A DNA stretch of 63,984 bases, counting the filler, from Cladosporium halotolerans (lineage: Eukaryota), in NCBI RefSeq assembly GCF_011745625.1. It is 5 parts of 5 records of this genome, joined end to end, with 100 filler letters (N's around TTAATTAATTAA, not from the genome) between each part and the next. Parts side by side here need not be neighbours in the genome. Positions count along the whole stretch, not along the records: positions 1 to 15,668 come from NW_027191559.1; 4 more parts are not named here. One strand, written 5' to 3'. Both the position numbers and the translations under genes were made by a program. Shown here piece by piece: positions 1-63,984 of this stretch; the first letter of the stretch is position 1; every line of letters begins with the position of its first letter. The notes beneath the pieces are model-generated. The model was not told where the DNA came from. It was given only the letters and a program-made list of their open reading frames with translations, and did not search any database.

Positions 1-214
1 AGCGGTGCCAAGATGCAGGCGTCCAATACGCAGACCGGGACACGGTTCAAGCCGTCTCCTCCGATCGATCTGATCCTTCAGTTGCCAGGGAGTCGCGCTA
101 CGATACATCACCAAGCAGTCTGCACTGCATCTCTACCACATTAATATTTGCGAGTTCTCAAACATTCACGCTAGAAGCTTTGTCTATATCAAATCAAATT
201 TAGTATGCGTCGCG

Positions 215-859
215 ATGGCTAGGGAACAACGAACACTAAGGCCCTTAGCGCCTAAAATCACGACTACTCACACGTTGGATCCTGTCTTTCGGACGATCGA
301 CGCCAATTATAACGGCCTCTAAGCGCTGTCGCCGCCGATACTGCGGGTACGGAGAAGTTAGGTTAAAGTTACGTATATAGCTTATTAGAGGGGAAAAGCA
401 AAGGTAAGTTATACCTAGAAAAAACAAGAAGGCTCTAGAAGGGCTCTAACGCTTTAGTAGTGCGATAGCCGGCGACCTTCTTACGAACGTTATATAAAGA
501 AGGGCGTCCTTTACGAGTACGATATTAAACCTAACTCGATACGTTTCGTATCTCTCTAGCGAAAAATCACCGCGCTCTAAGCGGAAGTAAATAAGTTATA
601 CGGACTCTTTCACTATATTCGCACTTACTCCGGCCGTTAGGCTAGGGAATTGTTTTAGGAGATACGGGCGTCGAAAAGCCCTATCGACGTAGTAAAGGTA
701 TCGAGGATTCTACGCGGGTTCTATAAATATACTAAAGGTGAGATAGTGGAAATCGGAACTTATTAGGAGATAAGTCGATATACCTTTTAAGAATGCCTAT
801 AATAGTCCGGATTGGTTTTAAGCCTAGAGATCTGCCTCTTATTTCTAGCCTTCGAATAA
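215..859 (+). pseudogene. RIP-mutated short Zn(II)2Cys6 transcription factor gene
   Basis: ATG215 reads MAREQRTLRPLAPK...VKVTYIAY*RGKAK, then a GTAAGT..TAG intron, then CDSRRPSYERYIKKGVLYEYD. Reversing RIP changes (TAT/TAC to TGT/TGC, TAG to CAG) restores a CxxC-x6-C-x6-CxxC-x6-C cluster followed by a coiled coil. TpA is strongly enriched. Confidence 0.8.
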
Positions 860-909
860 AAACGTATATAGCTATCGTATAGCGGTTTAGTATTCTAGTA
901 CTATATAGG

Positions 910-1448
910 TAGACGCTAATACCGAATAGATTCGTCTTAGAAATAGGATATTATACTAAGTTATCGCTAGTGGTCTCGATACTTTATTAGCTTATAAAAT
1001 GTTTAGAACCGCTAAGACGCGACTATACTACGGTCGTGCGGGCGGTAAGCCCGCTATAACCCGCGGAGCTACCCGAGCGACTAAAAAATAGCTATAATCG
1101 CGATACCGGAGTATCTTCGCGTCTAGCCCTAGTTAGCGGGCCCTAAGACTAATCCTATAGAACGACTAGTCTAGCGCTTATTTATAAGCCGCAACCTCCG
1201 TTAATAATCCCTAACGACATGTATTTAGATATATAACGTTCTTCTTACCGTAGCGTATCTAGTATATCTCTATCTATCTTTATTCGGGCTACCTATCGCT
1301 TCTATAAAGGCTCGAAAGCTAAAGCGCCGAACGATAACGGCGACGATTTAGATAATAAAACGACTATCTACGCGATCGGTGCCCTAAAACCTAATTAGGT
1401 ACGTAGGTAAACGATAGGAGAATAGTAAGAGATAGGTAATTAATTAAG
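910..1448 (-). mobile_element. RIP relic (copy A) of the 5' region and accessory ORF of the pogo-like element at 4076-8443
   Basis: Colinear with about 7815-8350. For example gccctagttagcgggccctaagactaatcctatag (~1126) matches gccctagtcagcgggcctgtaggctgatcctggag (8039), with many C>T/G>A differences. Confidence 0.85.
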
Positions 1449-1450
1449 TA

Positions 1451-1614
1451 ACGTCTATCTATATATAGCGGGAATCTTCTAATATTCGCTCTATATCCGT
1501 TATCTACGCTATATCTTATTAATAACTTATCTTTTGCTATTCTCCTGTCGTTTACCTATAGGCTTAACCGCGTACCGAAGCACCGACCGCGTAGATAGCC
1601 GTTCTATTATCTAG
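1451..1614 (+). mobile_element. RIP relic (copy B): 5' terminus of the same pogo-like family inserted head-to-head into copy A
   Basis: TA(1449-1450)+ACGTCTATCTATATATAGCGGGAATC is a RIP form of the TIR TA+ACGTCCATCCACCTGTGCCGGGAATC at 8445-8418. Positions 1515-1614 are an inverted copy of 1348-1448. Confidence 0.8.
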
Positions 1615-2088
1615 GATATAGTCTAGTAGAGGTAAGTACGCCTACCCTCTATCCGTAAGTTTAAATGTTGTCTATGCTCCTACCAAATTTGGCTTGGCAG
1701 TAAGACTATCCAGCTTCTCAGCTATCTCTTTAGCTTTCATCTCTAATAAAAGCCTAAGTATAATAATAGTATACCATATTTAAAGAGATATCTATTAGCT
1801 ACTCCCTATTATAATTTGAAGTAATTCAAAGTAATACTAAGAGAGTTATAAATTCATCAAGTAGAGATCACGATCGACATAATAAAGTTGGTCACCTCCG
1901 CGGAGCCGGCGGGAGCTCCCGCGACCTTCAAACTTGCGGATGAAGGGTGGGCGTCGCGGCGATTGCGGTCCGGACCGAAAATTTCCGGTCTCAAAATCTG
2001 AGATTGCGACCGCGTTTGTTTGACGTCCTCGCATCCTTCTCTTTGTCCCGGATTGCTATTCGCAAAGCTTGATGCCCTGGTAAACAAC

Positions 2089-2506
2089 ATGAGCTTCATA
2101 GGGCTCTTATTCTGTACTGATTGCGGAAATCTGCTCCCGCGAGCAAATAGACAACAGATGCCGCACATCATATGCGATGTCTGCGCAAAGTCAAATAGCA
2201 GTATGCATGCCTTTGATATGCAGTATGAATTGCGCTGAACGTTTCGCAGACCAGTGGCCCGACGAACAAACTACGGTATCGCGACCCGAAGCATTTCCTT
2301 CATCATTGCGACGCAAACTCTTGTCGAATACGATCGAAATCTCACAGGATGTTGCCAACTCCCAACAGACTGCGAATGAAGAATGTCCTAGATGTCACAA
2401 TCCGCAGCTGCGATTCAGCGAGGCTCAACTGCGTAGCGCCGATGAGGGATCAACAATATTTTACACGTGCCCCAAATGCGATTACAAATTCAACACCAAC
2501 AATTAG
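2089..2506 (+). CDS. RPA12: RNA polymerase I subunit A12.2 (RPA12)-like protein, two zinc ribbons, one intron (2201-2249)
   Basis: N-terminal LFCTDCGNLL...CDVC. After the GTATGC..CAG intron comes the C-terminal TFIIS-type ribbon CPRC...QLRSADEGSTIFYTCPKC. Confidence 0.92.
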
Positions 2507-4933
2507 AACGGCACAAGAACGCCAGTCAGTCATGGGAATGCGGGACAAGGCACAGCGTACATCTGCCCTGATCTTGGAATCCATTTTTTTGGTTCTACAG
2601 ACATCTGAGGATTGCACTTGAGACTGGAGCCTAAGCGAGAGCAGCTGCGGTTCTTCGCAAGGGCCGCACTCAATGCCGCGCTCCGAAGCAGGCGCGCAAG
2701 AGGCAGAATGGCCTTGGAGGAACAGGCAGAGGAGTATCGTCCTGAACGCAGAGGTTGTATGTTACTTGCGGATTAGCGAGCAGGAGAACACGAAAAGCAG
2801 CATACGTGGTCAACTCCACTGGTACTCTGCCTGTAAAGCCTTCTGCGCACTTCAGGCATGTAGCTAAGATCAGAATTTCCATCACGCAAAAGCTGCCATC
2901 TTCGAAGTGTATCAACACATCTTCTTCATTTGTTCTGGCAGCTCCTGTAAATGGTTCGCGATGGGCGACTGAGTCGCGAAAGCAGGCCAGAAGCGCCCCG
3001 GACGTTCTTGGGGCGGGCATAGTTACTAATTTAGTGACAACATGGGTGGGCGCTGTTTCAGGTGCAGCGCTTAAACAATGGAGCGGCGCCCCCAGCTACC
3101 CTGTGTTGATCAAGGCAGGTAAGGGCAAAGAGTAGCACATTGTTCTGGCTTCTTGGAAGCTAATCAGAATGTTTTATGGCTTGCATGGACAGCGTTTCAG
3201 CCCCGTCGCTTAACGCCTGCGGCGGCGCAGGCAGCATGCCTTCCTGAAACATCCGATTGCGAGGTGAGCAGCTTTGACAGTATATGAGCTACTGTATTCT
3301 TCTCACCTCTCATTCATTCTCTGTTCCCACTCAAACACAGCGATTGAACTACGCAGCCCAAAGATCAAAGCAGTCTGATCCATTCGACTATTACCGGCAA
3401 CCCACTTCACGTGAGGATTCCATGAGCACAATTCTTATCAAGCTGATCTAAGAATAGAGACAGCATGTGCGGCTTCGAAACCTTCCACTATCTTGGATGC
3501 GGCCACGACAGACCAATGGCATGGAAGCATTGTCCAGCTTCTGGAACCACTGGCAGACATACCCATCTTGGATTCACAACCAACGTGGCAGGCAAATGCC
3601 CTGATTGCGGGAAGGCTCAGAAGAAATGATGTGAAAATGCATATTTAGGATTGACTAGCTGGCTAGCCAGTCTCAGAATTGTGAGTGTGGAAATGCAAGC
3701 AGACCGGAGTTCACTCGCTGACACATCAACACAGCGGGTACTGTCTTGTGATGGACTGGTCGAATATGGCCTTTCTCAAACGTAAATATTATGCTGGCTT
3801 GCTTTTATTTCTCTCGGCTACCACAATATGTATCATCCAACAAACCCTTTCTATCCACCGTCCCATCCTTTATAGAACTGTCTGCCAGCTTGAAGCTGGC
3901 CTCGCGAAAAAGGTCATGAAGGCCCAGCAAGCTTGCTCCGCCTGCCCCGCGCGGCTAGTAAGGTCGACATGTCATAAAATGAGAAAAGCATCAAAAGCTT
4001 ACAGTCGTTCCAAAGTCTCTTCGGGAGTCGCAGGACACCCTGTGTGACAGATATCTGGCACAAGTTCCATGTGTAACGCCCATCTCTGTCCTGGGACACC
4101 CTGCGTGACGGGACACTTCTCCCATGATTTGCTCTGTATCCTTTTTCCGCGTCGTGCTTAACTTGTAATCTAACAATATTCCTTGCGTTTCTCCGCACAC
4201 AGACGAAGATTGAGATGCTTGCGATTCGCCACACGCAGGATGCCATCCTGACGCACTGGATACCGTATGCAGCTACTCCTTTTGATTCGACGGCCGGCTC
4301 ACCGGTCGATGCAAGGTGATGCAGCGTCGCTTTAGCATATCAACGCGCAGGTGAACGGCGAATGAGGGTCCGCCTAGGCGCATTACCCCACATCTGAAGC
4401 TGCCCGTCATGCTCAAGATGCAGCTTTTGGTCCTCAAAGAACCGTCGCGGGATGTCAATGCCTTCATGTGTTGCTTTTCAAGTTCACTGACTATGGCTCA
4501 TGTCCTAAGCGCCGATTTCACGTACAGTGGCAGCTTGGAATGGCACCGCTATTCACCAAAGATCGCAACATGCGAAGGGCAAATCATGTGTGATGTCATG
4601 TGGGTTGCACACAGCCTTGCAGTCTCGGAGGCAAACGGCGGTTCTGCAACGAATTTCCCGAAATCTGCACGAGGGCAATCTTTCTTGCGTGTTCGCTTGA
4701 TGTACTTCTTGCATAGCGCCAAAGAAGCACATATCAGGACTTCGCTTGCGCAGTCAGAGCTCATCATAGGACGACGATCAAGTCACATGTGCGGGCAAGG
4801 ACGCAACAGCTTCAACAAAAAGCGCAGACTGGAAGATATAAAGGATTAGCACCTTCGCTTCCGTTGCAGTATGGCTACGAATCGCAATATGAGTATTCTG
4901 GTATCGACATTGGGTGCCCATTGAGACTTTGAA

Positions 4934-5802
4934 ATGGAGATTGTGACGCTAGTAACACCCTCCGGGGAGAGGTGTTGCTTGCCCTGGGAAAGATGCATAT
5001 CCTGGCAGGTAAGTAGGTATTCGGTCAAATGGGTTCGGAGACGATTGTTAAAAGCATTCACAAGGTCGTTGAACCATTGATTGCAGCCTACATACGAAAT
5101 CAAGGACATCGGCAACAGTTCAAGGACGGAAAGTTCATGCTGACCAATTCCGCTGGCCTTACCATTTCCCCTTTGGTGTGGCCAGCAGGCGTTCTTCCTG
5201 GATCAGAGGCGGTTTTACGCATCACATCCGATCTCGATGACAATTTCAATGGGGCACACTCCCCCAGCCAGTCGATTCAAGACCATGTTGACCATAGCTG
5301 CAGTCGCATAGCAGTAAGGGTTGATGAAGCTCTGTCACGACTCGAAGAGGTAGATCGACACATCAGTGCATTCCACCGAACAGTCAATGAAAGCATCGAA
5401 GCGCGGCACCAGGACCAGATTGCCCACGAGACACAGACAGAAAGGTTCAGAGAAACTCGGTGTGATGCTCGGGAGCGTGAGCGCGAACTCGAAAGAGATC
5501 GGAGAGACAGAGAACGGGAGTCGGAAAGGGACAGGCGACAGCGCGAAAGAGAGAATACGCAAGACATCACACAAGGTGGGAGGCCGCTTATAACAAGCGC
5601 GCAAGATCCGGCGCAATTTCTCAGCGCAAATACAACCATGGAGACTGATCTGAGGGCACTGACAGACCAGGTCAGAGAGATAGGCGCAACATTGCAGCGC
5701 GCATGTAGAGAACGCGTCCCGTTCGGCCAAAGTGTTATCGTCTGCAGGAGACGGAGACTGAGATGCTTGCGGTACTTCGCGTGCAGAACGCCGCTTCAAT
5801 AG
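4934..5802 (+). pseudogene. Fungal ubiquitin-like-domain protein with an RE-rich coiled coil, probably frameshifted in exon 1
   Basis: VTLVTPSGERCCLPW..(CISWQ after a 1-nt shift), a GTAAGT intron, then IHKVVEPLI...GKFMLTNSAGLTISPLVWPAGVLPGSEAVLRI. This resembles the fungal ubiquitin-like domain pattern (..FPF..C.TWQ...G.YDL....G.II.P.VW..VI.P). An ERERDRR tract follows. Confidence 0.55.
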
Positions 5803-5975
5803 TTGCCGTGGGCGGCACTATAACATCTTGCAGATTCAAGTATCTTGAAGTTGATATAATGAAACTCATGAATACTTGTCTCGCTAATCTGCCGAAATGC
5901 CGATGCGCTCACGCTCCAGCCCGTGACCAAACCAGATCCTCAAATGGCAAGTCGCTTGAGACAGTCAGAAATCTT

Positions 5976-7718
5976 TCAGTACATACGCGCGACTGGCGCT
6001 GCACCAGGACAAGGAGGAATGGGCGCTGCTGTGTGCTGTGCTTGAGCCATCAAGAGCGCGTCATCGGCCGATTCCGCAGCAGTTAGAAGCGGTGACTGGA
6101 AAGTCGCATCCAGAACGGCTTCCTCTTCACTCTTGCGCTTCCGTCGCTGCTTTTTCGCAGCTTTCCTGGCATCTTTCTCAGCTCGCTTCGCTCTCGCCTC
6201 AAAAAGATCCTCGTAACTCATCACTTTCGCTTTGCCAAGGACCAGCGACTTCGTCGCACGGCGGACTTTGGCTTCGTCATTTCTCTTGAGCAGGGATTTG
6301 ATACGTTCTTGCTGAAGAACGCCCCTAGCAATGGACGTTTGAGCTCCTTTAGTGAGCTTCTGAAGGTGTCGCTGAATGCTCTGCTTTCCTATCTCCTCCA
6401 GCGTGTGTGCATCCCTCTCCAGAATGAAGTCACGCAGCGCTAGGAAAGCCTCTGCCGTCACTGGCGTTTCGGGTGTGATGGGCGCTGCAGGGACTCTGGG
6501 CGTTTCGTCTTGACAAGTGGCAGAACTTGACGTCGTTTCCCCACCGGCTTCCGGGGCCGGCAACTCGGCGAGAGGCTTCACCAAGTCCTTCATCACTCGT
6601 TCTGGGTTCAGTGGGTAAAGCCCGCCTTTGCTCCAGCCTGCGAGGATATTCTTCCTCGTAAACGCTTTCTTTCTTGCATAGCTGTATAGAGATGTAAAGT
6701 GTTGCTTCCCAATGGCGTTAACACCGCCCCGTTCCAGGCGCTCAACGGCATCGCGATACGCTGCTTTCAAGGGGGCGAAGACAGCAATGTCACACGGCTG
6801 CAACTTATGAGATGTGTGGGAAGGTAGCCGGCGTAGACGGATGTCACTGGCGAAGCAGTGCTCTAGGATCTCGAGCGTCTCGTGCGTGCCGAAACCATCA
6901 CAGATCAGCAACCGTTTCTTACCCCTTGCTCGTTCCTTGGTCTGCGGGTCGAACACCTTTTTAAGCCACTCGAGGCTTATTTTGGAGTCAGTGTAGCCAG
7001 ACTTGGAACACGCATAATGCCATCCTGGTGTGGGGTGCGTCGTCCAGTTGCCTCTATGGGTGGCCGCTGGCCAAATGACCATAGGGTTCAGAAATCTACC
7101 ATCGGCACTGATGCACTCGATCGCAGTAACCATCGTTCGCTCTACTCGTGCACCTCGATAATCCCGTTGGTCATCCTTTCCTACGAGCACCTTAACAGAA
7201 CCGAGCATAGAGAGCATGACTCCGGTCTCGTCCATGTTGTACACATTCTCTGCCACGATTGCGTCGTCACCCAGTACTTTACTAATCACGTCAAACCAGT
7301 GTTCTACCTTCGGGTATATGTTCTTGTCATGGCGCTTCCAATTTAGTGGTTTCGCTCGTCAGGTTTGTAGCTCTGGATGCCTTCTCTCGAAAGCTTTGGT
7401 CCAATTCTTGTTTGGTGCTTGGGCTGGTCTGTCCACTTCCAGTCAATGGCGGGTCACACTGAAAGCTATTGATGGTATGAACTTGTTCCGTACAGGTGTT
7501 CCCAGGTCGGACATCTCCAGGATAAACTCAATCACGGCCTTCTCCTCGAATGGCGTGAGGTATTGCTGGGCCTGGGCTTTTGCTTCGATGGATCTGCGGC
7601 CACGCGCACGAGCGTGGAGGGTAGAAAGTGGAACATCCCGGTGATCTGCAATAGCACGCAACGATCTTGGTACGCCTGCGGGAACACCTTGCGCCAAAGC
7701 CAGACTGGCTCTGTCCAT
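5976..7718 (-). pseudogene. pogo/Fot1-type DDE_1 transposase (~580 codons) with two premature TGA stops
   Basis: ORFs 7443-7718 (HTH, VPLSTLHARARGRRS) and 5976-7289 are in one frame, separated by two TGA codons that are probably CGA>TGA. Catalytic motifs are NMDETG, ICDGFGTH and LQPCDIAVF. Confidence 0.95.
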
Positions 7719-7814
7719 CCTCGCGATGTGGCCACGCCGTCGAGGTACAGCGGTACACTAGCAGAACCGGTGGGGAGCTCGGGGGAGGACCGGCTGGGGA
7801 AGCGGCCGACCCTG

Positions 7815-8297
7815 TCAAATGCCAAGCATTGCAAGGCTCTGGCGCGCGATCTTCCATGCAGTTTCCATGTGAGCTTGCTTCGCCTCCTGCGGAACACTGA
7901 CCGCCGTTTCGATATCAAAACCTTCGAGACAGGATTCCCCTCCACACGGGCGGACGGTAAGCCCGCGTTGCCGCGCGGTTCTACCCGAGCAAATCGCGAA
8001 GAGCGAAAGCCGCGACACCGGAGCGCATTCGCGCCTAGCCCTAGTCAGCGGGCCTGTAGGCTGATCCTGGAGAAAGACCAGCCTGGCGCTTATTTCTAAG
8101 CCACAGCCTTCATCAACGGTCCCTAGCGGGATGCGTTTGGATCTACAATCTTCTTCTGACCGCAGCACATTCAGCGCACCTGCTTTCAACTCCACTTGGA
8201 TTACATGTCGCCTTTCCGCGAGCTCAAAAGCTGGAGCGTCAAACCATGACGGCGACAATTTGGACGAAGGAACAACTATCCACGCGATCGGTGCTCT
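7815..8297 (-). CDS. Small accessory ORF (~150-160 aa, unknown function) between the 5' TIR and the transposase; start codon unclear
   Basis: Open frame APIAWIVVPSSKLSPSWFDAPAFEL...GCGLEISARLVFL...AMLGI*. The same sequence is recognisable in the RIP copy at 910-1400. Confidence 0.55.
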   Translation of the reverse strand, partial: RAPIAWIVVPSSKLSPSWFDAPAFELAERRHVIQVELKAGALNVLRSEEDCRSKRIPLGTVDEGCGLEISARLVFLQDQPTGPLTRARRECAPVSRLSLFAICSGRTARQRGLTVRPCGGESCLEGFDIETAVSVPQEAKQAHMETAWKIARQSLAMLGI

Positions 8298-9319
8298 GAC
8301 ACATGGTCAGCCCGATTGGTAAATGACAGAAGAATAGTAAGAAATGGCTTATTTACCAAAATGGATGTGGACAATGGATACAAGGCGAAGATTAGAAAAG
8401 GTGTCCCGGCACAGGTGGATTCCCGGCACAGGTGGATGGACGTTACTCCCGTTGAAAAGGCTCGACCGCAGTACGAGTAAGTGTACTGGCCTCTGGCAGA
8501 TGACGAGACGAGTAAAACGACATGAAGCGATGGATAGACACTGTTTGCAACACAGACACACCGTTGAACGATATGATTCAGAGAAGATGGACTTGCTCTC
8601 ACGTTTTGCGCACGGGTAACTTTCGTTGATTAGACGGATCAGATATCGTAAAATCGGCTTTCCCTTTGTAGGCAAATTCTACTTTCCCTGGAGTTTCCAT
8701 GCACTGGCTCGTGTCTGGAAGTATCACTTCCAAAAGTCGTCCATGTTTACTTGGGGAGCTGGTGCTCTCGGCATCCCTTGCTCTAATTTTTTGCGGTCTT
8801 TGATGACTTGCTCGCCCAAGATCCACGCATTCCCGCGTTAAATGCATGATCTCCGTTGGACGAAATATCTGTTGCACCAAGGCCAATGATCTTATTGAAA
8901 ACAAGGGGACCATCGTATCGGAAGTCCTCTGGAAATCGAGTGATGCATCGATCTCCGCGCTTGATGCAGAAAAGCGGTGCAACTTCACGCGATTCCACGG
9001 CTACATTCTTCGGTAGGAGCAAATAGTACCGTAAGCGGTGCCAGCGACCAACCTCTGACCTCAGATTTACACTAAATCTGTTGCATTCACAGCCACACCG
9101 ACCCTCTGTCGTAGTCGATAAGGCGTCGGTTCATTTGGCCTTGGACAACGCCTTACGAAGAGTTGCATAGGTTAACATTCCTCCCCGGCGACTCAATGGC
9201 GAGGCTCGCCGCCACCAGAGTCTCCTGCCTCAATCGCAATCTGACAATCCCCTTTCGCCAGCTAGCCACAAGCCAAAAGATGGTGTGCACAGTAGCTTCT
9301 ATTTAGTCGAGTATCATTT

Positions 9320-11375
9320 TCAGGGCACTGCGTCAAACAAGATGCGCTGAAGATTTTCCAACGTCTCATGGTTTCGACGAACTGTCGGAGATATGGTCGC
9401 ATGTCTCTCCAGGAAATTGACAGTGCGATCAAGGACATGTCGGAGGCGCTCCGCGTTCACAAGCGGTCTTAGGTACCAGTCGCGGAATACCGCACACAGT
9501 AGTAACATGATGGTGAAGTTACTGGTTTCAATGTCAGAAAACAAGCTGTTGGAAGCGGAGCGGGATCACTCACATGTAGGCAGTGCTTTGTAGATCCGCC
9601 ACGATCAACCGATGTGGCACTTGGTCAAATGCCAGGAGGGTTTGGAAAGCGGCTTCGATACAGGATCGGCGACCATCCATAAATCGTTCCTCTTTCATTG
9701 CCGCAATGGCTTCATAGACAAACACCTCGGCCCGCAAGTTCGTGATGACACAAATTTCTACAGCGGCTTGCTTGACTGTGTAGCCGATATCATAGTATGG
9801 CCGGATGTTCAGAGCGAAGCTTAAGAAGGGCCTATACATAAAGTACCGGACCCTCCAGTATTTGGCACGCAGCCGCGCATGGAGCATGTCGCAGGGAGGA
9901 CCATCCGAGTCATTCCATTGCAGATTCTTGGGCAGATGGTCTCTCCACTCCTGAAGAACAGTTCCGCAATTCATCAGCTCAAATCTTAAAACGTGAAATG
10001 TGGAATGGCGCTCTTGCCTGTATAGTCGATCATACAGGTCCGCAAGATGCTTCTCCAAGGAAATTTGCGCAGTCAAGAAGAGGAGCAGCTCTTCGGGAGG
10101 TCCTCTTGTAAATTGGACTTGCGACGTTGCTTGACAACTTTCTGTTCCAGACCAGTCTTGCGGCAAAGATAAGAAAGTGGAGAGCTCCGCAAGATGACTT
10201 GTGCGAGTATCCTCATGGGGCGGAGCTTCGTTCTCCAGCTGCAAACACGACCAAGCGGCGATCAGTGTCAACGACTCACTAAAGGTCCGTGGAAGTTCAC
10301 ATGGCGGAGTAGCGTGGATACTCGTGCCATAGATATCGTTCGCGCCGAACACTTTTCGGAGAGTCTGGCCCGCTATCGCAAACCATGATTTGCTCTCTTT
10401 GACGCGGTCAAAGTGGGCAGCAAAGAGACCGGCCAGCAGATACACCTGAGCACACGTCAGGGTTTTGTCTTGAGACGCTACCAAAAGAGATCTCATGGCT
10501 TGCGTGTACCACTTCGCACCCGGAAGAGAACAAGGATTGCCAAACTCGCGGCTTACATCTCTTTGCTGGCATGACGAAGACTTCGTTTGTTCGCATACCT
10601 CGCCAAGTGCTAGTACCAGAAGTATCAACACATTGTCCAGGTCAACTCTTTGGGAAGATGCGAATACCTGCAAGGCATTTCGACGCTTCGAGTGTCCGTC
10701 CGGGGCCTCATGGGCACCAGATCTGTGGGCGCTCACTCTCGCAACGTTGCTCATGATATAGTCATCAAGAAGCTCTCGGACGTTGCGTATGTCGAGAAAA
10801 GGGTAAATGCTATGGATCTGCTCCACATAATTGGCAAAGTAGCTGTTGATGGTGGTGGCTGCAAGTTCCGGGCTTTCGCGGCGCGAGTTTAGCCCAGGCA
10901 GCGACATGGTCGGTTCTGCGTATATCCGAAGGCTCTGCTGAGAGTGACTGCTAATCGTCGTCTGGCTTCCAGAGATATGTTCCATAAGATTGGCCACGCT
11001 TGGCCAAAACAAGATCGATTTTGGTGTTACCGTGCTGCGGGAGCTTGGCCCGGTGTCGGGTTCAAGCTGTTCAGACCGTAGCTGCTCCATCTGCAGGGCT
11101 ATTCCATCGCCTTCATGCTGCGCGGAGATCTTTCGACGCCTTGGTAGAGCATCCAGAGGCCGTTGGGATCGGGCACAGGCGACATACTCGCAAGTAACGC
11201 CACGGCTGCTGCATCCAGCACAGGTTGGTCTTCTGTCACAACGTTTCTTCAGCCTACGGCATTCCTCGCAAGCCCCCCCTGACCTTTTTGGCCGTCTCAC
11301 TTGTCCAGAGATGGCAAGTCGCTGCGACTTCAGGTCTCGACGATTTCCCAGCTTGCTGGAATAAGAGATGGTCAT
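9320..11375 (-). CDS. Zn(II)2Cys6 transcription factor, FTF1/FTF2-like family, with one 3' intron (~9550-9575)
   Basis: CEECRRLKKRCDRRPTCAGCSSRGVTC cluster. Family-type motifs are LILLVLALGEVC, AWSCLQLE, LTAQISLEKHL and DMLHARLRAKYW...YRPF. A last exon frame lies at 9320-9544. Confidence 0.85.
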
Positions 11376-12443
11376 GTCAAAAGAGCGACACTTGTTGTTC
11401 GGGGCACAGAAAAGTGAACAATTGCAAAAATTTCTCGTCAGAGAATAGACATTCTCGCTAGTTATTGTCAGCGCCGTTGGCGTGAAGATTTCAATGCGCG
11501 CACAGCATGCTGAAGTATGCCGGCGCTGACCTGGACCTCTTGCACACTTCTGCCTGATGCTGCCCTGAAGATTCAGCCGCAAAAGGCGCCAAGTGCATTG
11601 GCACACATTTCAGGACTCGTCAATATCCTGGTTCGCCCCAAAGGATGGACTTGACTGCCAAAGCCCTAGCCTCCAGATTGTATTGGGTAGCGTCGGCTGA
11701 AGATTAGAGCAGCATGTGAAGCGCGACCTGCACCTAGAAGCCAGGGGCTGTCATCGTCATCACTGACGCCACTAAATCAGCACTCAGGGTTGGCTGTGTC
11801 ACCCCGTTGCCTGGATGGCGTTCACACCTCCAATTCGCGAAGTCGGACGACGAAGACGTACCGACCGGGTTCCACAGCTGAAGCAAGCGCCACCTGCCAG
11901 GGATCGGGGTCATCCAAGCACGAACTCTAAGACAACATGAGATGGCACGTGCGAGCGGGCTCCCCATGGTCTCTTCGGCTGAACACTGAAGTTGAAGCGT
12001 GAACTACGGGCGAGGCGAGAAGGCCGACGTCCCGTTACTGGACCGTGCTTCTCCGAAGTGAAGAGACCGGATTTTGCTTGGAAAACCGTGCCTTCCGGAT
12101 CCTCCTCATGATCTTAAAATCCAGAAGATGGCCATCGCTGGCACGGTCGCGTGCTCACTGTTTGTTGCAGCAGATGCTGAGGAGATGCGAGTTTCGGTCT
12201 ACATGAATAGCATAGCCATCAAAGTGGAGTTTCATTGCCGCTTGATAATAAGACCCCATCGATACTCTACATCATCGGCGCCTTCACTACATGCGTGAGC
12301 ATCTATCACCCCTGACAGCCTTCGTTAAGGAGCAAGTCGTCTCAACCCTTCTTGCAGAGATACAGTTCCGGTCGGGTCACGCGATGCACAAAATTGTAGA
12401 GAACGCCAATTGAATGATCAGACTCCTCAGTCTCCGTGGCTGG

Positions 12444-13581
12444 TCAAGACCTCGGAGATGTTGTACATTTTTCGATTTCTTGGACGATCAGTTCTATGTC
12501 GGGCGTGTCAGTTTACCTGGGTACCAAGGTCTCCCAATACAGACTTACTTCTCACTTTATCTATGCTCAGACAAATGGGTTCACCGAAGTTCAGATAATC
12601 ACGAGGTATACGATGCGCTTCAGGTTCGTCGGCAGAATCGTGGTACACTCCGAGGTATGGATGTTCCAGGGCCATCCCTACACTGATGCGCTCGTCAGGA
12701 TTGAAGGACAACAGTCGGTCCAATATGTCGAGTGCTTGGTCGGAAGCACGCGGGAACAATCCTTTCCAAGACGTTTTCGACTTAAGCGGTAGTCGTTGAA
12801 TGTGCCTTTGCGCACTTTTGTCGAGCTTGTGAAAGTCCTTCGAATAAGGCGTCCCAATTACATCGAAAATTTGACCAAGCTGCTCCTCATGCCTGGTTCC
12901 AGAGAAGAGCCGTTTGCGGCCCAACATCTCGGCAAATATGCATCCAACGGCCCACATATCTACAGCCGTGGTGTATCTCTCCGGTGGAAGCATGATATCA
13001 GGTGCCCGATAGCAGAGGGAGCCGACTGGTCCAGTCGAAGTGCCCTTGGCAACATCGCTGTTCGTTGAAGGGCGCGCAGCACCAAAGCCGGACACCTTGA
13101 GGTCGCAATTGGTGTTGATCAGCAGGTTTGAAGGGTTGAGATTGCAGTGAACGATGCCAGCAGAATGTATTGCTTTCAACGCACGCAGGATTTGATAGAG
13201 GAAATACTGGCAGTGGTCGTCGGACAGTTCTTGATTGCCGTCCATTATGAGCGACTGCATGTCCGTTTCCATCAACTCTTGGACAATGTAGACCTCTTGA
13301 CAGGACTCAGAGTTGCGCGGTCGAGGGACGTCTAAGACCGGAATTATGTTTTCGTGGTGAAAGTGACGGAGCAGCTTGATCACGCACAAGACGCGCAGAC
13401 CGCATTCCAGATGTTCGAACGGGAGTGATCTGAGGATGGCGACTTGCTGCTGGGATTCTTTGTGTGATGCAGCAAAGACAGTGTGATAAACGCCTTCTGC
13501 CAGCCGGTCACAAAGGTCGTATTCAGCGCCGGGGTGGAAACCGCTGTTGGAGGACCAGGATTCACACTCGCCGCGAGGCAT
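12444..13581 (-). CDS. Fus3/Kss1/Pmk1-derived MAP kinase-like pseudokinase
   Basis: Colinear with Fus3-type MAPKs (EVYIVQELMETDM, LSDDHCQYFLYQILRALKAIHSA, HPYL..YHD..DEP). A GTAAGT intron near 12548 leads to a last exon LIVQEIEK..*. Catalytic motifs are substituted. Confidence 0.9.
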
Positions 13582-14260
13582 CTAGGGGTTGATGCGGGCA
13601 GTTTCTCACTTTGGCGGAGCTGACCATCAAGAGTAGTTACCCATGTTGATATTTTGCAGTCTCTCTTGTATGGTGTGTGGGTCGACTAACAAGGTTGACG
13701 GGTGCCAAATGAAGTTATGGAGATGACGTGAAGGTCGTGGATGCCGAGTACTTTGAGGGTAGCATTTAAAACCGCTCCTGAAGAATAGTGATAGTCAATG
13801 CCATGCTAGTTTAGCAGAGTGTCTTACGATACCGCAAAAGACATCGGGCGTCCAGCATCAAGACTGCGCCGTCTTGGCATGACGACTCCCGAGGACCAGA
13901 TTCACTAGCTCGATGGATCAAAGTATCACATAGTAGGCGAGGTAGGCGAAGCAAAGCTGGCGGCTGAGGGCAGGGGCGAGGGCAGGCACGCAAACGTTGA
14001 TGGTCAGCGATCAAGGTCGAGAGCGTTTCACAGCAGCGCCTCGAGCTCGGCTCGCTTCATCAAAGCGTCTGCAGCTGCATTCGATCTGTCATCAAGAGCT
14101 ACCCAGCAACAAGGCGATCGGCACAGGTGCAGTGAGTACAGTTATGGACAAGGCGATCTCGAGGACAACATATCGTGCATTCCACTGCGCGCGCTTCTGG
14201 ATTGATTCTCAATTTAGTGCATTTGACACCAGGTCGCACGTGGTCTGAGCGAATCCAAGA

Positions 14261-14697
14261 CTACTCCTCCTCATGCGTGAACACCAGCACCTCGAAACCC
14301 GTGTCTCCTCTAAGTTTGAGCGGAATCACTTTCTTCGCATCTTCCGCGTTCGCCATCAGCACTTCTTTTGTGGACTTGTTGTAGATATAGAACTGCGTAG
14401 ATGCGGGTGGCGACGTACACAACACTGCAGGATGTCAGTCAAGGCGAGATTTCCGAGGCACCTGCTTACAGCAATTTTGCTGCACCCTTTTTCTGAGAGA
14501 TCGTGAGCATGTGAAGAGGAAGCCAGGCGGAAAAGCACTCACCCAAAAGAATAATTGACCAGTGTGCTTGTGTCGCAGCGCTTATCATGTCCATAGTCGT
14601 TCATCATACCTGGTCGGCTCGGCAACTCGTGCAGTAAGTGGAATAAGTAATGATAAGAGCAGTACGTGATCCGTTTGCTGTGACACCTCATTTTCAT
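14261..14697 (-). CDS. Small multi-exon hypothetical protein
   Basis: GTGAGT (~14541) and GTAAGC (~14469) donors with CAG acceptors link short exons to a terminal exon ..TQFYIYNKSTKEVLMANAEDAKKVIPLKLRGDTGFEVLVFTHEEE*. No family recognised. Confidence 0.35.
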
Positions 14698-15569
14698 TCG
14701 CCGCAAAATGATGTTGCGCGAGAGCACTGGCCAAAAACGAAGCGTAGGGCGCGATGTATGTTGGATGGAATGTGTAAGAGGAGGTGTATCCTCTCCTATC
14801 TAGTGCGGTAAAGACGATACATATGTAGCCCTCCTGAAACCGTGGCGTGTCGCAGATGCGACGCATGGCTGCCTCAGGAAGGGACTGCATTGCAACAATG
14901 TAGCTGATCGATGTGGTCGTGAGAGTTCGCGCGGCCTTGGAAGACTGAACAATATATCGTCGGCTGCGGGGTCGTATCACACAGCTGACCGGGCTGCTGC
15001 TTTGATCGTGGTCGCGAGGGTAGATTAAACGCTTTGAGGATACGACAATAGACATAGCCCATGCCAATGCAGTGCTGACGGCTTTGGCCCACTTCAAGAT
15101 ATGACCGAATCAAGTTGAGACCTTTAGGTAGTCAAAGGTCTGAAGCTTTCCGAACGCGACATCCGCGGCCGGCGCGGTGAGGCCAATAAGTGGCTGTCGC
15201 CTGCACTCTTTCTCGAACGCACTTGAGGACACTGTCTAGCGACTCGCAGATGTTGACCACCACGAGCGGGAGGCGTGAGCTCCAGATGCTTTGAACTCAC
15301 ACAATCATCTCGCGTTGTCCTCCTGTCTGGGTTCAAGAGCCAGTGCTCTTACTTATGCCGTGGCCACACGGAAGGGGAGCCGCTTGGATTGGTCCTCATC
15401 AATAACAGCCGACCCGTCATATCTCTGATCTATCTCGCGCCCGTGCCGCGTGATCTTACCTATTTGACATCTCAGCCTTGACGCGATAGACTTAACAGTC
15501 TCTCATATCATAGCTTTCGTTAGGGGAATGTTGCCCAAGTACATGTGTATATCATCCTCGAAGGAGCGC

Positions 15570-15668
15570 TGATGATGATGATGATGATTTTCATTCAGGC
15601 TATGCACGGAGACCGTATGAGCCGTCCCTAATCGCTACCTAACATTACAACGAAAGTCGCCTTGCACT
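15570..15668 (-). mobile_element. Probable 3' end of a LINE (Tad1-like) cut by the contig end
   Basis: The minus strand ends ..GCCTGAATGAAA(ATC)6, a microsatellite tail typical of fungal LINE 3' ends, directly at a contig break. No coding part is visible. Confidence 0.5.
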
Positions 15669-15768
15669 NNNNNNNNNNNNNNNNNNNNNNNNNNNNNNNN
15701 NNNNNNNNNNNNTTAATTAATTAANNNNNNNNNNNNNNNNNNNNNNNNNNNNNNNNNNNNNNNNNNNN
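15669..15768. other. Artificial contig linker
   Basis: N44-TTAATTAATTAA-N44 (stops in all six frames). Confidence 0.99.
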
Positions 15769-16008
15769 GTGGGCCAGCGGCTTCCTTCTCTTTGTGTACC
15801 GACATGCGCATCCGTCCTTTCGAGCCACGCAGACGGTGTCAGCCGTCGCCGCCATTGCGTGCTACGCTCCGCGGCCGAAGCCGTTTCGCGTTACCTCGGG
15901 AGGTCTCCCTCGTCGAGGCCGACCATGTCTCGCCGCGTGGGATCGAGGCAGCGCCCTAGCCAGCGGCGAAGCCCTTTTGCCCACCCGACTAACCAACCCT
16001 ATTCTCGC

Positions 16009-16345
16009 GTCTTAACAAGTCCGTCGCAGAGGGGACCTGTCCCTCGAAAGGGCACACCCCTCGTGTCTTAACAGATCCGCAGAGCGGTGGTCTGTCTCCT
16101 AAGGAGGAGCACAAAAGCTGTGTCTTAACAAGTTCTCTGCGCCGGTGGCCTGTCCCCTCGCTTTCGCGCGCGACTTCTACACCGCAACGGGGCACAAGTC
16201 GGCTACCCTCGCCAGCACGCCAGCCAACTGCTTACATGCGGTGCTGATCCCAGAGCGCTCGTAGGTCAGGGGTGTCCTGTCTCTTGTCTAGCTCGATTGC
16301 ACTTCCGCCGGCCTTGTTGTCTTAACAGTGTCCCTGTCCCCGTCC
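16009..16345 (+). repeat. Degenerate ~56-bp tandem units marked by GTCTTAACA...CTGTCYC
   Basis: GTCTTAACA occurs at 16009, 16065, 16122 and 16319, each followed by a CTGTCCC/CTGTCTC motif. Confidence 0.75.
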
Positions 16346-16832
16346 GTCTCTTTCGAGCAGCTGTGCGACCAGCCACTAGGGGCAACAAGTGATGCGCCGG
16401 CTTCGGGCCCAGGTCGACGTTCTGGGTAGGCAAGAGTCGGATGGTTTTCTTACGCCAGTATCCCCTGGTTTGTGATGGGTTTCTTGACTTTGTTCACTGC
16501 TGTTCGTTCTGTCGCTCCTGGTCAGCTGGTGTCCTGAAGTTGATGATTCTTACCTCTGCTGGGGTGCGCCATCTAGCAAGAGAAGCAAATCCATCGACAG
16601 GCGACACCTCCCGAGCTTTCGCCCGGTACCCCAGTGCGAGTGAGGTAGATGGATGTGCTAGACGGTTCTTGTAGCTGAGGTCATCACCGTCGCGTCGTGC
16701 TCCGCCGGCTTCACCGACCGGGCGCGCCGCGGCGGCGGGACCTTTTCGCGTCTTCGTCCAGGACGAGACCTTTTACGTGTCTTTGCCTAGGACAGGCTGC
16801 TTTTTAGGCCATCCCAAGGCAGCCGTGTTTTT

Positions 16833-16875
16833 GTGACCAACTTTCCCACCTGACCAACTACCCCGCGGATTACGT
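16833..16875 (-). mobile_element. pogo/Fot1-type terminal inverted repeat (element body to the left)
   Basis: The reverse complement reads TA+ACGTAATCCGCGGGGTAGTTGGTCAGGTGGGAAAGTTGGTCAC, with an ACGT start, a TA target and an internal direct repeat AGTTGGTCA x2. Confidence 0.75.
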
Positions 16876-16932
16876 TATCTAAATCTTCGGCACAACCTCG
16901 CCCGGCCCGGAGAATGCCATTTTCCATTCCAC

Positions 16933-17628
16933 ATGGTGACTGGATCTAATCGCAGCCAGCGCCATCGCGGTTCGTCGCTCTTTTGAACTTCTACTCATCA
17001 ACCAAGTCTCATCGTGCCAGCAAAATCGTCACATCATCCCCGAAGCGGCGCCCTCGAAAGGCCTATCCGCAGTCCGCAAACCTCTTCACCTTGTATGCCA
17101 GACACCACCTCTGCAATGCCGTCCCCGCGTTCCTCACCCGCCATGCACCCAAAATCCCCCCTCTCCCCCCGCTACGAGACCGCGCGCCTCGACACCGTGC
17201 AACCGCCCTCACCTCGCGCCGTCCACCATCGCACGAATAGAAACTCACGAAGTGCCAACAAGCAATCTATCATGCTCCCCACCCTCCCTCGCTTCCACCC
17301 GGCCAACTTTCCCTCTGCAGACAGTATCGACCAGAGCACGCCGGGTGCTGGCGCCAGCTCGCTTCAAGTCTCTATCTCGGACCATAGCCATCAGCGCAAG
17401 TATTCAGGCGCGCAGAAGCAGCTGTTCATGTACCAGCGAGAGAAAACCGCGGCAGTCACGCGGTCCTCTCGCGAAGATAACCCCGCGAGCCCTCGCCTGG
17501 TGCCTCTCAGCAGCCCAGGGCCCGTGACGCCGTTGGAGCTGGAGCAAAGTGAGGGTTACCTTGGAGCGGGCAAGACCAAGGATAGGAGCAAGCCGCCTGC
17601 AGACCCAGGGAGCTCAGGAAAAAGCTGA
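16933..17628 (+). pseudogene. Conserved Ser/Pro-rich fungal hypothetical protein, 5' disrupted
   Basis: Motifs LPTLPRFHPANF, AQKQLFMYQRE and PASPRLVPLSSPGPVTPLELE. There is an in-frame TGA at 16984 and a TIR just upstream. Confidence 0.6.
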
Positions 17629-20476
17629 ACTGGGAGCAGATGACGGGGTCATTCCTTCGTCGGAGGAAAGACGGGCAGAGCGATGAGCACGATAAGCGGC
17701 TCAGGCGAACAGTAGATGAGTATCTAGGCGACGGCACATGCCTTTGATGAGTAAGAGGCTTAGCATGCTAGCGTACAGCAAGAGCATAACTCAGTCACAG
17801 CATTGCCGGTTCGATGTCTCGGTTCCAGGTTGAATGATTATGTCGTAAAAGGGCAGACTGATTGCGGTAGCCCGGCTCAGTAACTCGGTCCAATAGGCGC
17901 GTTGGAAGAGGCAGAAGATAGGCTGTGGAGAGGTCTGATGTGGGCAAACGAAGAGAGAGCGGTTCGAGATTCCGCTCGAGAGGTTCCAAGACGACGTGAC
18001 TTCGACGAAGCAAGGGGCATCGTTCATTGGTAATGCCAACAACGGGCTGTATAGCGAGGGTGGACGCTCACACACGCGATGGCAGACGCATGCGGTCCAG
18101 AAGTGCGTCAGCAAGGCAGGCGGTCAAGAAATGCCAGCACGCAGGCATTCAAGGAAGCTCGATCGGCTCAGAGAGTGGCTTCTGTTCTGTGTGCATCTGG
18201 CCGGCGGACAACTAGCGCGGTGGACGTAATCACGCCCGTGCCGTTCACAGTTGGCTTTCAACGGGACCGCAATATCTATATGATACCAGGACATATGGTG
18301 GTCGTTGTCACGATGAGGCGAAACATGAAGATGGGTAGCAATTGCCTAATGGGGGAGTGGTTACCAATGGTAGGTTTGGTTTTTGCCCCAAAAGCGTAAC
18401 CAACCTAACCATTAATTTCACTGCGTGGTATTCGCGAGGCAAATATCTGGATCGGTCGGACTGGGAACGCCAATTCAAATTCGTGCCATCAAACGAGTTC
18501 CGCTGCTGAATTATTGCAGAATACGCATTTCCTTTGTCGTAATAGCCAGCAACCATATGTGGTCCGGACATGTGCAGCTCGCCGGGCGTCCCACGGCTGA
18601 CGACCTCCTCGCTTGCCTGAGAACAAACAGAGCCTGAGGCCTTCCCTGACGATCTCCTCGCCCTGACCACGATGGGAGTTGTTCTTCGGAAGAGCTACCG
18701 AATCGCTCGGTAGTCACCGCGCTTGCGCCGTGTGCAAGAACATCCGGCATCAAGGGATCTGCGCCGCCTACGTAGCGTTGGGTGTAGAACTGACGTGACC
18801 TGATTTTGCTCGAAATTATGCTTCAATCTGGTACTAACAATGACCCTGTTAGTGACAAAGTTGGAAAAAGGTAATAATGACGTTACCTGCATATAGCCGA
18901 GCTGAAGCCCCGAAAGCACACCCCAACCAGGGATCGCAAATGGAGCGGAGTGTGATCCGTACCGCAAAACGCAGCTCAGCTCTGTAATAAACAGCCACCC
19001 CTCGCGGTGAACGCATGATGGAGAAGATCCCACGGCAAGCCAAATGTCACCGGCCGCATGTGGAAAGCACGTTGCAAAATTATGACATAAGAGTGGCACA
19101 CTCCCTGCCGCCCGTGTGCTTGGGGTTGCAAGCTTCGAATGGGAAAGTGGCTTTAAACGACAAACTGCCGGCAAGCATACGGAGACGTTACGATAGCCGT
19201 TGAATTGCGAACTAGCCTTATCCCCGGTGACGTTTATGCAATCCTGCCGCAGGGTGGGAAAAGCACGCGTATCGGCACGTCGCCCAGGCTCGCGAGTGTG
19301 TCGGCCGGTGTCGTTGGGCGTGATCAGCCTGCTATCGCTGTTATACTGGGCACGAGTCCAGTCTCTGGCATTCCGCATCGCAGGCTGCTCGTTGAAGCAC
19401 CATTTTTCTCACTGTCTCTCGATCCATGGATACACTGGATGATTTCATATGCCACCGAATTTGGGCAGATCACTGATAGAGAAGCTGGCGTGTAGCCGCA
19501 TAGGCTGCGGAGCTGGTTACGAAGCCGCCAATTTCCGCGCAAGGATGCAGAACGAAGGGCCGCATGCGCAAAGCGGAAGAGACGGGCAGTCCCATTGACC
19601 AATGCAAGCCGTCAGAAAGACCGAGTCGCCTCCGCACCCGCCTCCGCGAAAGCTGTTCGGTTCTCAAGCGTGATAGGGAGTTGAGTCAGTCGAAGGAATT
19701 AAGGCACAAGCGACCGGGCACGGGCTTGAATCCCCTCGCGTAGACGGTTCTTGCGGAATTGGGACTGGAGGCCGTGCCTCGTCGGCCGCTTTGGCATTTA
19801 CGCAGCATGCTGATTCTGAGCATTCTGGTCGATATTTGTGGAGAGGCCGGGGCGTCTCCGCGTTACTTTTCAATGCCCTCTTTTATTGTCCGGGCCCAGA
19901 GCGAGAAGTGTTACTGGGCTTGCAGCGTCTTGAGAGCGGGGAGACTGATCGGTCGATGCGAGCCTGTGCCGCAGTATAGCGAGAGGGGATTTCGTTCAAT
20001 TTTGAGGGGCCAGCTCCGTCTCAGGTCATAGTTCCTAATTGGCTTCTATAGTACGGCCACATGCTTGTACTCCGCTGCAGGAAGGCTTGCTAACCCCAAA
20101 GCGCGCGTCAGACTTGCCATCATAATGGATTCGTGGAACAGCAGGAAACTCTTCTTTGCGCGTGCAGAACTGTGATTGCCCCAGTCCCGTATGGCGCCAG
20201 TCGTTGGCTACAGTCAAAGAATGCTTCTCTGCGCATCAGCCTGGGATCACCGCGTGGCGACAGGGACGACACAGCGTCGACCCTCCCAAAGCCACATGAC
20301 GACCCGCAGTCTGTACAGCCGCTGAGGCGCTGAGCATTCCTCTTAGGCAGGGCGTAAATCAACGTATGCGTTATCAGGACTTGCACTTCCTAAGTTCAAC
20401 ACTCACCTCTGCCTACTGCTCTGTAAAACTTCACCCACACATCACGCTAGCCCACTGGCCCCTCACCGTCTAAACC

Positions 20477-21412
20477 ATGGAGACAATGAACATGCCACTC
20501 CTCGACAGTGCGGGCCCAACGAGGCTCTTTGATGCTGTCATTGAGAGCCGACCGCACGACATGTTTCCAGACCTGAACGTCGGCGCCTTTCAGCCAGAAG
20601 CACAGAAGGATTCCCTAGTGTTCGCACCAGCAGTCAATTGGCAGGCCATTGGTGACGCTGGCCTCGCCGGGTATGTTCATCGGCTTACACGGCTACTTGG
20701 AGCCTCCGCTGACCCTCCTCTTAGCCTCCCGCAAACAGAAGCAGCTGCGCCAACGTTCACAGCGCCCAGCACATCTGATCAGAGCTACGGATCGCTGATC
20801 CAAACGGTTGACTCGACGGACTTGTGGCCAGACACCAATGCGGCACCCGGCGACTTCCGCAATGAGCCAGCTTCGACAAGCGACTACACCCGGGAACGAG
20901 CGCCCACGGAGTCGCTATCATCAAAAGCACTTCGCCCACGTCCCTCCAAAGACCAACGCGACAGCCACACGAGCCCGCAACGCCGCCAACCGAAGGCACA
21001 GCAAAGCGAAAGCCCGAAAGACAGCCACCACGACGAAGAGGATGCCGCCGAAGCAGGATCCGCCAGCCCTCCAGCCACAGACAGGAAAATGCAACGCCTC
21101 CGCGAAAAGAACAAACTGGCAGCCGCCAAATGTCGCTCGCGGCAGCGCAAGCAAGTCCAAACCATTGAGTCGAAATGCAATCACCTGAGCGCGGCGAACG
21201 GCGAGCTGAAACGACAAGTCCACGACCTGGCCGGCGAGCTCAACGGCCTGCGTGCTTTCGCCTTACAGCACCAAGGCTGCAACTGCCCCGTGGCGGGCTA
21301 TAATCTCAACCAAGCGAAGCGTGTCGCGGCGGACTTGCAAGTCTTCGGCACGACCGGAGTCGAAGTGCAGCAGAAGCAGCAGCTGCGGAGGCAGAGCGGC
21401 CTCGGAGTCTGA
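20477..21412 (+). CDS. bZIP transcription factor (ATF/CREB-like), probable intron ~20671-20724
   Basis: Basic region RKMQRLREKNKLAAAKCRSRQRK, a leucine zipper, and a C-terminal LQHQGCNC..I/V..Y typical of fungal Atf-like bZIPs. Confidence 0.9.
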   Translation: METMNMPLLDSAGPTRLFDAVIESRPHDMFPDLNVGAFQPEAQKDSLVFAPAVNWQAIGDAGLAGYVHRLTRLLGASADPPLSLPQTEAAAPTFTAPSTSDQSYGSLIQTVDSTDLWPDTNAAPGDFRNEPASTSDYTRERAPTESLSSKALRPRPSKDQRDSHTSPQRRQPKAQQSESPKDSHHDEEDAAEAGSASPPATDRKMQRLREKNKLAAAKCRSRQRKQVQTIESKCNHLSAANGELKRQVHDLAGELNGLRAFALQHQGCNCPVAGYNLNQAKRVAADLQVFGTTGVEVQQKQQLRRQSGLGV

Positions 21413-22249
21413 ACTGCTTTTGCTGGAGCGTGCGAGTGATGAGCAGCCGCTGGCCAGGGATCATGGGCCAAACCCTGGTTCTGGCGAACGACGCATCACA
21501 CGAATGAGGGTGGGTCCCAGGAGGGGTCGGTGTCGGAGCCAACACCGGCGCCCGGCTCGACTAATCCTGGAGCTCTACCTGGGCCCGCAAGCCATGCTTC
21601 TCTGTCTCTGGTTATGAGTTTACGAGAAACAACACAGCAACAACGTACCTTACCTTACCGGCGACCTTGCTGGTAGTAGCGATACAGCGCAAAATGCTCC
21701 TATACATCCACATCAATAACTCCCCACGCCAACTTCCCAGCCCAGACTCAGCGCCTCTGATCTGCACAACCGACCCACACGCAGCTATGAAGCTCCCAGA
21801 ACCCACCTGACGTCCAAAACAGAGTTTCAGCAGCACTCAACTCCTTCGGCCGCGGAGCAACGGTCCGTAAAGCGCTGCAAGCATGCCTGTCTACCTTAGG
21901 TATAGAAGACGCAATGCCTCGCGTCCGCGACCGCATATCGCGTGGTTGCGACCCCACAATAAAGGTTACCTTCTCCAAAGAGACGCGCTTCAGGAGAAGT
22001 GGGTTCTGCGGCTGCCAATGGCTTGCTGCAAGCAGGAGAGCGCAGTCTTCTCCACAAGGTTGGAAGCGAGGGCGATCAGGGTGTGGCGAGCTTGGATATT
22101 CCTCGGAGATGGTGGCGTGTTCCGACTACTGGTCATGGCACGCATGGGTGCCCTGCTCTACCCTGCTGTTACCGACCTCGCCGACCACCACGACGATGGA
22201 AGTGACCACAGCCACCGAACATGGCCGGCTTGATGGCTCAAAGATTCCA

Positions 22250-23136
22250 TTATCGACTCACGCCTCTGCTGCACTTCCCCTTGCTTCCTGGCCTTCTCCT
22301 TGGTTCGCTCTTGAGCTCTAAGCTCTCTGTTCCGCACTAGCTGCTCCTTTTCTTGCTCCCTGCCCATTGCAAGGCCTCGAGCTCGCCGAAATATGGTTAG
22401 GCTCGTTATGAGCGTGCCAGACCCTTCATGCGACCTCATCCTTTTTCTGTATCTACTTCTTCCTCTGCTCTAGCCTGAGAGCTGTGCCAAGATGCTTGTT
22501 CCGCAGTACTCAACAACTCAAGCTTTGCAGATAGACCGAGTACGGTATCGCCGAGCTTCTCGAGCGTTCTCTGCGTTTCTCTGCGTTTCTCTGTGTTTCT
22601 CTGTCACTTCCTGCCACACTGCTATTGCGAAAAGTCCGGAGCCTCTTGGCCTTCGAAGGCGAGTCGAACGTACTGCTCAAGCTGCCGCTAGCTGGCCCTC
22701 GGCCGACTGACCCCCTGGTGTCTCTTCATCTGCCGTAGAGAACATCGAGAGCACTTTTGGGATCGAAAAGCAGGACTCCCGCCTTAGACCATGCAGATGC
22801 TATGATCTTCTCTGTAAACGCTTTCTCAAACGATGGCCAGAAGATTGCAAAGGGATCTCGCTTGCTCATCGTTGTACGGCCTTCTGACTGTCGGATAAGG
22901 CTGTCCAGTCCTTGGCTGTAATGGTGAGCTAGAGGCGCGAACACGGCTCACATCCAGAGGCTGCAATCTGTGTGTGGAGTGAGGTGGGCAGATGGCGATC
23001 AAGATCCTGTGTTGCTTACACCAATTGAGGAACTTCATGCTGAGGTGTGAGCCGTGACCGTCGACAAACAGCAGCCGCCATGACCTCTTCGCTTTGACAG
23101 CTGTTTCCTTCTCGAACAGGCCGGTCAGCCAGCTGT
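22250..23136 (-). pseudogene. Fot1/pogo DDE_1 transposase fragment, frameshifted
   Basis: WRLLFVDGHGSHLSMKFLNWC...PPHSTHRLQPLDVS / FAPL...AFTEKIIASAWSKAGV, followed by a basic coiled-coil tail. Confidence 0.9.
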
Positions 23137-23758
23137 AAGAGCCTTACATTGCACGATCTCGAAACAAGCGTACGGAATGGAAATTGGGCAACGCAATCGC
23201 ACAACGAGCCCACGTTGGACGAGGCCTTCAATGCAGCAGACAACGTCTATCTGATCTTTTCGGCCAATAGGTCCGGCGAGTACTTTGGCTACGCGCGTAT
23301 GGCTTCCTCAATTGCTAGCGGGACAGTGCCAGCAGGATCAGCACCTATTTTTCAGCTTCCAACTCCAAGCGACGGTCCGAAATCTATTCCCACACCCGCC
23401 ACCGAAACCGCTCCTCGCGGTCGCGTTGTTGACGACTCGACCCGCGGAACTATCTTTTGAGAAATAGTGTTGGCAGATGATGAGGGTGCGTCATCGAATA
23501 AGGAGCTTGAAGAAGAGAATGGTGGCCAGGATCTGGGACGCCCCTTTCAAATCGAATAGCTCTCAACAGCACGACTTCCGTTCTACCGCACTCGTGGCTT
23601 GCGCAATCCTTGGAATGCAAACAGGGAAGTCAAAATTGCAAGAGACGGGACAGAAATAGAACCCTCGATTGGTAAACGTCTGGTGCAGATGTTCCATCGG
23701 CCTGCGCGAATGGGCGCTCCGCCGAACCTAACGCAGCCAGATGGTATGCCGTACTAGA
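23137..23758 (+). pseudogene. YTH (m6A reader) domain gene fragment
   Basis: KSLTLHDLETSVRNGNWATQSHNE...VYLIFSANRSGEYFGYARM...PF..*..RLPFYRTRGLRNPWNANREVKIARDGTEIEP. Two Trp codons have become stops (TGA ~23458, TAG ~23557), and the N-terminus is missing. Confidence 0.9.
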
Positions 23759-24339
23759 TGGCATAGGATCCCAGCCAATGAATTTAATGCGATTCATCAG
23801 TACCCTGCGCATACCAGTACCCCGCGCACTTTCCGACGTGACATGGCTTCTACAGCCGATAACCCACGCAGCATCGCTCAAATACCTTCGACCCTCGCCT
23901 CTCATCTGCTCTCAAGCGCGGATCATCGGGACAACGGTGGCGGTATGGGCAGGAGAATCCCGGTGAGCATCGGCGCATATCAACATGCCCACCACGAAAA
24001 GCGCTTGGTAATCAAGCCTTAGCCGATGGGGTTGTCGCAAATATGGACGATCGGTGAGGATGAGACTGGTGGGTGCATTCCAGTTATACATAATCTGCTT
24101 TTTCTGCTATTGCGATAGCCTCATGGGTACTCACGCTTGTCATCAGCTATCACTGGAACAGAGTGGCATCTTTTGGCTTCCGCCCCACACCGACACCAAT
24201 TACACTTGGATTCTCGTTGGACCTGTACCGACCATACAGACTGCTCTCGAGAACAGATTCGCATTGCAGAAACAGAACGGCTCGATTTATAAGGAAGTAC
24301 AGCATCATGACTGGACAAGCACTATTAGCGGCTACGAGC

Positions 24340-24825
24340 AGCAACAGCGGAAAGACCAGCATATCACAGTATGACAGCTTACGGTCAGTTTTCAAATGTC
24401 TGACGTGTAGTTAACCGAGCTAAGTTAACACTAAGACAGCCCGATATGCTCCCTGCACCCAGAATGCGTTGATGACGCTGAAGAAGGCGAGCGCGAATGG
24501 TCAACTCTATGCCGCAAGTACGAAAAGCTTGACCGAGAGTGCGAGGAGGCGCGAGCTGTTCAACCTCGTTCGGTCCAGCACGGAGGCCCAATCGCACGAA
24601 ATCTACCGCTGCATACGAGCCAACAATTGCGGCAGCGACATTGGGGCCTTGCTCTACCACATTATATATACGATCATCGATAGGAATTACCTGCAGCAGC
24701 GACAGCGACGGCATAGCCCCTTCCCGCAAGTAGGCATCCGACTATCACTCCCGAAATTGTTGCAGAGCTCCCGCCTTCCTCTCCCATGGTTTGGTGACTC
24801 TACGATGCAACAGCCACACCTATGA
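24340..24825 (+). pseudogene. Decayed short Zn2Cys6-type factor (linker and coiled-coil part)
   Basis: CVDDAEEGEREWSTLCRKYEKLDRECEEAR/LFNLVRSSTEAQSHEIYRCIRAN parallels the post-cluster region of the 215-859 gene. It is frameshifted and the Cys cluster is mostly lost. Confidence 0.5.
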
Positions 24826-26209
24826 CAGCTTCTTGATGCACGACTAGGGCACCGATACCCGACGCTGGCGTCCGTAACGTTGATCAAGTCATACTCTTCT
24901 GCATCTGCTCACGATGTGCAGGCTCAATTTCCGACCTCGCCACGAGAGCAAGGTCTTACTTAGGGCTCGTTGTGTGCTTTCGCACAGCTTCAGTGTTCCG
25001 GGGCTGTGATACGAGATTGGGGAACAAATATTTCAAAGTCAACACTACAGATGTTTCACGCGATGACGGAGGGTGAACAAGCGGTATCGGAAGGCAAGAT
25101 GATTAATGGGTACAATGATAACCTGGGGGCCTAGCATCACTATGTGCCGAAGTGAGGATCCTCTGCAAAGACTGAACTAGCGTATATGGAGATGGTCGTT
25201 GCCTTAGCTTGTGAATGAGGGTAATCCAACTCTATCTAGCGATCAACATTCATCGCCGTGTGCCTCGTGTCATCCGTTGTACAAGCCTAAAACACTGTGT
25301 ACACCTGAACGCCGCGGGTGAACGCGATCGAGCCAGCTCTCGTCTGTATTTCGTTCTGTTTGTAGTCGTATTGTGTTAAAGCTATCTACCATATCACAAG
25401 CCTGGCTGCTTTAACACATGTTCTAGGTCTTCTATCTGTGCTCCTGCGTTGATGTCAATCATGCAACCTGGCTCGCCGTCCTGACTTCGTCAAGTCCCCT
25501 ACTGCTGACCCTTTCCTCTCCTCCCCTCTCCTCATTGTTGCATTTGTGCCAACTCCGGTACCAAAAAATTGTGCGTACCAAACCAAAGCGTCGGTCCTGC
25601 TGAACGACCACTCATCGAGGCCTTGCTGATGGAGGTAGACGTGTACGTCTGCGAACAAGCACCCGCGTGCTCCAATGCGGTACACCGCCAAATCGCGGTG
25701 CGCTCCGGGCACGGCTTCCGTCTTGGCCTCCATTGTCACTGCGAGTGGGCGGGTCGCTCTCGTGCTCAGCTTGAGGTTGAGTGCGTTTTGTGGCCCAATT
25801 AGCCGAAACCAGATTGAGGCTGTCCCATTGACCTTGACTTAGAGTACGAGGATTCTCTCAACTTCGGCGGTCCAGACCGCACGTCCGATATCATTCCCCA
25901 GCGGGGCGAAGATGAAAGGACTGGGTCCTGTGGCCTCATGCAGTGCGGTGGTCGTCGAGTATCGATTGGACTCCAAGGGATGACTTTTCTGGTCTGTCGG
26001 GTGTTCTCTCGTTCTGACCTGAGACGTTGGTCCTTGGGCGTAACCGCTGAGAGCCTGAAGTCACGCGCAGATTCTACCGTGTACGTTTGGAAAGAGTAGC
26101 AATGAGTTCGAGGAAGCGTGGGATGCCCCCTTCCTTTGCCATATCCTTTTGCTGCAAGTCCGGCGCAGCCACTGACCTGCTGCATTGGTCTTCAGCGATC
26201 CCGCGTAAG

Positions 26210-28813
26210 CATAGTGGTCTGAATTTGAATTGGATTCAACAGGGATAATGAATATTCATATGAATCTGAATCTGGATTCTGGTGTCTGAATATTCAACAT
26301 ACATTCAGATTATTCAGATTATTTTCAGGGTTAGGGTTGGAGTTCCAGCCTCACGGGTCATTCATAGGCTCTCGCAAGAATAATCCGGGGCCCCGCAAGC
26401 GTTGCGAGTCTGCCGCTTACCGTATCAGGTAGGGCGTGCTCCCGCAATTCCAGCATGCATGACTTTTCAGGGGACTTAGTATCCAACTGCCGCTGCTCTG
26501 TGACGTCCGAAATGGATGCAGGAGCTGCAACGTCGATCGCCGACGGTGAATGGCTTTACCAAGCCCGCGCTTCGTCCTCCACTCCGCGAACGTCAAGCAT
26601 CGATGCCGAAAGAGATTCGACATCTGGCTCGTTCGATCTCTGAAGCGCAAGCGATCATCATGCCCGAACACCAAGGGAGTCCACCCAGCCTGGACGTACG
26701 CTCGCGTGCGTCTACCCCACGAACCTGAGCGCAACCGGCATTACCAAAAGCTCTTTTACTGCAAGCAATGCGACTACTGTCAAACCGATACAGAACGCTG
26801 AACAGCATCTCCGCTCCAGCCACGGCGTGCGCCTACAGCGAATCACAGCGTCACCGATTCTCGACGCCCTACAAAGACAGAAAGAGGAGGGCGAGTTGCT
26901 GAGTCGCACTGCGCAAGAAAAGTTGCTGCTCAATGTTCTGAATAAACGCCGTTTCCGGGACGCTCTGGCGCGCTTCATCGTGCGTGCGAACGTCAGTCAC
27001 CGCGTAGTGGAGCTCGACGAGTTTGAGGAGCTTTGCAGAGCCCTGAACCCGCAGTGCGCGCAAACACTGTTGAAGTCGCATACATCTATACCGCGACGGA
27101 TACATTTCAACTACGAGCGGCAGCGCCGCGTTGTGGCACGGGCATTGCAGTCTTCTGCGTCACGTATCAACATTTGCACGGATAGCTGGACGAGCGGCGT
27201 CAACCATCAGGGCGAGTTCCAGTCTATCTTTGCCAGGTTTGTGAGTGGAGACGGCAAGCTTCAGCATGCGCTTCTCGCCATGCCTGACCTCCACCACGGA
27301 CACGCCGGCGAGCTGGTGGCTCCTTTTTTCATGAATGCCCTCGAATCGTATGGAGTCGAGAAGCGCTTGGGCTACGTCACTGCAGACAACGCGAGTGCCA
27401 ATGATATACTATGCCGGGCGATAGAAGAATCCTTGTCGAGCCGTCATGGCATTGATTGGAACGCGAGACAGAATCGACTGCGCTGTCTCGGTCACGTTCT
27501 CAATATCGCCGTGCAAGCCTTTCTCTTCTGTCGCAACGAGGAAGCTTTTGGGATGGCTACACAGCGGATACTCAACTCCGGCTCGGTTATCAGGGATGCG
27601 GTAGTCGGCGAGGGGGGCTTCGCGAGTCACGGCCCGCTGAACAAGGTGTATCGGCTTGCCGTCGCAGTGCGCAACTTGGCTCTGCACAAAGAGTTCAAGG
27701 ATCTTGCGGGGAAAGTGCTGAAGCTACCTGGTGAGACCAGGTGGAACGCCTGGTACACGCTTCTTGCTGACGCAATAGAATGTCGCGACGCTATTGCAAG
27801 GATGATAGACCGCCACGTCCAGCTAGAAGCTTTCAAGCGTAGCCGTGACGAGTGGCAAACCCTCCAGGACGCATCCGGCTTCCTTCAACCGTTTTACCAG
27901 GTCACGATGTTGAGCCAAGGTGATCAAGCCACGTTCGACAGCTTCCAGGTGCAGATCGATTTCCTGATAAAGCACTACGAGGACAGCGAACGCAGGTTCA
28001 CTTCTAAAGCAGCACTGCTTGCTGCATTCAACAAGTACTACGAGCTGTCAGATGATGTGCCGGTGCACGCGGCAGCTGTTCTGCTCCATCCCGGCTATCG
28101 GAAAGCGTACATGGACAAAGTCTGGAAGCGATGCTGGATCAAGCCCGGCATCGAGAGAGCGAAGAAGCTTTTCGAGACTCGCTATCGACAAAGTGCAATG
28201 AAGTCTCCCGCTTCTGACGCAGTGGAGCAGAATGGGGCTCAGACGGCATGGGATTTTCATCGTAACAGATTATTGCAGTCTCTCACATCCCAGAGCCAAG
28301 ACGGATTTACCGCCTTCATCAACGCCACGCCTACGAAGATTGCAGGGAGTCCCATCGAATGGTGGAGCCAGCCTGATCAGAAAGCCGCCTACCCACAGCT
28401 GTGGCAAATGGCGATCGATTGCTTGAGTGCGGTGCCGATGAGCGCTGCTAGCGAGTCAAGCTTCAGCGGGATGAGGAGAACAATTACCTGGTCACGTAGC
28501 CAACTAGGCGGGCAAGTCATTGAAGAGGGAGAATGCTTGAAGGATTGGCAGTGCCGTGGCTATGCTTGCCAAATCGATGACGGATACGATTCAGATAGCT
28601 CTAGCAACGAGGATTCGCTCGCGCCCGTCGAAGGATGGATCTGAGGTGAATAGATCATTGTAAGTCAGCGACTTCACTCACATCTACATATGCCAAGACT
28701 TGCCAAGAAATGACGTCTTGAATAAAATCTGAATACTGGATAATGGGTATCTGAATTGAATTGAATCTGAATACGAGTTTCTGAATCTGAATATTCAGAT
28801 TCAGATCACTATG
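26210..28813 (+). mobile_element. hAT DNA transposon, full length
   Basis: TIRs CATAGTGGTCTGAAT / ATTCAGATCACTATG (14/15). Dense subterminal TCTGAA/TTCAGA repeats at both ends. No 8-bp TSD is visible. Confidence 0.92.
26512..28644 (+). pseudogene. hAT transposase with frameshifts in the 5' part and BED finger
   Basis: CTDSWTS, VTADNASAND, RCLGHVLNIAVQ, ETRWNAWY and SAASESSFSG lie in the 605-aa ORF. The BED finger is split between frames (FYCKQC.. / HLRSSHG). Confidence 0.9.
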
Positions 28814-31213
28814 GGTGTTAATGCTTTCCCCGTGCGTTTGGTCTATTACATATATGCAGAAACACCGCTTCCCAATATCAGTGAATTTGCAACCTGCCAA
28901 TTTCTTTCGCGTGTTTTCTCGACCCGGCTCACGCGTTTTACACGCTTGCGTTACTATGATCTGTCCGCGCGTATTTCGCTCATCTTGACCCGATGGATGC
29001 ATGCAGCAGCTGTGTCACAGAGATCAGCTTACCTATTACGGAACCGGCTGCCGCACTTGGAAGACTGCAGCAATACCTACCGTCCAGCCCCTACACTTAC
29101 GGCGCCTTTTACACATCGATATCAACCTCGACGGCCTTCGCTCCCTCATCAGGCGTCAGATCTGCCAGCACCGATCAAAATCCGAACGGGCAGTTGGGTC
29201 CACTCTCAGCATCGTTGCTGCTTCTGAAAGCCGAATTCAAGTGGCGTCTAGGCAGCACGCAGGAGGAGAAGCATCGCCGCCATCGTCGTGGGGATAAGGA
29301 CAGCTCCTCGGACGCCCTTCTTACCACGCACGTGATCTCGGTCGTTTTATGGCTGTGGGTCGCCCCATGGTAAGTCCTCAATGTAAGTATGGCAGGACCT
29401 CACACAGTCTTTCACCCCTTGGTCCGTTGGCGTCGAGTCTCTGAATAGCCTTTCAAACTCGGCAGCATTCATTATCCGACTCAACTACCGCAGCCCTGAC
29501 CCCTGCGTGTCTGGGCATGCCGCTGCTCAGTTTCTCCAGACCAGCTCGATCCGAATGCGTTCAGGCCGGCTCGCGGAGGAATGGTACCATGTCAGCCGCA
29601 AACATTCGGCCGGTACAGCTGGCTGCTCACAACAAGTATGCATTCTGAGCTCCGACGCAACCGTATATCTGAACAATGCAAAGGCTGCGGTCAAAGAATG
29701 TCTGGACACCGTGACAATCCACACACCTTTGGGGCGTAACATCGGAGTATATAGACTCGAGGGCTCTTTGGTGTGTCACAGCATAGAGGCGCCGGAGTCG
29801 GCACAGTCCTGGCGCTCTGCTTTTCCGGCTATCTCCAAGCCTTTAACGGCTGGGCGAGCAGGCCTTGCTGCTAAGCGGCCAAACGAGACCGCGTACGCGA
29901 AGACTTATTACTCCGCACGATTGGATAAAGGCGTGAGTACAAGTTTGGGATGATCTTTCGATTACTGCCACCTCCACGTAAAAGGGCAGAGTTGAACGGT
30001 AAGGTCGAGGCCGGGCAGAGGATTGTACAGGATAGTAGGCCGAACTAGGCACGCAAGGCATGGAGCCTCGGGAATGCTTCTAATCTCAACTTCACTATGG
30101 AAGAGGACAGATTACACATTCGGTTGAACAATATGATAGACAGCTGTTCAGGCAGGAAGTTGTGTAGAAGGCAAATCTGAGGTTGAAGTAGAAGATCAGT
30201 CTATGTGGGCAATGACTATACACTTGGTACAAATTTAAAGCGAAAGCACTTAGCTTGGGAGAGCTGGTCAATTCTGTATGCTTCCGTTTCAGCAGAAGAC
30301 AGCCAGACTTGGTTTGCGAGTAGAATATTACCAAAATATTGAAGCCGGATTTCAAGCAGGGATAGAAACCAAGACGGCAGACGGAGATCCCATACCTTGC
30401 TGTGGTGCCCGGTGTGAGTGGCTATCTACGCAGTAAAACCAAGTGTGCTACAGGACAGCTAGAAATGCGACGAGCCCACGTGGCGGTCTCGCACAAAGTC
30501 ATCACTTGGCGACCTCTACCCATCTACACGGTCCGACAGGAAACCCCTGGCACAACACGACCAAAGCCTGCATGCACCGCGCCCCAGCAGGCAACACGCC
30601 CTGGCCGCCGCCCAATTGATAGTCGGCGAGGCTGCCGATTGGCCCCGAGCCTTTCCCACACACCTCCAGCCCTAGAGTTCACTGATGGAGGTCCCTCCAG
30701 TAGCATGGCCCCCAGCAAGGCGCTAGAGATGTTGCAGGTCTGCTGTTGCCGAACCCAGAGAGCCCAGAGGCGGTGGTCTCTTGCGCACAGGTAAGAAAAG
30801 TGGTGTCGCTAGAGGACATCGAAGATCGGCAGCGCCACGTTCGCCACTGGTTTCCGTATACCGCTCAGACGTGCAGACGTGCATTCATTTGATAGACCAT
30901 GAATCAACTCTCCCACTTTACCTTTGTTCAAGATAGGATGTGCGCGGGGTGCTGTGATGCATGGGTTACACGTTACAGGCGGTGAAAGTCGGTATGGGGA
31001 ATCGGCGCTCGGAATCGGCGATTGATAAAACTCCAGTAATGAACCGACGAATCACATCATGGGGACTGGGATTTCCACGCGCACGAATCGACGATATCGA
31101 TGGCCACAAAATTTTGTTCTTGGGGAGCCCGTGGTATGATGCTAAACTGAAGGATAGCCTTCTGCTCGCACAGGGTATTCAGCGCTCGATCACAGGCATA
31201 TCCGAGAACATAC

Positions 31214-31313
31214 NNNNNNNNNNNNNNNNNNNNNNNNNNNNNNNNNNNNNNNNNNNNTTAATTAATTAANNNNNNNNNNNNNNNNNNNNNNNNNNNNNNN
31301 NNNNNNNNNNNNN
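31214..31313. other. Artificial contig linker
   Basis: N-TTAATTAATTAA-N, 100 bp. Confidence 0.99.
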
Positions 31314-31410
31314 TGATTGCTGATTGATTTCTGATTGAGCGCCCACCTGACTGATTTGATTCCTGATTGAGCTTCACCTGATTCTGAATATTCAAGATTC
31401 AAGATCTATG
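31314..31410. mobile_element. Terminus of a second hAT-like family cut by the contig start
   Basis: CTGATT subterminal repeats end TCAAGATTCAAGATCTATG (TIR CATAGATCTTGAATCTTGA). The same 19-mer ends at 46361. Confidence 0.75.
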
Positions 31411-31799
31411 GTTGCGTCCAAAAGCGTGAAGACAGCCTGTTGCGTGCGGGTCAAGGCTGCGCCCGTAATCGCGGAGAAAGGTTTCGATTTGCGATCTTCG
31501 TGATTGAAGCCGAAGAGCTTGCTTGAGGCAATCGATGGGCAGATTGGCCGGTGGAGCAGATGCGCGTGGCTTGCTCGATGTAGCAGAGTAAGCGAAACGG
31601 GAGCATTGAGTCGAATGCGCGATCGATCCGTGAATACCGACGAGCGCAGTTTGTGCATGTAGAGTGTCGTCGGAAGTAGACTGCTTGTTGGACAGCAAAG
31701 AGTCTCGAAGGGTAGCGTTGGAAGACGATCGTTTGCCAGAATACTCGCACTCCATTAACACGTTACAATGCCTTTCAGAACACCTGCTTCGCCAAGGGA

Positions 31800-32200
31800 T
31801 TTAGAGTAAGAAGTTTAGTTTAAGAGCTACAAAGCGAGAAAAGAACGAGAAATATTGAGAAAAATACACATATACTTTCGAATCGAGGTATATTCGCTAT
31901 TTCATTAGGCCGTTAGAGCTATAGTAAGCATATCTTTAGTATGAGAAGGTGTGGAAGAAGAAAAAGAGAAAATAAATTTATAAAAACTTAATAATAATAA
32001 GATAAGTATAAAAGACTATCCTACTTCTAGTATTATCCTACTTCTCCTACTGTAGTATTATAGCGCTACTAAGATTAAAGATACTCTTCTCTTTAAAGAG
32101 TTTTAGTTTCATGAGTAGGACTTTAGAATTGCAATATGATTCTCTATAGAACACTCGAGTAGAGACTATTCTTATTAATCGTAGCATGTTTCTCGATAGA
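31800..32200. repeat. AT-rich RIP-degraded repeat relic
   Basis: Abrupt AT and TpA enrichment compared with the flanks. The family cannot be identified. Confidence 0.6.
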
Positions 32201-32202
32201 TA

Positions 32203-34305
32203 TTAGGCTGCGTGGCTTATACGACTAGCGAATTCCGATGGAACACTATCTAGTTGACTCGGACTGCGAATCCCTGGCATCTCGTGTAGGATTTCCACCT
32301 CATTATCGCGCTGGGGATCTGGCGGAGGTGGATAATAAGTCTGTCGGTGGTCTGGCTGCACGGGCTGGACCAACGCTTGCGGTATAGCGGTCTGCCACTT
32401 GCTTTCCTGTGAGCTTGGAGGGAAACCTTGAAACCACGGAGGTGGCGGAGAAAATCGAGGCGGCAAAGAGCTCTCACTTGTAACACTTGGTGCACTCCGA
32501 GTGTGGTCGTATCCCGCGATGGTACCATTGAACGGAGAGATGGAAGTCATCTGCTGGCTTGTCGGTGTCGGTGCGCGTTGGCCCAAGGCATGTCGCTTTC
32601 TCCTGCTGATGCAGCAGTATGCCACTGCTACGATTAAGGCGATGAGGACGACACCTCCTGCAGCAGCGCCACCGGCAACGGCACCTACATTGATTGTGCC
32701 ACTGTCGCTCGGCACAGCGCTTGTCTTTGTCGGTGTCGCTGTCGACGGCAAAGACCGTGTAGGAGAGCGGACTACCGCCGTATAGGATCTCTGAAAGTAG
32801 ACAGATAGGACGGATGTCGCCCATCCTTTCGCAGGTGAAGTCACCGTGGCACTTCCAAAAGGTCTTACTTGATGTCAGCGCGAGGCTGAACAAGTTGGTT
32901 GTCGGCACTTACCCTCCGCCAATCACTGCTGTGATAGCTGGTGGTACCTGATAAGCTGTCTTGGTTGGTAGCGGTGCAAGCCACGGAGTAGTCTCACCCG
33001 CTAGATCTAGCTGCAGCGCGTGTTGGTTTGCTATTGCGGGTTCGTCGCATGGCAAGCTAGAGTTGTGCTCTGCTATGCCGCCTACAACTAACATCTGTGA
33101 GTCGTATAAAACATTGCAGGAAGTCATGCCTTTGCCCTGCCAGGATGCATCCTGAGTCACATTTGGATATACCTGACACCCGTTAGCTTTCTGGAGACCT
33201 GTACTGCATATGATACCTGTCCACGTACGAGGACCCATTGGAAAGATGGTATTGACAAAGTGTAAGCTTCTTGCCAACCTTCCCCGAACTCGTCAAGGCC
33301 GCCGTAAAAATAGCTGGACCTTGTCAGCCCGTCCCTTCGTATCAGCGGATGTACTCACATGTTGTAAGATGACTGATCCTTAGACCAGGCTACACCGGCA
33401 CAAAATTTGCGACGTGGCCGTGGAATGGCTCCGGTACTCGACTGGGTATACCATAACTCTGCTCCAATGTCGAAAAGATGTATCTGGTCCATCGGAGCCA
33501 TGGTAGAAGTACCATTAGGTTCCAGCTCAAGGCCACCAAAGTACACGAGCATGCCTTGATCTGATGCCGGTATATACAGCAGCACACCCTCGGCCCTTGC
33601 CGGATAGCCATTGGTGGTGTTGTTCGTCCACGAGTTCTCGAGCATGTCGTACTTCAGCATTCTGTCTGACGCCCGAGGGGGACCTGTCCAACCCGGAACG
33701 CTAGCATTGCCAAGCCACCCACCAAGATAATACGACCACCCGCGATCTTGCACTGTCACACCGGCACCGTAGTATGCTCCATTTATTTCGCTCGGTGTAC
33801 CTTCGACGGATGACCAATTATTTGTGATGATGTCGTATTTCCAAAGATTGAAAGGATACGGGCGCTCGTTCTCTTGGTACCGCCCACCATAGAGGTAGAA
33901 GACCTTGTTGACGCTATCTGGCCAAAGTGTGCCCCCTTCAAGGGAGGGAACGAAGTCGGGTTTTGACAGATTATTGTACTGGACTGGAAAGTTCCTAGAA
34001 AATCCGGCACTGTCGACGAAGTCTTCGTACATGAGTTTGGTATCTGAAGATTTGTCAGCTCTGTGCCTGGGAATTTCAGGAACCGACTCCATGATACTGC
34101 TCTGCTTGATATTACTCTCAAAATCGGGTCCTGGGCTGATCCGACCCCCATCCAGGTAGAGTCTGTCGTCGATCACGCACGTCTGATGGCCCCAACGGCG
34201 ACACAGATTCTGAACCTCGACGTCGTTGGCTTGCTGGAGAGAGAGAGATAAATAGCTCAATAGAGCTGACAATCCTCCTAGAACAACAAGTCGCATATGC
34301 AACAT
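32203..34305 (-). CDS. Secreted kelch-repeat / beta-propeller single-pass membrane protein, multi-exon
   Basis: Signal peptide, CRRWGHQTCVIDDRLYLDGG, FYLYGG, YYLGGW, LVYFGG and PRPRRKFCAG. TM segment GAVAGGAAAGGVVLIALIVAVAY followed by RRKR. Introns at ~32849-32912, ~33290-33358 and probably ~34047-34095. Confidence 0.88.
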
Positions 34306-35149
34306 CTTTTGGATTTAAAAGAGATGAAAGAAACTGGATACTTTTTTCTTTCGACCGACTACGATGGCAACACCGATTAAGAGTCAGTCGAGGACATCAA
34401 AGGAATATATGATACATTACGGCTGGGAGCATCGCGATCTCTGTCAGACTTCAGGCCCACAGTAGCTTGCTTTCTGCGTTGATCATACGAAATCACACCA
34501 CGATGATAGCGTTATACTGATGGTACTTGGTAGCAATACTGTCACGAGAGGGAGGATTCAGCCCACTATGTGTTCGAAGGTCATACCATGTCTATTGCCA
34601 CCAAGTGATACGATAGGTTGGCGAGGGATGAAATTGATTTACATCGTCCAAGTCTCGTACCATACTTGACTTTGCTAGTTTTGATCGGTTTGTTCGACAT
34701 TTGTGTAGGTGCATCATCCCGTGCTAAAGCGCATGAGTCGGAGCACGTAGCATTTTTGCCGATGTTTGCTCTGCTAGTCTGCGACCGGAGTTGGTGCGGC
34801 GTCGATGGCTCTGTCTCCAAAGCTGGGCGCTGAACCTGCTTGCTACCCGTGACAAGTAGGCTTGATGACAGGGACACGGCTAGAATTTGGCGATGGATGC
34901 TTGGCTAAAGAACTTAAGTACTTGCACTACAAAATTCTATCAGCCGTTATCCTACGAAATGAGTACCAATGTATAGTATCACCCTATATTTCATGCAGTC
35001 AGAATCGCTAGTACGATCCTGGCAGCATCTGGTTAGGTGATGATCATGCGCCACGCTGGCTCAGCTGACGCTTAGATGAGCCTCAGCTGGATGCTATCTA
35101 TCGACTGATTATGGCGATAGCTACATTTTTACATTGGAAGTACCTGAAT

Positions 35150-36136
35150 TCCGTCAATCCTAGAAGTGTTTCGTAGCCAAGCTCCTTTTATTGAAGGAAT
35201 GGAATGATCTAAGATCTGCGACAGCGAGCGCTTTTGGAATCCATTCGAATTGCACCATTCACCGCATGTCGAGTAGGTACAAGCACCACTCGTGCGTGTA
35301 GATGTATCCGTCGAATCCTTCCGCGTACTCTGCCAGTCTGATGTTCGATCTGAAGGAGACGAGGCCAGAGCTGACATAGAGTGCTCTGAGGTGGCGCCTC
35401 CAGTCTTTGGTGACATCGACAGATTTTGGTGTAGGAACTCGGTTGACGCGGATATTGAAGAGAGCAGCGACCGCGACGAAGGTGAGGAAGATCAAGATCT
35501 GCATGACGAGACCCGCGATCACGATGCCGGTGCCAAACGATTGGCCTGCTGCAGACAGCCCACCTCCTGGTGATCTGCTAGCAAATGGCTCGTGTCAGAC
35601 TCATATCGCAAGATGTTACCTCCAGACTGCGCGAGGAGACAAACGATGTCGCCAGTGACGTGAACTTTTGTAATCTTGCTGCTGCTGATGATGATGAAGT
35701 GGGGCTCGCCATTAGTCAATCGTATGATGCGACCTAGCTCCATGTATATGCTTGCGGCCATCAGGGTTGGGGCGAGCAAGATCCAGGTGGACTGGATAGC
35801 ATATGCCATCAGCCGGTAATCAGGTGCCTGTACCGCTGATGCCGTTCGCTAAACTCATCTTCATCATGGCTTTTGAGAGATAATGGCAGACATTCGAGCT
35901 TACTGCGCAATAGCCGACTACTTCCACTGCGAAGGATGTCAATTAAGTTCTGGGCGTCAAACAACTTGATCTACTTACTGAACACCCCAATCAACCATGG
36001 TATCCAGAATCTAGTACGTGTGCGAATAAGCTGCCAGAGGTGGATCACAAAGAGCACATTCCAACTAGCAAAGCAAACACAGCCCCCCTGCCTTGCTAGG
36101 CGTGTAGTGATAGTATTTGAAGCCGGTAGGCGCCAT
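35150..36136 (-). pseudogene. RTA1-like 7-TM protein, frameshifted
   Basis: YYHYTPSKAG, YAIQSTWILLAPTLMAASIYMELGRII, VTGDIVCLLAQSGG, GLVMQILIF and RS.IRLAEYAEGFDGYIYTHEW.LYLLD. An early stop follows a G-run frameshift in exon 1. Confidence 0.85.
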
Positions 36137-36843
36137 GAGCGCGAGACTTTTTTTATGAGAGTGTGGAGATGTCAGGTCGGTAGCATAACTCAGAAGAAGT
36201 GATGTAATGATGGAAGGATACTTATTCGTGTGGAAGGCAGGTGAGATCTGAGAAGGAACACCAACAATCCTCCCGTAGGCGTGCATAGCCACAGCTATTC
36301 ATGGAAGCATTCGCGACAAGATCGGATCGTTCCCGTCGATTCATGTGTAGACCCATAGAGGTGCGGGTGAGGAAATTGAGTAGGGCTGCAAACTACGAAA
36401 AAAGACGAGCCGTTGCCAGATTGAGCCCAAGTACGCGTATCGGGGGAACACGCGTATAGGCGAGGCTCATTCCCAACCGCTCAATCCTCAATTATCCAGC
36501 ATTGACCTGGTGACTTGCGCATATATTACGTCTGCCTTTTCATACGAGCCGTGCGCGCTAAATACCCCGGACCTGATGGCTGCTGGCTGCTACTGATACC
36601 TTACGTTAGATACGCGTATAGCGGATACGATCGTTTCCGCGCAGCCTCAACTTGATAACCCTGTACTGGGACCCACAAAGCGCTAGTTGCGAGTTCTGAA
36701 TTCGCCCCTATCTCAATACTTCACATGACTCGATTGCTGCATTGCAGATCCAGTGTGACCTATATATTTCGAGGGTCTACAATCAATGATTCACACTGCC
36801 GCTCCATAAATTCTTTGATCTTCACTCACTCTGTATCATCACT

Positions 36844-38436
36844 ATGCGTCGCTTTGACTTATTCGCTCTATTATTGCCACTCGTCGCTGGCCTCATGCCA
36901 GGAAGTCTTGCCTTTGGCAACATCAGTCACAAGTGCAATGCTTCAACATTCTCTTTTCCCAGCATTCTTGGGGCCGAGCTCATCGACTTGACAGCGGACG
37001 CTGTGCACAATTATTCCCGGACTGCCCTTCTCCCTGGCACCGACTTGGCAGAGCACCCGACAGTCAGTTTCTGCAATGTTACCGTCAGCTACTCTCACAT
37101 TGGCTGGGGCGATACTATCAATGTTTCGGTCTGGATTCCGCTGCAAGGTTGGAACGAACGGATGCTCGGCTTGGGCGGAGGCGGATTCAGTGCTTCCTTT
37201 GGATCTTTGTACCAGACGGCAGCTGTTGCGAAGGGCTTCGTGGCAATTGGGACCGATTCTGGCCACGAAGCAGGGCTTCAAGCATCGACAGACCCCAGCT
37301 TCTGGATGGTTAACGCTCCTGGAAACCTTAACACGAACTTGGTGGAGGATTGGGCGTCCAAAACACTGGGAGAGCTCAGTACGATCGGCAAGAAGGCAGT
37401 TCGAGATTTCTTTAACCAGGGACCTTCCTATTCATACTTCACCGGGTGTTCAGGCGGCGGGCGGCAAGGCCTCGAGCTCGCTCAGGCATTTCCAACAGCA
37501 TTCGACGGAATCCTTGCAGCTGCGCCGGCGACATACATCGAGACATTTCTGTTGTCTGGATACTACCCAACGCTCTTGATGGACGATCTAAATTCCTATC
37601 CGGCCCCGTGTGAGATCCAAGCTTTCACTCAAGCTGCCGTCAATCATTGCGACGAGCTAGATGGCCTCAAAGACGGTATTATCTCTAACTCATCGGCATG
37701 CCAGTTCAATGCCAACGATCTTGTTGGAGAAGCGTTTTCGTGCAACGAGATGGAGAGCACCTTCTCAGAAACTGGCGCTAAGATAGTCCAAGCTGCCTGG
37801 GACGGACCACACAACTCTGAGGCATCTTGGCCGGGAGTGAGTTTCGATGCAGACCTCAGTGCCTCCGCAGTGACGACAGAGTGCAACGACAGCAACAATA
37901 ATTGCACTTCCGCGTCCGGTGAAAGCCTCTTTGGCGTTGCTATTAAGAATCTGATCTTAGCAAATCCAGGATACGACCTCGAGGAGCTTACGGCTGATGA
38001 ATTTTACCGCTTGCTCGCCCTGGCCAGCGCGAAGTTTCGGCAATGGGTTGGAGCCGCCAACCCCCAGCTCTTGCGCTTCCATCAAGCCGGCGGCAAGCTC
38101 ATAACCTGGCATGGCGGCGCGGATGAAGTCATTCCGACCAAAGGCTCCGCGCACTACTACGAGACAGTGCTCGCGCAGAATGCCGACGTGACTGATTTCT
38201 TCCGACATTTTGAAGCGCCTGGCGTTGGACACTGCGCAGCTGGGGCCGGACCGATGCCGAACTCAGCGTTGGAGCAGCTAATGAACTGGGTAGAGAATGG
38301 CGTCGCGCCGGAGACCTTGGATGCCTACTCGCTTACCACTGGCATGCAGCGACCTTTGTGTCCGTACCCTTCAGAACAAGTCTACGACGGTGGTAATGTG
38401 AGCGCTGTCGAGTCTTTCATCTGCGTGCCGAAATAG
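36844..38436 (+). CDS. Secreted tannase / feruloyl esterase
   Basis: Signal peptide, WNERMLGLGGGG, TDSGH, nucleophile GCSGGGRQG, GGKLITWHGGADEVI and PGVGHC (CS-D-HC motif). Confidence 0.95.
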   Translation: MRRFDLFALLLPLVAGLMPGSLAFGNISHKCNASTFSFPSILGAELIDLTADAVHNYSRTALLPGTDLAEHPTVSFCNVTVSYSHIGWGDTINVSVWIPLQGWNERMLGLGGGGFSASFGSLYQTAAVAKGFVAIGTDSGHEAGLQASTDPSFWMVNAPGNLNTNLVEDWASKTLGELSTIGKKAVRDFFNQGPSYSYFTGCSGGGRQGLELAQAFPTAFDGILAAAPATYIETFLLSGYYPTLLMDDLNSYPAPCEIQAFTQAAVNHCDELDGLKDGIISNSSACQFNANDLVGEAFSCNEMESTFSETGAKIVQAAWDGPHNSEASWPGVSFDADLSASAVTTECNDSNNNCTSASGESLFGVAIKNLILANPGYDLEELTADEFYRLLALASAKFRQWVGAANPQLLRFHQAGGKLITWHGGADEVIPTKGSAHYYETVLAQNADVTDFFRHFEAPGVGHCAAGAGPMPNSALEQLMNWVENGVAPETLDAYSLTTGMQRPLCPYPSEQVYDGGNVSAVESFICVPK

Positions 38437-38650
38437 TAAGAGAAGGATTCGCATGCGGCAGTAACTCGTCTTGTGGCAAGGGGTAGGCGCGCATTTTAAG
38501 CTATACGCAATTCGATAGTATGGTGGCGGTTTGGTAGTTCTCCGGATGAATGTTTCCATTCCAAACGAACTTGTCTCATGGTCTAACTTCATTTGCCTTC
38601 TTACTTGCTCTCGAGATCGGATGCAGGGGTGGCAGGGTCTTCCGGCGACG

Positions 38651-38763
38651 AATACGGCGCTGAAATACGCGGAGCGGGCGAAGAGCAGCCCGTGCGGAAC
38701 ACTGCCAAGCACCGGCATCGTATTCCTGACACGCCGTATTCCGTATTCCCGCTCCCGCGTATT
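38651..38763. promoter_or_regulatory. Cluster of six CGTATT motifs upstream of the C6 factor
   Basis: AATACG at 38651 and 38664; CGTATT at 38719, 38735, 38742 and 38758. Confidence 0.5.
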
Positions 38764-38863
38764 CTTCAACACAAACCGTTGCAGCACCGCCACCGCCGTC
38801 GACGATAGCGCTGCAGGCGCATCCGGCGACCAGCGTCTGCTCTCCCCTACGCGCACATGCGCA

Positions 38864-40213
38864 ATGTCGGCCGCCGATGACGGCCAGGTAAGAAGCCGCA
38901 AACGGCGCACGCACTCCAAGTCCCGCGGTGGCTGCCTGGGGTGCAAGCGGCGACACCACAAGGTACGCGCTGAATGCCGGGCAAACGGGATATTGCGCAA
39001 ACACTGACGCCGTCCAACTGAGCAGTGCGACGAAAATCGCCCTGCTTGCGGAGCATGCGCACGCCTAAGCGAGGATTGCCACTACGCCATCGCGGAGCGC
39101 AGATCGCGTGTTCGCACCCGTGTCCAGCAATCGGCACCGCAAGGTCCATCAGCGCCATCAGCATTGTCGCCCATCGACGTGGCCGCCCGCGCAGCTGACG
39201 TCTTTCAAAGCAGCACTGCATCTGTCGCGACTCCTTTGACTCTCGAAGCAGCGCAGACGCCGCTCTCCAGGGCCAGCCACACTTCCATCGAGAGCGCAGC
39301 GTCGCAGCCGGCCTGCATCTTGGACCTGGAACTCATGTCGAATGTCATGATGGGCGGACTCCTTGACGTTTTGCCCGCGATTCAAGACTCTTCAGGTCTT
39401 CTGAGCAATTTCATTCCACTCGCTCTTGCAACACCATACCTGCTACACGAGTTGCTTGCCGTCTCCGCTCTGCATTTGTATGCCGAGCACGGCTCTCGAG
39501 AAGAATTAGTCCTGCGAGCTTCATATCATCAGAAAGAGGCTCTAAGCTTGGTGCAGCCAGATATTACGTCCATACCCGAAGAGCGCGCTTTGCCGCTTCT
39601 CTTCTTCTCCAGCTTTGCCGCAGTATCCGCGCTCGCCGAAGCCGCTTTCGATCCGCGGAGGCACCATGACTTCGATCCCATAGCGAAGACGACGCATGCG
39701 TTCCAGCTCAGTCGAGGCATCATGGCGATGCTCACTCCCCACTGGTCTTACATCCGAAAGACGTGGGCCGGGCCCGTTATCCGCAGCGAAATTGAAGCCG
39801 GGTCCGACCTCACGCCCTCGCCGCAGGACATTCCTACTTACACCATTCTGCGCTCATTGGCCTTTGGTGTTGAGCCAAGTCACAAGCGGAAGGCTTGTCT
39901 GGAAGCGGTAGACATCACGCTGAGCTCGCTCTCGCTTTTGCAACAGAGCGACGATGCCAGTCTGAGTAGACGTCTGGCAACAGCTTGGCCTATAGAATGC
40001 GATGCCGCTTTCCATTCTCTTCTCGCTGAGTCCAAGCCAGTATCTTTGATCATCTTGGCGCATTATGCAGCATTGCTGAAGCTTGGGACTGGTCTCTGGT
40101 GGACTGGCAGCTTGCCAGGTATGTTGCTGGGGTCAATCGACCATGTTCTGGGCGAAGAATGGGCAGAGTTCCTTGATTGGCCCAAGAGTATTGTCCTGGA
40201 CGATAGAGGCTAA
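38864..40213 (+). CDS. Zn(II)2Cys6 transcription factor (Upc2/sterol-uptake-like family), intron 38963-39025
   Basis: RRTHSKSRGGCLGCKRRHHK|CDENRPACGACARLSEDC, DLELM, PYLLHELLAVSALHL and SLIILAHYAALL...WW. Exon 2 is in frame with ORF 39164-40213. Confidence 0.92.
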
Positions 40214-40548
40214 AATCCCGGAACCAAATGACCACACCCTTCGTTCTCCAGATTCCCCAACAACAGACCTGGAAGCCTGATGCCCCGAGTGACCATAACA
40301 AGAAGTTTGGAGTCGACGAGGGTGTGTAAAGGAAAACAAAGAGGAAATGATTACATTTACTATGGCCCGCGACGCATCGATTGGTTTGAACGTCACTCGT
40401 CCACCTTTCTCCGCCGGCAGGTACTTAGCCCTCCTCGCTCGCATACGAAGTTGAGCACTGCCACGAATTGCTCCATGCCCAAGACACGAAGGAATGTCTC
40501 GAATCTTGATAGAGACTTCGAGGGACCGAAGACTCCCGGTCGGGGTTG

Positions 40549-41600
40549 ATGGCTCGCAAAGACGAATCAGACGATCTCGTCGAGTCGTCGAAGCAGCGCG
40601 GGGACCCAGCTGGCAAGGCACAAAACGACCCAGCAAACCGCATTGACGAGCCTTTGGCGGCCGCGCACAAGCAGAAGCTTATGGCTGAGACCGACAACAA
40701 CCGCATCAGCGAGCTGAAAGAGGCGTCAAAACATCGAGACTAAAAACTCAAAAATATGCAAGATTGCTCTCAGCAGCTCGAAGCTAAGGCCGAGGATCAA
40801 TCCGGTCGATTCACCAGTCTGCAGGGTTCTGCTCACACCACGTAGATAAGGCTTCTTGCAGAAATCACCAACCTCAAAACCATAAGTGCGACCCTGGAAC
40901 AACATGCCACGGAAATATCAAAGCACGTCAAATCTCTGCAGCAAGACTTGACCGACACGCGATCATCTGAAACCTTTACTCAAGCCGAGGCCAGTGCCGA
41001 GATCAAGAAGCCCCTCGACAGGTTGGATGTCCATACTAAAGAGATGGAAGTAGCCAGGCAGCAAGCAATGGTTCGCGAACACGAGGCCCTAAGGATCAAG
41101 ATATCTACAGCCAAGCAGGTTGCTACACTCAATGTGGAGGTTTGCGACCTCCGCGAGGGTAGAAGAGAATTGGCGGATCATCTCCAGGCTTCAAAGTCGA
41201 GAATGGAATGGCAGGACGAAAAGCTGGAGAGCACTGAGAGAGCTGCAGCAATAAAGGAGAAGGAGATGGGAGCCGGTTAGATCGGCGTCTGGAAGGTCGT
41301 CGATGGAATCAAACATTGCTTGGCAAGTTTCGGCTCTGAAAGTGACGGCTTTCAAGGCAAGTTTAATGAGATAAGAGGCAACTTGGAGACAATGACGTCC
41401 GACATGAAACGCTTATATCACCAGGAAGAAGACTTCCGTCAGGAATTGGAGTCGACCAAGACCAATGCTGTCACCGAGCTTACTAAGATGGAGGCCTAGG
41501 CCTTATCGGGCGAAGCTTTGAAGAAGAATCTCTTGGATCAAGTCGGAAGACGAGGACAAACTTGGCGCCACCGAAAAAGTGGTTACCGAGCGGGAGGGGG
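40549..41600 (+). pseudogene. Coiled-coil protein pseudogene
   Basis: One E/K/Q-rich frame broken by TAA (40741), TAG (~40843) and TAG (41278), consistent with C>T changes. Confidence 0.5.
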
Positions 41601-42323
41601 GTATTCGCCACGTGCTCGCAACAGTTGGAGACTGTAACAAGGCCCCAGCAATTGTGAGATAGAGCTGTCCAGAGAACTTGGGGCTTCGGCACGATGGCAG
41701 TCACTGGCTGCGAATCGTTACGCAACCTGCCTTCAGGTCTAAACCCTACATTGCAGAGAGGCACTACCGAAAATAGGGGATGGAGAACTTTCGGCTGGCG
41801 TGTTCAAAATCCGCGTGATGAAGGATGGTGCCGGCGTCTTCGTGATCTTTTTGCCAGTGAAGGAGGCTGTCTCGGGATGCGGGCTAGCATTATTCATGTC
41901 CTCGCTCGCGACAACGCCTTTCCCATCCACGGTCCACGTGCCAGCCTTGTGCTCAAACGATGCGGCCAAAGAGCTTGTGCTCGGTGGAACTCCGAGTTGG
42001 GTGAGTTGGTCTACGGTAAGGGAGCCTGCCGGCCCCGCATTCTCGACCCGGGTCAACGTAGCCTCCGCGGCCGGGTATCGACCAAGGTCTCCCATGGTGG
42101 AGAAAATGTTGATCCTTTTGAATGTCCCGGCACTGGCTCGGCATCGAAAAACTGCTCATCAGTATCCTCTCCCAGGCTCTCCTCAAATCTTGATGCTCTT
42201 TCCTCCGCGATACATGCCCTCACCCGTTCGCTTGCTTACGGTTACTGTGTCTATCTCGCTCACTTCCCCTTCATTGTTTGAATCATCCATAAGCTTGAGC
42301 TTGAGAATGAGTCTGGACTATTG

Positions 42324-43160
42324 CTACTCTTCGAAAAGCTTTAGAACCTCGCTAACGTCGTTTCCAGCAAGCTCAATGCACGATTTGACGCCATTGATAT
42401 GGTGAAGGAGCTCCATCTCGTCCTTGAAAAGATCGTTGGCTTCAACAAGTCGAAGGTTGTTCGGAGAGTTGTAGGTAAACCTGACATTAGAGAGAACGGC
42501 ACAGACTCCCAATGGCTGCCTCCATTCGTCGAGGAGTTCGAAACCATTTCCGCGGCCCGGACAGCTGGCGAAAGTTTCCCTCATCTGCAGGGGGGCTTGC
42601 GGTGGGGGAAGCGAGTACGCCTCCTGAGGAAGCTTCAGCAACTGGCGCATCGTTCGGATCTGCATTGGACCAGTCCTCATAGTCGCGCGCGAGGAAGTCA
42701 ATCAAGCTCTGGTCATACGCGACGTATTTACCTTGCTTGAGTAGCAGCGATCACTTGCTGATGTACTTTCTTGACTTGGTCGTAGCGGCACGGTGAGAAT
42801 GAATCAGATCAAAGAAGTGCTTCTGGTTAAAAGCGATACGGTAGGATACAGCTGCTTGACCGTTCCATGATTCTTCCGCTGAGTAAGTCGGCGTGGTTGG
42901 ACTTGACTGCAACTTCAAGCATGTTGTTCTGGCGCCTGTCGGCGGTAGCCTCGGCGGCACTGCCCGCAGTCATTGGCACGGCAGTATCCATGATAGCCAA
43001 CGATCGTGGTGTTTATCCGCGAAAAAGCGACTGGAGGCTCGGGCGTAAAGATGGGTTTGTTTTTGCCGAAATAGAGAGTTTGGGAGAATGAGTTTGCAAG
43101 TCGGTCTGGTCGTGAACAAGGAGATGATGCTGGTTGGGAAATCGTAGATCATGGGATCTC
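42324..43160 (-). pseudogene. Fragmented hypothetical gene
   Basis: Protein-like segments in successive frames (YRIAFNQKHFFDLIHS, LIDFLARDYEDW, FELLDEWRQPLGVCAVL). No family recognised. Confidence 0.3.
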
Positions 43161-44351
43161 GTCGCAATCGGGATGTGGTGTATATTGTTTGGAGAAAGTC
43201 ACAGCAAAGAGATGAAGAATATCCTTGTGAATGCCTCGCAAATTCGGCTTGTTCACGAGCCAAGTAAAGACACGCGCCTTCCGAGAACCCTGAGCGTGTT
43301 CGCGACTCCCGAGAACTGGCAGAGCAGAGTCAGGCTCCTATGTGACAGTAGGGGGTTTCGCCCGCCCTTGGCTTACAACGTTACTCATCATTGACAGACG
43401 GCGACAGGCTTCAAGACGCGTGGGGACATACTCCGCTTCACATAGCATAAGCAATGGTAGACACGAACGGCCATCGCTGGAGGGGTAGACTGCGCGGTGC
43501 TCGCAGATTTTGCCTAAGTCCCTCAAGTTCGAGTGCTACCCGTGTCTCGTCTGGCTCCAAGAATAATGAAGGCGTCTCGCACGGGATCACGATGAGGCTA
43601 GGATATAGTTTTCTAGGCGGCGAAAGGATCATTAGAGTTGGTTTCCTTGCGACTAAAACACAAGGTACAATCTCGGGTCCTCCAGGGGTACAGTACCGAG
43701 GCTTGGCGCAGACTTCATCCCCAGAAGCTCCGCCGACTCTCGAGATTAACAGAAACGCGCGTGACGTGTCAGTGCCTCGCTCTGCGGGACTTTCTGGGAA
43801 GCGCGCGATGACCTTTTGATGGGATAATTGCAAATCTGCTGCGCAAGTGAGGCTCGCACGCTTCAAAACAGCATATCCTTGAATAGTTGTTGTTGCCGCT
43901 GAGCCGACACAGAATGGAGCCCGCGATTTATGCTCATTAGCTGCTTCTGAATAATGGCGAGGGCTATTGCGATTGTGAAGTTTAGTGTACAAAGGAATGA
44001 AGTAGCTGGAAATGTTCGCGAATCGAGGGAGCTGTGTGCAGCACGTTACGCTCCAGCCGGGGCGGCGACCGAATCGTTGGATCTAAATTGTGGATGGACG
44101 CTTCCACCGTGGTTGACACTTGTGGGGGATCTGGGGGATCAAACGGGACGCGGTCGAACGATATACACGCCCCACGAAGGTTCTTTTGGGACATGGATCC
44201 CGTGAGACTCATTGAACAATGTGATGAACATCTTTGAATATAGGCGGCTCCCACCTGCAAGCCCTCCTAGGCTCTGCTTCCTTGGCTAGCTAAACAATCA
44301 AGTCCCGGCAATTCAACTGCAAGCCCCACGAAGAGTTCCATGCACTCTCAC

Positions 44352-45181
44352 TCAATAATCACGTCCATATTCATTCCTCCAAGCCTGCATCGCAATGTCG
44401 TGGTCCCTCATGTCAGCCAAGAATTCATCCGACTGGGTTCTGGCATCGGAAGAAGCGTCGATCACATGCTGCGGAAAATGAATAGTGGAATTGGCTGCCT
44501 TGACCTTCCAGGAGTCAAACCTGCGTATGACCGAAGAGTAGATGAGTAGGCGTCGATAGTCGCAGATCCCAAACGCTTTCACGCGTTCAGACAGTTGTTC
44601 GACATTGTCTGGCACAGGGGATGTATTGGCGAGTATATCCAGAGCTTTGTTGATCTCGGGTCGATCAGATGCTGCCAGCCAGTCGACGTACTTGCGCATC
44701 ACGAGGGCTGGGTGCTGGGTGTTGGTCGTGGCGCTGCCGCTCTCCCTGGAAATGTTTTCGCGGGCAGGTTCAGTTTTTTCCGCCTTATTCCTGGATTCGC
44801 GTTGCTTTTCCGCGTAACGATCAGGCGGCGAGATAGGGCGAACCATCGTTTGCAGTGCGTTGTTCTGGCGTTGCTCTTGTTGAGCCCCATCCCCGCTGTC
44901 GCTGCCTTCTGACTGACCGAACATGGCCTCGCTGCGGCTCTGGAGTGTTTGCGTGGACCCGAGGCTGTGAGGAGGTGACGGCCGACGCCGTATGGGGAGG
45001 GTCGAGTTGACAGATGGGCCAGAAGAGGATGGCTTGGGTTGGAAGGACTTCGCATTGAAATCCTCTGTTGTGCGTCAGTAAGAGCTCGACAACATGAAAT
45101 TTGCATTTACTCACGGCTAGTCGGCATGGTCAGAGGCTGCGACTCTGCAGTGGGAGTGATCTTCGGTGGCTTGGGCGCCAT
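44352..45181 (-). CDS. Hypothetical protein, two exons
   Basis: ATG45181 MAPKPPKITP, then a GTGAGT..CTGAC..CAG intron (~45065-45113) joining the frame of ORF 44352-44924. Confidence 0.55.
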
Positions 45182-45411
45182 GGTTGTTTGATTCCCGCCG
45201 GAATATTGGTGCGTAGGGTGCGAATGAAGAGGTGGGTGTGGGTGTTGGCAATGTCGCGCCCGGGAAGTGCGGGAGTTGTAGGTCAGGCAGGCACGAAGAT
45301 GCGCCTGAGTCTGGCGCCTAGGCAACCAAATTCTTTTATTAGAGTGGCGGGGTGGCAAAGTCATGAGAGCTTTCACTTCACATGCCAGTACCACGGGACC
45401 TTCACCGTGCA

Positions 45412-45729
45412 CTCTACCACGCGACCTCAATCGCGCAGTCTCCACTGCATCACTCCCTTTACATCTCCACCACAGCGCAACCGATTCTCACCCGACACCG
45501 CAATACCTGTGCAGATAGAGCGACGGCTCTAGCCACCGACGGTAACAATCTTCACAGCTCGCGCGCTTCTCCACCGCGCGCCCTCTACCACAATCGCGCA
45601 GCCTCCTCTGCATCGCGCCCTCTACACCTCCACCACAGCGCCACCGATCCCCACTCGACACTGCAATACCTGTGCAGATAGAGCGACGGCTCTACCCACC
45701 ATCGGCAACAATCTTCACAGCTCGCGCGT
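45412..45729 (+). repeat. Tandem duplication, period ~163 bp, two copies
   Basis: GCAATACCTGTGCAGATAGAGCGACGGCTCTA occurs at 45500 and 45663 with matching flanks. Confidence 0.9.
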
Positions 45730-46065
45730 GCTCATAACATCCCTCTGTCATGTCCTCCACCGCCATGAATCAGCCGCTCATCAATAGTGCGGGTGTTCAC
45801 GCTCCTTCTGAGACTAAGCAGCTCAGCGGAAAGCATGATCCTTTGATTGCATCCGGTACCGAGTCCAAAAAGTCGTGGACTTCTATCTTTCTCGTTGAGT
45901 TCGATCACTTAGAGAGAATCACATCGGAGCTTCTCTGCAAGGATGATACACTGGTCGCAGACTTTGCACGCATCCTCAAGCTCAAGCGCGCAAAACCGGA
46001 TGTGCCCAAGGGCAGGCCCGCTATTTGGACAAACCTCAAGCCCTACATCCTCCAAAACCGGGAGG

Positions 46066-46138
46066 CCTCGCCAAAAGGCAACGGAGGAGAACACTGATCT
46101 CCTCGCCAAAAGGCAACGGAGGAGAACACTGATCTCCT
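46066..46138 (+). repeat. Perfect 35-bp tandem duplication
   Basis: CCTCGCCAAAAGGCAACGGAGGAGAACACTGATCT occurs at 46066 and 46101. Confidence 0.95.
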
Positions 46139-46164
46139 ACTAACCCTAAGGCGGCGCTAACCGT

Positions 46165-46264
46165 NNNNNNNNNNNNNNNNNNNNNNNNNNNNNNNNNNNN
46201 NNNNNNNNTTAATTAATTAANNNNNNNNNNNNNNNNNNNNNNNNNNNNNNNNNNNNNNNNNNNN
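46165..46264. other. Artificial contig linker
   Basis: N-TTAATTAATTAA-N, 100 bp. Confidence 0.99.
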
Positions 46265-46361
46265 TGAATCTGATTATTCAGGTCCGAGCTCAATCAGGGA
46301 CCTGATTGATTGATTACCTGATTGATTATCTGATTGAGAAAATCAAGATTCAAGATCTATG
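46265..46361. mobile_element. hAT-like terminus (same family as 31314-31410) inserted in an intron
   Basis: CTGATT repeats ending TCAAGATTCAAGATCTATG, 12 nt after a GTGAGG donor of the adjacent gene. Confidence 0.75.
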
Positions 46362-46794
46362 CTGACCCCTCACCAGAATGATACCTGCAAACGCCTAAAG
46401 CGTTCAAGTCGACGTCGTAGTACTCGTGACAATTACGGCAATACTCGAAAGCTTTACGCATCATTCCTGAACTCTTATCGATCGGTCTCCGAAGCGCGTC
46501 GTCAATGGTTGATCTGGTATTTGCGAAGCGATCCCAGAGACGTTTGACCAGCTTCCTCAATTCGGGCCCAGGTGCATCTTCGATCGCCTCGGAGACGGTC
46601 ACCTCCTCGGGTGGTGGAGTTGGCGACCCTTCGATCTCCCGGTCTGAAGTGTAAGACACGTCTGTTTGTCTCTCACGTTAGTAAAGGCGTGATGTCACAA
46701 GAAAGCTTGACATACCACTTCTGCCGTCGCTACTGCTACTGTCAGAGTCGCCGGTTCTGCTCGTGTTGGTACTGGTTACATTATGATCAGACAT
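46362..46794 (-). CDS. 5' part of a hypothetical protein with a CxxC..C..H motif, interrupted by the transposon
   Basis: ATG46794, a GTATGT..CAG intron, then ..AIEDAPGPELRKLVKRL...FEYCRNCHEYYDV...VCRYHSG|GTGAG. Confidence 0.6.
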
Positions 46795-47349
46795 GGCGCG
46801 AAGTTGCTGAGCTTCGAAAAAGCGACAGAGAGCGAGGAGTCTGCAAGAAGCTAATGGGAAGAGACGAGTTTAACAACGTTACCTCGTTGAATTGATGGAG
46901 CGAGGACGTGAGTCCCAACGAAATTTGACCCGCTCAGGCATGGCACGGTGTGCCCCTCGTCGGAAACGAGCCTTTGACTTTAGCCATGACTTTATACGAT
47001 GACCTGCAAGCTGCATTTTATCAAGGGAAAGGGTGGTGGGGGGAGTCTTGGTGAACAGTACCGTACCATTCGATGAGTGGAAAGAATTCATTTCTTGGAG
47101 CAAGGCAAGACAAGGCATGGCATTGAGTCCGCCCAACTTTAAGCACCGAAAGGGCAACAGACTGTTACAGTGTACTGTACATAACGCTGCGTACACTGTG
47201 GTTATCCCGACGGAGAAGCCCATCAGACCGAAAATCACTCCTCTGTGGCCGTCCGTCCCATACCGTATACCACAATCCACCATAACTTCGAATAGATCAT
47301 CGCCACAAATTGAATCATCCATGCATTGAGGCATTCCGCCTTGTTACCT

Positions 47350-48888
47350 CTACTCACTGGGCATCCCTCTTTTCAAGTTCTCATATTTACTTCCGGGATA
47401 ATCGAGGCAATTGTCGCTGCTTTCAAGGCGACAGTTTCCCTGGCTGAGTTGGGTCGCGGCAACATTAATCAGACTTTCTTCGTCTATGCATGGGCGATCG
47501 CCTGAGGTCTCCCAGAACATAGCTCCTCCAAGTCCCATACTCTTGATGTACTCGACCTTCCGGCGCATCATTTTGGGAGTATCGTATGAGATCATCGTCT
47601 TCGATGTTTCGTCATAAGACCACGACGCGGCGGCTTGCGCGTCTTCAAAAACCTTCGCTCTGGGCTGTGGCAGAGCCTAACGACTAGGTCAGTGTTCTTG
47701 ATGCTTGTTACAGTATGATCACAGAAAGACATCGACGGTGACCCTCTGTCGAAGGGAATGTATGAATGGCAAGGTCCTACCTTGTAAGTCCACACTCCAC
47801 TTTCTCCGGGAATACTTCCCTCCCCAACACCATTGAACGCAGTGCCCGGCCCATCAGTATTTTGAAACGCGCGACCGTATAGCGGCATGCCTAGCACGAT
47901 CTTTCCTGCAGGCACTCCTTGCTCTTTGTAGTGGACCACTGCTGCGTCAGTGTTGAAAGACGTTGCTGCCGGCGTTGAATTCGACAAGAAGATGTTGGCT
48001 TGGTGGCCGGAGACTGTATCCCACGAGCCAGCGTAGTCGTAAGCCATAAGATTCCAAAAGTCGAGGTAGGGGTCCAAGTCGCGAAAGGGTATGTTTGGGA
48101 AGTGCTGGGGTCCGGCCGGAGAAGCAGCTGTCAACAAAAAATGTGGCTTCGATGGCAGAGAGATGGCATACTTGTCCAGCTCATGCCGGATGGCAGAAAG
48201 AAGGGCGACGAAATCAGATCCCTCCTGCGGAGTTTGTGGGTACTCCCAGTCCACGTCGAGGCCGTCGAAGGGGAGATCCTTTAGTAAGGCCACAGCAGTC
48301 TGTGCGAACTTCTCCCTACCAGCGGGTGATGAGGCAGGCGTGGCAAAATTAGAGCTGTATGACCAGCCTCCTATCGACAGTAGGACCTTGAGGTTTCTGT
48401 TGCGTTTTTTGTGGAGATAAAGTTGCTTCAGAAAGCCATACAGATTCCCATCTCCCTCACTCCAAGAGTCGTTCGGATAGTGTTTGTCAGTATCAGAGTA
48501 GCTGTCCGTCAGATACACTTCCCCAGATTCCGGATGAACGTTGGCAAAGGCGTACAGCACGTGGGTAAGCTTGTCGACAGGAATATCCTGGGGCTGGTGG
48601 TTGCGAGCATAAATCGCCCAGTTCTGCGTCGCCGTTAGTGCACATCAAGATCGTGCCGCTGAGAAGAGTATAACTGACGACGTAGTATGCCACATTGCGA
48701 TACACGTTGTGCTGAGAAGATTGGCCCGCCTGGGAGGCACGGCTGGCGTTCGATAGAAGAGGATTCGGTGATGCGAAGGTTTCCTCTGGAGTTGGCGATT
48801 GTGGAAGACTTGGGACGGCGGCAGAGAACGAGGACAGGCATACGAGGGCGACAAACGCTGTCGCGCGACTGAAAAGCGGTAAAACCAT
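47350..48888 (-). CDS. Secreted GH18 chitinase (subgroup A type), multi-exon
   Basis: Signal peptide, [27 protein letters not shown], catalytic [30 protein letters not shown] and GLGGAMFWE. Introns at ~48625-48678 and ~47677-47780. Confidence 0.96.
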
Positions 48889-49763
48889 TCCTGCAACGTG
48901 GGTCCCGCACCGCTCAGAGAGACCTATGGTTTGCGGTCCACAGACACCTGAGCCATTGTGTGACATATGTGTTGGGTGCTCGAGGCCTTGTCCGCCGGGC
49001 GAGACCCTGGAAGCTCAGTCCTGAAGCCTTCCGCTGTACGCCTGTCCATCGCTGTGTAAGCCCCTGTCGGCCCCAGTTTGACCCCCCTAGGTCGCCTCCT
49101 CCTCCACTCCGGTTGCGAAGGGGTCTGTGCCCGGACTTACTGCCCTCATCCTCGATTAGTAGTCACGGCCTGACGCGACGTGGAGCCAGGCAAGGAGAAA
49201 AGAGGTGAATGCGAGCTTTTCGCCTTGATGCTGCAGGGAGTCTACGTGAGGGTCGCCATGGCGCCGGCAACATTTCGTGACAATCACAATGCTCTTGCAG
49301 GCGTTAAAGAAGGCTCCAGCAGATCCAACGTGCAAGCCGGCCCGGCCGGTGAGGGTTGGAAGAACCAACAGTCGGCTGTCGCGTCATCGCAAGCCACCGA
49401 TCCTGCTGCGGGCGGGTACGGGCCGTCGGCGCGGCCGTTGAGCCGTTGCTTCAGCTGGCACTTGGTGTTCATCTCCTGAGATCGCGACGGTGCGCAGGTC
49501 CGGAAGATGATCGCAAGACGTGAAGGCAGGGGAGAGAATCGACAGGTGTACCAATACCGTAAGTCGGAGACCGCAGTTTAGTAAGTCAGCAGAATCTCAG
49601 GCTGGACCTCGAAAAGATAAGGTGCTGGCCAACCATCGCGACATGGCCATTGCGATCTGTTTCACTGCAGTACACGAGTCGACCTACTATATGCCGTAGT
49701 AAGTCACGGCATGCTTTTCGACCAGACAATGAGGACACATCATCATTCCTGAATACGAAGCTG

Positions 49764-51194
49764 CTATAGAATAAAGCGTTTCTCTGACATGGCTCTCAAG
49801 AGGGAACTCTCATGGACCACGACATGGCCGAGTTTGTCTAAGTCGGAGGCGGGCTTATCCTCATTTGCCCACCGCGTTTCCATGTTGTCAGTGTCACCAT
49901 CCATCACTTTTACCATTGACGACGGGACATCATGCACCAAAGATTGATCGGGTCGAAATCTAAGACCGGCATGTATGATCTCAATCATCAAAAGACCTCT
50001 CAGACGTGCGCGTTCGCTTAGTCGCAAGCGTGCGGAGCGGAGGAGCTGTTCGAGCCGCTGGGCTTCGTCTTGCGCTTTGTCCTTGTGCATTCTGGAACAG
50101 ACTTTGTCAGAGCGTACGGTACAAGTCCCTCGCCAGATACTCGCTGGATTCGCGAACAAATCTGCACAGACTGAAGGGAGCGAGATGTCGAACTCCACCA
50201 GTCTTGGCAGGGCGCTGAGGATACTACAATCGTGCGCCTCTTCATCAGCCGAAAGGTGCCAGACCTTATCCGTCGCAAGAGGCAGCGGCCTATACTCCAG
50301 GAGACGTAAAGATTGGTCCGAAGCCTTTGCGACAGCCATGACGCCATGGACCGTGATAGTTGAGCTTCCGGTGACTTGGAGACTTTCTAGATTTGTGGCG
50401 GTCTTCGCGATGGCCAAAAAATCATTGTCGATCACCGGAGACACTCGCGTATCACCCGACAGTCGAAGTCGTCGGAGCCGACCAAAGCTTACGCGTGGGT
50501 CTCTGAGAGGGTCTGATACGTTCGTTCGATCCAGTTGATGAGCCTCATCCGCGGTCAAGTGCGAGCTTCGAACCTCTAGCGATCGAAGCGCTCTGCCATC
50601 GGAGGTTGTTGATTTGAGCAAGGCCACCCAGTGTTCTGGGCGTCCGCGTCGGAGCACCGTCCAAGGAATGGTTAAAATCTCCAAGTTGGGGCAAGACTGT
50701 GCGAGTGAAAGAATCCAACCGTCGGTCGTGACGGTGTGGAAGCCGTCAAACCACAGACGCCGCACATGCTGCGAGACCGCAGAGGATTGGGTCAGGAGCT
50801 CGTACGTCTTTCTCAAGTTGAGGTGGGGGTCGCGTTTCACAATGGTTCCTCTGGGAGCATCAACCAGCTCGTACAGCGGATATTTGGCGCGGCAGGAAGT
50901 CAAGTCGGCCCAGCGTTCATTACCCACAGGGCGTTGCTCGCGGATGTGCTGAAAGTTGTGGCAGACAACCCAGCTGCCCCATCTAGTGCACACCCGTCTG
51001 ATGGCTTGGGCAGCGTCCATGGCGACAAAGTCGTCGCGCGATGGACTCCGCACATATCTGTCGACCTTTGACGACCGCGGCTCGAAAGAGGAGCGGAGAC
51101 CATAATTGAAGCGGACTTCGTTTGTTCCGTTAGCACTCACGGCTCGCGTGAGGATGTTGTGAAGTATCTCTGTTGGAAGATCGTTGATGCCCAT
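49764..51194 (-). CDS. F-box-like / leucine-rich-repeat protein
   Basis: N-terminal INDLPTEILHNIL, LRR-like segments (HVRRLWFDGF, CPNLEILTIPW, LRSLEV, LRRLRLSGD, TNLESLQV) and a 476-codon intact frame. Confidence 0.75.
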   Translation of the reverse strand: MGINDLPTEILHNILTRAVSANGTNEVRFNYGLRSSFEPRSSKVDRYVRSPSRDDFVAMDAAQAIRRVCTRWGSWVVCHNFQHIREQRPVGNERWADLTSCRAKYPLYELVDAPRGTIVKRDPHLNLRKTYELLTQSSAVSQHVRRLWFDGFHTVTTDGWILSLAQSCPNLEILTIPWTVLRRGRPEHWVALLKSTTSDGRALRSLEVRSSHLTADEAHQLDRTNVSDPLRDPRVSFGRLRRLRLSGDTRVSPVIDNDFLAIAKTATNLESLQVTGSSTITVHGVMAVAKASDQSLRLLEYRPLPLATDKVWHLSADEEAHDCSILSALPRLVEFDISLPSVCADLFANPASIWRGTCTVRSDKVCSRMHKDKAQDEAQRLEQLLRSARLRLSERARLRGLLMIEIIHAGLRFRPDQSLVHDVPSSMVKVMDGDTDNMETRWANEDKPASDLDKLGHVVVHESSLLRAMSEKRFIL

Positions 51195-52861
51195 CGTTCT
51201 GCGCGGCTGTCCATGAAGTTGCGTTCGCACTGTGGTTTCGCCAGCGTGCGCGAACGAATGGAACCAAAGCTGCGATGAGTTGAGCTTGTACTCCGTCGAA
51301 AAATTAGCGGTTGCGATGTTCCTTCAAGCGATGGCGGTCATTATTGAGAGCGCCACGGCGGGTCCGCTCATGCTACAGCCAGGCAAGACGGCTTCATCCT
51401 TGCAGCGGGACGATCCTGTCGCATGCCTACGTCCAGCAATGGTTGGACCTCCGGCCTGAGGGCCGCATGTGGCGCCTCGCGACCTTCTAAGGCGAGATCA
51501 TCTTCATGGGTGCACGATGGTTCAACGCTCAACCTTCCGCACGTGAATCCGCCTGTGGATCCTTAACGAGTCATGACTGCAGTCAACTCTCCACATCAAC
51601 AAATGATCTTCGAAACGTCAGTCAAATGAGTGCCATACTGTGACACAAGATAAAATCTTGCACGTCTTCAACGTAAACTTAGGTAAGCTCTCTTGAGCCC
51701 TGGTAACATTACTGCATGTGTTGCATACACATCCACAGCAGATCGACAGACTGGGACCGCGTCGGCAATGGGGCTAAGGGCGGTCGGGCCCGATAGTTTT
51801 AGCGCTACTCGCCTCCAGGCTCTAGCCGTTGTAACGTTATCTCGGGTGTTGCCGGACTCGATGGTAATCAATGATTCCCCTGAAATGCGTTCCTACCACA
51901 TTATTCCAACAAGCGAATCGTCCGCCATTACAAGAATTTGCAACTCACCGCACCGCGTCTCTGTCCACGCTGCCGTTTTGAGGATGCAAGACACCTCCAC
52001 GTGGCCCTCGCTCATATCGTCTGACGACGCCATTCTCAACCCTCCGCAAATCTATCGCTTGGTCCATGATTTTCTTATCGTCTTCTATGGATTCTTTCTC
52101 CTAATCCTCCTCTGCTCTTGTCTCGCGTCCGCAGCTTCGACAAATCGCGTACGCAACGTGAGCTCAACGCTGTGAGGATTCCTGCGTTGCTTCGTATCCA
52201 GCGAGCAAGAGTTGCTGACTCTGGCTCTGCAGCACCTCTGCCGTCGGTGATGCGACTACAGTCTCAAACCTGATCTTCTTCATATCTATTTGCCACTTCG
52301 AACGCCAAGTGCAAGTAGCGGCCTACTCAACATGGCTGATATCGCAGGCCGTGGTTGCTTTTCTCTTCGCTTTTTGGATGCTGAGCCGAGAAGTTACAGG
52401 CATTCCCATGATCGAGTTCTGGTCAGACACTGAAGCCATCCGAGTGTTCTGCAATTCTTGACGTCTTCTCAGGCTTCTCAAATGTCTTTGCTTCTGGACG
52501 GGCAATGCTCTCTTTGCATGGCGATTCTTCAACGTCCCTTCAAATTGGGAGTCCATAAGCCCGCCCTTGACGGCCGTGGTAGTCGTTACTACCCTCATTC
52601 CAGACGTTATCTGTGCGAGCAAGTATACGCGTCAGTTCTTTCGAGGTTTATTCGGCAATGACCGCTCGAAGCATGCTGGAACAGCGAAGAATGGAGAGAA
52701 TCTGTCTTGAGTGTAGCATTATTCATTCCGGAGCTCAGGCTACACATCCCCTTAAAAGCTTTGAGATAAAATTATACATTGTGCTCCCGAGAGGATCCCA
52801 AATCTCCATCGACGCTCCGGTCCCAACGACAGATCTAAGTCGCTTTCCTTCTTGCCTGGGG

Positions 52862-53797
52862 CTACTCTCTATTGCAATTCATCCAATCCTCAGGACGTTC
52901 GTAGCCATTGTCAGAAGGACGCTGCAGCGAAACCACTTTGCCAAAGAGCAATTGAACCTTGCGATCTCTGTCACACACAGAGATCTTCCAGTCATCTGAC
53001 TCCTTCAACGCTGGCTCAGATTCGCCGTTACCGTATGTGAAAGCCGCAATGTATGCATCCAGGTCACTCATACTGACATCTCCACCGTTTGCCTTGTTGA
53101 TCTGCACCTTGACGCCCCACATATTTTTCGAAAACTCATACGAATGCTTTCCGGCAGAATCCTGGCCCCGGCGTCGCATGCTAGTAGAAGCATCTTTGTT
53201 GAGAGTAGCAGTTGCATGAGAGCCATTGGTGTGCACGTGGAAGAATGCTCCGCTATTTTGCACGTTGGTCCGAATGGCGATGCCGTCTGTGGGGTGAATG
53301 TCTGAGTGACCAATCGATACGGCTCGAATGGAGTGCTCTTCATGCATAACCTCCGAGAGATTGTCGTTGACTCGTTTCAAAAGTGCAGACTGCGCAGCGT
53401 CGTCCATGCGTCTGTACTTGCTTCCAGTTGCCTGCGAGGCTGCAGCCTGCTGTGAGCTCGTTGGAGTCGTGACGGAGAGGCTCGTCACGGACGCAGGTCC
53501 TACGTCCAGGACGGTGTCATTGGATACCGCATGTGCCGGCGTTTGCATCCCTCCCGACGTAGCCAATAAGACTGCAAGTGTGTCCCACAGAAGCTCTTTG
53601 ACGCAAACATTGCCAGTGCTCACAGCCTTTCCCGAAGCGTCGAATCCCGTGCAGCTACTGTAGAGCTCTTTTGTGGTGTTCGCATCAGGCTTCACGCTCA
53701 GTGCTTTGAAGCTGGAGAACGACCCTTCGAAGTAGTGGGAGGCTGCAAACGTACCGGAGATGACGCACGGCAGGACGAAGCTGGATTGAAACCGCAT
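52862..53797 (-). CDS. Secreted 311-aa protein with dibasic (Kex2-type) sites
   Basis: Signal-like MRFQSSFVLPCVISGTFAA, sites YRR, LKR and MRRR, four Cys in the mature part, no introns. Confidence 0.75.
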   Translation of the reverse strand: MRFQSSFVLPCVISGTFAASHYFEGSFSSFKALSVKPDANTTKELYSSCTGFDASGKAVSTGNVCVKELLWDTLAVLLATSGGMQTPAHAVSNDTVLDVGPASVTSLSVTTPTSSQQAAASQATGSKYRRMDDAAQSALLKRVNDNLSEVMHEEHSIRAVSIGHSDIHPTDGIAIRTNVQNSGAFFHVHTNGSHATATLNKDASTSMRRRGQDSAGKHSYEFSKNMWGVKVQINKANGGDVSMSDLDAYIAAFTYGNGESEPALKESDDWKISVCDRDRKVQLLFGKVVSLQRPSDNGYERPEDWMNCNRE

Positions 53798-54256
53798 TTT
53801 AACCGGGTTTGAGCCTCCTAGTGAAGGGGGCGGTGGGCTGGGTTGTTGGACTTTATTGGCCGAGTGGAAATAATGGCGCACAGATGGAGTCGAGGAACGT
53901 CTTGAAGTAGCACTTCTACTGTAGAGTTTGGTGTCCTCAGACCAAGTTCTGGCTGTGCTGTGCGGGACGCTTTTATATTGTATTGGCGAGTGTGCCTGGA
54001 TGACCCAGTCGACGGTCTGATGATTCTGACACGGAGGACCCGCTACGCTGGGAGACGCACAGGTTTGCCGGAGGTTGGCCCCCATGCACAAATCTTTCGA
54101 CCCCCTTCTGACTTCTTCCTGCAATCTACCAACAAGCAAATTTAGATGTAGCGTCTGCTGCAGGGGAATGCGTCGGCACAGATTCACACGTCAAGCTTCG
54201 GAGTCGATGTGAAAGCTGCTGGTCGCGCGCAAAGCTTCGACACTGCTCATTTGCTA

Positions 54257-56062
54257 CTATACTGACGAGGCTGATACGAGCGTTCCGGCGCCTCTTCTGC
54301 CCTCCAGCCTTTCCGCAGGCGCCTGATATTCACCTTTTGCTCTGGACCACCAGTCGATATACGTGACCGCAAGCGCCGTCGGAAACATGAGCGCGGCGCA
54401 GTTGAGGTCTTCCCATCCAGCTGGAGTCACATTAGGCCAGAAAGACCAAAAGAAGACAAAAAATGTGTGAGCCAGGGACCCGATGTTGATGGCAAAGCCC
54501 CATTTACCCAAGGTCCATCGGGATCGTGGGAGGCTGTCCGGGTGGTACACCCGTTGGTAGAGGATACAACCTACGCACACCATGTATGTCCAGAGGAGAC
54601 ACACCAAATTCAGCGATAGTATTGCCTTACTGGTTACAGTGTCAGAGCCTCGAAATAGTCATTGTATTGAAAGATCGTCTTACAACGCAATCTTCGATCC
54701 AAGGTTGATGAGTGAAAACAGCACTGTCGTGGCGGCGGTCAAGCAGATTGCGTTGATTGGAACTTGCAGCCCCGAATGGACTTTGGAAATCCATCGAGAG
54801 AACGGAAGCCCTCCGTCACGCGCGAACTGTTACAAGGTTAGCACATCCGCAATTACTCTTCATCAAGAGTCACTCACGGCCCAAATCTGTCTACTGCTGG
54901 CCGCATTGTGGGAAAGCGTGCCCGCTAATACCAAGGTGAGGACGATCGCTGCGATTGCATTCACCGTCTCCGGGCTGAACGCGGAATTGAGAACGAACAA
55001 GAAGGGGTAACCGCTAGGGTCGTGTAAGGCGCCTGGTACATCTGTGATGCAAAGCAGGTAGGAAATCAAGAACGACAGGCCCATCACGCCACTCAACAGG
55101 TATGAACATACCATGGATCTCGGTATAGTGCGAGCGGCGTTCTGCGAGGAGGCTTAGAAAATGGCGGAGAATTCGGATCTCATCGCGATGCATGGAGCCT
55201 ACCTTCGTTTCCTCGCCCATGTGCACGATCGCGTCCGAGCCAACGCAGGCGTAAACGGCGCTTATTTGTCCAACAAGGAGGGACGTCTTCATGTCCGGCC
55301 AACCGCCGTCGTTGGTGAACGCTGTCAGTAAGGCAGACGCTGGTAGACGCGGTGCGAATGCCAAGAGTAAAACGGTGGTCTGCATGGTCGTCAGGCGTAG
55401 CGCGAAAGTCGATCGCGATTGTGCGCACTCACAGCCAGGAAGCCGGACACGTAAAGTGTCATTATCAAAACTTGCAATAGCGGTGGCAAGCTGCCATTGT
55501 AGCAGTTTGCCCCGGCGATCACAAGTACCGTGCACCAGACAAGCAACGTGTCCTGCCACGTCGTCCAGCCATTCCATCCATAGTTTATTTCTACAAGAGA
55601 TCGAAACATCGTGCCAACCACAAATGGACCGGTGGCTGCGCCGGCCTGCCAGGCCACTGTCGACGTCCACCCGGTGACCTGTGAAAGGAATCGCCGGTGT
55701 TTGGACGGGGCGAGTTCTGACACCCAGTGGTAGGGTCCACTTGACGTCGGTGCCATCGACGCCATTTCGGCCAAACTCAGTACCATGAGAGCCATACCCA
55801 CAGAGGTCCAGACGTAAGTCCAAAACAGCCCGGCGATTCCGCCGTTTACGAGTCCGTCTGTTGAAGCGACCAGAAGCACCTCCCAGGACCCTTGAACAAT
55901 GACTGAAGTTGCCACTGACGAAACAAAGCGGTGCCGTCTCTTCAAACTTGGTTGGCGACCGACTCGTGCCATGTCCCGCCGATCGTGTTCCGACACGGCG
56001 TCATCATTGCTTCGGCTGATTAGTGGAACATGAGCGCTGTCCTGATCTCCTTGCACTGCCAT
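54257..56062 (-). CDS. Amino-acid permease (GABA/choline, ACT family), multi-exon
   Basis: DMARVGRQPSLKR, GLVNGGIAGLFW, SLAEMASMAPTSSGPYHWVSELAP, GSDAIVHMGEE, FARDGGLPFS and FFWSFWP. Confidence 0.93.
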
Positions 56063-57153
56063 GTCCAGATAACGATTTCCTTCTCGGGCTGCGGTTTTCG
56101 ACAGCAACAATGCTGTATCGGCCTTGGTCACCTGGAATATGGAAGATGGAAGGTATGATGTGCGAACCTGATCGCACCCGAGCTGGAGCCAGCCACGTGC
56201 GTTGCAAGAACGATGAGATCAGATGAGATCAGGACAATTTATGCGAAAGTCGCTGCGAGGCTCTCTAGTTGGAGGCTCGGACACCATCACGGATTCGACA
56301 AGGTCGGTGCGATTACTGTACCAGTGTAGACGTAACGTCAAAAGCACTTGGTGTTCTTTAGCAGTCAGGGCTTGTGGGTCCCAGATGGTCGATTTGTGGA
56401 GGGGATAGTCTATTGCGAGGACGCGACCTGGCTTATCGTCCGGCTAAACGTCCGAACGCGATCAGTCACTCATCCGTCAGCTCTTTGGAAGCGGATTCAT
56501 GCGAGGCGCCATTTCGCTGTGAAAGAGATGTATCCGGGACTACAGCGCACACTGTTGATTGCTGAGGGTTTACATAGTAGGAACGGGCGAACAAGGCTCC
56601 TCGGGGCCTAGTGACATATCGCTCGCTCCTGTCGTGAGTCATGCGCAACATTTTGCCGCTTGCACTACCAATCAGCTTGATGTTGCGCTAACAACCTTGA
56701 CTCGTTCATAAGCGAGGTGGAGGTGCAAGCATAAGCCCTGTCCATGCCGCTTCCTGCGCTCTGGCAGGCGCGCGGCACACCAGCTCTTCTCTCGGAACAG
56801 AGCGCTGCGCATACCCGGAGCGGGCCGTGCATTTGGGACTACGTGAAAGTCCCAAATGTACAGCAATCATGTGAGACACCAAGAACTCGATTTTGGCAGT
56901 ATCGGAAGGCTTCGGGGCTAAGCGGAAGGTGGCCCGGGTCAATTGTAGAGCGGCGCTATGACGATCTAGTGTGGCCACCACGGACTCAAGGCCTTGTCTC
57001 GTGAGCAGGCGCTCAAGGTCTTACAGTACCCTTTTGACGGCAAGAAACACCCACTTCGGGCGAGAGCAGATGATCTGAGCTCGTGTTGGGCAGAGAGCAC
57101 CTCGGGAGCAAACTCCCCTCCCACCGCTCTTCCAGTGCTTTCTCTCCTCCCAT

Positions 57154-58828
57154 CTAGTCCTCTTCCGCCGGTGGGCCTCCACCCGCTTTCTCGATACGCA
57201 CGAATCCAACGAAGATTATCAATGCCACGACGCCGCAAGCAAATTGGAGCCAGAAGGCATCCCGATATTTCATCGCTTCACCCTCGTCCGGCTGCGCATC
57301 ATTCACACCGCTAGCGATCCCGAGAAGCAACGCTCCTCCAAATTGCACCAGTGAGTGGGCCAGGCTGCCGGCCACACCTTGTTGATGAGGTGGAAGCTTC
57401 GTTTTAAGGAAGACGTTCACGAGGCTGTAGATCAGGTCGATGGATATTGTAGCGCAGACCATGGCGGGGAAAATCCATGCCCAGTAAGAAGGGTCATCTG
57501 GCGCGCAAATGAAAAGCACGGCCGACACAGCGACGGCGGAACTAGAAAATATCAGGACAATGGTACCGGAAACGACGTGCATCAGGTACCCGCCCAAGAT
57601 GGCAAGCAGGCAGCCTCCTATCGCCATGGGAGTGAACCAGGCAAACAGCTTCATGGGGCCTGCTCCGATCACGTTCCTAATGCTGTACCGTGTTAGTGGA
57701 CTGGCCATTCTTGCTGTCAATCAGAGGCAGGTGTAAGACGTACTACATTGTGGCATAGTATGAGTACAGACTGACAGCCCCGTAGCTGAGCAGCAGGCCG
57801 ATGAGCAGCGGTCGAATGTACTTAATCCGGAAGACCGAATACGGCACGAGCGGCTGCTCTGCCACCCACCCTTCCACGTAGATCGTAATCGCTAAGGCAA
57901 CGACCGCAGACGTTCCGGTGGCTATTATGGAGGATGACCGCCAGCCGTGCTCCGCGATCGGTGCCTGCGTGATAGTGAACACCGACAAGATCGCTGTCAC
58001 GGCGAGGGTCAAGCTGCCCAGCCAATCCATGCGTACGCCATCTGCTCTGGGAATCGTTGTCATCAAAGGCCTTGTGAAGTACGACCCGACCAGAGCGAGA
58101 GAGGCGAAGGCGCCGCCGATCCAAAAGTACCGGGACCAATGTGCGTACCGCGACACGACACTGGCTACGAGGATCCCAAGGAACGATCCCAAGGGCGCCA
58201 TGGCCCCATAGATGGAGAAGATCAAGTTCTTGCGTGTACCTGGGGTGTACGACGTTCCCAACGTGGCAAGGCCAGCGGGGAGGTGCGCCGCCGCTCCCAG
58301 GCCTTGCATGGCACGGCACACTGTGAGCATCCATAAATTCCTGGAAAGCGCTGCGAGCAGTGTCCACAACGAGCTCCACGCGATTCCTACCATATACACA
58401 AGTAAGCCGCCGCGTATGTCGGTAAGTCGTCCGAAAGTGAGTAGAAACGCTGAGACAACCAAAGACGTGATGCTGGCAGGCCAAGTGATGGATGAGTTGG
58501 TGAGGTCGAAATCGCGCATCAGCACCGGAGCCAGCGCGAAGAAGCCGCTCGTGAGATACTCGTCGAATATTTGGGACATGGCGATGGATGCGACAAAGCC
58601 GGCTTCGCGCCATGTGGATGTAAAACAGCATGGCCGTTCAGGGCCTGTTAGATGAGAATGTTGCCCCTGTGCTTCGTCGTCGTGCGTCAATGCAGACACT
58701 CGCGCGTGGAAGAGACTTTTGTCTTTCGAGATCCCGGTCAAAGGGTGGCCAGTCGGTTGACATGGTGCTTCCGAGTTGGCATTTTCGAATGCCGTGTCAG
58801 CAGTAGGAATAACCGGCTTCGTCTGCAT
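57154..58828 (-). CDS. MFS drug:H+ antiporter (DHA2, 14 TMS), one intron ~57697-57746
   Basis: FLLTFGRLTDIRG (motif A), CRAMQGLGAA, YGAMAPLGSFLG, MDWLGSL, EQPLVP and PPHQQGVAGSL. Confidence 0.93.
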
Positions 58829-59971
58829 ACTGTACTGCAAAGGCCAGGTGTTTGGTCGCTTTGTGGCCTGCGTGGTCACGGGGGACAGGGAAGACGAGAT
58901 GATTGACGCGATGACAGTGCTGTACGGTAGCTGTGCAAAACCTCGACATTCCAAAAGAACAGGCTTGAAATCATTCGCGTCCGGCGCCCAAATTTGCGCC
59001 GTCGGACCTGCTTCCAAGTCACTGCGTAGGAAGACGGGTGGTTGCGGATGCGAGAGGAGCAACGGTAGCTGACGTGTGACTGTCACAGTGGCATGGCCTA
59101 CCAGTTCATTTCGCCACTCGGCCCTGTCAGCGTCGACATTCCTGATCGGCGATCTCATCAACGCGCTCGATTGATATGTGTCCGGGCCACATGCTTGTCT
59201 ACAATAAAAGCTTTGGGTGCCCGCCACTGTGGTACTGTTATCTACCATCTACCCGCTGCAATCAACGCCGGCACGATACCATCTACGACCAAGTGTGTTG
59301 CAATCTATGTTGGTCGTTCACAACTCTCCTCTGGCCTCGAAAGAGGTGATACCGTTACAATTTTTGCTGACACCAGCCTCACAGAATGCCTCCGACCCTT
59401 CACAACATCGCCTTTCGCAACATGATCGAGAGCGACCCTCGCAAAGTATCGCGCTCGCAGATGCACCTGAGCATTCCGGCAAAAGTGGAGCAAGAGAAGG
59501 CCAAGGAGGGTACAAGTGCGAGTGTCGTCCAAGGATCAAAGCGACATATTGACTTGTCTGGCAATGCAATGTATGAACGGAATAGCACCACTTAGTCAGT
59601 ACATATCTGAGACGCTTGTTGAGGCTGAGAGGTCTCCAGACGTGCTAGGATTTGAGGAAGAAAGATGAGCGTGAATTTGAGAAGCCTCACTGCGAACAAA
59701 TTGCACGCGATGCCTGATTGAACATTTGGCAAGATACTGCAAATACAGTACGTATTGTGTTACTTCATACAGCATGGTGTGAGAAATATATGACCAATGC
59801 TCGTCGAGAAATCATTCCTGACCTTGCTCCTTTACAGCGCTTTGCGATAACATTCGATACTTTCATGTTACTACGGTCTTCCTCCTTCTGACTGCCAGGC
59901 TCATTGATCCTTCCGCTCAATAACCGCGTTCTCCACCGAAATCATCATCGTGACTCTGGTCTAATGTGTGC

Positions 59972-60546
59972 TCAGTCTATCCTTCCCTTGTGCGTCTGTA
60001 GGACGTCTGCAAGGGTCAAGCCTCTCGCATGAGCCAGCAGCTCCTGCATCCGCCTTCTTTCCATATGGACCTTCCGTGCGCGACGGAGATGACTCCTTAT
60101 CGCAGAGTACAGAGCGGTTTCCTCGGTGTCTTTTCCCGCAAATGTCGCTTCAGTGAGTGCTGTTCCTCGGTATCTGACAAGGAAATGACAGCAGGCGGCA
60201 ACAAAGTGGTCCACACTCAGGCGAACGGCTGCGCGGAAAATTCGCATCATCATCTCATTGTCCAGCTCTTGGAGGAAGAGTTTCTGCCATGGTATGAGCA
60301 ATTTATCACCGCTTTTGCTAATAGGTCTGCTTCTGTGTGCAAATTGATTGCACCAATCGAATAGCAACCGTAACGTGTTGCCCTCAATCTAGCCACTGTC
60401 AACGATACTGCCTCTCCCGAAGTTGAGTAATGCTTCAAGCTGACTTTTGGCAGAAAGATAGTATGGGCCTCAGCACTGCCTCCTCCAAGTAGGACTTTCT
60501 TCAGATATCCAGACTCGCTGGCCACACAACGCTCTCCAGAACGCGT
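59972..60546 (-). pseudogene. Divergent SKP1-like gene, 5' end cut by a pogo TIR; intron 60389-60444
   Basis: Spliced VLERCVASESGYLKKVL...IFLPK|IEGNTLRLLFDWC...IPWQKLFLQELDNEMMMRIFRAAVRLSVDHFVAACC...FAGKDTEE follows the SKP1 pattern (IPLPNV...L.KVIEWC...W D..F...D...LFELILAANYL.I..LL...C...IKGKTPEE). Confidence 0.7.
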
Positions 60547-60548
60547 TA

Positions 60549-60767
60549 ACGTGTTTCATCAGTACCCCGCGCATACCGGTACCCCGCGCACTTTCCCGGA
60601 GCCAGCCGAGAATAAGTTTTGAACGGCCTTGGGAACTTTGGAACTCGAGCGAATCAATGGGTGGATAGGATCTGTCATGACTGAAATCACTCAAAACGAT
60701 GTTATCGACGTGGGGGGAGGTGGTGGTGGATGTGGGGAAGGTGCTGGAGCTCGAAGCTCGACGCCCG
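60549..60767 (+). mobile_element. pogo/Fot1-type terminus running into the contig end
   Basis: TA(60547-60548)+ACGTGTTTCATCAGTACCCCGCGCATACCGGTACCCCGCGCACTTTCC, with internal direct repeat GTACCCCGCGCA x2 at 17-bp spacing. Confidence 0.8.
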
Positions 60768-60867
60768 NNNNNNNNNNNNNNNNNNNNNNNNNNNNNNNNN
60801 NNNNNNNNNNNTTAATTAATTAANNNNNNNNNNNNNNNNNNNNNNNNNNNNNNNNNNNNNNNNNNNN
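60768..60867. other. Artificial contig linker
   Basis: N-TTAATTAATTAA-N, 100 bp. Confidence 0.99.
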
Positions 60868-61400
60868 ACCTGGGCCTGGAGCGTCACTTTGGCTAGGAAA
60901 CAGCAGGCCGCGAGGTCAATGGCTTGACCCTACCTCAAAGGCCTTAGTCCCTGGAGCCACAGTACTGTAAACTGGCCGAGGTGCCGGGAACTGCGCGTGC
61001 CGACGCTCGATGCAACCCTTCACGATGGCAGGCCTGACTGAGTACCGCCATCTCGGCCAATACGGTGGAGGTCACGCGCTCCGTGGCTGGGTGCTGTCCC
61101 CCCATAGGGACTAGCATGGCCTACCGTCGTCACTGTGGTCGGGACAACGGATGCCGCGCGCTCTGCGGCTCGATACCGCTCTTCACAATGACAGGCCTTG
61201 CTGAAATGCGTCACCTTGGCCAATACGGCGGAGGCCGCACGTTGCCTGGCGTGAAATTTGCTTTTGTGATGGCAGACATGCCTGCTAGACCTCATATTTG
61301 CCATCGCGAAACGCCACCAAAGACACACCGGGCGCCGTTTTTCGTGTGCTCTGCCCAAGTCGTCTATCGAGGCGCTTGGCATGAATCGCCGCGCATGCTG
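60868..61400 (+). pseudogene. Decayed gene with ~54-aa internal repeats
   Basis: RHFG*ETAGR (60882), RHLGQYGGGH (61046) and RHLGQYGGGR (61209) at 163-164 bp spacing, so out of frame with each other. Confidence 0.5.
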
Positions 61401-62189
61401 ACTCACGCTCGGCAGTGGTAAGACTGATTTCTGGTCGGCACGAGGGTCAAGGCCTCACGTGGAGGTCGTTGTTTCTGCTATCCTGTCGATGTATTTGCGA
61501 TGGCGCAGAACAAAAGCCCACGAATTCTGGCTTGTTGTCGTGAAGTGAACGTGTGGCTCAGAATCTGTGGTCGTGAAGAGTCTTCGATGAGCCGCTACAC
61601 GGCGCGATCCAGTAAAGACGTTCGCCAGGAACGGAGAGAAGAGATGAGAAAGCGGAATGAAAGGAAAGAGACGATAAAATTGAATAAAGAAAGTTGGTGA
61701 TTCCAAAGCGCTTGGCCTCCGCCCTAGGCCGCTCAGGTAGCGCTGCACAGACGCCGATCCGTTTTCTGGAGAATACGGCTCTTCTTCCGTGCGCACTTGG
61801 CTGAAGAATGCACACAGCGCGCGGGGGCAAAGACTTGTCGAAGAGAACGCAGCTCCCCCTGTCGACAAACTGGTGTCAGTGGAGCTTGCGCTGCAGCGGC
61901 CAAAGATGAGAACAACGACAGCGGCGGCGAGACTGACAGCCGTTGACGGGGTCGAGGTCGATTTCGCGGAGCTCTGGAAGCATGGAACCCAAAAGATATG
62001 GCATGGGAGGATGGAGTTAGAAACCAATTTTCGAGGTTGGGCCCCGAGAGAAGTCTTGACCAGCCCTGGCTGGCTGGAATGAGTCTTGGCGAGTCCAATC
62101 GGGATCCTTGAACGGATGGTGGTACGCGTACACCCTCCGACAATGCTGACATGACATGGTACTGCACAGTATGACCATCATGTGTGTCC

Positions 62190-63035
62190 CACCTGCTTTC
62201 TTTCCTGACTTCCTCCCTGCCTTCCTCCCTGCCTTCCTCCCTGCCTTCCGAACTGACGTCCTTCCTACCCTTTCCCTGCCTCGTCGCGGTCGTCTTTCGC
62301 GCCTTCTTGTTGCCAGCTTCTTTGTCGCCTGCCTTGCCTCCTCTTCCTCCGTGCCCAATCCCTTTTTTGGCCCGTTCCTCACCCTTTCCTTGCCTCCCTG
62401 CACTCTTCCCTTTCCCTTTTCTTCCCTTTCTTTCCGTCCGCTTCCATGCCTTTCCTCCCGCCTTTCACTCTGACCGCTTCTCTGCCTCCTCTTTACCTTC
62501 GTTTCCTGCCTCTTTCCCTGCCTTCCACTCTGATCTCTTTCCCAGCCTTCTCCCTGCGTCTGCCCTGCCGGCTGACCTGCCTCCTTTTGTTTTGTGCCCC
62601 CTACCTTTCTTGGCCCCTTCGCAGCCCTTTTCTCGCCCTCCTTTCCATTTTCTTTTTTCTAACTTATTCCTCTTGCCTTCCTTGCCTTCCTTGCCTTCTT
62701 CCTTTCTGCACTCTTCTCTTCCTTTTCACTACTCTTCCTTTCACTACTCTTCCTTTCCTTCCTATTTCTGACTTGTCCTTTTCCTGCACTGCTCCCTTGC
62801 CTTCTGTTTCCCTTCTTCCCGCCATCTTTCCTGCCTTCTTCCATATCTTCTAGTCCAGCCTCTTCCAATCTTGGTTCCGTCTTGGCCTCCTTCTCCTGTC
62901 GTCACTTACTACTAGAGTACCTCCTTCCAGCCTTTCTTTTCTTTATCTCTTCTTCCTTCCTTCCTTCCTTCCTTTCACTTTCCTTCCTTCCTTCCTCCCT
63001 TCCTTCCTCCCTTCTTTCTCCCTCCCAACCACCTA
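62190..63035. repeat. Long polypyrimidine/polypurine low-complexity tract
   Basis: About 850 bp dominated by C/T on the + strand, with CCTTCCTCCCTG, CCTTCCTTG, TTTCACTACTCTTCC and (CCTT)n units. Confidence 0.9.
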
Positions 63036-63984
63036 CCTCCTCGAGAGCAATCAGTCAGCGGTCTGCCTCGACATCACGGCGCGATGACACTGCTTTCTAC
63101 ACAGCGCACTACTGCGGGATGCCGTGAGCTGAAGCAGAGAAGAGCTTGAGATCAACGTCGGCACTTCACTTCCGCGCATTCGTGTCGTCTGGAATACGGA
63201 TAAACGAACCGTGAGTCGAGATCGTCGTAGCACGGCACAGAAGCATACGGCATGCCGTACAGCAGGACGCAAAATAACAAGTCATGGACAGGAGCAAAGC
63301 AGCACCGAGAAGCGTCGTCGAGCATGCCACGACACCATACAATACGCCCTGTCACGGCACCGTATGGTGCACCGAGTCAACGTGCAACGAAATCGAAATC
63401 GCCAGTCTGGTGCTTCATCTTTCCCCTCGCCTTTCCAAACCGCCGTGGGGATAGACGGACGCTGCCTGCGAGCGAACGGCCGATCACGCTGTCAGCTATG
63501 GCGGTTGATCCACAGACGTCCAAACCCCGGGTCAGCAAGACCACTCTTGCTGCCCTGCCCGCAGATGCAAAACAGCAGCGTGTGACCCTCCTCAGTGAGA
63601 GCCGTCCAACACATCACCAATGCAGTTCGACAGGGGAGAGCCCGAATAACCCGAGGCGGGCAGGAAGATCGACAGCGGCCGTGGCGTGTTCACCCCTTGC
63701 CCCTTTGTACAAGTGGGGGTTTGATAATACCTCGGTCAAGGACTGAACGCTGACGAACCTCTCGCAGACTATCGGCGTGGTCGCGAAAGCGTTGATGTGC
63801 CACGACATATGCGGTTGCATGCGCTGATTTTGAGGGTTGCTCAAGGCCAGAAGCGATGGTACTTTGCGACTGCAGGGCTTCCCTCTATTGTGGCCAATAA
63901 CGCCGTCCGACCTCGCCGCTGCAGAGCCTCCGTACGGATGCTGGTTGACCTTGCCCAACCATCATAGCACATGGCTCTCCGGTG

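What the first reader, a model, noticed from the sequence alone, without database searches (positions are those of the whole stretch)
215..1448. RIP relic suggests the same element family carried a Zn2Cys6 transcription factor as cargo
Seen: a heavily RIP-mutated Zn2Cys6 gene (+) converges on the RIP copy of the accessory ORF (-), in the position the transposase occupies in the 4076-8443 copy. Established: RIP targets duplicated DNA. Inference: the TF was itself multicopy, amplified inside a non-autonomous derivative, which would mean a transposon disperses transcription factors.
Basis: partly seen in the sequence, partly recalled or inferred. Interest (0 to 1): 0.7.

Follow-up and report, generated by a model that had tools for sequence, protein, structure and literature searches.

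The report
Fungal transposon carrying a transcription factor
A small jumping element in this fungal genome carries a short, spliced zinc-cluster regulator gene to several new sites; the copy flagged here has been killed by the fungus's repeat-mutation defence, but its sister copies are intact and look functional.

Summary
Largely confirmed. Window 215-766 is a two-exon Zn2Cys6 gene wrecked by RIP: 171 C>T/G>A changes, 150 at CpA, against a near-identical unmutated copy. The gene is multicopy. The complete unit, G000:C685:785-3462, is a 2.7-kb transposase-less pogo/Fot1-type element with about 530-bp inverted arms around the gene. An empty site on C7 shows one TA where C685 has two, and five different left flanks exist. 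Three unmutated copies encode an intact 164-aa protein under purifying selection (dN/dS 0.07-0.22 over zinc cluster and coiled coil). Its 57-nt intron is spliced out in RNA contigs of 3 of 4 runs laid. The protein belongs to a short subfamily, shared with other fungi, related to a conserved full-length host factor on C489 but without its regulatory part. Corrections: the 'accessory ORF' is non-coding arm sequence, and 4076-8443 is not a clean unit. Other elements with the same arms hold different short Zn2Cys6 genes. Gene capture by fungal transposons is known; I found no report of this variant. What the protein does is untested.

The parts
1..214 (+). Element interior upstream of the TF (likely promoter/5' UTR); the element continues about 1.1 kb beyond the contig start to a left arm and TIR in the sister copies
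   Evidence: Aligns with C685:1909-2144 and C655; RNA contigs reach into it
215..403 (+). Zn2Cys6 gene exon 1 (63 codons, first two cysteines), RIP-damaged from about 310 on
404..460 (+). 57-nt phase-0 intron inside the zinc cluster
   Evidence: Exactly these 57 nt are skipped in RNA contigs of 3 of 4 runs laid on the C655 copy
461..766 (+). Exon 2: rest of the zinc cluster, coiled coil and short helical tail; no middle-homology or activation region
   Evidence: Pfam Zn_clus; intact in C655, C685, C80; profile of exon 2 best matches GAL4 residues 14-71, weakly (E 0.0014)
767..1006 (+). 3' region of the TF gene inside the element
   Evidence: Shared by all full copies; RNA contigs of 2 runs extend to about 60 bases before the arm
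1007..1448 (.).
   Evidence: 69% to 7947-8353; complete with TIR on C685 and C116; no coding signal
1449..1613 (+). TA (1449-1450) followed by an inverted element end (TIR plus about 160 bases of arm) inserted into the arm; forms an imperfect fold-back with 1349-1448
   Evidence: the same junction is on C655 and C80
350..1665 (.). Dense RIP tract
   Evidence: Site-by-site comparison with C655
2089..2506 (+). RPA12/TFIIS-like gene; possibly second cargo of a larger composite unit (inferred)
   Evidence: Zn_ribbon_TFIIS; the same junction is on C80 and C655, and a separate paralogue is on C1
5976..7718 (-). pogo/Fot1-type transposase of the same family, two premature stops; a 95% identical copy with an open 593-codon frame is on C246:191402-193180
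   Evidence: DDE_1 E 7e-32
7818..8445 (-). 5' arm of the transposase element with TIR ending at 8443 and TA at 8444-8445
   Evidence: empty sites for its flank on C245, C629, C87

Best explanation
The window holds a RIP-killed, end-damaged copy of a non-autonomous pogo/Fot1-type DNA transposon whose cargo is a short Zn2Cys6 gene. Shown: the unit has TIRs, inserts at TA, occurs at five or more sites, and its gene is spliced and under purifying selection in the unmutated copies. Inferred origin: a short Zn2Cys6 gene that already existed in the lineage was enclosed by two inverted 5' ends of the pogo family (the two arms are only 73% alike), giving a composite that a family transposase such as the intact one on C246 moves in trans. 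Inferred function: the 164-aa protein keeps the DNA-binding cluster and dimer helix but lacks the regulatory region of its full-length host relative (C489), so it most likely acts as a competitor or dimer partner that modulates that factor's targets, with selection acting at host level (about 35-40% likely; untested).
For: 7 matches incl. self for 200-1030, 76-90% for the others. Complete unit C685:785-3462 with TA on both sides, arms 73% alike, no transposase hit on C685. Empty site on C7: both flanks 93-94% identical and joined by a single TA; a second empty site on C33 for the C25 left end. Five different left flanks: C655, C685, C246, C64, C25. TIR pattern: 13 matches, reversed control 0. 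Intact 164-aa frame in C655, C685, C80; C655 vs C685 codons 49-137: 8 synonymous of 61 sites, 2 non-synonymous of 206, dN/dS 0.07, Fisher p 1.5e-4; C685 vs C246 codons 1-137 dN/dS 0.33, p 3e-4. Exon 2 differs less (13/306) than left arm (67/606) or spacer (62/705) between C655 and C685. Intron spliced in RNA contigs of 3 of 4 runs, 3 studies; one run has two spliced variants. Host relative C489: 44% in exon 2, same N-terminal motif and intron place, Fungal_trans hit (below cut-off) downstream, single match. Tree: short forms group at 91/90 and join C489-type long forms at 93/98. Heterodimer model of the two exon-2 parts: weak support, score 0.52, best of 3 controls 0.00, runs agree in at least 70% of contacts, partner pLDDT at least 63; the mark was reached by 51 of 78 solved complexes and 2 of 108 mismatched pairs, but at 0.60 or under by only 5 of the 78 and by all 4 mismatches that passed (of 180); zinc-cluster dimers are solved, so the pass may come from likeness.
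Against: No DNA-binding or phenotype data. Several copies are damaged: window (RIP), C246 (frameshift near codon 140 and no right arm), C116 (partial, behind a poly-A tail), C25/C80 (split by a nested element). Codons 1-48 are weakly constrained (dN/dS mostly 0.35-0.88). The RNA comes from mixed samples of other studies, as contigs, so it cannot be tied to a given copy or strand. The short-clade support (91/90) is below the tool's star mark and the tree has no true outgroup. The closest short paralogue in the genome (C114, 51%) has no arms and a damaged exon 1, so no direct parent of the cargo was found. In other fungi carriage is not proven: of 48 metagenome loci, 2 have a pogo transposase and 1 has the arm, none with both ends around the gene. 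The assembly is fragmented, so some copies may be joined wrongly.
Confidence: 0.8

Rival explanations
1. Passive passenger: the transposon spreads the gene, but the purifying signal comes from one selected host copy (or predates capture) and the dispersed copies do nothing.
For: Several copies are broken; short homologues in other fungi mostly lie without transposon marks; copies exchange sequence (C655 shares left-part variants with C246/C607 and its right junction with C80), which could spread a selected sequence.
Against: The synonymous excess is between copies at different insertion sites (C655 vs C685, C685 vs C246), i.e. accumulated after or during amplification; two variants are spliced in one RNA run.
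Confidence: 0.3
2. The cargo protein serves the transposon: it binds the arm or the transposase promoter and regulates transposition or shields the element.
For: Three different short Zn2Cys6 genes lie inside or right next to arms of this one family (window type; C246:189444-189968; C11/C33); the arm is kept at about 70% over 400-600 bases without coding, also in a metagenome locus (L131).
Against: The three cargo genes are only 26-32% alike, so they should recognise different sites; CGG pairs in the arm were listed without a control and show nothing; the window's own transposase element lacks such a gene between 4076 and 8443.
Confidence: 0.12
3. The unit that moved at this locus is larger: about 9.5 kb from the C655 left TIR through TF, RPA12-like gene and transposase to the TIR at 8443; the TF is then cargo of a transposase-bearing composite as well. 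This adds to, and does not replace, the best explanation.
For: C655's left flank and C19's right flank (C19 arm 97% to 7996-8445) join at one TA in C109 and C26; the empty sites of the 8446 flank (C245, C629, C87) do not join the 4073 flank; a second version of the middle exists at 96-97% (C80, C244).
Against: No contig spans it; the left partner flank of the window copy was not found next to a TIR, nor the right end of the C25 copy; C19 differs from the window by 13/450 while C655 differs by only 12 non-RIP changes in 2 kb; the target is itself a repeat.
Confidence: 0.45
4. RIP leaked from the neighbouring repeat into a single-copy host gene.
For: The tract is centred on the arm and its fold-back, and spares 1-340 although that part is also repeated.
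Against: The gene is multicopy with TIRs and a proven TA duplication; mutation density in the gene (83% of sites) is near that in the arm (90%) with a sharp edge. Local triggering by the fold-back remains possible but does not change the multicopy finding.
Confidence: 0.03

Closest known systems
Transduplicated histone H3 in hAT elements of Pseudocercospora fijiensis and Pyrenophora tritici-repentis (PMC6710886; abstract and first part of Discussion read)
   Same: [quoted passage not shown]
   Different: There a hAT element carries a transcript-derived housekeeping gene, all copies RIP-inactivated in P. fijiensis. Here a pogo-type element carries an intron-bearing regulator gene with its upstream region, and most copies are unmutated, spliced and under purifying selection.
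Pack-TIRs of animals, incl. multicopy Ssk-FB4 and TcMariner-type cases (PMC8277862; passages); Pack-MULEs of plants as cited there
   Same: Non-transposon sequence between TIR ends, multicopy through recurrent transposition, transcribed.
   Different: The paper covers animals (the word fungi does not occur in its main text); most cases are single-copy gap fillings. Here both ends are diverged copies of the same 5' end, suggesting a composite, and the cargo is a whole short gene.
Fot1 subfamily of pogo elements (PMC7325037; passages)
   Same: TA target duplication, short TIRs, HTH + DDE_1 transposase in the partner elements, 35 residues between second and third Asp (counted; that this marks Fot1 is recalled).
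   Different: 400-600-base conserved non-coding arms, no transposase in the TF unit, and cargo genes.
Accessory-chromosome transcription factors of Fusarium oxysporum, e.g. FTF1/aTF1 (PMC5140021, passages; PMC10054582, search listing only)
   Same: Multicopy accessory Zn2Cys6 genes with a single core relative, in repeat-rich regions.
   Different: No TIR-bounded carrier was described in the passages seen, and aTF1 acts as an activator; the cargo here lacks the regulatory region.
Starships (PMC9156397; passages) and Helitron gene capture (PMC4289320; search listing only)
   Same: Fungal mobile elements that disperse accessory genes.
   Different: Other mechanisms and sizes (about 110 kb on average for Starships); this unit is 2.7 kb and DDE-mobilised.
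Canonical Zn2C6-MHD (CeGAL) factors (PMC10141177; passages), GAL4 DNA-binding and dimer region (PDB 3coq)
   Same: Six-cysteine cluster followed by a coiled coil.
   Different: Ends 80-100 residues after the cluster starts its second exon, without middle-homology domain; the short form is real (shared stop region in 21 of 48 metagenome loci; RNA runs through the stop).

Membership tests
pogo/Fot1 (Tc1/mariner-type) non-autonomous element | TA target site duplication | tested here: met
   Empty site C7 has one TA where C685 has the element between two; C33 likewise for the C25 left end
pogo/Fot1 (Tc1/mariner-type) non-autonomous element | Terminal inverted repeats shared with a transposase-bearing element | tested here: met
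   Same TIR on C685 (both ends), C246:188239/193867 and window 8443; 13 pattern matches, control 0. The window copy itself has lost its right TIR and its left end is off the contig.
pogo/Fot1 (Tc1/mariner-type) non-autonomous element | Partner transposase with HTH and DDE_1 (DD35D) domains | tested here: met
   DDE_1 E 7e-32; HTH_Tnp_Tc5 weak, below cut-off; open 593-codon frame on C246; spacing of 35 counted from the printed sequence
pogo/Fot1 (Tc1/mariner-type) non-autonomous element | Mobilisation in trans by that transposase | not testable with these tools
   Inferred from shared TIRs
Pack-TIR / transduplication | Host-derived, non-transposon sequence between the termini | tested here: met
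   Cargo is homologous to host gene C489 and to syntenic long orthologues in metagenome loci
Pack-TIR / transduplication | An identifiable parental locus with high identity to the cargo | tested here: not met
   Nearest arm-free relatives are 51% (C114) and 44% (C489) in exon 2 among 35 matches of 53 candidates; the capture is old or the parent is lost or unassembled
Zn2Cys6 transcription factor | Six cysteines in the binuclear-cluster spacing | tested here: met
   All six in C655, C685, C80, C246, C64; 1 of 6 left in the window copy; Pfam PF00172 above cut-off
Zn2Cys6 transcription factor | Middle homology (Fungal_trans) and activation region of canonical members | tested here: not met
   Stop at codon 165; present in host relative C489, weak hit
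Zn2Cys6 transcription factor | Sequence-specific DNA binding and effect on transcription | not testable with these tools
   Needs DAP-seq, gel shift or reporter assay
RIP-mutated repeat | C>T/G>A on both strands with CpA preference against an unmutated copy | tested here: met
   171 of 183 substitutions; 150 at CpA
Protein-coding accessory ORF in the arm | Start codon, open frame across copies, third-position excess | tested here: not met

The most novel reading that the evidence does not exclude
Small pogo-type transposons in this fungal lineage act as recurrent carriers of DNA-binding-only Zn2Cys6 genes (three different ones at arms of one family here), and these are working competitors or dimer partners of conserved full-length host factors, so that transposition changes regulator dosage and feeds the expansion of zinc-cluster genes in ascomycetes.
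Probability: 0.3. Interest if true: 0.82.

Novelty: new variant of a known kind. Interest (0 to 1): 0.62.

Why it matters
How Zn2Cys6 genes came to dominate ascomycete regulator sets is discussed as open, with no mention of transposons in that paper's main text (PMC5415576, passages). Here is a case with a proven target-site duplication in which a 2.7-kb DNA transposon disperses an intact, spliced zinc-cluster gene under selection, and a sister copy shows RIP ending its life. It offers a small, testable system for transposon-borne regulators and for the little-studied DNA-binding-only zinc-cluster proteins. The paired RIP and non-RIP copies also give a clean natural record of one RIP event with sharp edges.

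Tried and rejected
Word-based protein search with exon 2 found no candidate; the full HMMER scan did (204 at E 0.001). Accessory ORF as a gene: rejected. 4076-8443 as a clean element: not supported, since empty sites of its right flank do not join its left flank. Search for the window copy's left end next to a TIR: 4 matches, none with a TIR (C381 covers only the far part and was not read). Search for the right end of the C25 copy: 7 matches, none showing it (L173 not examined). Transposon carriage in other fungi: suggestive only. L131 has the arm with TIR 5.2 kb upstream of a short homologue but no second arm; L117 has a transposase about 1 kb upstream with no TIR pair found; in L144 the transposase has its own TIRs that exclude the gene. 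Pfam scan of 74 ORFs (49 from 11 short-type loci, 22 from 5 long-type loci, 3 from C489; ORFs overlapping the TF and redundant loci left out) found no other transposon protein. RNA run X19 covers exon 2 only and says nothing on splicing; lack of RNA cover on arms is no evidence. CGG-pair listing had no control and is not used. Earlier findings: nothing by sequence or words; 8 of 16 same-genome notes shown, none on this element. Literature: nine searches listed no paper on a pogo/Tc1-mariner element carrying a Zn2Cys6 gene; PMC5751038, PMC10799480 and PMC13672802 (passages) did not describe it. The library holds open-access papers only and no supplements were read, so repeat libraries or supplementary tables may hold it.

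Full report
Observation. The window begins at base 1 of contig G000:C12 of a 27.9-Mb assembly in 691 contigs. Bases 215-766 hold a two-exon Zn2Cys6 gene (intron 404-460) with 7 premature stops and 5 of 6 cysteines changed to tyrosine. Bases 1035-1441 match 7947-8353 at 69%, and 1349-1613 form an imperfect fold-back. Contig C655 holds the same 2 kb without the damage. The two differ by 87 C>T, 84 G>A and 12 other substitutions; 150 of 234 CpA/TpG sites are changed, against 21 of 781 other C contexts. This is RIP. The tract runs from about 350 to 1665: 65 of 78 sites in 341-1006, 53 of 59 in the arm, 26 of 37 in 1449-1720, 6 of 46 in 1-340 and 0 of 14 beyond 1720.

The gene is multicopy and mobile. 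A search with 200-1030 gave 7 places including the window. C685:785-3462 is a complete unit: TA, TIR, an arm of about 600 bases, 750 bases of spacer, the gene, an inverted arm of about 530 bases, TIR, TA; the arms are 73% alike and 71-73% like the window's 7837-8445. No transposase match lies on C685. Contig C7 carries both C685 flanks at 93-94% joined by a single TA, which proves insertion with target duplication. C33 is an empty site for the left end on C25. Left ends have five different flanks (C655, C685, C246, C64, C25). The window copy, C655 and C80 share a damaged right end, where an inverted element end sits at a TA inside the arm. The likely mobiliser is the family transposase: the window's copy has two stops, and a 95% identical copy on C246 has an open 593-codon frame and the same TIRs. 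Mobilisation in trans is inference.

The 'accessory ORF' is not a gene. It lacks a start, is broken in most arms, has no Pfam match, and shows no third-position excess over 8 arms (314/299/338; p 0.29), unlike TF exon 2 (106/98/162; p 5e-5) and the transposase (423/380/630). It is the conserved 5' subterminal region of the family. Because both ends of the TF unit are diverged versions of this same end, a composite origin (gene trapped between two inverted ends) is the simplest reading; this is inference.

The cargo looks functional in sister copies. C655, C685 and C80 encode an intact 164-aa protein; C246 has a frameshift near codon 140; C64 is cut by the contig end. Over codons 49-137, dN/dS is 0.07 (C655-C685; Fisher p 1.5e-4), 0.14 and 0.22 among the three, 0.29-0.37 against C246, and 1.4 for the window copy against C655; codons 1-48 are weakly constrained. 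Of 24 runs listed I laid 4 RNA runs from 4 studies; contigs of 3 skip exactly the 57-nt intron, one run with two sequence variants, and the fourth covers exon 2 only. These are mixed samples kept as contigs, so they show splicing of this gene family, not of a named copy.

What the protein is. In the genome, exon 2 has 35 matches among 53 candidates; after the element copies come C114 (51%, short, no arms, damaged first exon) and C489 (44%, full-length, one match, same N-terminal motif and intron place, weak Fungal_trans hit). In the protein library the best hits are mostly short too (6 best: 102-158 aa; one named Cladosporium inversicolor). A metagenome scan gave 48 loci of 103 stretches: 21 short, 22 long, 2 broken, 2 cut by the contig end, 1 distant, with some redundancy. 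The five long-type loci scanned share conserved neighbours (dehydrogenase in 5, WD40 in 4). On a tree of 38 rows (24 of the 48 loci, 6 own, 8 library proteins; duplicates and broken ones left out), short forms group at 91/90 and join the C489-type forms at 93/98, midpoint-rooted. So the short form probably arose from the C489 lineage before this capture. It keeps cluster and coiled coil, like the GAL4 DNA-binding and dimer region (weak match), and lacks the region that canonical members carry (PMC10141177, passages). That such proteins can compete or poison dimers is my recalled knowledge; one search for it returned no paper. A heterodimer model of the two exon-2 parts gave weak support: 0.52 against a best control of 0.00, contacts agreeing in at least 70%, partner pLDDT at least 63; 51 of 78 solved complexes and 2 of 108 mismatches reach the mark, but at 0.60 or under only 5 of the 78 do, and all 4 passing mismatches of 180; likeness to solved dimers may explain it.

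A family habit. The element at C246:188239-193867 has both arms, the intact transposase and a different short Zn2Cys6 gene (second copy on C274, 82%); C11 and C33 have a third one directly inside an arm, with the other end not found. Their insertion sites were not tested against empty sites, and the region is rich in short Zn2Cys6 genes that have no arms nearby (arms in 2 of the 24 loci that are not copies of this element, L067 and L081), so some of this may be chance enclosure. In metagenome loci, 2 of 48 have a pogo transposase and 1 of 48 has the arm, all three with short-type genes, none enclosing the gene between two ends. Nine short-type loci share a repeated 2-3-kb unit at 83-92% or are duplicates, without transposon marks.

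Empty sites for the flank at 8446 do not join the flank at 4073, whereas C655's left flank and C19's right flank join at one TA in C109 and C26. This suggests a composite of about 9.5 kb with TF, RPA12-like gene and transposase; no contig spans it and two follow-up searches found no missing ends. Whether window and C655 are paralogues or alleles is open: RIP usually hits both copies in one nucleus (recalled), yet C655 is spared; the core gene C489 appears once, which argues against a diploid assembly.

Comparison and verdict. Gene capture by fungal DNA transposons is known (hAT with histone H3, PMC6710886; Starships, PMC9156397), as are Pack-TIRs in animals (PMC8277862) and accessory TF expansions (PMC5140021). 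Nine searches of the open-access library listed no pogo-type carrier of a Zn2Cys6 gene; supplements were not read. It works like a multicopy Pack-TIR and meets the tests for a non-autonomous pogo element, but has no close parental locus. New variant of a known kind; carriage shown, function inferred; interest 0.62.

Noticed in passing
window 2089-2506; G000:C80:7710-8075; G000:C1:203591-203717: An RPA12/TFIIS-like gene sits right after the TF element, has a 97% copy on C80 and a separate diverged paralogue on C1; it may be a second cargo of a larger composite.
   Followed up: partly
window 5017-5802: ORF with a weak ubiquitin-like (ULD_2) hit and an Arg/Glu-rich stretch, converging on the transposase; absent from the C246 sister element, which has a Zn2Cys6 gene there instead.
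   Followed up: partly
window 4074-4125; G000:C246:188238-188315: Degenerate TIR-like end, 70-73% like the family TIR; also on C244. Not the partner of the 8443 end by target-site logic.
   Followed up: partly
window 1641-1947: AT-rich stretch of about 300 bases, bounded by a short inverted repeat (about 1641-1665 and 1929-1955), present in C655 but missing in C80; may be an older RIP relic.
   Followed up: no
G000:C25:1-4225, G000:C80:1-5675; L131:562-2077: A second pogo element with its own TIRs splits one TF element; it carries an ankyrin-repeat ORF (C25:461-1105). An ankyrin-carrying TIR element also sits inside the arm in metagenome locus L131, so cargo carriage may be common in these pogo elements.
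   Followed up: partly
G000:C246:105600-110700: Three further short Zn2Cys6 genes flank the TF-element copy; similar clusters on C114, C638, C153 and C9.
   Followed up: no
G000:C246:189444-189968 (-), G000:C274: The cargo gene of the transposase-bearing element seems to have two introns within the zinc cluster with a very small exon between them; splicing not checked.
   Followed up: no
G000: 93 matches to the pogo transposase, many with long open frames and few with RIP-type stops, so RIP is rare in this lineage.
   Followed up: no
L104, L105, L108, L110, L112, L113, L116, L120, L142: A repeated 2-3-kb unit with a short Zn2Cys6 gene in metagenome contigs, five of them from one assembly, without recognised transposon proteins; carrier unknown.
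   Followed up: partly
window 12511-13581 (-), 9573-11609 (-): A MAP-kinase-like ORF (judged by eye from the translation) and a full-length Zn2Cys6 gene lie on the same contig downstream of the transposase.
   Followed up: no

Follow-up and report, generated by a model that had tools for sequence, protein, structure and literature searches.

A decayed Fot-type pogo transposon in Cladosporium halotolerans with a ULD_2 gene in a probable cargo slot that holds an NLR gene in most relatives

Introduction

Eukaryotic cut-and-paste transposons are usually regarded as carrying a transposase alone, and the carriage of cargo in fungi has so far been tied to Starships, which are giant, and to a small number of special cases. 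Pack-type elements (Pack-MULE and similar) are not autonomous, and what they carry are pieces of host genes. The passages of a survey of pogo elements that deal with their structure give lengths of 1.2–5.2 kb, ORFs that encode the transposase, a DD35D motif in nearly every Fot element and, for clades FotC and FotD, TA duplications (PMC7386202). Terminal inverted repeats (TIRs) are put there at 40–60 bp in most Fot elements and about 100 bp mainly in FotC, with TIRs of 392–856 bp given only for unclassified insect pogo (PMC7386202). The ciliate Tec element is described, in the relevant part of PMC7325037, as having TIRs of ~700 bp. In its passages on cargo, PMC9156397 counts NLRs (SesA-NACHT-ANK, HET-NACHT) among the conserved accessory genes of Starships and describes cargo turnover. 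A further study finds more transposable-element DNA in the flanks of NLRs with high internal repeat conservation and suggests that transposable elements may move NLRs, without naming the vehicle in the passages concerned (PMC13449251).

Here we analyze a locus of Cladosporium halotolerans within the window, by which we mean the whole 63,984-nt stretch of DNA, composed of five joined parts of assembly GCF_011745625.1. An initial annotation of this DNA had proposed a cargo-carrying pogo element of ~4.4 kb with an additional accessory ORF.

Results

The element occupies positions 4076–8443 (4,368 bp) and is flanked on each side by a TA. At its 5′ end, the TIR covers 8364–8443 and is followed by the TA at 8444–8445, which is present in the window sequence and coincides with contig breaks in sequencing runs X5, X9, X10, and X12. 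The TA-flanked repeat originally noted at 8401–8443 is the outer half of this TIR and a true terminus, containing two tandem sub-repeats (CCACCTGTGCCGGGA twice). The family terminus, ACGTCCNTCC followed by two ~16-nt sub-repeats, is present at both ends of the element, with ~80 bp matching. The 3′ TIR (4076–4153), bordered by the TA target-site duplication at 4074–4075, is diverged but retains the terminus and both sub-repeats when aligned to the element's own 5′ end and to the right end of its closest relative, L001 (53/75 identities); the 5′ end of the element matches the L001 ends as well. When the reverse complement of the right end was searched against the 64-kb window, the best match anywhere was 4074–4117, with a score of 27 against 23 for the next best; none of 200 shuffles reached 27, and nothing TIR-like was found near 5800–5976. 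Gapped alignment of the two ends gives 55 identities over 80 bp (69%) and a score of 54–56, compared with a maximum of 39 in 100 shuffles. The degenerate partner TIR suspected at 4076 is thus borne out, even though an ungapped inverted-repeat search of the window did not place the 4076/8443 pair among the 25 longest matches listed, because the pair needs gaps. These results support 4074–8445 as a single TIR-to-TIR pogo/Fot unit, of the ~4.4 kb first proposed, in which DNA other than the transposase gene separates the transposase stop from the 3′ TIR.

The transposase gene (5976–7718, minus strand, 580 codons) matches DDE_1 at 5.8e-32 in Pfam and is 96.7% identical, in a single frame throughout, to P0009, an intact relative of 580 aa. 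The catalytic aspartates of P0009 are D163, D274, and D310, the last two 35 residues apart (DD35D); among 51 aligned rows these positions hold aspartate in 50, 46, and 51, respectively, and the window copy keeps all three. The N-terminal helix-turn-helix is less distinct: HTH_Tnp_Tc5 is weak in the window fragment (E 0.09) and scores 21.0 bits in P0009, below the cut-off of 22.2, and PF03221 (N-terminal HTH, psq/Tc5 type) is precomputed for P0010–P0012. The DDE_1 transposase that had been called full therefore stands as a DD35D transposase, but it is a pseudogene, in which codons 92 and 120 are in-frame TGA stops (7443–7445 and 7359–7361). What remains is a dead, decayed Fot-type pogo DNA transposon that is no longer autonomous. 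This decay, which affects both the transposase and the ULD gene described below, was absent from the initial annotation. Beyond DDE_1, Pfam scans of the element ORFs returned only weak matches, to HTH_Tnp_Tc5, ULD_2, and an ODAD1 coiled-coil.

Between the transposase and the 5′ end lies a non-coding leader of 725 nt (7719–8443, minus strand) that is homologous to the leader of L001. The distance from 5′ end to transposase ATG is conserved at 634–764 nt across the lineage; many relatives repeat the leader as a TIR of 415–760 bp, and L001 repeats the first ~533 nt as a long TIR. The leader includes a 163-codon stop-to-stop stretch (7815–8306, minus strand), which had been taken for an accessory ORF of ~150 aa. 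We rejected it as a gene: its first ATG comes only 24 codons before the end, six stops interrupt its frame in the corresponding L001 DNA, and mismatches against L001 fall at 48, 38, and 48 by codon position, without bias. It has no Pfam match, and the similarity between leaders is seen in all six frames. A two-ORF-plus-cargo structure fails because the extra ORF is non-coding leader or long-TIR DNA. Relics of the leader, degraded by RIP, are found at 1003–1623, where 1003–1448 corresponds to 7915–8360 and 1457–1623 to 8420–8251 inverted; their outer ends face each other, and TpA/ApT is 1.5 there versus 0.5–0.7 in the element.

The DNA beyond the transposase stop contains a gene for a ULD_2 and long-helix protein (4934–5802, plus strand), convergent with the transposase and recognized through a tblastn search with its intact relative P0006 and by its ULD_2 score. 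The convergent ubiquitin-like-domain gene of the initial annotation is therefore present as a ULD_2-type gene, but in frameshifted form. Residues 1–27 of P0006 align to 4934–5014 and residues 29–303 to 5017–5799 in a different frame, placing the frameshift at 5015–5016; the longest ORF is 5029–5802 (plus strand). That ORF matches ULD_2 (PF22893) at E 1.7e-4 and 22.2 bits against a Pfam gathering cut-off of 24.5, which P0006 exceeds at 27.2 bits. An AlphaFold2 model of P0006 (mean pLDDT 56) has no confident ubiquitin-like fold: the ULD part (residues 1–113) lies below 35, and the helix at 116–230 is the sole confident part. The Atlas offers a weak lead, at a score of 0.77, toward a cluster 60% of whose members have ULD_2. 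Between this gene and the 3′ TIR is a spacer (4154–4933) without a recognized gene; its ORF at 4409–4849 (plus strand) has no Pfam match even at E ≤ 5, and it has no similarity to 80 metagenomic transposase loci.

The ULD cargo is a full-length member of a small, lineage-restricted orphan ULD_2/coiled-coil family of eight clusters with 49–96% identity (relatives P0001–P0008, P0008 being from Cladosporium fusiforme). Among these copies, the N-terminus is kept only in P0006 and P0008, reading frames differ (the upstream part of P0002 is in another frame), and the helix and a C-terminal CRRRxLRCLRYFAC tail are conserved. Only two strong matches occur among 1.84 billion representatives. We rejected a fusion of the ULD domain to NLRs in other proteins, as all nine family matches are ≤312 aa, with no fused form and no longer parent protein. 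No ULD relative was found in the 80 transposase loci or in a metagenome scan with the ULD profile, in which patterns fell on a low-complexity RDRERE stretch; the link between ULD gene and transposase therefore comes from one element lineage, namely the window plus runs X5, X9, X10, and X12.

Comparison with the 80 metagenomic transposase loci shows what the slot holds in other elements. All eight relatives with both ends found (L001, L002, L005, L008, L013, L019, L041, and L048) have TA at both ends; they span 4.7–8.1 kb, and seven enclose a fungal NLR gene, defined by an N-terminal effector domain, NACHT or NB-ARC, and WD40, TPR, or ANK repeats. These seven (L002/L003, L005, L008, L013, L019, L041, and L048) measure 6.3–8.1 kb between TA-flanked TIRs. 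The eighth, L001, is the sister of the window element (81% identical protein, support 100); it spans 4,723 bp, its slot holds 1.7 kb of other DNA whose ORFs have no Pfam match even at E ≤ 5, and its 533-bp TIRs are 83% identical, versus 69% over 80 bp in the window element. More broadly, the DNA downstream of the transposase extends for 3 kb or more in 26 loci, and 16 of these have an NLR there. Architectures include PNP_UDP-NB-ARC-TPR (L008), SesA-NB-ARC-TPR (L013 and L019), HET-NACHT-WD40 (L002 and L010), NACHT-ANK (L038), and NACHT-WD40 (L048, L059, and L064); the window itself has no NLR match at 1e-4. In L013 and L019, the cargo lies in the slot that the ULD gene occupies here and is likewise convergent with the transposase.

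The lineage is marked by the non-coding leader, by the terminus and its two sub-repeats, a plan common to the window element and seven relatives, and by a slot between transposase stop and 3′ TIR. The distance from stop to element end is 1.9–5.8 kb in all eight elements measured (the window element and seven relatives). None of these relatives therefore has a 3′ TIR just after the stop, which the initial annotation had named as an observation that would speak against it. Near-identical relatives have inserted at different sites: in L008/L011 (95% identical) and L013/L014 (98.9% identical), homology begins exactly at the terminus and the flanks differ. L019 and L041 (85%) have both ends in common. 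The leader and transposase of L006 and L007 are 91% identical and the sequences differ right after the stop, so slot content turns over. In L016/L017 and L023, the inverted repeat runs on into the flanks, for which reason we did not accept their TIR pairs as real termini. TIRs were not found in L006, L010, L012, L015, L030, L034, L038, L042, L049, L051, L053, L058, L068, and L073; some of these loci are cut by contig ends, and short diverged TIRs could have escaped the search.

Sequencing runs bear on whether the two ends belong together. X9 and X10 each contain a 3,215-nt contig that aligns to 4074–7049 with 30 differences (99% identical) and ends at the TA at 4074, position 4104 being 31 letters from the contig end. 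The segment 4076–5900, whose presence without the transposase had been proposed as evidence against a single unit, is joined to transposase sequence in one contig in these runs, where this could be tested. The contigs of X9 and X10 are equal in length and in differences, so the two may be one strain counted twice. Because the contig ends at the TA, two or more copies are suggested there, with the reservation that Logan contigs give no copy number. The left flank (2000–3987) has depth 0 in X9 and X10, which, like other uncovered parts, we did not take as evidence of absence; contigs of X5 and X12 run across 4074 as the window does. On the other side, contigs over the higher-depth repeat at 8444–8986 have different DNA before 8444 in X5, X9, and X10, and three X12 contigs part from the window after 8445. 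No true empty site was seen in the run contigs examined.

The flanks also bear on a composite origin, in which 4076–4153 would be the solo end of a second copy or a product of ectopic recombination and the ULD gene trapped resident DNA. The two TIRs are unusually diverged (55/80), and the flanks do not rebuild a single target, as the right-flank repeat, in copies that are not interrupted, extends leftward into DNA absent from the window; the different slot DNA of the sister L001 and the turnover between L006 and L007 point the same way. We nevertheless consider a composite unlikely. The 4074–7049 arrangement recurs in X9/X10 without the window's left flank, in a contig that ends at the TA, and the ULD family, being tiny, multi-copy, and frame-decayed, resembles transposon-borne DNA. 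A gene trapped between two working ends would in any case still move as cargo, and the composite is thus a question of origin more than of mechanism.

It is about equally improbable that the ULD_2/coiled-coil protein is a functional accessory of the transposon, such as a regulator or partner of the transposase, and not a passive passenger. Its restriction to a narrow lineage, the conservation of tail and helix across copies of 49–96% identity, and the slot and orientation it has in common with the cargo of L013 and L019 would fit such a role. Against it, the slot of relatives with intact transposases is occupied by unrelated genes, NLRs with three different architectures, and lacks a ULD, and several ULD copies are frame-broken. 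To our knowledge, known pogo transposases work alone. It is scarcely credible that the element is a common Fot1-like copy, truncated and next to a host gene, with a left TIR that matches by chance: the 43-bp match is weak and the ungapped search passed over the pair, but it is the best in the window, unequaled by the shuffles, extends to 80 bp of homology with family ends including L001, meets a TA exactly at the junction where contigs of two runs break at 4074, and has no counterpart at 5800–5976.

Discussion

We consider it quite probable that 4076–8443 is a decayed Fot-type pogo copy whose cargo slot holds a ULD_2 gene and, in most relatives, a complete NLR. The two ~16-nt sub-repeats are the presumed transposase-binding sites. 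Both ends would be bound by an intact family transposase, such as one of the 97% identical P0009 type, and the unit would move by cut-and-paste at TA sites. The internal DNA would be irrelevant to the reaction, so that anything between the ends would be carried along, and the ULD gene would be a passenger, either a replacement of the clade's NLR cargo or a substitute for it.

More broadly, we lean slightly towards the view that this Fot-type pogo clade, widespread in fungal DNA of at least eight metagenome data sets and also found in Cladosporium, consists of small dedicated carriers of NLR genes, with a long leader, long TIRs, one slot, and cargo turnover between close relatives, and that the window ULD_2 gene is an alternative cargo of the same vehicle. 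The slot cargo would then comprise SesA- or PNP_UDP-NB-ARC-TPR, HET-NACHT-WD40, and NACHT-ANK genes, some with highly conserved, copy-number-variable repeats. If true, receptors for immunity or allorecognition could be copied, relocated, and perhaps exchanged by fungi through a simple cut-and-paste route; another possibility is that the transposon itself benefits from keeping cell-death genes. With a slot that is reusable and usually filled by an NLR, a small DDE element would explain in concrete terms three things already observed: the association of fungal NLRs with transposable elements, their patchy distribution, and NLR phylogenies at odds with those of the species. With just two ends and one transposase, the system is small enough for direct laboratory tests.

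Neither NLRs nor a ULD gene is described in pogo/Fot elements in the literature covered, which excludes subscription journals and Repbase. The window element resembles Fot and Fot-like pogo elements in its DDE_1 domain with DD35D, TIRs, TA duplication, and fungal host. Compared with the Fot elements in the structural passages of the survey, the lineage differs in its leader of 634–764 nt and TIRs of up to ~760 bp, and compared with the pogo elements described there, in spans of up to 8.1 kb and a second, unrelated gene (PMC7386202). At 4.37 kb, the window element lies within the size range of a simple transposase-only pogo but contains a ULD_2 gene; the seven relatives of 6.3–8.1 kb have NLR genes.

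Other cargo carriers are further removed. Starships are likewise fungal mobile elements with cargo, but their captain is a DUF3435 tyrosine recombinase and their size is far greater, whereas here there is a DDE transposase, a TA duplication, 4.4–8 kb, and one cargo gene. Pfam scans of the window element ORFs contained no DUF3435 captain, and the comparison to a mini-Starship is an analogy only, because the tyrosine recombinase is absent. As in Pack-type elements, non-transposase DNA between TIRs is mobilized; that label does not fit, because the lineage has a transposase gene of its own and its cargo consists of whole genes, here one of an orphan family and not a host-gene fragment. The multi-ORF Tec/TBE elements, Tc1/mariner relatives, as far as their descriptions extend, belong to the same wider group and differ in their ciliate hosts, DD34E transposase, and other accessory genes. 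ToxhAT of wheat pathogens (14 kb, TIR-bounded, carrying ToxA) is likewise described as a class II element that moves a host-relevant gene in Dothideomycetes, and it differs in being larger, belonging to the hAT-like superfamily, and carrying several genes.

Termini and flanks of the window copy

At 4076-8443 lies a Fot-type transposon with a long leader and a cargo slot, present as a dead copy in a fungal window whose closest named protein relatives are from Cladosporium. When the reverse complement of 8401-8445 is searched across the whole window, the top match is 4074-4117 (score 27; the runner-up scores 23 and 0 of 200 shuffles reach 27), and a gapped alignment of the two ends gives 55/80 over 80 bp. 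The left end also aligns with the right end of a metagenomic relative, L001 (53/75), and these end alignments score 54-56, where the highest of 100 shuffles scores 39. Both ends carry TA followed by ACG(T/C)CC.TC and then a pair of ~16-nt sub-repeats, each with GGGA(A/C) at its end. The TIR-bounded, TA-flanked unit of the initial annotation is confirmed by the shared 80 bp and by a terminus and sub-repeat plan common to seven relatives.

Contigs from public sequencing runs were compared with the window. In X9 and X10, which may represent one strain, a 3,215-nt contig corresponds to 4074-7049 with 30 differences and stops at 4074, a junction that contigs in X5 and X12 cross in window-like form. 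At the other end, higher-depth repeat contigs in X5, X9 and X10 begin at 8444 with other DNA ahead, and three contigs in X12 depart from the window after 8445; a contig starting at TA suggests a repeat that the assembly graph joins to two or more flanks. The two flanks of the element fail to rebuild one target: where copies of the right-flank repeat run uninterrupted, the DNA to the left of the TA is different and absent from the window, and no true empty site was seen for the window element. This mismatch might stem from two copies having recombined.

The right flank (8444-10500) is covered 3-4 times as deeply as the element in each of the four runs, and contig breaks at 8986/8989 show that the flank is repeated DNA in its own right. 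A Zn(2)Cys6 ORF (9570-11609, minus strand) is part of it, and a protein kinase ORF (12508-13581, minus strand) comes next. RIP-like decay is heavy at 1-2000 (TpA/ApT 1.5; 0.5-0.8 in the remainder of the window). Two RIP-degraded leader pieces of the element lie at 1003-1623, outer ends face to face with 8 nt between them, and resemble a point where two abutting copies, or two ends, meet. At 22657-23140 lie weak, frame-broken remains of a further DDE_1 transposase (31-38% identity to proteins P0009-P0013, residues ~248-407). Pairs of 44-N runs recur about every 15 kb, at 15669-15768, 31214-31313, 46165-46264 and 60768-60867; these four pairs resemble masked sequence more than gaps in the assembly.

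Coding content of the window copy

Along a single frame, the transposase (7718..5976, minus strand) is 96.7% identical to P0009, an intact protein of 580 aa, and has a DDE_1 domain (5.8e-32) and three catalytic aspartates in DD35D spacing. It had been described as full, but TGA stops lie in frame at codons 92 and 120, and the gene is accordingly a pseudogene.

Nor does the proposed accessory ORF of ~150 aa survive comparison. Although 7815-8306 is open for 163 codons, its first ATG comes only near its end, the homologous frame of L001 holds six stops, and mismatches between the two show no codon-position bias (48/38/48). Similarity among leaders of different elements is present in all six frames, and the longest ATG-initiated ORF on the transposase strand spans 32-114 codons in eight leaders (46 in the window). 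As judged from these sequence patterns, 7815-8306 is non-coding. What is conserved is the leader itself, which measures 634-764 nt from terminus to ATG in all eight elements measured (window and seven relatives).

Convergent with the transposase is a gene of a ULD_2/long-helix family (4934-5802, plus strand), with a frameshift at 5015-5016 when judged against its intact relative P0006. The Pfam ULD_2 score is 27.2 bits for P0006 and 22.2 bits for the window ORF, above and below the cut-off of 24.5, respectively. The family comprises 8 clusters (49-96% identity), with only 2 strong matches and no long or fused form among 1.84 billion representatives. AlphaFold2 gives a single confident helix of 115 residues; the ULD part is not reliably modelled. 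None of 80 metagenomic transposase loci encodes a relative, and we read the gene as very probably passenger DNA, a role in transposition being improbable.

Relatives and their NLR cargo

More interesting than the window copy itself is NLR cargo as a pattern of its family. The 80 loci were obtained by scanning metagenomes with a transposase alignment, and since the scan patterns were drawn from the transposase only, there was no selection for NLRs. L001 and the window copy are sisters (protein 81% identical, support 100; 78.7% from terminus through transposase). Flanked by TA, L001 spans 4,723 bp, its other end being the first ~533 nt inverted at 83% identity, and the 1.7 kb that fills its slot downstream of the transposase stop is unrelated DNA. 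Seven of eight TA-flanked relatives enclose a fungal NLR: PNP_UDP-NB-ARC-TPR in L008 (about 7,482 bp), SesA-NB-ARC-TPR in L005 (8,090 bp), L013 (6,854 bp), L019 (6,335 bp) and L041 (7,774 bp), HET-NACHT-WD40 in L002 (7,445 bp) and NACHT-WD40 in L048 (8,076 bp). TIRs in these relatives are 50-760 bp, and the distance from stop to 3' end is 1.9-5.8 kb across eight elements (window and seven relatives).

The transposase C-terminus is present in 53 loci, 26 of them with 3 kb or more of DNA downstream. NB-ARC/TPR-type tblastn matches lie downstream in 9/26; a Pfam scan of the longest 39 of 104 ORFs of at least 110 aa, from 17 loci, adds L002, L010, L038, L048, L059 and L064, and with L003 counted through its identity to L002 the total is 16/26. 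Of the remainder, L049 has HET and ANK ORFs without a NOD match, L006 has OrsD and DUF7587 but no NLR, L016/L017 (one locus) has DUF7587 and a kinase instead of an NLR, L073 has an aminotransferase, and downstream DNA of L034, L042 and L058 gave no match. In L015 and L030, NLR parts are confined to the upstream side, the downstream side having been covered by tblastn alone. For comparison, Dyrka et al. report that STAND genes average 46 per genome among strains with hits and make up no more than 2.3% of proteins (PMC4986451). In Cladosporium fusiforme, a gene model of 1,316 aa (P0137) has DDE_1 fused with NB-ARC and TPR, which shows the same transposase-NLR neighbourhood in an isolate genome.

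A quick, midpoint-rooted transposase tree, in which some of the other branches are long, places L001 and the window copy within an 18-row clade (SH-aLRT 98) whose members with sufficient flanking DNA carry NLRs; unlike these, the window copy bears the ULD_2 gene.

Several pairs differ in site: homology begins at the terminus, with differing flanks, in L008/L011 (95% identical) and L013/L014 (98.9%), and L019/L041 (85%) have both ends in common at different sites. L006 and L007 are 91% identical over leader and transposase and diverge directly past the stop, which indicates cargo turnover. Full-length, stop-free transposases occur at 13 loci, including the NLR carriers L002, L004, L008, L009, L010, L013, L014 and L019.

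The carried HET-NACHT-WD40 gene has WD40 repeats in 126-bp units that are 92-96% alike (L002 3087-3867, L003 8527-9559); L003 is the same locus as L002 with two extra units, so that the samples differ by 252 bp. This NLR is of the 'highly conserved repeat' type, inside a transposon. In L052, a 2.1-kb inverted duplication (83% identical; 6001-8101 and 13144-15240) flanks the transposase, with PNP_UDP-NB-ARC-TPR gene parts in each arm. In L038 a NACHT-ANK gene follows the first transposase, and a second, inverted DDE_1 fragment lies 1.3 kb past it (17255-17830). The genes that stand in for an NLR lie at 7734-10383 in L006 (DUF7587 and an OrsD-like ORF) and at 8047-14284 in L016/L017 (DUF7587 and a protein kinase); the perfect inverted repeats of 65 bp in L016 are perhaps not its true ends.

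Comparison with known systems

The initial reading of a two-ORF, cargo-carrying pogo lineage is supported in part, the bounded unit standing and the accessory ORF and intact transposase falling away. A pogo survey describes elements of 1.2-5.2 kb whose ORFs encode transposase, TIRs mostly <100 bp (392-856 bp only in insects), DD35D in Fot elements and TA duplications in FotC and FotD (PMC7386202). Literature outside subscription journals and Repbase yielded no report of NLR or ULD cargo in pogo elements. NLRs whose repeats are highly conserved have been placed near transposable elements, no vehicle being named (PMC13449251). Starships are NLR carriers too, but their enzyme is a tyrosine recombinase (PMC9156397).

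Follow-up and report, generated by a model that had tools for sequence, protein, structure and literature searches.

The Locus and Its Genes

The window, i.e., the whole stretch of 63,984 nucleotides of Cladosporium halotolerans DNA that was analysed, consists of unlinked, unplaced contigs joined together, and the gene studied here, a degenerate mitogen-activated protein kinase (MAPK) gene that we call pseudo-MAPK, shares a contig with the first 15,668 bases only. The following features were located:

8369..14644, no strand: apparent co-amplified unit comprising the transcription factor (TF) and pseudo-MAPK genes; summed contig depth 3-5x that of 1570-7845 in two DNA runs; edges approximate
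9570..11375, minus strand: gene for a Zn(2)Cys(6) transcription factor of 601 aa, in one open frame, on the same strand as pseudo-MAPK and 1068 nt downstream of it
12444..13581, minus strand: complete pseudo-MAPK gene from ATG to TGA; after splicing, 360 codons and the stop
12549..13581, minus strand: exon 1 of pseudo-MAPK, 1033 nt, residues 1-344 and the first base of codon 345
12494..12548, minus strand: phase-1 intron of pseudo-MAPK, 55 nt, with GTAAGT donor, CTGAC branch point and CATAG acceptor
12444..12493, minus strand: exon 2 of pseudo-MAPK, end of the L16 helix (KLIVQEIEKCTTSPRS) and stop
15669..15768, no strand: linker N44-TTAATTAATTAA-N44 at the end of the 15,668-bp contig

The start codon ATG (13581-13579) and the stop codon TGA (12446-12444) lie on the minus strand exactly at the ends of the interval given in the first-pass annotation, which also claimed about 360 codons without a stop or frameshift. 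This claim is borne out by an intact two-exon gene. The unspliced frame, 357 aa from stop to stop (12508-13581), runs into the intron, and the spliced product of 360 aa is a 100% match to the C. halotolerans protein KAL1581887.1 (P0121). The position and phase of the intron are the same in a canonical Pmk1-type gene (L005) and in the sister paralogue L003, and the paralogues lacking the DFG Asp, described below, are also built of one long exon and a 3′ intron. Retroposition was rejected as the origin of the gene because its intron position is common with canonical Pmk1, which in L005 itself has one long exon.

Kinase Identity and Loss of Catalytic Motifs

The pseudo-MAPK product matches the Pfam Pkinase domain (E 1.8e-43), and the closest solved structures in PDB are ERK1/ERK2 (E 2.9e-83) and yeast Fus3 (E 7.8e-82). 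Its AF2 model (mean pLDDT 84.8, pTM 0.88) includes a confident L16 helix at residues 340-356 and aligns to ERK2 in Foldseek with TMq of 0.83-0.87. The identity to Pmk1 orthologues is about 50%, and three indels, all small, distinguish the protein from canonical MAPKs. Fold, tree position, the common-docking (CD) motif and L16 all place it by descent among the MAPKs (CMGC, ERK/Fus3/Pmk1). As an enzyme it lacks both the T-x-Y motif, replaced by TGP, and the catalytic residues (K50L, E67V, D147N, D165G). According to PMC13519141, a pseudokinase is defined by sequence as a kinase fold from which the VAIK Lys, the HRD Asp or the DFG Asp, or more than one of them, is missing; pseudo-MAPK has none of the three. 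The altered motifs are as follows:

13483..13500, minus strand: degenerate glycine-rich loop AEGVYH (canonical GEGAYG), from motif census and re-translation; two of the three glycines gone
13432..13443, minus strand: VAIL, with Leu at residue 50 in place of the beta3 catalytic Lys
13381..13398, minus strand: helix C LRVLCV, with Val in place of Glu67; position 66 has Cys here but Arg in most other copies
13126..13149, minus strand: catalytic loop HCNLNPSN (canonical HRDLKPSN), R146C, D147N and K149N, Asn152 kept
13081..13089, minus strand: GFG, Mg-binding Asp of DFG replaced by Gly
13027..13035, minus strand: activation loop TGP (canonical TEY), Thr kept, Tyr lost
12997..13005, minus strand: APD (canonical APE)

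Re-translation confirmed at the aligned positions each substitution proposed at first reading (AEGVYH, VAIL, CV, HCNLNPSN, GFG, TGP and APD); Arg189 and Trp190, directly after TGP, are also replaced. We performed a motif census of 144 MAPK-like matches of 300-520 aa, scoring eight key residues. All eight were intact in 128 matches, a conservation against which the motif loss in the aligned pseudo-MAPK is beyond chance. The DFG Asp was missing in 15 matches (GFG in 13 of these), and all six copies of the window's subfamily in the census are non-canonical at six of the eight residues. The earlier assignment to a Fus3/Pmk1-class dead MAPK agrees with the Pfam domain, the ERK/Fus3 matches and this census; at the level of sequence, the gene running from 13581 to 12444 is an intact gene for a MAPK of this class that is predicted to be catalytically dead.

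Docking Surface

Two docking segments were confirmed by alignment and re-translation:

13102..13116, minus strand: NTNCD, beta7-beta8 segment, which we take to be the site of the “ED” docking site in ERK2
12622..12645, minus strand: CD motif YHDSADEP, both acidic residues kept

Besides the CD acidic patch, the protein retains most docking-groove residues, the L16 helix, the MAPK insert and the “SDDHCQYF” segment of alphaE. The proposal that the docking surface was kept thus stands for YHDSADEP and NTNCD, but not in full: two residues (DG) are inserted beside the docking groove, in the alphaD-alphaE loop, and His at positions 231 and 260 replaces a Tyr invariant among canonical MAPKs, at sites that presumably line the FxFP-binding pocket.

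Gene Family and Origin

At the 90% level, pseudo-MAPK belongs to a cluster of nine proteins. Two of them are C. halotolerans genes (WHR41_09401 and WHR41_09508), each on a short contig of its own, and copies P0124 and P0125 come from contigs of 38.9 and 31.7 kb; four of the nine are fragmentary, with lengths of 161-224 aa. Among the six full-length copies, 2.9-9.2% of the residues encoded by exon 1 differ, and the motifs are dead in every copy covering them. A representative search showed a gap in identity: below a fragment of this family at 94%, the next relatives stand at 55%. Collections of prokaryotic genomes and of viruses yielded no DNA of close paralogues. The named best matches are mostly generic “mitogen-activated protein kinase” entries, and the subfamily names among them are Pmk1, Fus3, Kss1, Spk1, Kpp2 or MAK2, except for one uniref “HOG1” (P0035).

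In two trees, which were quick, contain long branches and were built without a Slt2 or Hog1 outgroup, the family falls inside a paralogue clade beside Pmk1 of Cladosporium, Hortaea and Cryoendolithus. The SH-aLRT support of this 21-row clade is 99, and 93 once the longest rows are removed. The stem branch of the family measures 2.3-2.4 changes/site, versus 0.11-0.12 for the median end branch among all rows of the trees; Pmk1 itself evolves slowly, with end branches of 0.02-0.06 changes/site in the same trees. On this tree evidence, the window's family is part of an expansion of Pmk1 paralogues within the Cladosporium lineage. To the same clade belong nine DFG-less paralogues from metagenomes and public assemblies (P0012, P0013, P0053, P0056, P0075, P0099, P0139, P0334 and P0335), which are 41-51% identical to pseudo-MAPK and read GFG (seven), SFG (one) or GFA (one). 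Unlike pseudo-MAPK, most of them retain the HRD Asp as well as the beta3 Lys and helix-C Glu, and TEY persists in some; there is no Zn2Cys6 neighbour at the two of their loci that have flanks.

The trees and the intron point to a duplication of Pmk1 at the DNA level within a Cladosporium-related (Dothideomycete) lineage, giving rise to pseudo-MAPK; this lineage produced a whole clade of fast-evolving Pmk1 paralogues. In one branch of the clade, most members share the loss of the DFG Asp, several having lost further catalytic residues independently, and the window's subfamily represents the most degenerate part.

Genomic Setting and the Zn(2)Cys(6) Neighbour

In two DNA runs, repetitive sequence extends over all 15.7 kb of the contig (215 and 171 aligned pieces, whose likeness ranges from 99+ down to less than 90%), and the runs have common break points at about 8011, 8444 and 15595-15631. 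A DDE_1 (pogo-type) transposase frame lies at 5976-7358, and bases 1-1600 of the contig are RIP-like. The TF and pseudo-MAPK genes appear to be co-amplified in a repeated unit of about 6-7 kb, with several diverged copies per genome.

The neighbour had been described as “FTF-like”. Fusarium FTF1/FTF2 share with it the Zn(2)Cys(6) domain and multi-copy occurrence on repeat-rich DNA, but the closer label finds no support: Pfam returns Zn_clus alone (E 3.3e-5), and the Atlas matches are generic Zn2Cys6 clusters, so that a generic Zn(2)Cys(6) factor is all that can be named. The tandem of the two genes was also seen as an accessory regulatory module. The two genes do look co-amplified on their contig; beyond its 15,668 bases the idea has no basis, since the window joins unlinked contigs. 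Linkage in the wider family finds no support: in a tblastn search, none of the 80 listed metagenome loci with MAPK relatives (identity to pseudo-MAPK up to 56% among the matches listed) carries a TF relative, L003 and L004 of the sister subclade among them; useful flanks are present at two sister loci only.

Transcription

In the RNA library X15, all seven aligned contigs fall within 11756-14637, and none covers the other 12.8 kb compared, including the equally multi-copy stretch 8369-11500. The library X17 yielded one 202-nt contig inside the pseudo-MAPK coding sequence (CDS), with one difference; runs X16 and X18-X20 (shares 0.06-0.10) were left out of the cover comparison. Since RNA libraries can contain DNA, this clustering on the gene is a hint of transcription. 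As to splicing, for which RNA-seq was suggested as a check at first reading, neither a read nor a contig crosses the intron to join the two exons.

The absence of X15 cover over the Zn2Cys6 gene is not taken as a sign of its silence.

Coding Constraint and Selection

When a canonical CDS was allowed to evolve neutrally in simulation down to 50% aa identity, none of the 300 runs remained stop-free, and the mean number of stops was 7.9. Long-term neutral decay is thereby excluded, and the pseudo-MAPK lineage, as its sequence is modelled here, was kept as coding sequence over a long time. In the sister dead subclade, dN/dS of L003/L004 vs L006 is 0.29-0.30 at dS of 0.37. The first-pass annotation spoke of a selected dead kinase, and these two results agree with long coding maintenance, but the proxies within the family fall short of significance. 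Variation among the copies is only somewhat rarer at sites where pseudo-MAPK still has the residue that canonical MAPKs never change (14 of 125, vs 36 of 190; Fisher p=0.083). At least 52 missense changes among the copies would lead one to expect 2.5 stops under neutrality; none was seen, and the corresponding P(0)=0.079 is biased because only open frames enter the catalogues. Selection acting at present on the existing copies is consequently a matter of inference.

RIP was considered and rejected as the cause of the substitutions: the indices of the gene are normal (TpA/ApT 0.50; (CpA+TpG)/(ApC+GpT) 1.23), and several changes need transversions or multiple steps.

Possible Role and Alternative Explanations

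Pmk1/Fus3 is the central kinase of mating, invasive growth and development in filamentous ascomycetes and is normally single-copy. The cascade was termed a “pathogenicity” one at first reading; this label is out of place here, since C. halotolerans, the sole organism named for the exact protein, is a halotolerant saprobic mould. In comparison with Fus3/Kss1/Pmk1 (ERK-type) MAPKs, pseudo-MAPK has the same fold, about half of the residues, nested tree position, position and phase of the 3′ intron, CD motif and L16, but these kinases have intact active-site residues and the Tyr of TEY, which it has lost. In addition, Pmk1 is a single-copy core gene, whereas pseudo-MAPK is multi-copy on unplaced repeat contigs.

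We suggest, with a probability of about 0.55, that pseudo-MAPK is an intact dead Pmk1 paralogue, duplicated in the Cladosporium lineage, which probably binds the D-motif partners of Pmk1 as a decoy or buffer. In the predicted protein, five key residues are replaced (beta3 Lys, helix-C Glu, HRD Asp, DFG Asp and activation-loop Tyr), as are all the Arg residues by which a phosphorylated loop is read. Without them, it would be expected neither to phosphorylate nor to be switched on by a MAPK kinase. Its most likely action would be constitutive, phosphorylation-independent binding of Pmk1 D-motif partners, the candidates being the MAPK kinase, phosphatases and transcription factors, and such binding would make it a decoy or buffer. 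Tentatively, and with distinctly less confidence, one can extend this proposal: the loss of the DFG Asp may have founded a dead Pmk1 clade, new to description, that selection has kept in Cladosporium-like moulds. Pseudo-MAPK would be its most extreme branch, co-amplified with the Zn2Cys6 neighbour into a multi-copy module, and the products would act as constitutive docking decoys, not open to switching, which titrate the MAPK kinase, phosphatases or transcription factors of the Pmk1 pathway and whose gene dosage sets the pathway gain.

It is possible, although we rather doubt it, that the genes are young, repeat-borne duplicates without a present function: an ancestral dead paralogue would once have been kept, and its copies would now drift by birth-and-death as passengers of the 6-7 kb repeat, remaining open since too little time has elapsed. 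The repetitive contig and the two non-significant tests within the family agree with such drift, as does the location of copies on short unplaced contigs near the transposase and the RIP-like stretch. Several copies carry singletons that look damaging, with harsh changes at invariant sites (Y98D, L103P, H123Y, D208H and P295R, each in a single copy), four cluster members are fragmentary, and L013 of the sister subclade has in-frame stops and is a plain pseudogene, so the clade does lose copies. However, passengers would hardly be expected to keep the dead motifs and the frame in all covering copies at up to 9.2% aa divergence, nor to have intact splice signals and an intact L16 motif after splicing. 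Of the 42 indels between copies, 12 are listed, and 11 of these lie in flanks, none in the pseudo-MAPK CDS or the TF frame. The clustering of RNA-library contigs on the gene and the dN/dS of about 0.3 in the sister dead subclade speak against drift as well.

It is improbable that the two genes are cargo multiplied by a transposon (e.g., pogo-, Starship- or Helitron-like) and serving the element instead of the host. A multi-copy unit with break points common to two runs, on the same contig as a DDE_1 frame, is what such an element could leave. The break points, however, fall at a tandem duplication of 17 nt and at short tandem repeats, where unitigs break in any case, and the depth of the transposase stretch is 3-5x below that of the unit. 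Around the unit, neither terminal inverted nor long direct repeats were found, the matches being short (14-30 nt) and at chance level, and a scan of 21 open frames on the contig revealed no recombinase or helicase.

An atypical active kinase using other catalytic residues, as WNK-type kinases do, is hardly credible: Asn152 and the predicted overall fold are kept, but none of the beta3 Lys, helix-C Glu, HRD Asp, catalytic-loop Lys and DFG Asp is left, most G-loop glycines have gone too, and the alignment shows no compensating Lys or Asp.

Relation to Known Pseudokinases and Significance

To our knowledge, the sole studied fungal MAPK pseudokinase is yeast Mlp1/Kdx1, from the Slt2 branch, and our literature search found no description of a pseudokinase derived from Fus3/Pmk1. 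Like pseudo-MAPK, Mlp1/Kdx1 of S. cerevisiae is a catalytically inactive fungal MAPK paralogue, which acts by binding where studied. Kdx1 is described as a pseudokinase homologue of Slt2, the cell-wall-integrity MAPK (PMC3983003), and Mlp1 as activating Swi4/Swi6 non-catalytically, in its phosphorylated form (PMC9106771). The loop of Mlp1 keeps the Tyr and reads K-G-Y according to a MAPK census of 173 fungal species, which gives T/S/K-x-Y loop variants only (PMC4769017). In contrast to Mlp1/Kdx1, which derive from Slt2, pseudo-MAPK groups with Pmk1-type kinases in best matches and tree. Lacking the loop Tyr, the HRD Arg and Arg189, it would not be capable of phospho-switching of the Mlp1 type. 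An Mlp1/Kdx1-type identity was rejected, as the gene is not a Slt2/Mpk1 paralogue and has lost the phosphorylatable loop; it also differs in being multi-copy.

If the copies are drifting repeats, they represent the ordinary birth-and-death of a duplicated gene. The usefulness of the pseudo-MAPK family to the fungus today is plausible. A family of completely dead Pmk1 paralogues in many copies would be a caution for genome-wide MAPK counts. If maintained, it would also be a natural experiment on the non-catalytic function of MAPKs, indicating which docking surfaces suffice for it, and would test whether the output of the pathway is tuned by the dosage of decoys.

Gene Structure and Predicted Fold

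The gene of the candidate pseudokinase (pseudo-MAPK) has the following structure.

13581-12444, minus strand: gene from ATG to TGA, with two exons and one intron
12508-13581, minus strand: stop-to-stop frame of 357 codons, reading into the intron
12494-12548, minus strand: 55-nt intron with GTAAGT donor, CTGAC branch point and CATAG acceptor

The spliced coding sequence (1083 nt) gives a product of 360 aa identical in every letter to KAL1581887.1 (WHR41_09401) of Cladosporium halotolerans. The boundaries 12444..13581 proposed in the first-pass annotation are thus exact, and its count of about 360 intact codons holds after removal of the single intron. By homology, the protein is a MAP kinase: Pfam Pkinase matches residues 25-310 (E 1.8e-43), and among solved structures it comes closest to ERK1/ERK2 (E 2.9e-83), followed by yeast Fus3 at E 7.8e-82. 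The AlphaFold2 model obtained with a 58-row alignment has a mean pLDDT of 84.8 and a pTM of 0.88. Confidence drops only at the two ends, residues 1-15 and the final three, and in the activation loop, where the blocks of 171-190 have mean pLDDT values of 55-61 and 175-180 fall under 50. It is high for the C-terminal L16 helix (340-356), and Foldseek with this model retrieves ERK2 structures at TMq 0.83-0.87.

Loss of Catalytic Residues and Retention of Docking Sites

All seven substitutions listed at first reading were recovered at the aligned positions and on re-translation (AEGVYH, VAIL, LRVLCV, HCNLNPSN, GFG, TGP, and APD). Three more residues that were not in that list are replaced: Arg146 in the HRD motif, and Arg189 and Trp190 just past the activation loop. 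In MAPK structures, the arginines at positions 146 and 189 bind the activation loop once it is phosphorylated; since both are replaced here, the protein looks to be beyond switching on by a MAPK kinase, and it also looks incapable of catalysis. In a census of eight key residues in 144 aligned MAPK-like matches of 300-520 aa, 128 of the 144 had all eight, while the window protein lacked six, as did each of its five full-length relatives.

The claim of a preserved docking surface stands in part. The CD motif YHDSADEP still has its two acidic residues, and the alphaE stretch SDDHCQYF, NTNCD and the L16 helix are likewise retained, but two extra residues (DG) are inserted in the alphaD-alphaE loop, beside the docking groove, and tyrosines 231 and 260, which are invariant in canonical MAPKs and presumably line the FxFP pocket, are replaced by His. 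Judged from these residues, the D-motif docking site is mostly retained.

Origin among Pmk1 Paralogues

Degenerate sequences make up 16 of the 144 MAPK-like matches, and 15 of them have no DFG aspartate (GFG in 13, SFG in one and GFA in one); the additional losses vary between lineages. In a 52-row tree, a 21-row clade (SH-aLRT 99) stands beside Pmk1 of Cladosporium sp., Hortaea and Cryoendolithus and comprises five divergent but catalytically intact paralogues together with all 16 degenerate rows, within which the window family (the close copies of the pseudo-MAPK) has a stem 2.34 changes per site long. Two of the intact paralogues, Q7P37_009860 and Q7P37_009881 of Cladosporium fusiforme (P0045 and P0347), share a 500-kb contig, separated by some 21 locus tags, and group with the intact members of this expanded clade. 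A 38-row tree, from which the three longest degenerate rows, among others, were left out, gave the same picture (support 93); both trees are quick ones with long branches and no Slt2 or Hog1 outgroups. The DFG aspartate was likely lost once.

The single 3' intron interrupts the same codon in the same phase in three genes: the window gene, the sister paralogue L003 and L005, a canonical Pmk1-type gene 96% identical to Pmk1 of Cladosporium sp. NU13. Because this position is common to the canonical gene, it points to a DNA-level duplication of Pmk1, and an origin by retroposition is disfavoured on the same ground.

Genomic Context and Multi-Copy Family

The window consists of concatenated small unplaced contigs, in descending order of 15,668, 15,445, 14,851, 14,503 and 3,117 bases, joined by N44-TTAATTAATTAA-N44 linkers at 15669-15768, 31214-31313, 46165-46264 and 60768-60867. 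Features of different segments are therefore without physical linkage: nothing beyond base 15668 is linked to the pseudo-MAPK gene, and the bZIP, hAT, tannase, GH18 and MFS frames farther right, being on other contigs, are uninformative on its neighbourhood. The length of that first segment agrees with the one on record for the contig of KAL1581887.1.

1-1600, gene's contig: RIP-like stretch (GC 0.43; TpA/ApT 1.55; (CpA+TpG)/(ApC+GpT) 0.37)
2102-2506, plus strand, gene's contig: TFIIS zinc-ribbon frame (E 5.3e-15)
5017-5802, plus strand, gene's contig: weak ULD_2 ubiquitin-like frame (E 1.7e-4, under the Pfam cut-off)
5976-7358, minus strand, gene's contig: pogo-type DDE_1 transposase frame (E 7e-32)
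8404-8437, gene's contig: exact tandem duplication of the 17-nt unit TCCCGGCACAGGTGGAT (x2), directly before a contig match end at 8444/8445 in two runs
11375-9570, minus strand as the pseudo-MAPK: Zn(2)Cys(6) factor of 601 aa, 1068 nt downstream of it
26644-28644, plus strand, next contig: hAT dimerisation domain frame (E 2.6e-13)

With their DDE_1 and hAT frames, the small contigs of the window are transposon-rich. In two DNA runs, other copies of the RIP-like stretch carry C or G at positions that are T or A in the window, e.g., at 549-801. The tandem arrangement with an FTF-like factor proposed earlier is right as to strand and proximity, but in the domain and protein-cluster comparisons made the factor matched only generic Zn(2)Cys(6) families, with no feature particular to FTF.

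A word-indexed protein search (1815 proteins at E <= 1e-20 among 3363 candidates, the best 120 of the 1815 listed) gave a single close cluster, P0001, at 95% identity, all other listed matches being at most 53% identical. Its nine members include two genes of C. halotolerans, each on a short contig of its own (15.7 and 8.1 kb), six sequences of public-assembly and metagenome origin, and one labelled Cichorium endivia (P0124, 38.9-kb contig), which diverges from the family past the TGP motif and is probably a mis-called gene model on a fungal contaminant of the plant assembly. Exon-1 residue differences among six full-length copies amount to 2.9-9.2%, and the dead motifs are conserved in every copy covering them. 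An exhaustive representative search added one 165-aa fragment (94% identity) and no relatives between 94% and 55%. Words of the gene were present in 20 of the 24 runs listed, from 16 studies with many organism labels (best share 0.81), which fits a ubiquitous mould present as a guest.

Two DNA runs gave 215 and 171 pieces matching the 15.7-kb contig, with likeness from above 99% down to below 90%. Since the summed depth over 8369-14644 is 3-5 times that over 1570-7845, the factor gene and the pseudo-MAPK appear to be co-amplified as a unit of about 6-7 kb. No terminal repeats bounding this unit were found, and the break points common to the runs fall on short tandem repeats and on the duplicated 17-nt unit. 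The sole well-supported substitution across runs in the pseudo-MAPK coding sequence is at 13341, where the window has G (Pro81) and two DNA runs as well as one of RNA have A (Ser81), the state of most family proteins and canonical MAPKs; the window copy thus differs on its own at a conserved position.

Transcription was approached through two RNA-seq libraries, which may include DNA. All seven matching contigs of library X15 (likeness 86-99%) lie inside 11756-14637, three of them inside the pseudo-MAPK coding sequence, and none on the remaining 12.8 kb of the contig, the equally repeated 8369-11500 included; library X17 gave one 202-nt contig inside the coding sequence, with one difference. 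None of the matched contigs spans the intron at 12494-12548. These data hint that related copies of the pseudo-MAPK are transcribed.

Selection on the Lineage and Possible Selection on the Present Copies

The pseudo-MAPK lineage has been under long-term selection. When a canonical coding sequence was evolved neutrally to 50% amino acid identity (about 349 changes), none of 300 simulated frames stayed open, with a mean of 7.9 stops; only three small indels separate the pseudo-MAPK from canonical MAPKs. In metagenome DNA of the sister dead subclade, L003/L004 against L006 give dN/dS of 0.29-0.30 at dS 0.37, and the ratios of a fourth relative, L013, are higher (0.38-0.47). The latter is a plain pseudogene (L013:741-1844), with in-frame stops at the beta3 Lys codon and the Trp of RWYRAPE and the frame lost later. 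Given the low ratios of the former loci and the stops of L013, the DFG-less clade both retains and loses copies.

Under the main rival explanation, today's copies ride along on a young repeat and are drifting; we regard it as less likely than not, though by no means remote. Counted against selection are harsh changes in single copies (Y98D, L103P, D208H, and P295R) and the fragmentary state of four members of the P0001 cluster. In the window family itself, the indirect signs of selection are weak. Of 12 listed indels (from 42 between copies), none falls in the pseudo-MAPK coding sequence or the factor frame and 11 are in the flanks of these two, and the RIP signature present in the first 1.6 kb of the contig is absent in the gene. 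Among sites that are invariant in canonical MAPKs and still canonical here, 14 of 125 vary between copies vs. 36 of 190 others (p = 0.083). For the at least 52 missense changes among copies, neutral evolution would predict 2.5 stops (P0 = 0.079), in a catalogue biased to open frames.

Possible Mode of Action

In the literature searched, no description of a Fus3/Pmk1-derived pseudokinase was found. The available part of an activation-loop census of 173 fungal species reports nine MAPK variants, all with Tyr last; TGP and Cladosporium go unmentioned there (PMC4769017), and neither fungi nor CMGC are mentioned in the main text of a pseudokinase review (PMC7586955). The nearest precedent for the supposed binding role is yeast Mlp1/Kdx1, which, according to the abstracts of two papers, derives from Slt2 and acts when phosphorylated (PMC9106771, PMC3983003), whereas the window pseudo-MAPK derives from Pmk1 and is not phosphorylatable in that way.

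As modelled, the pseudo-MAPK is a folded MAPK body without catalytic or switch residues. We suggest that it would bind the D-motif partners of Pmk1 (MAPK kinase, phosphatases, and transcription factors) constitutively, and it might also act jointly with the co-amplified Zn2Cys6 factor. Such constitutive binding may buffer or divert the Pmk1 pathway.
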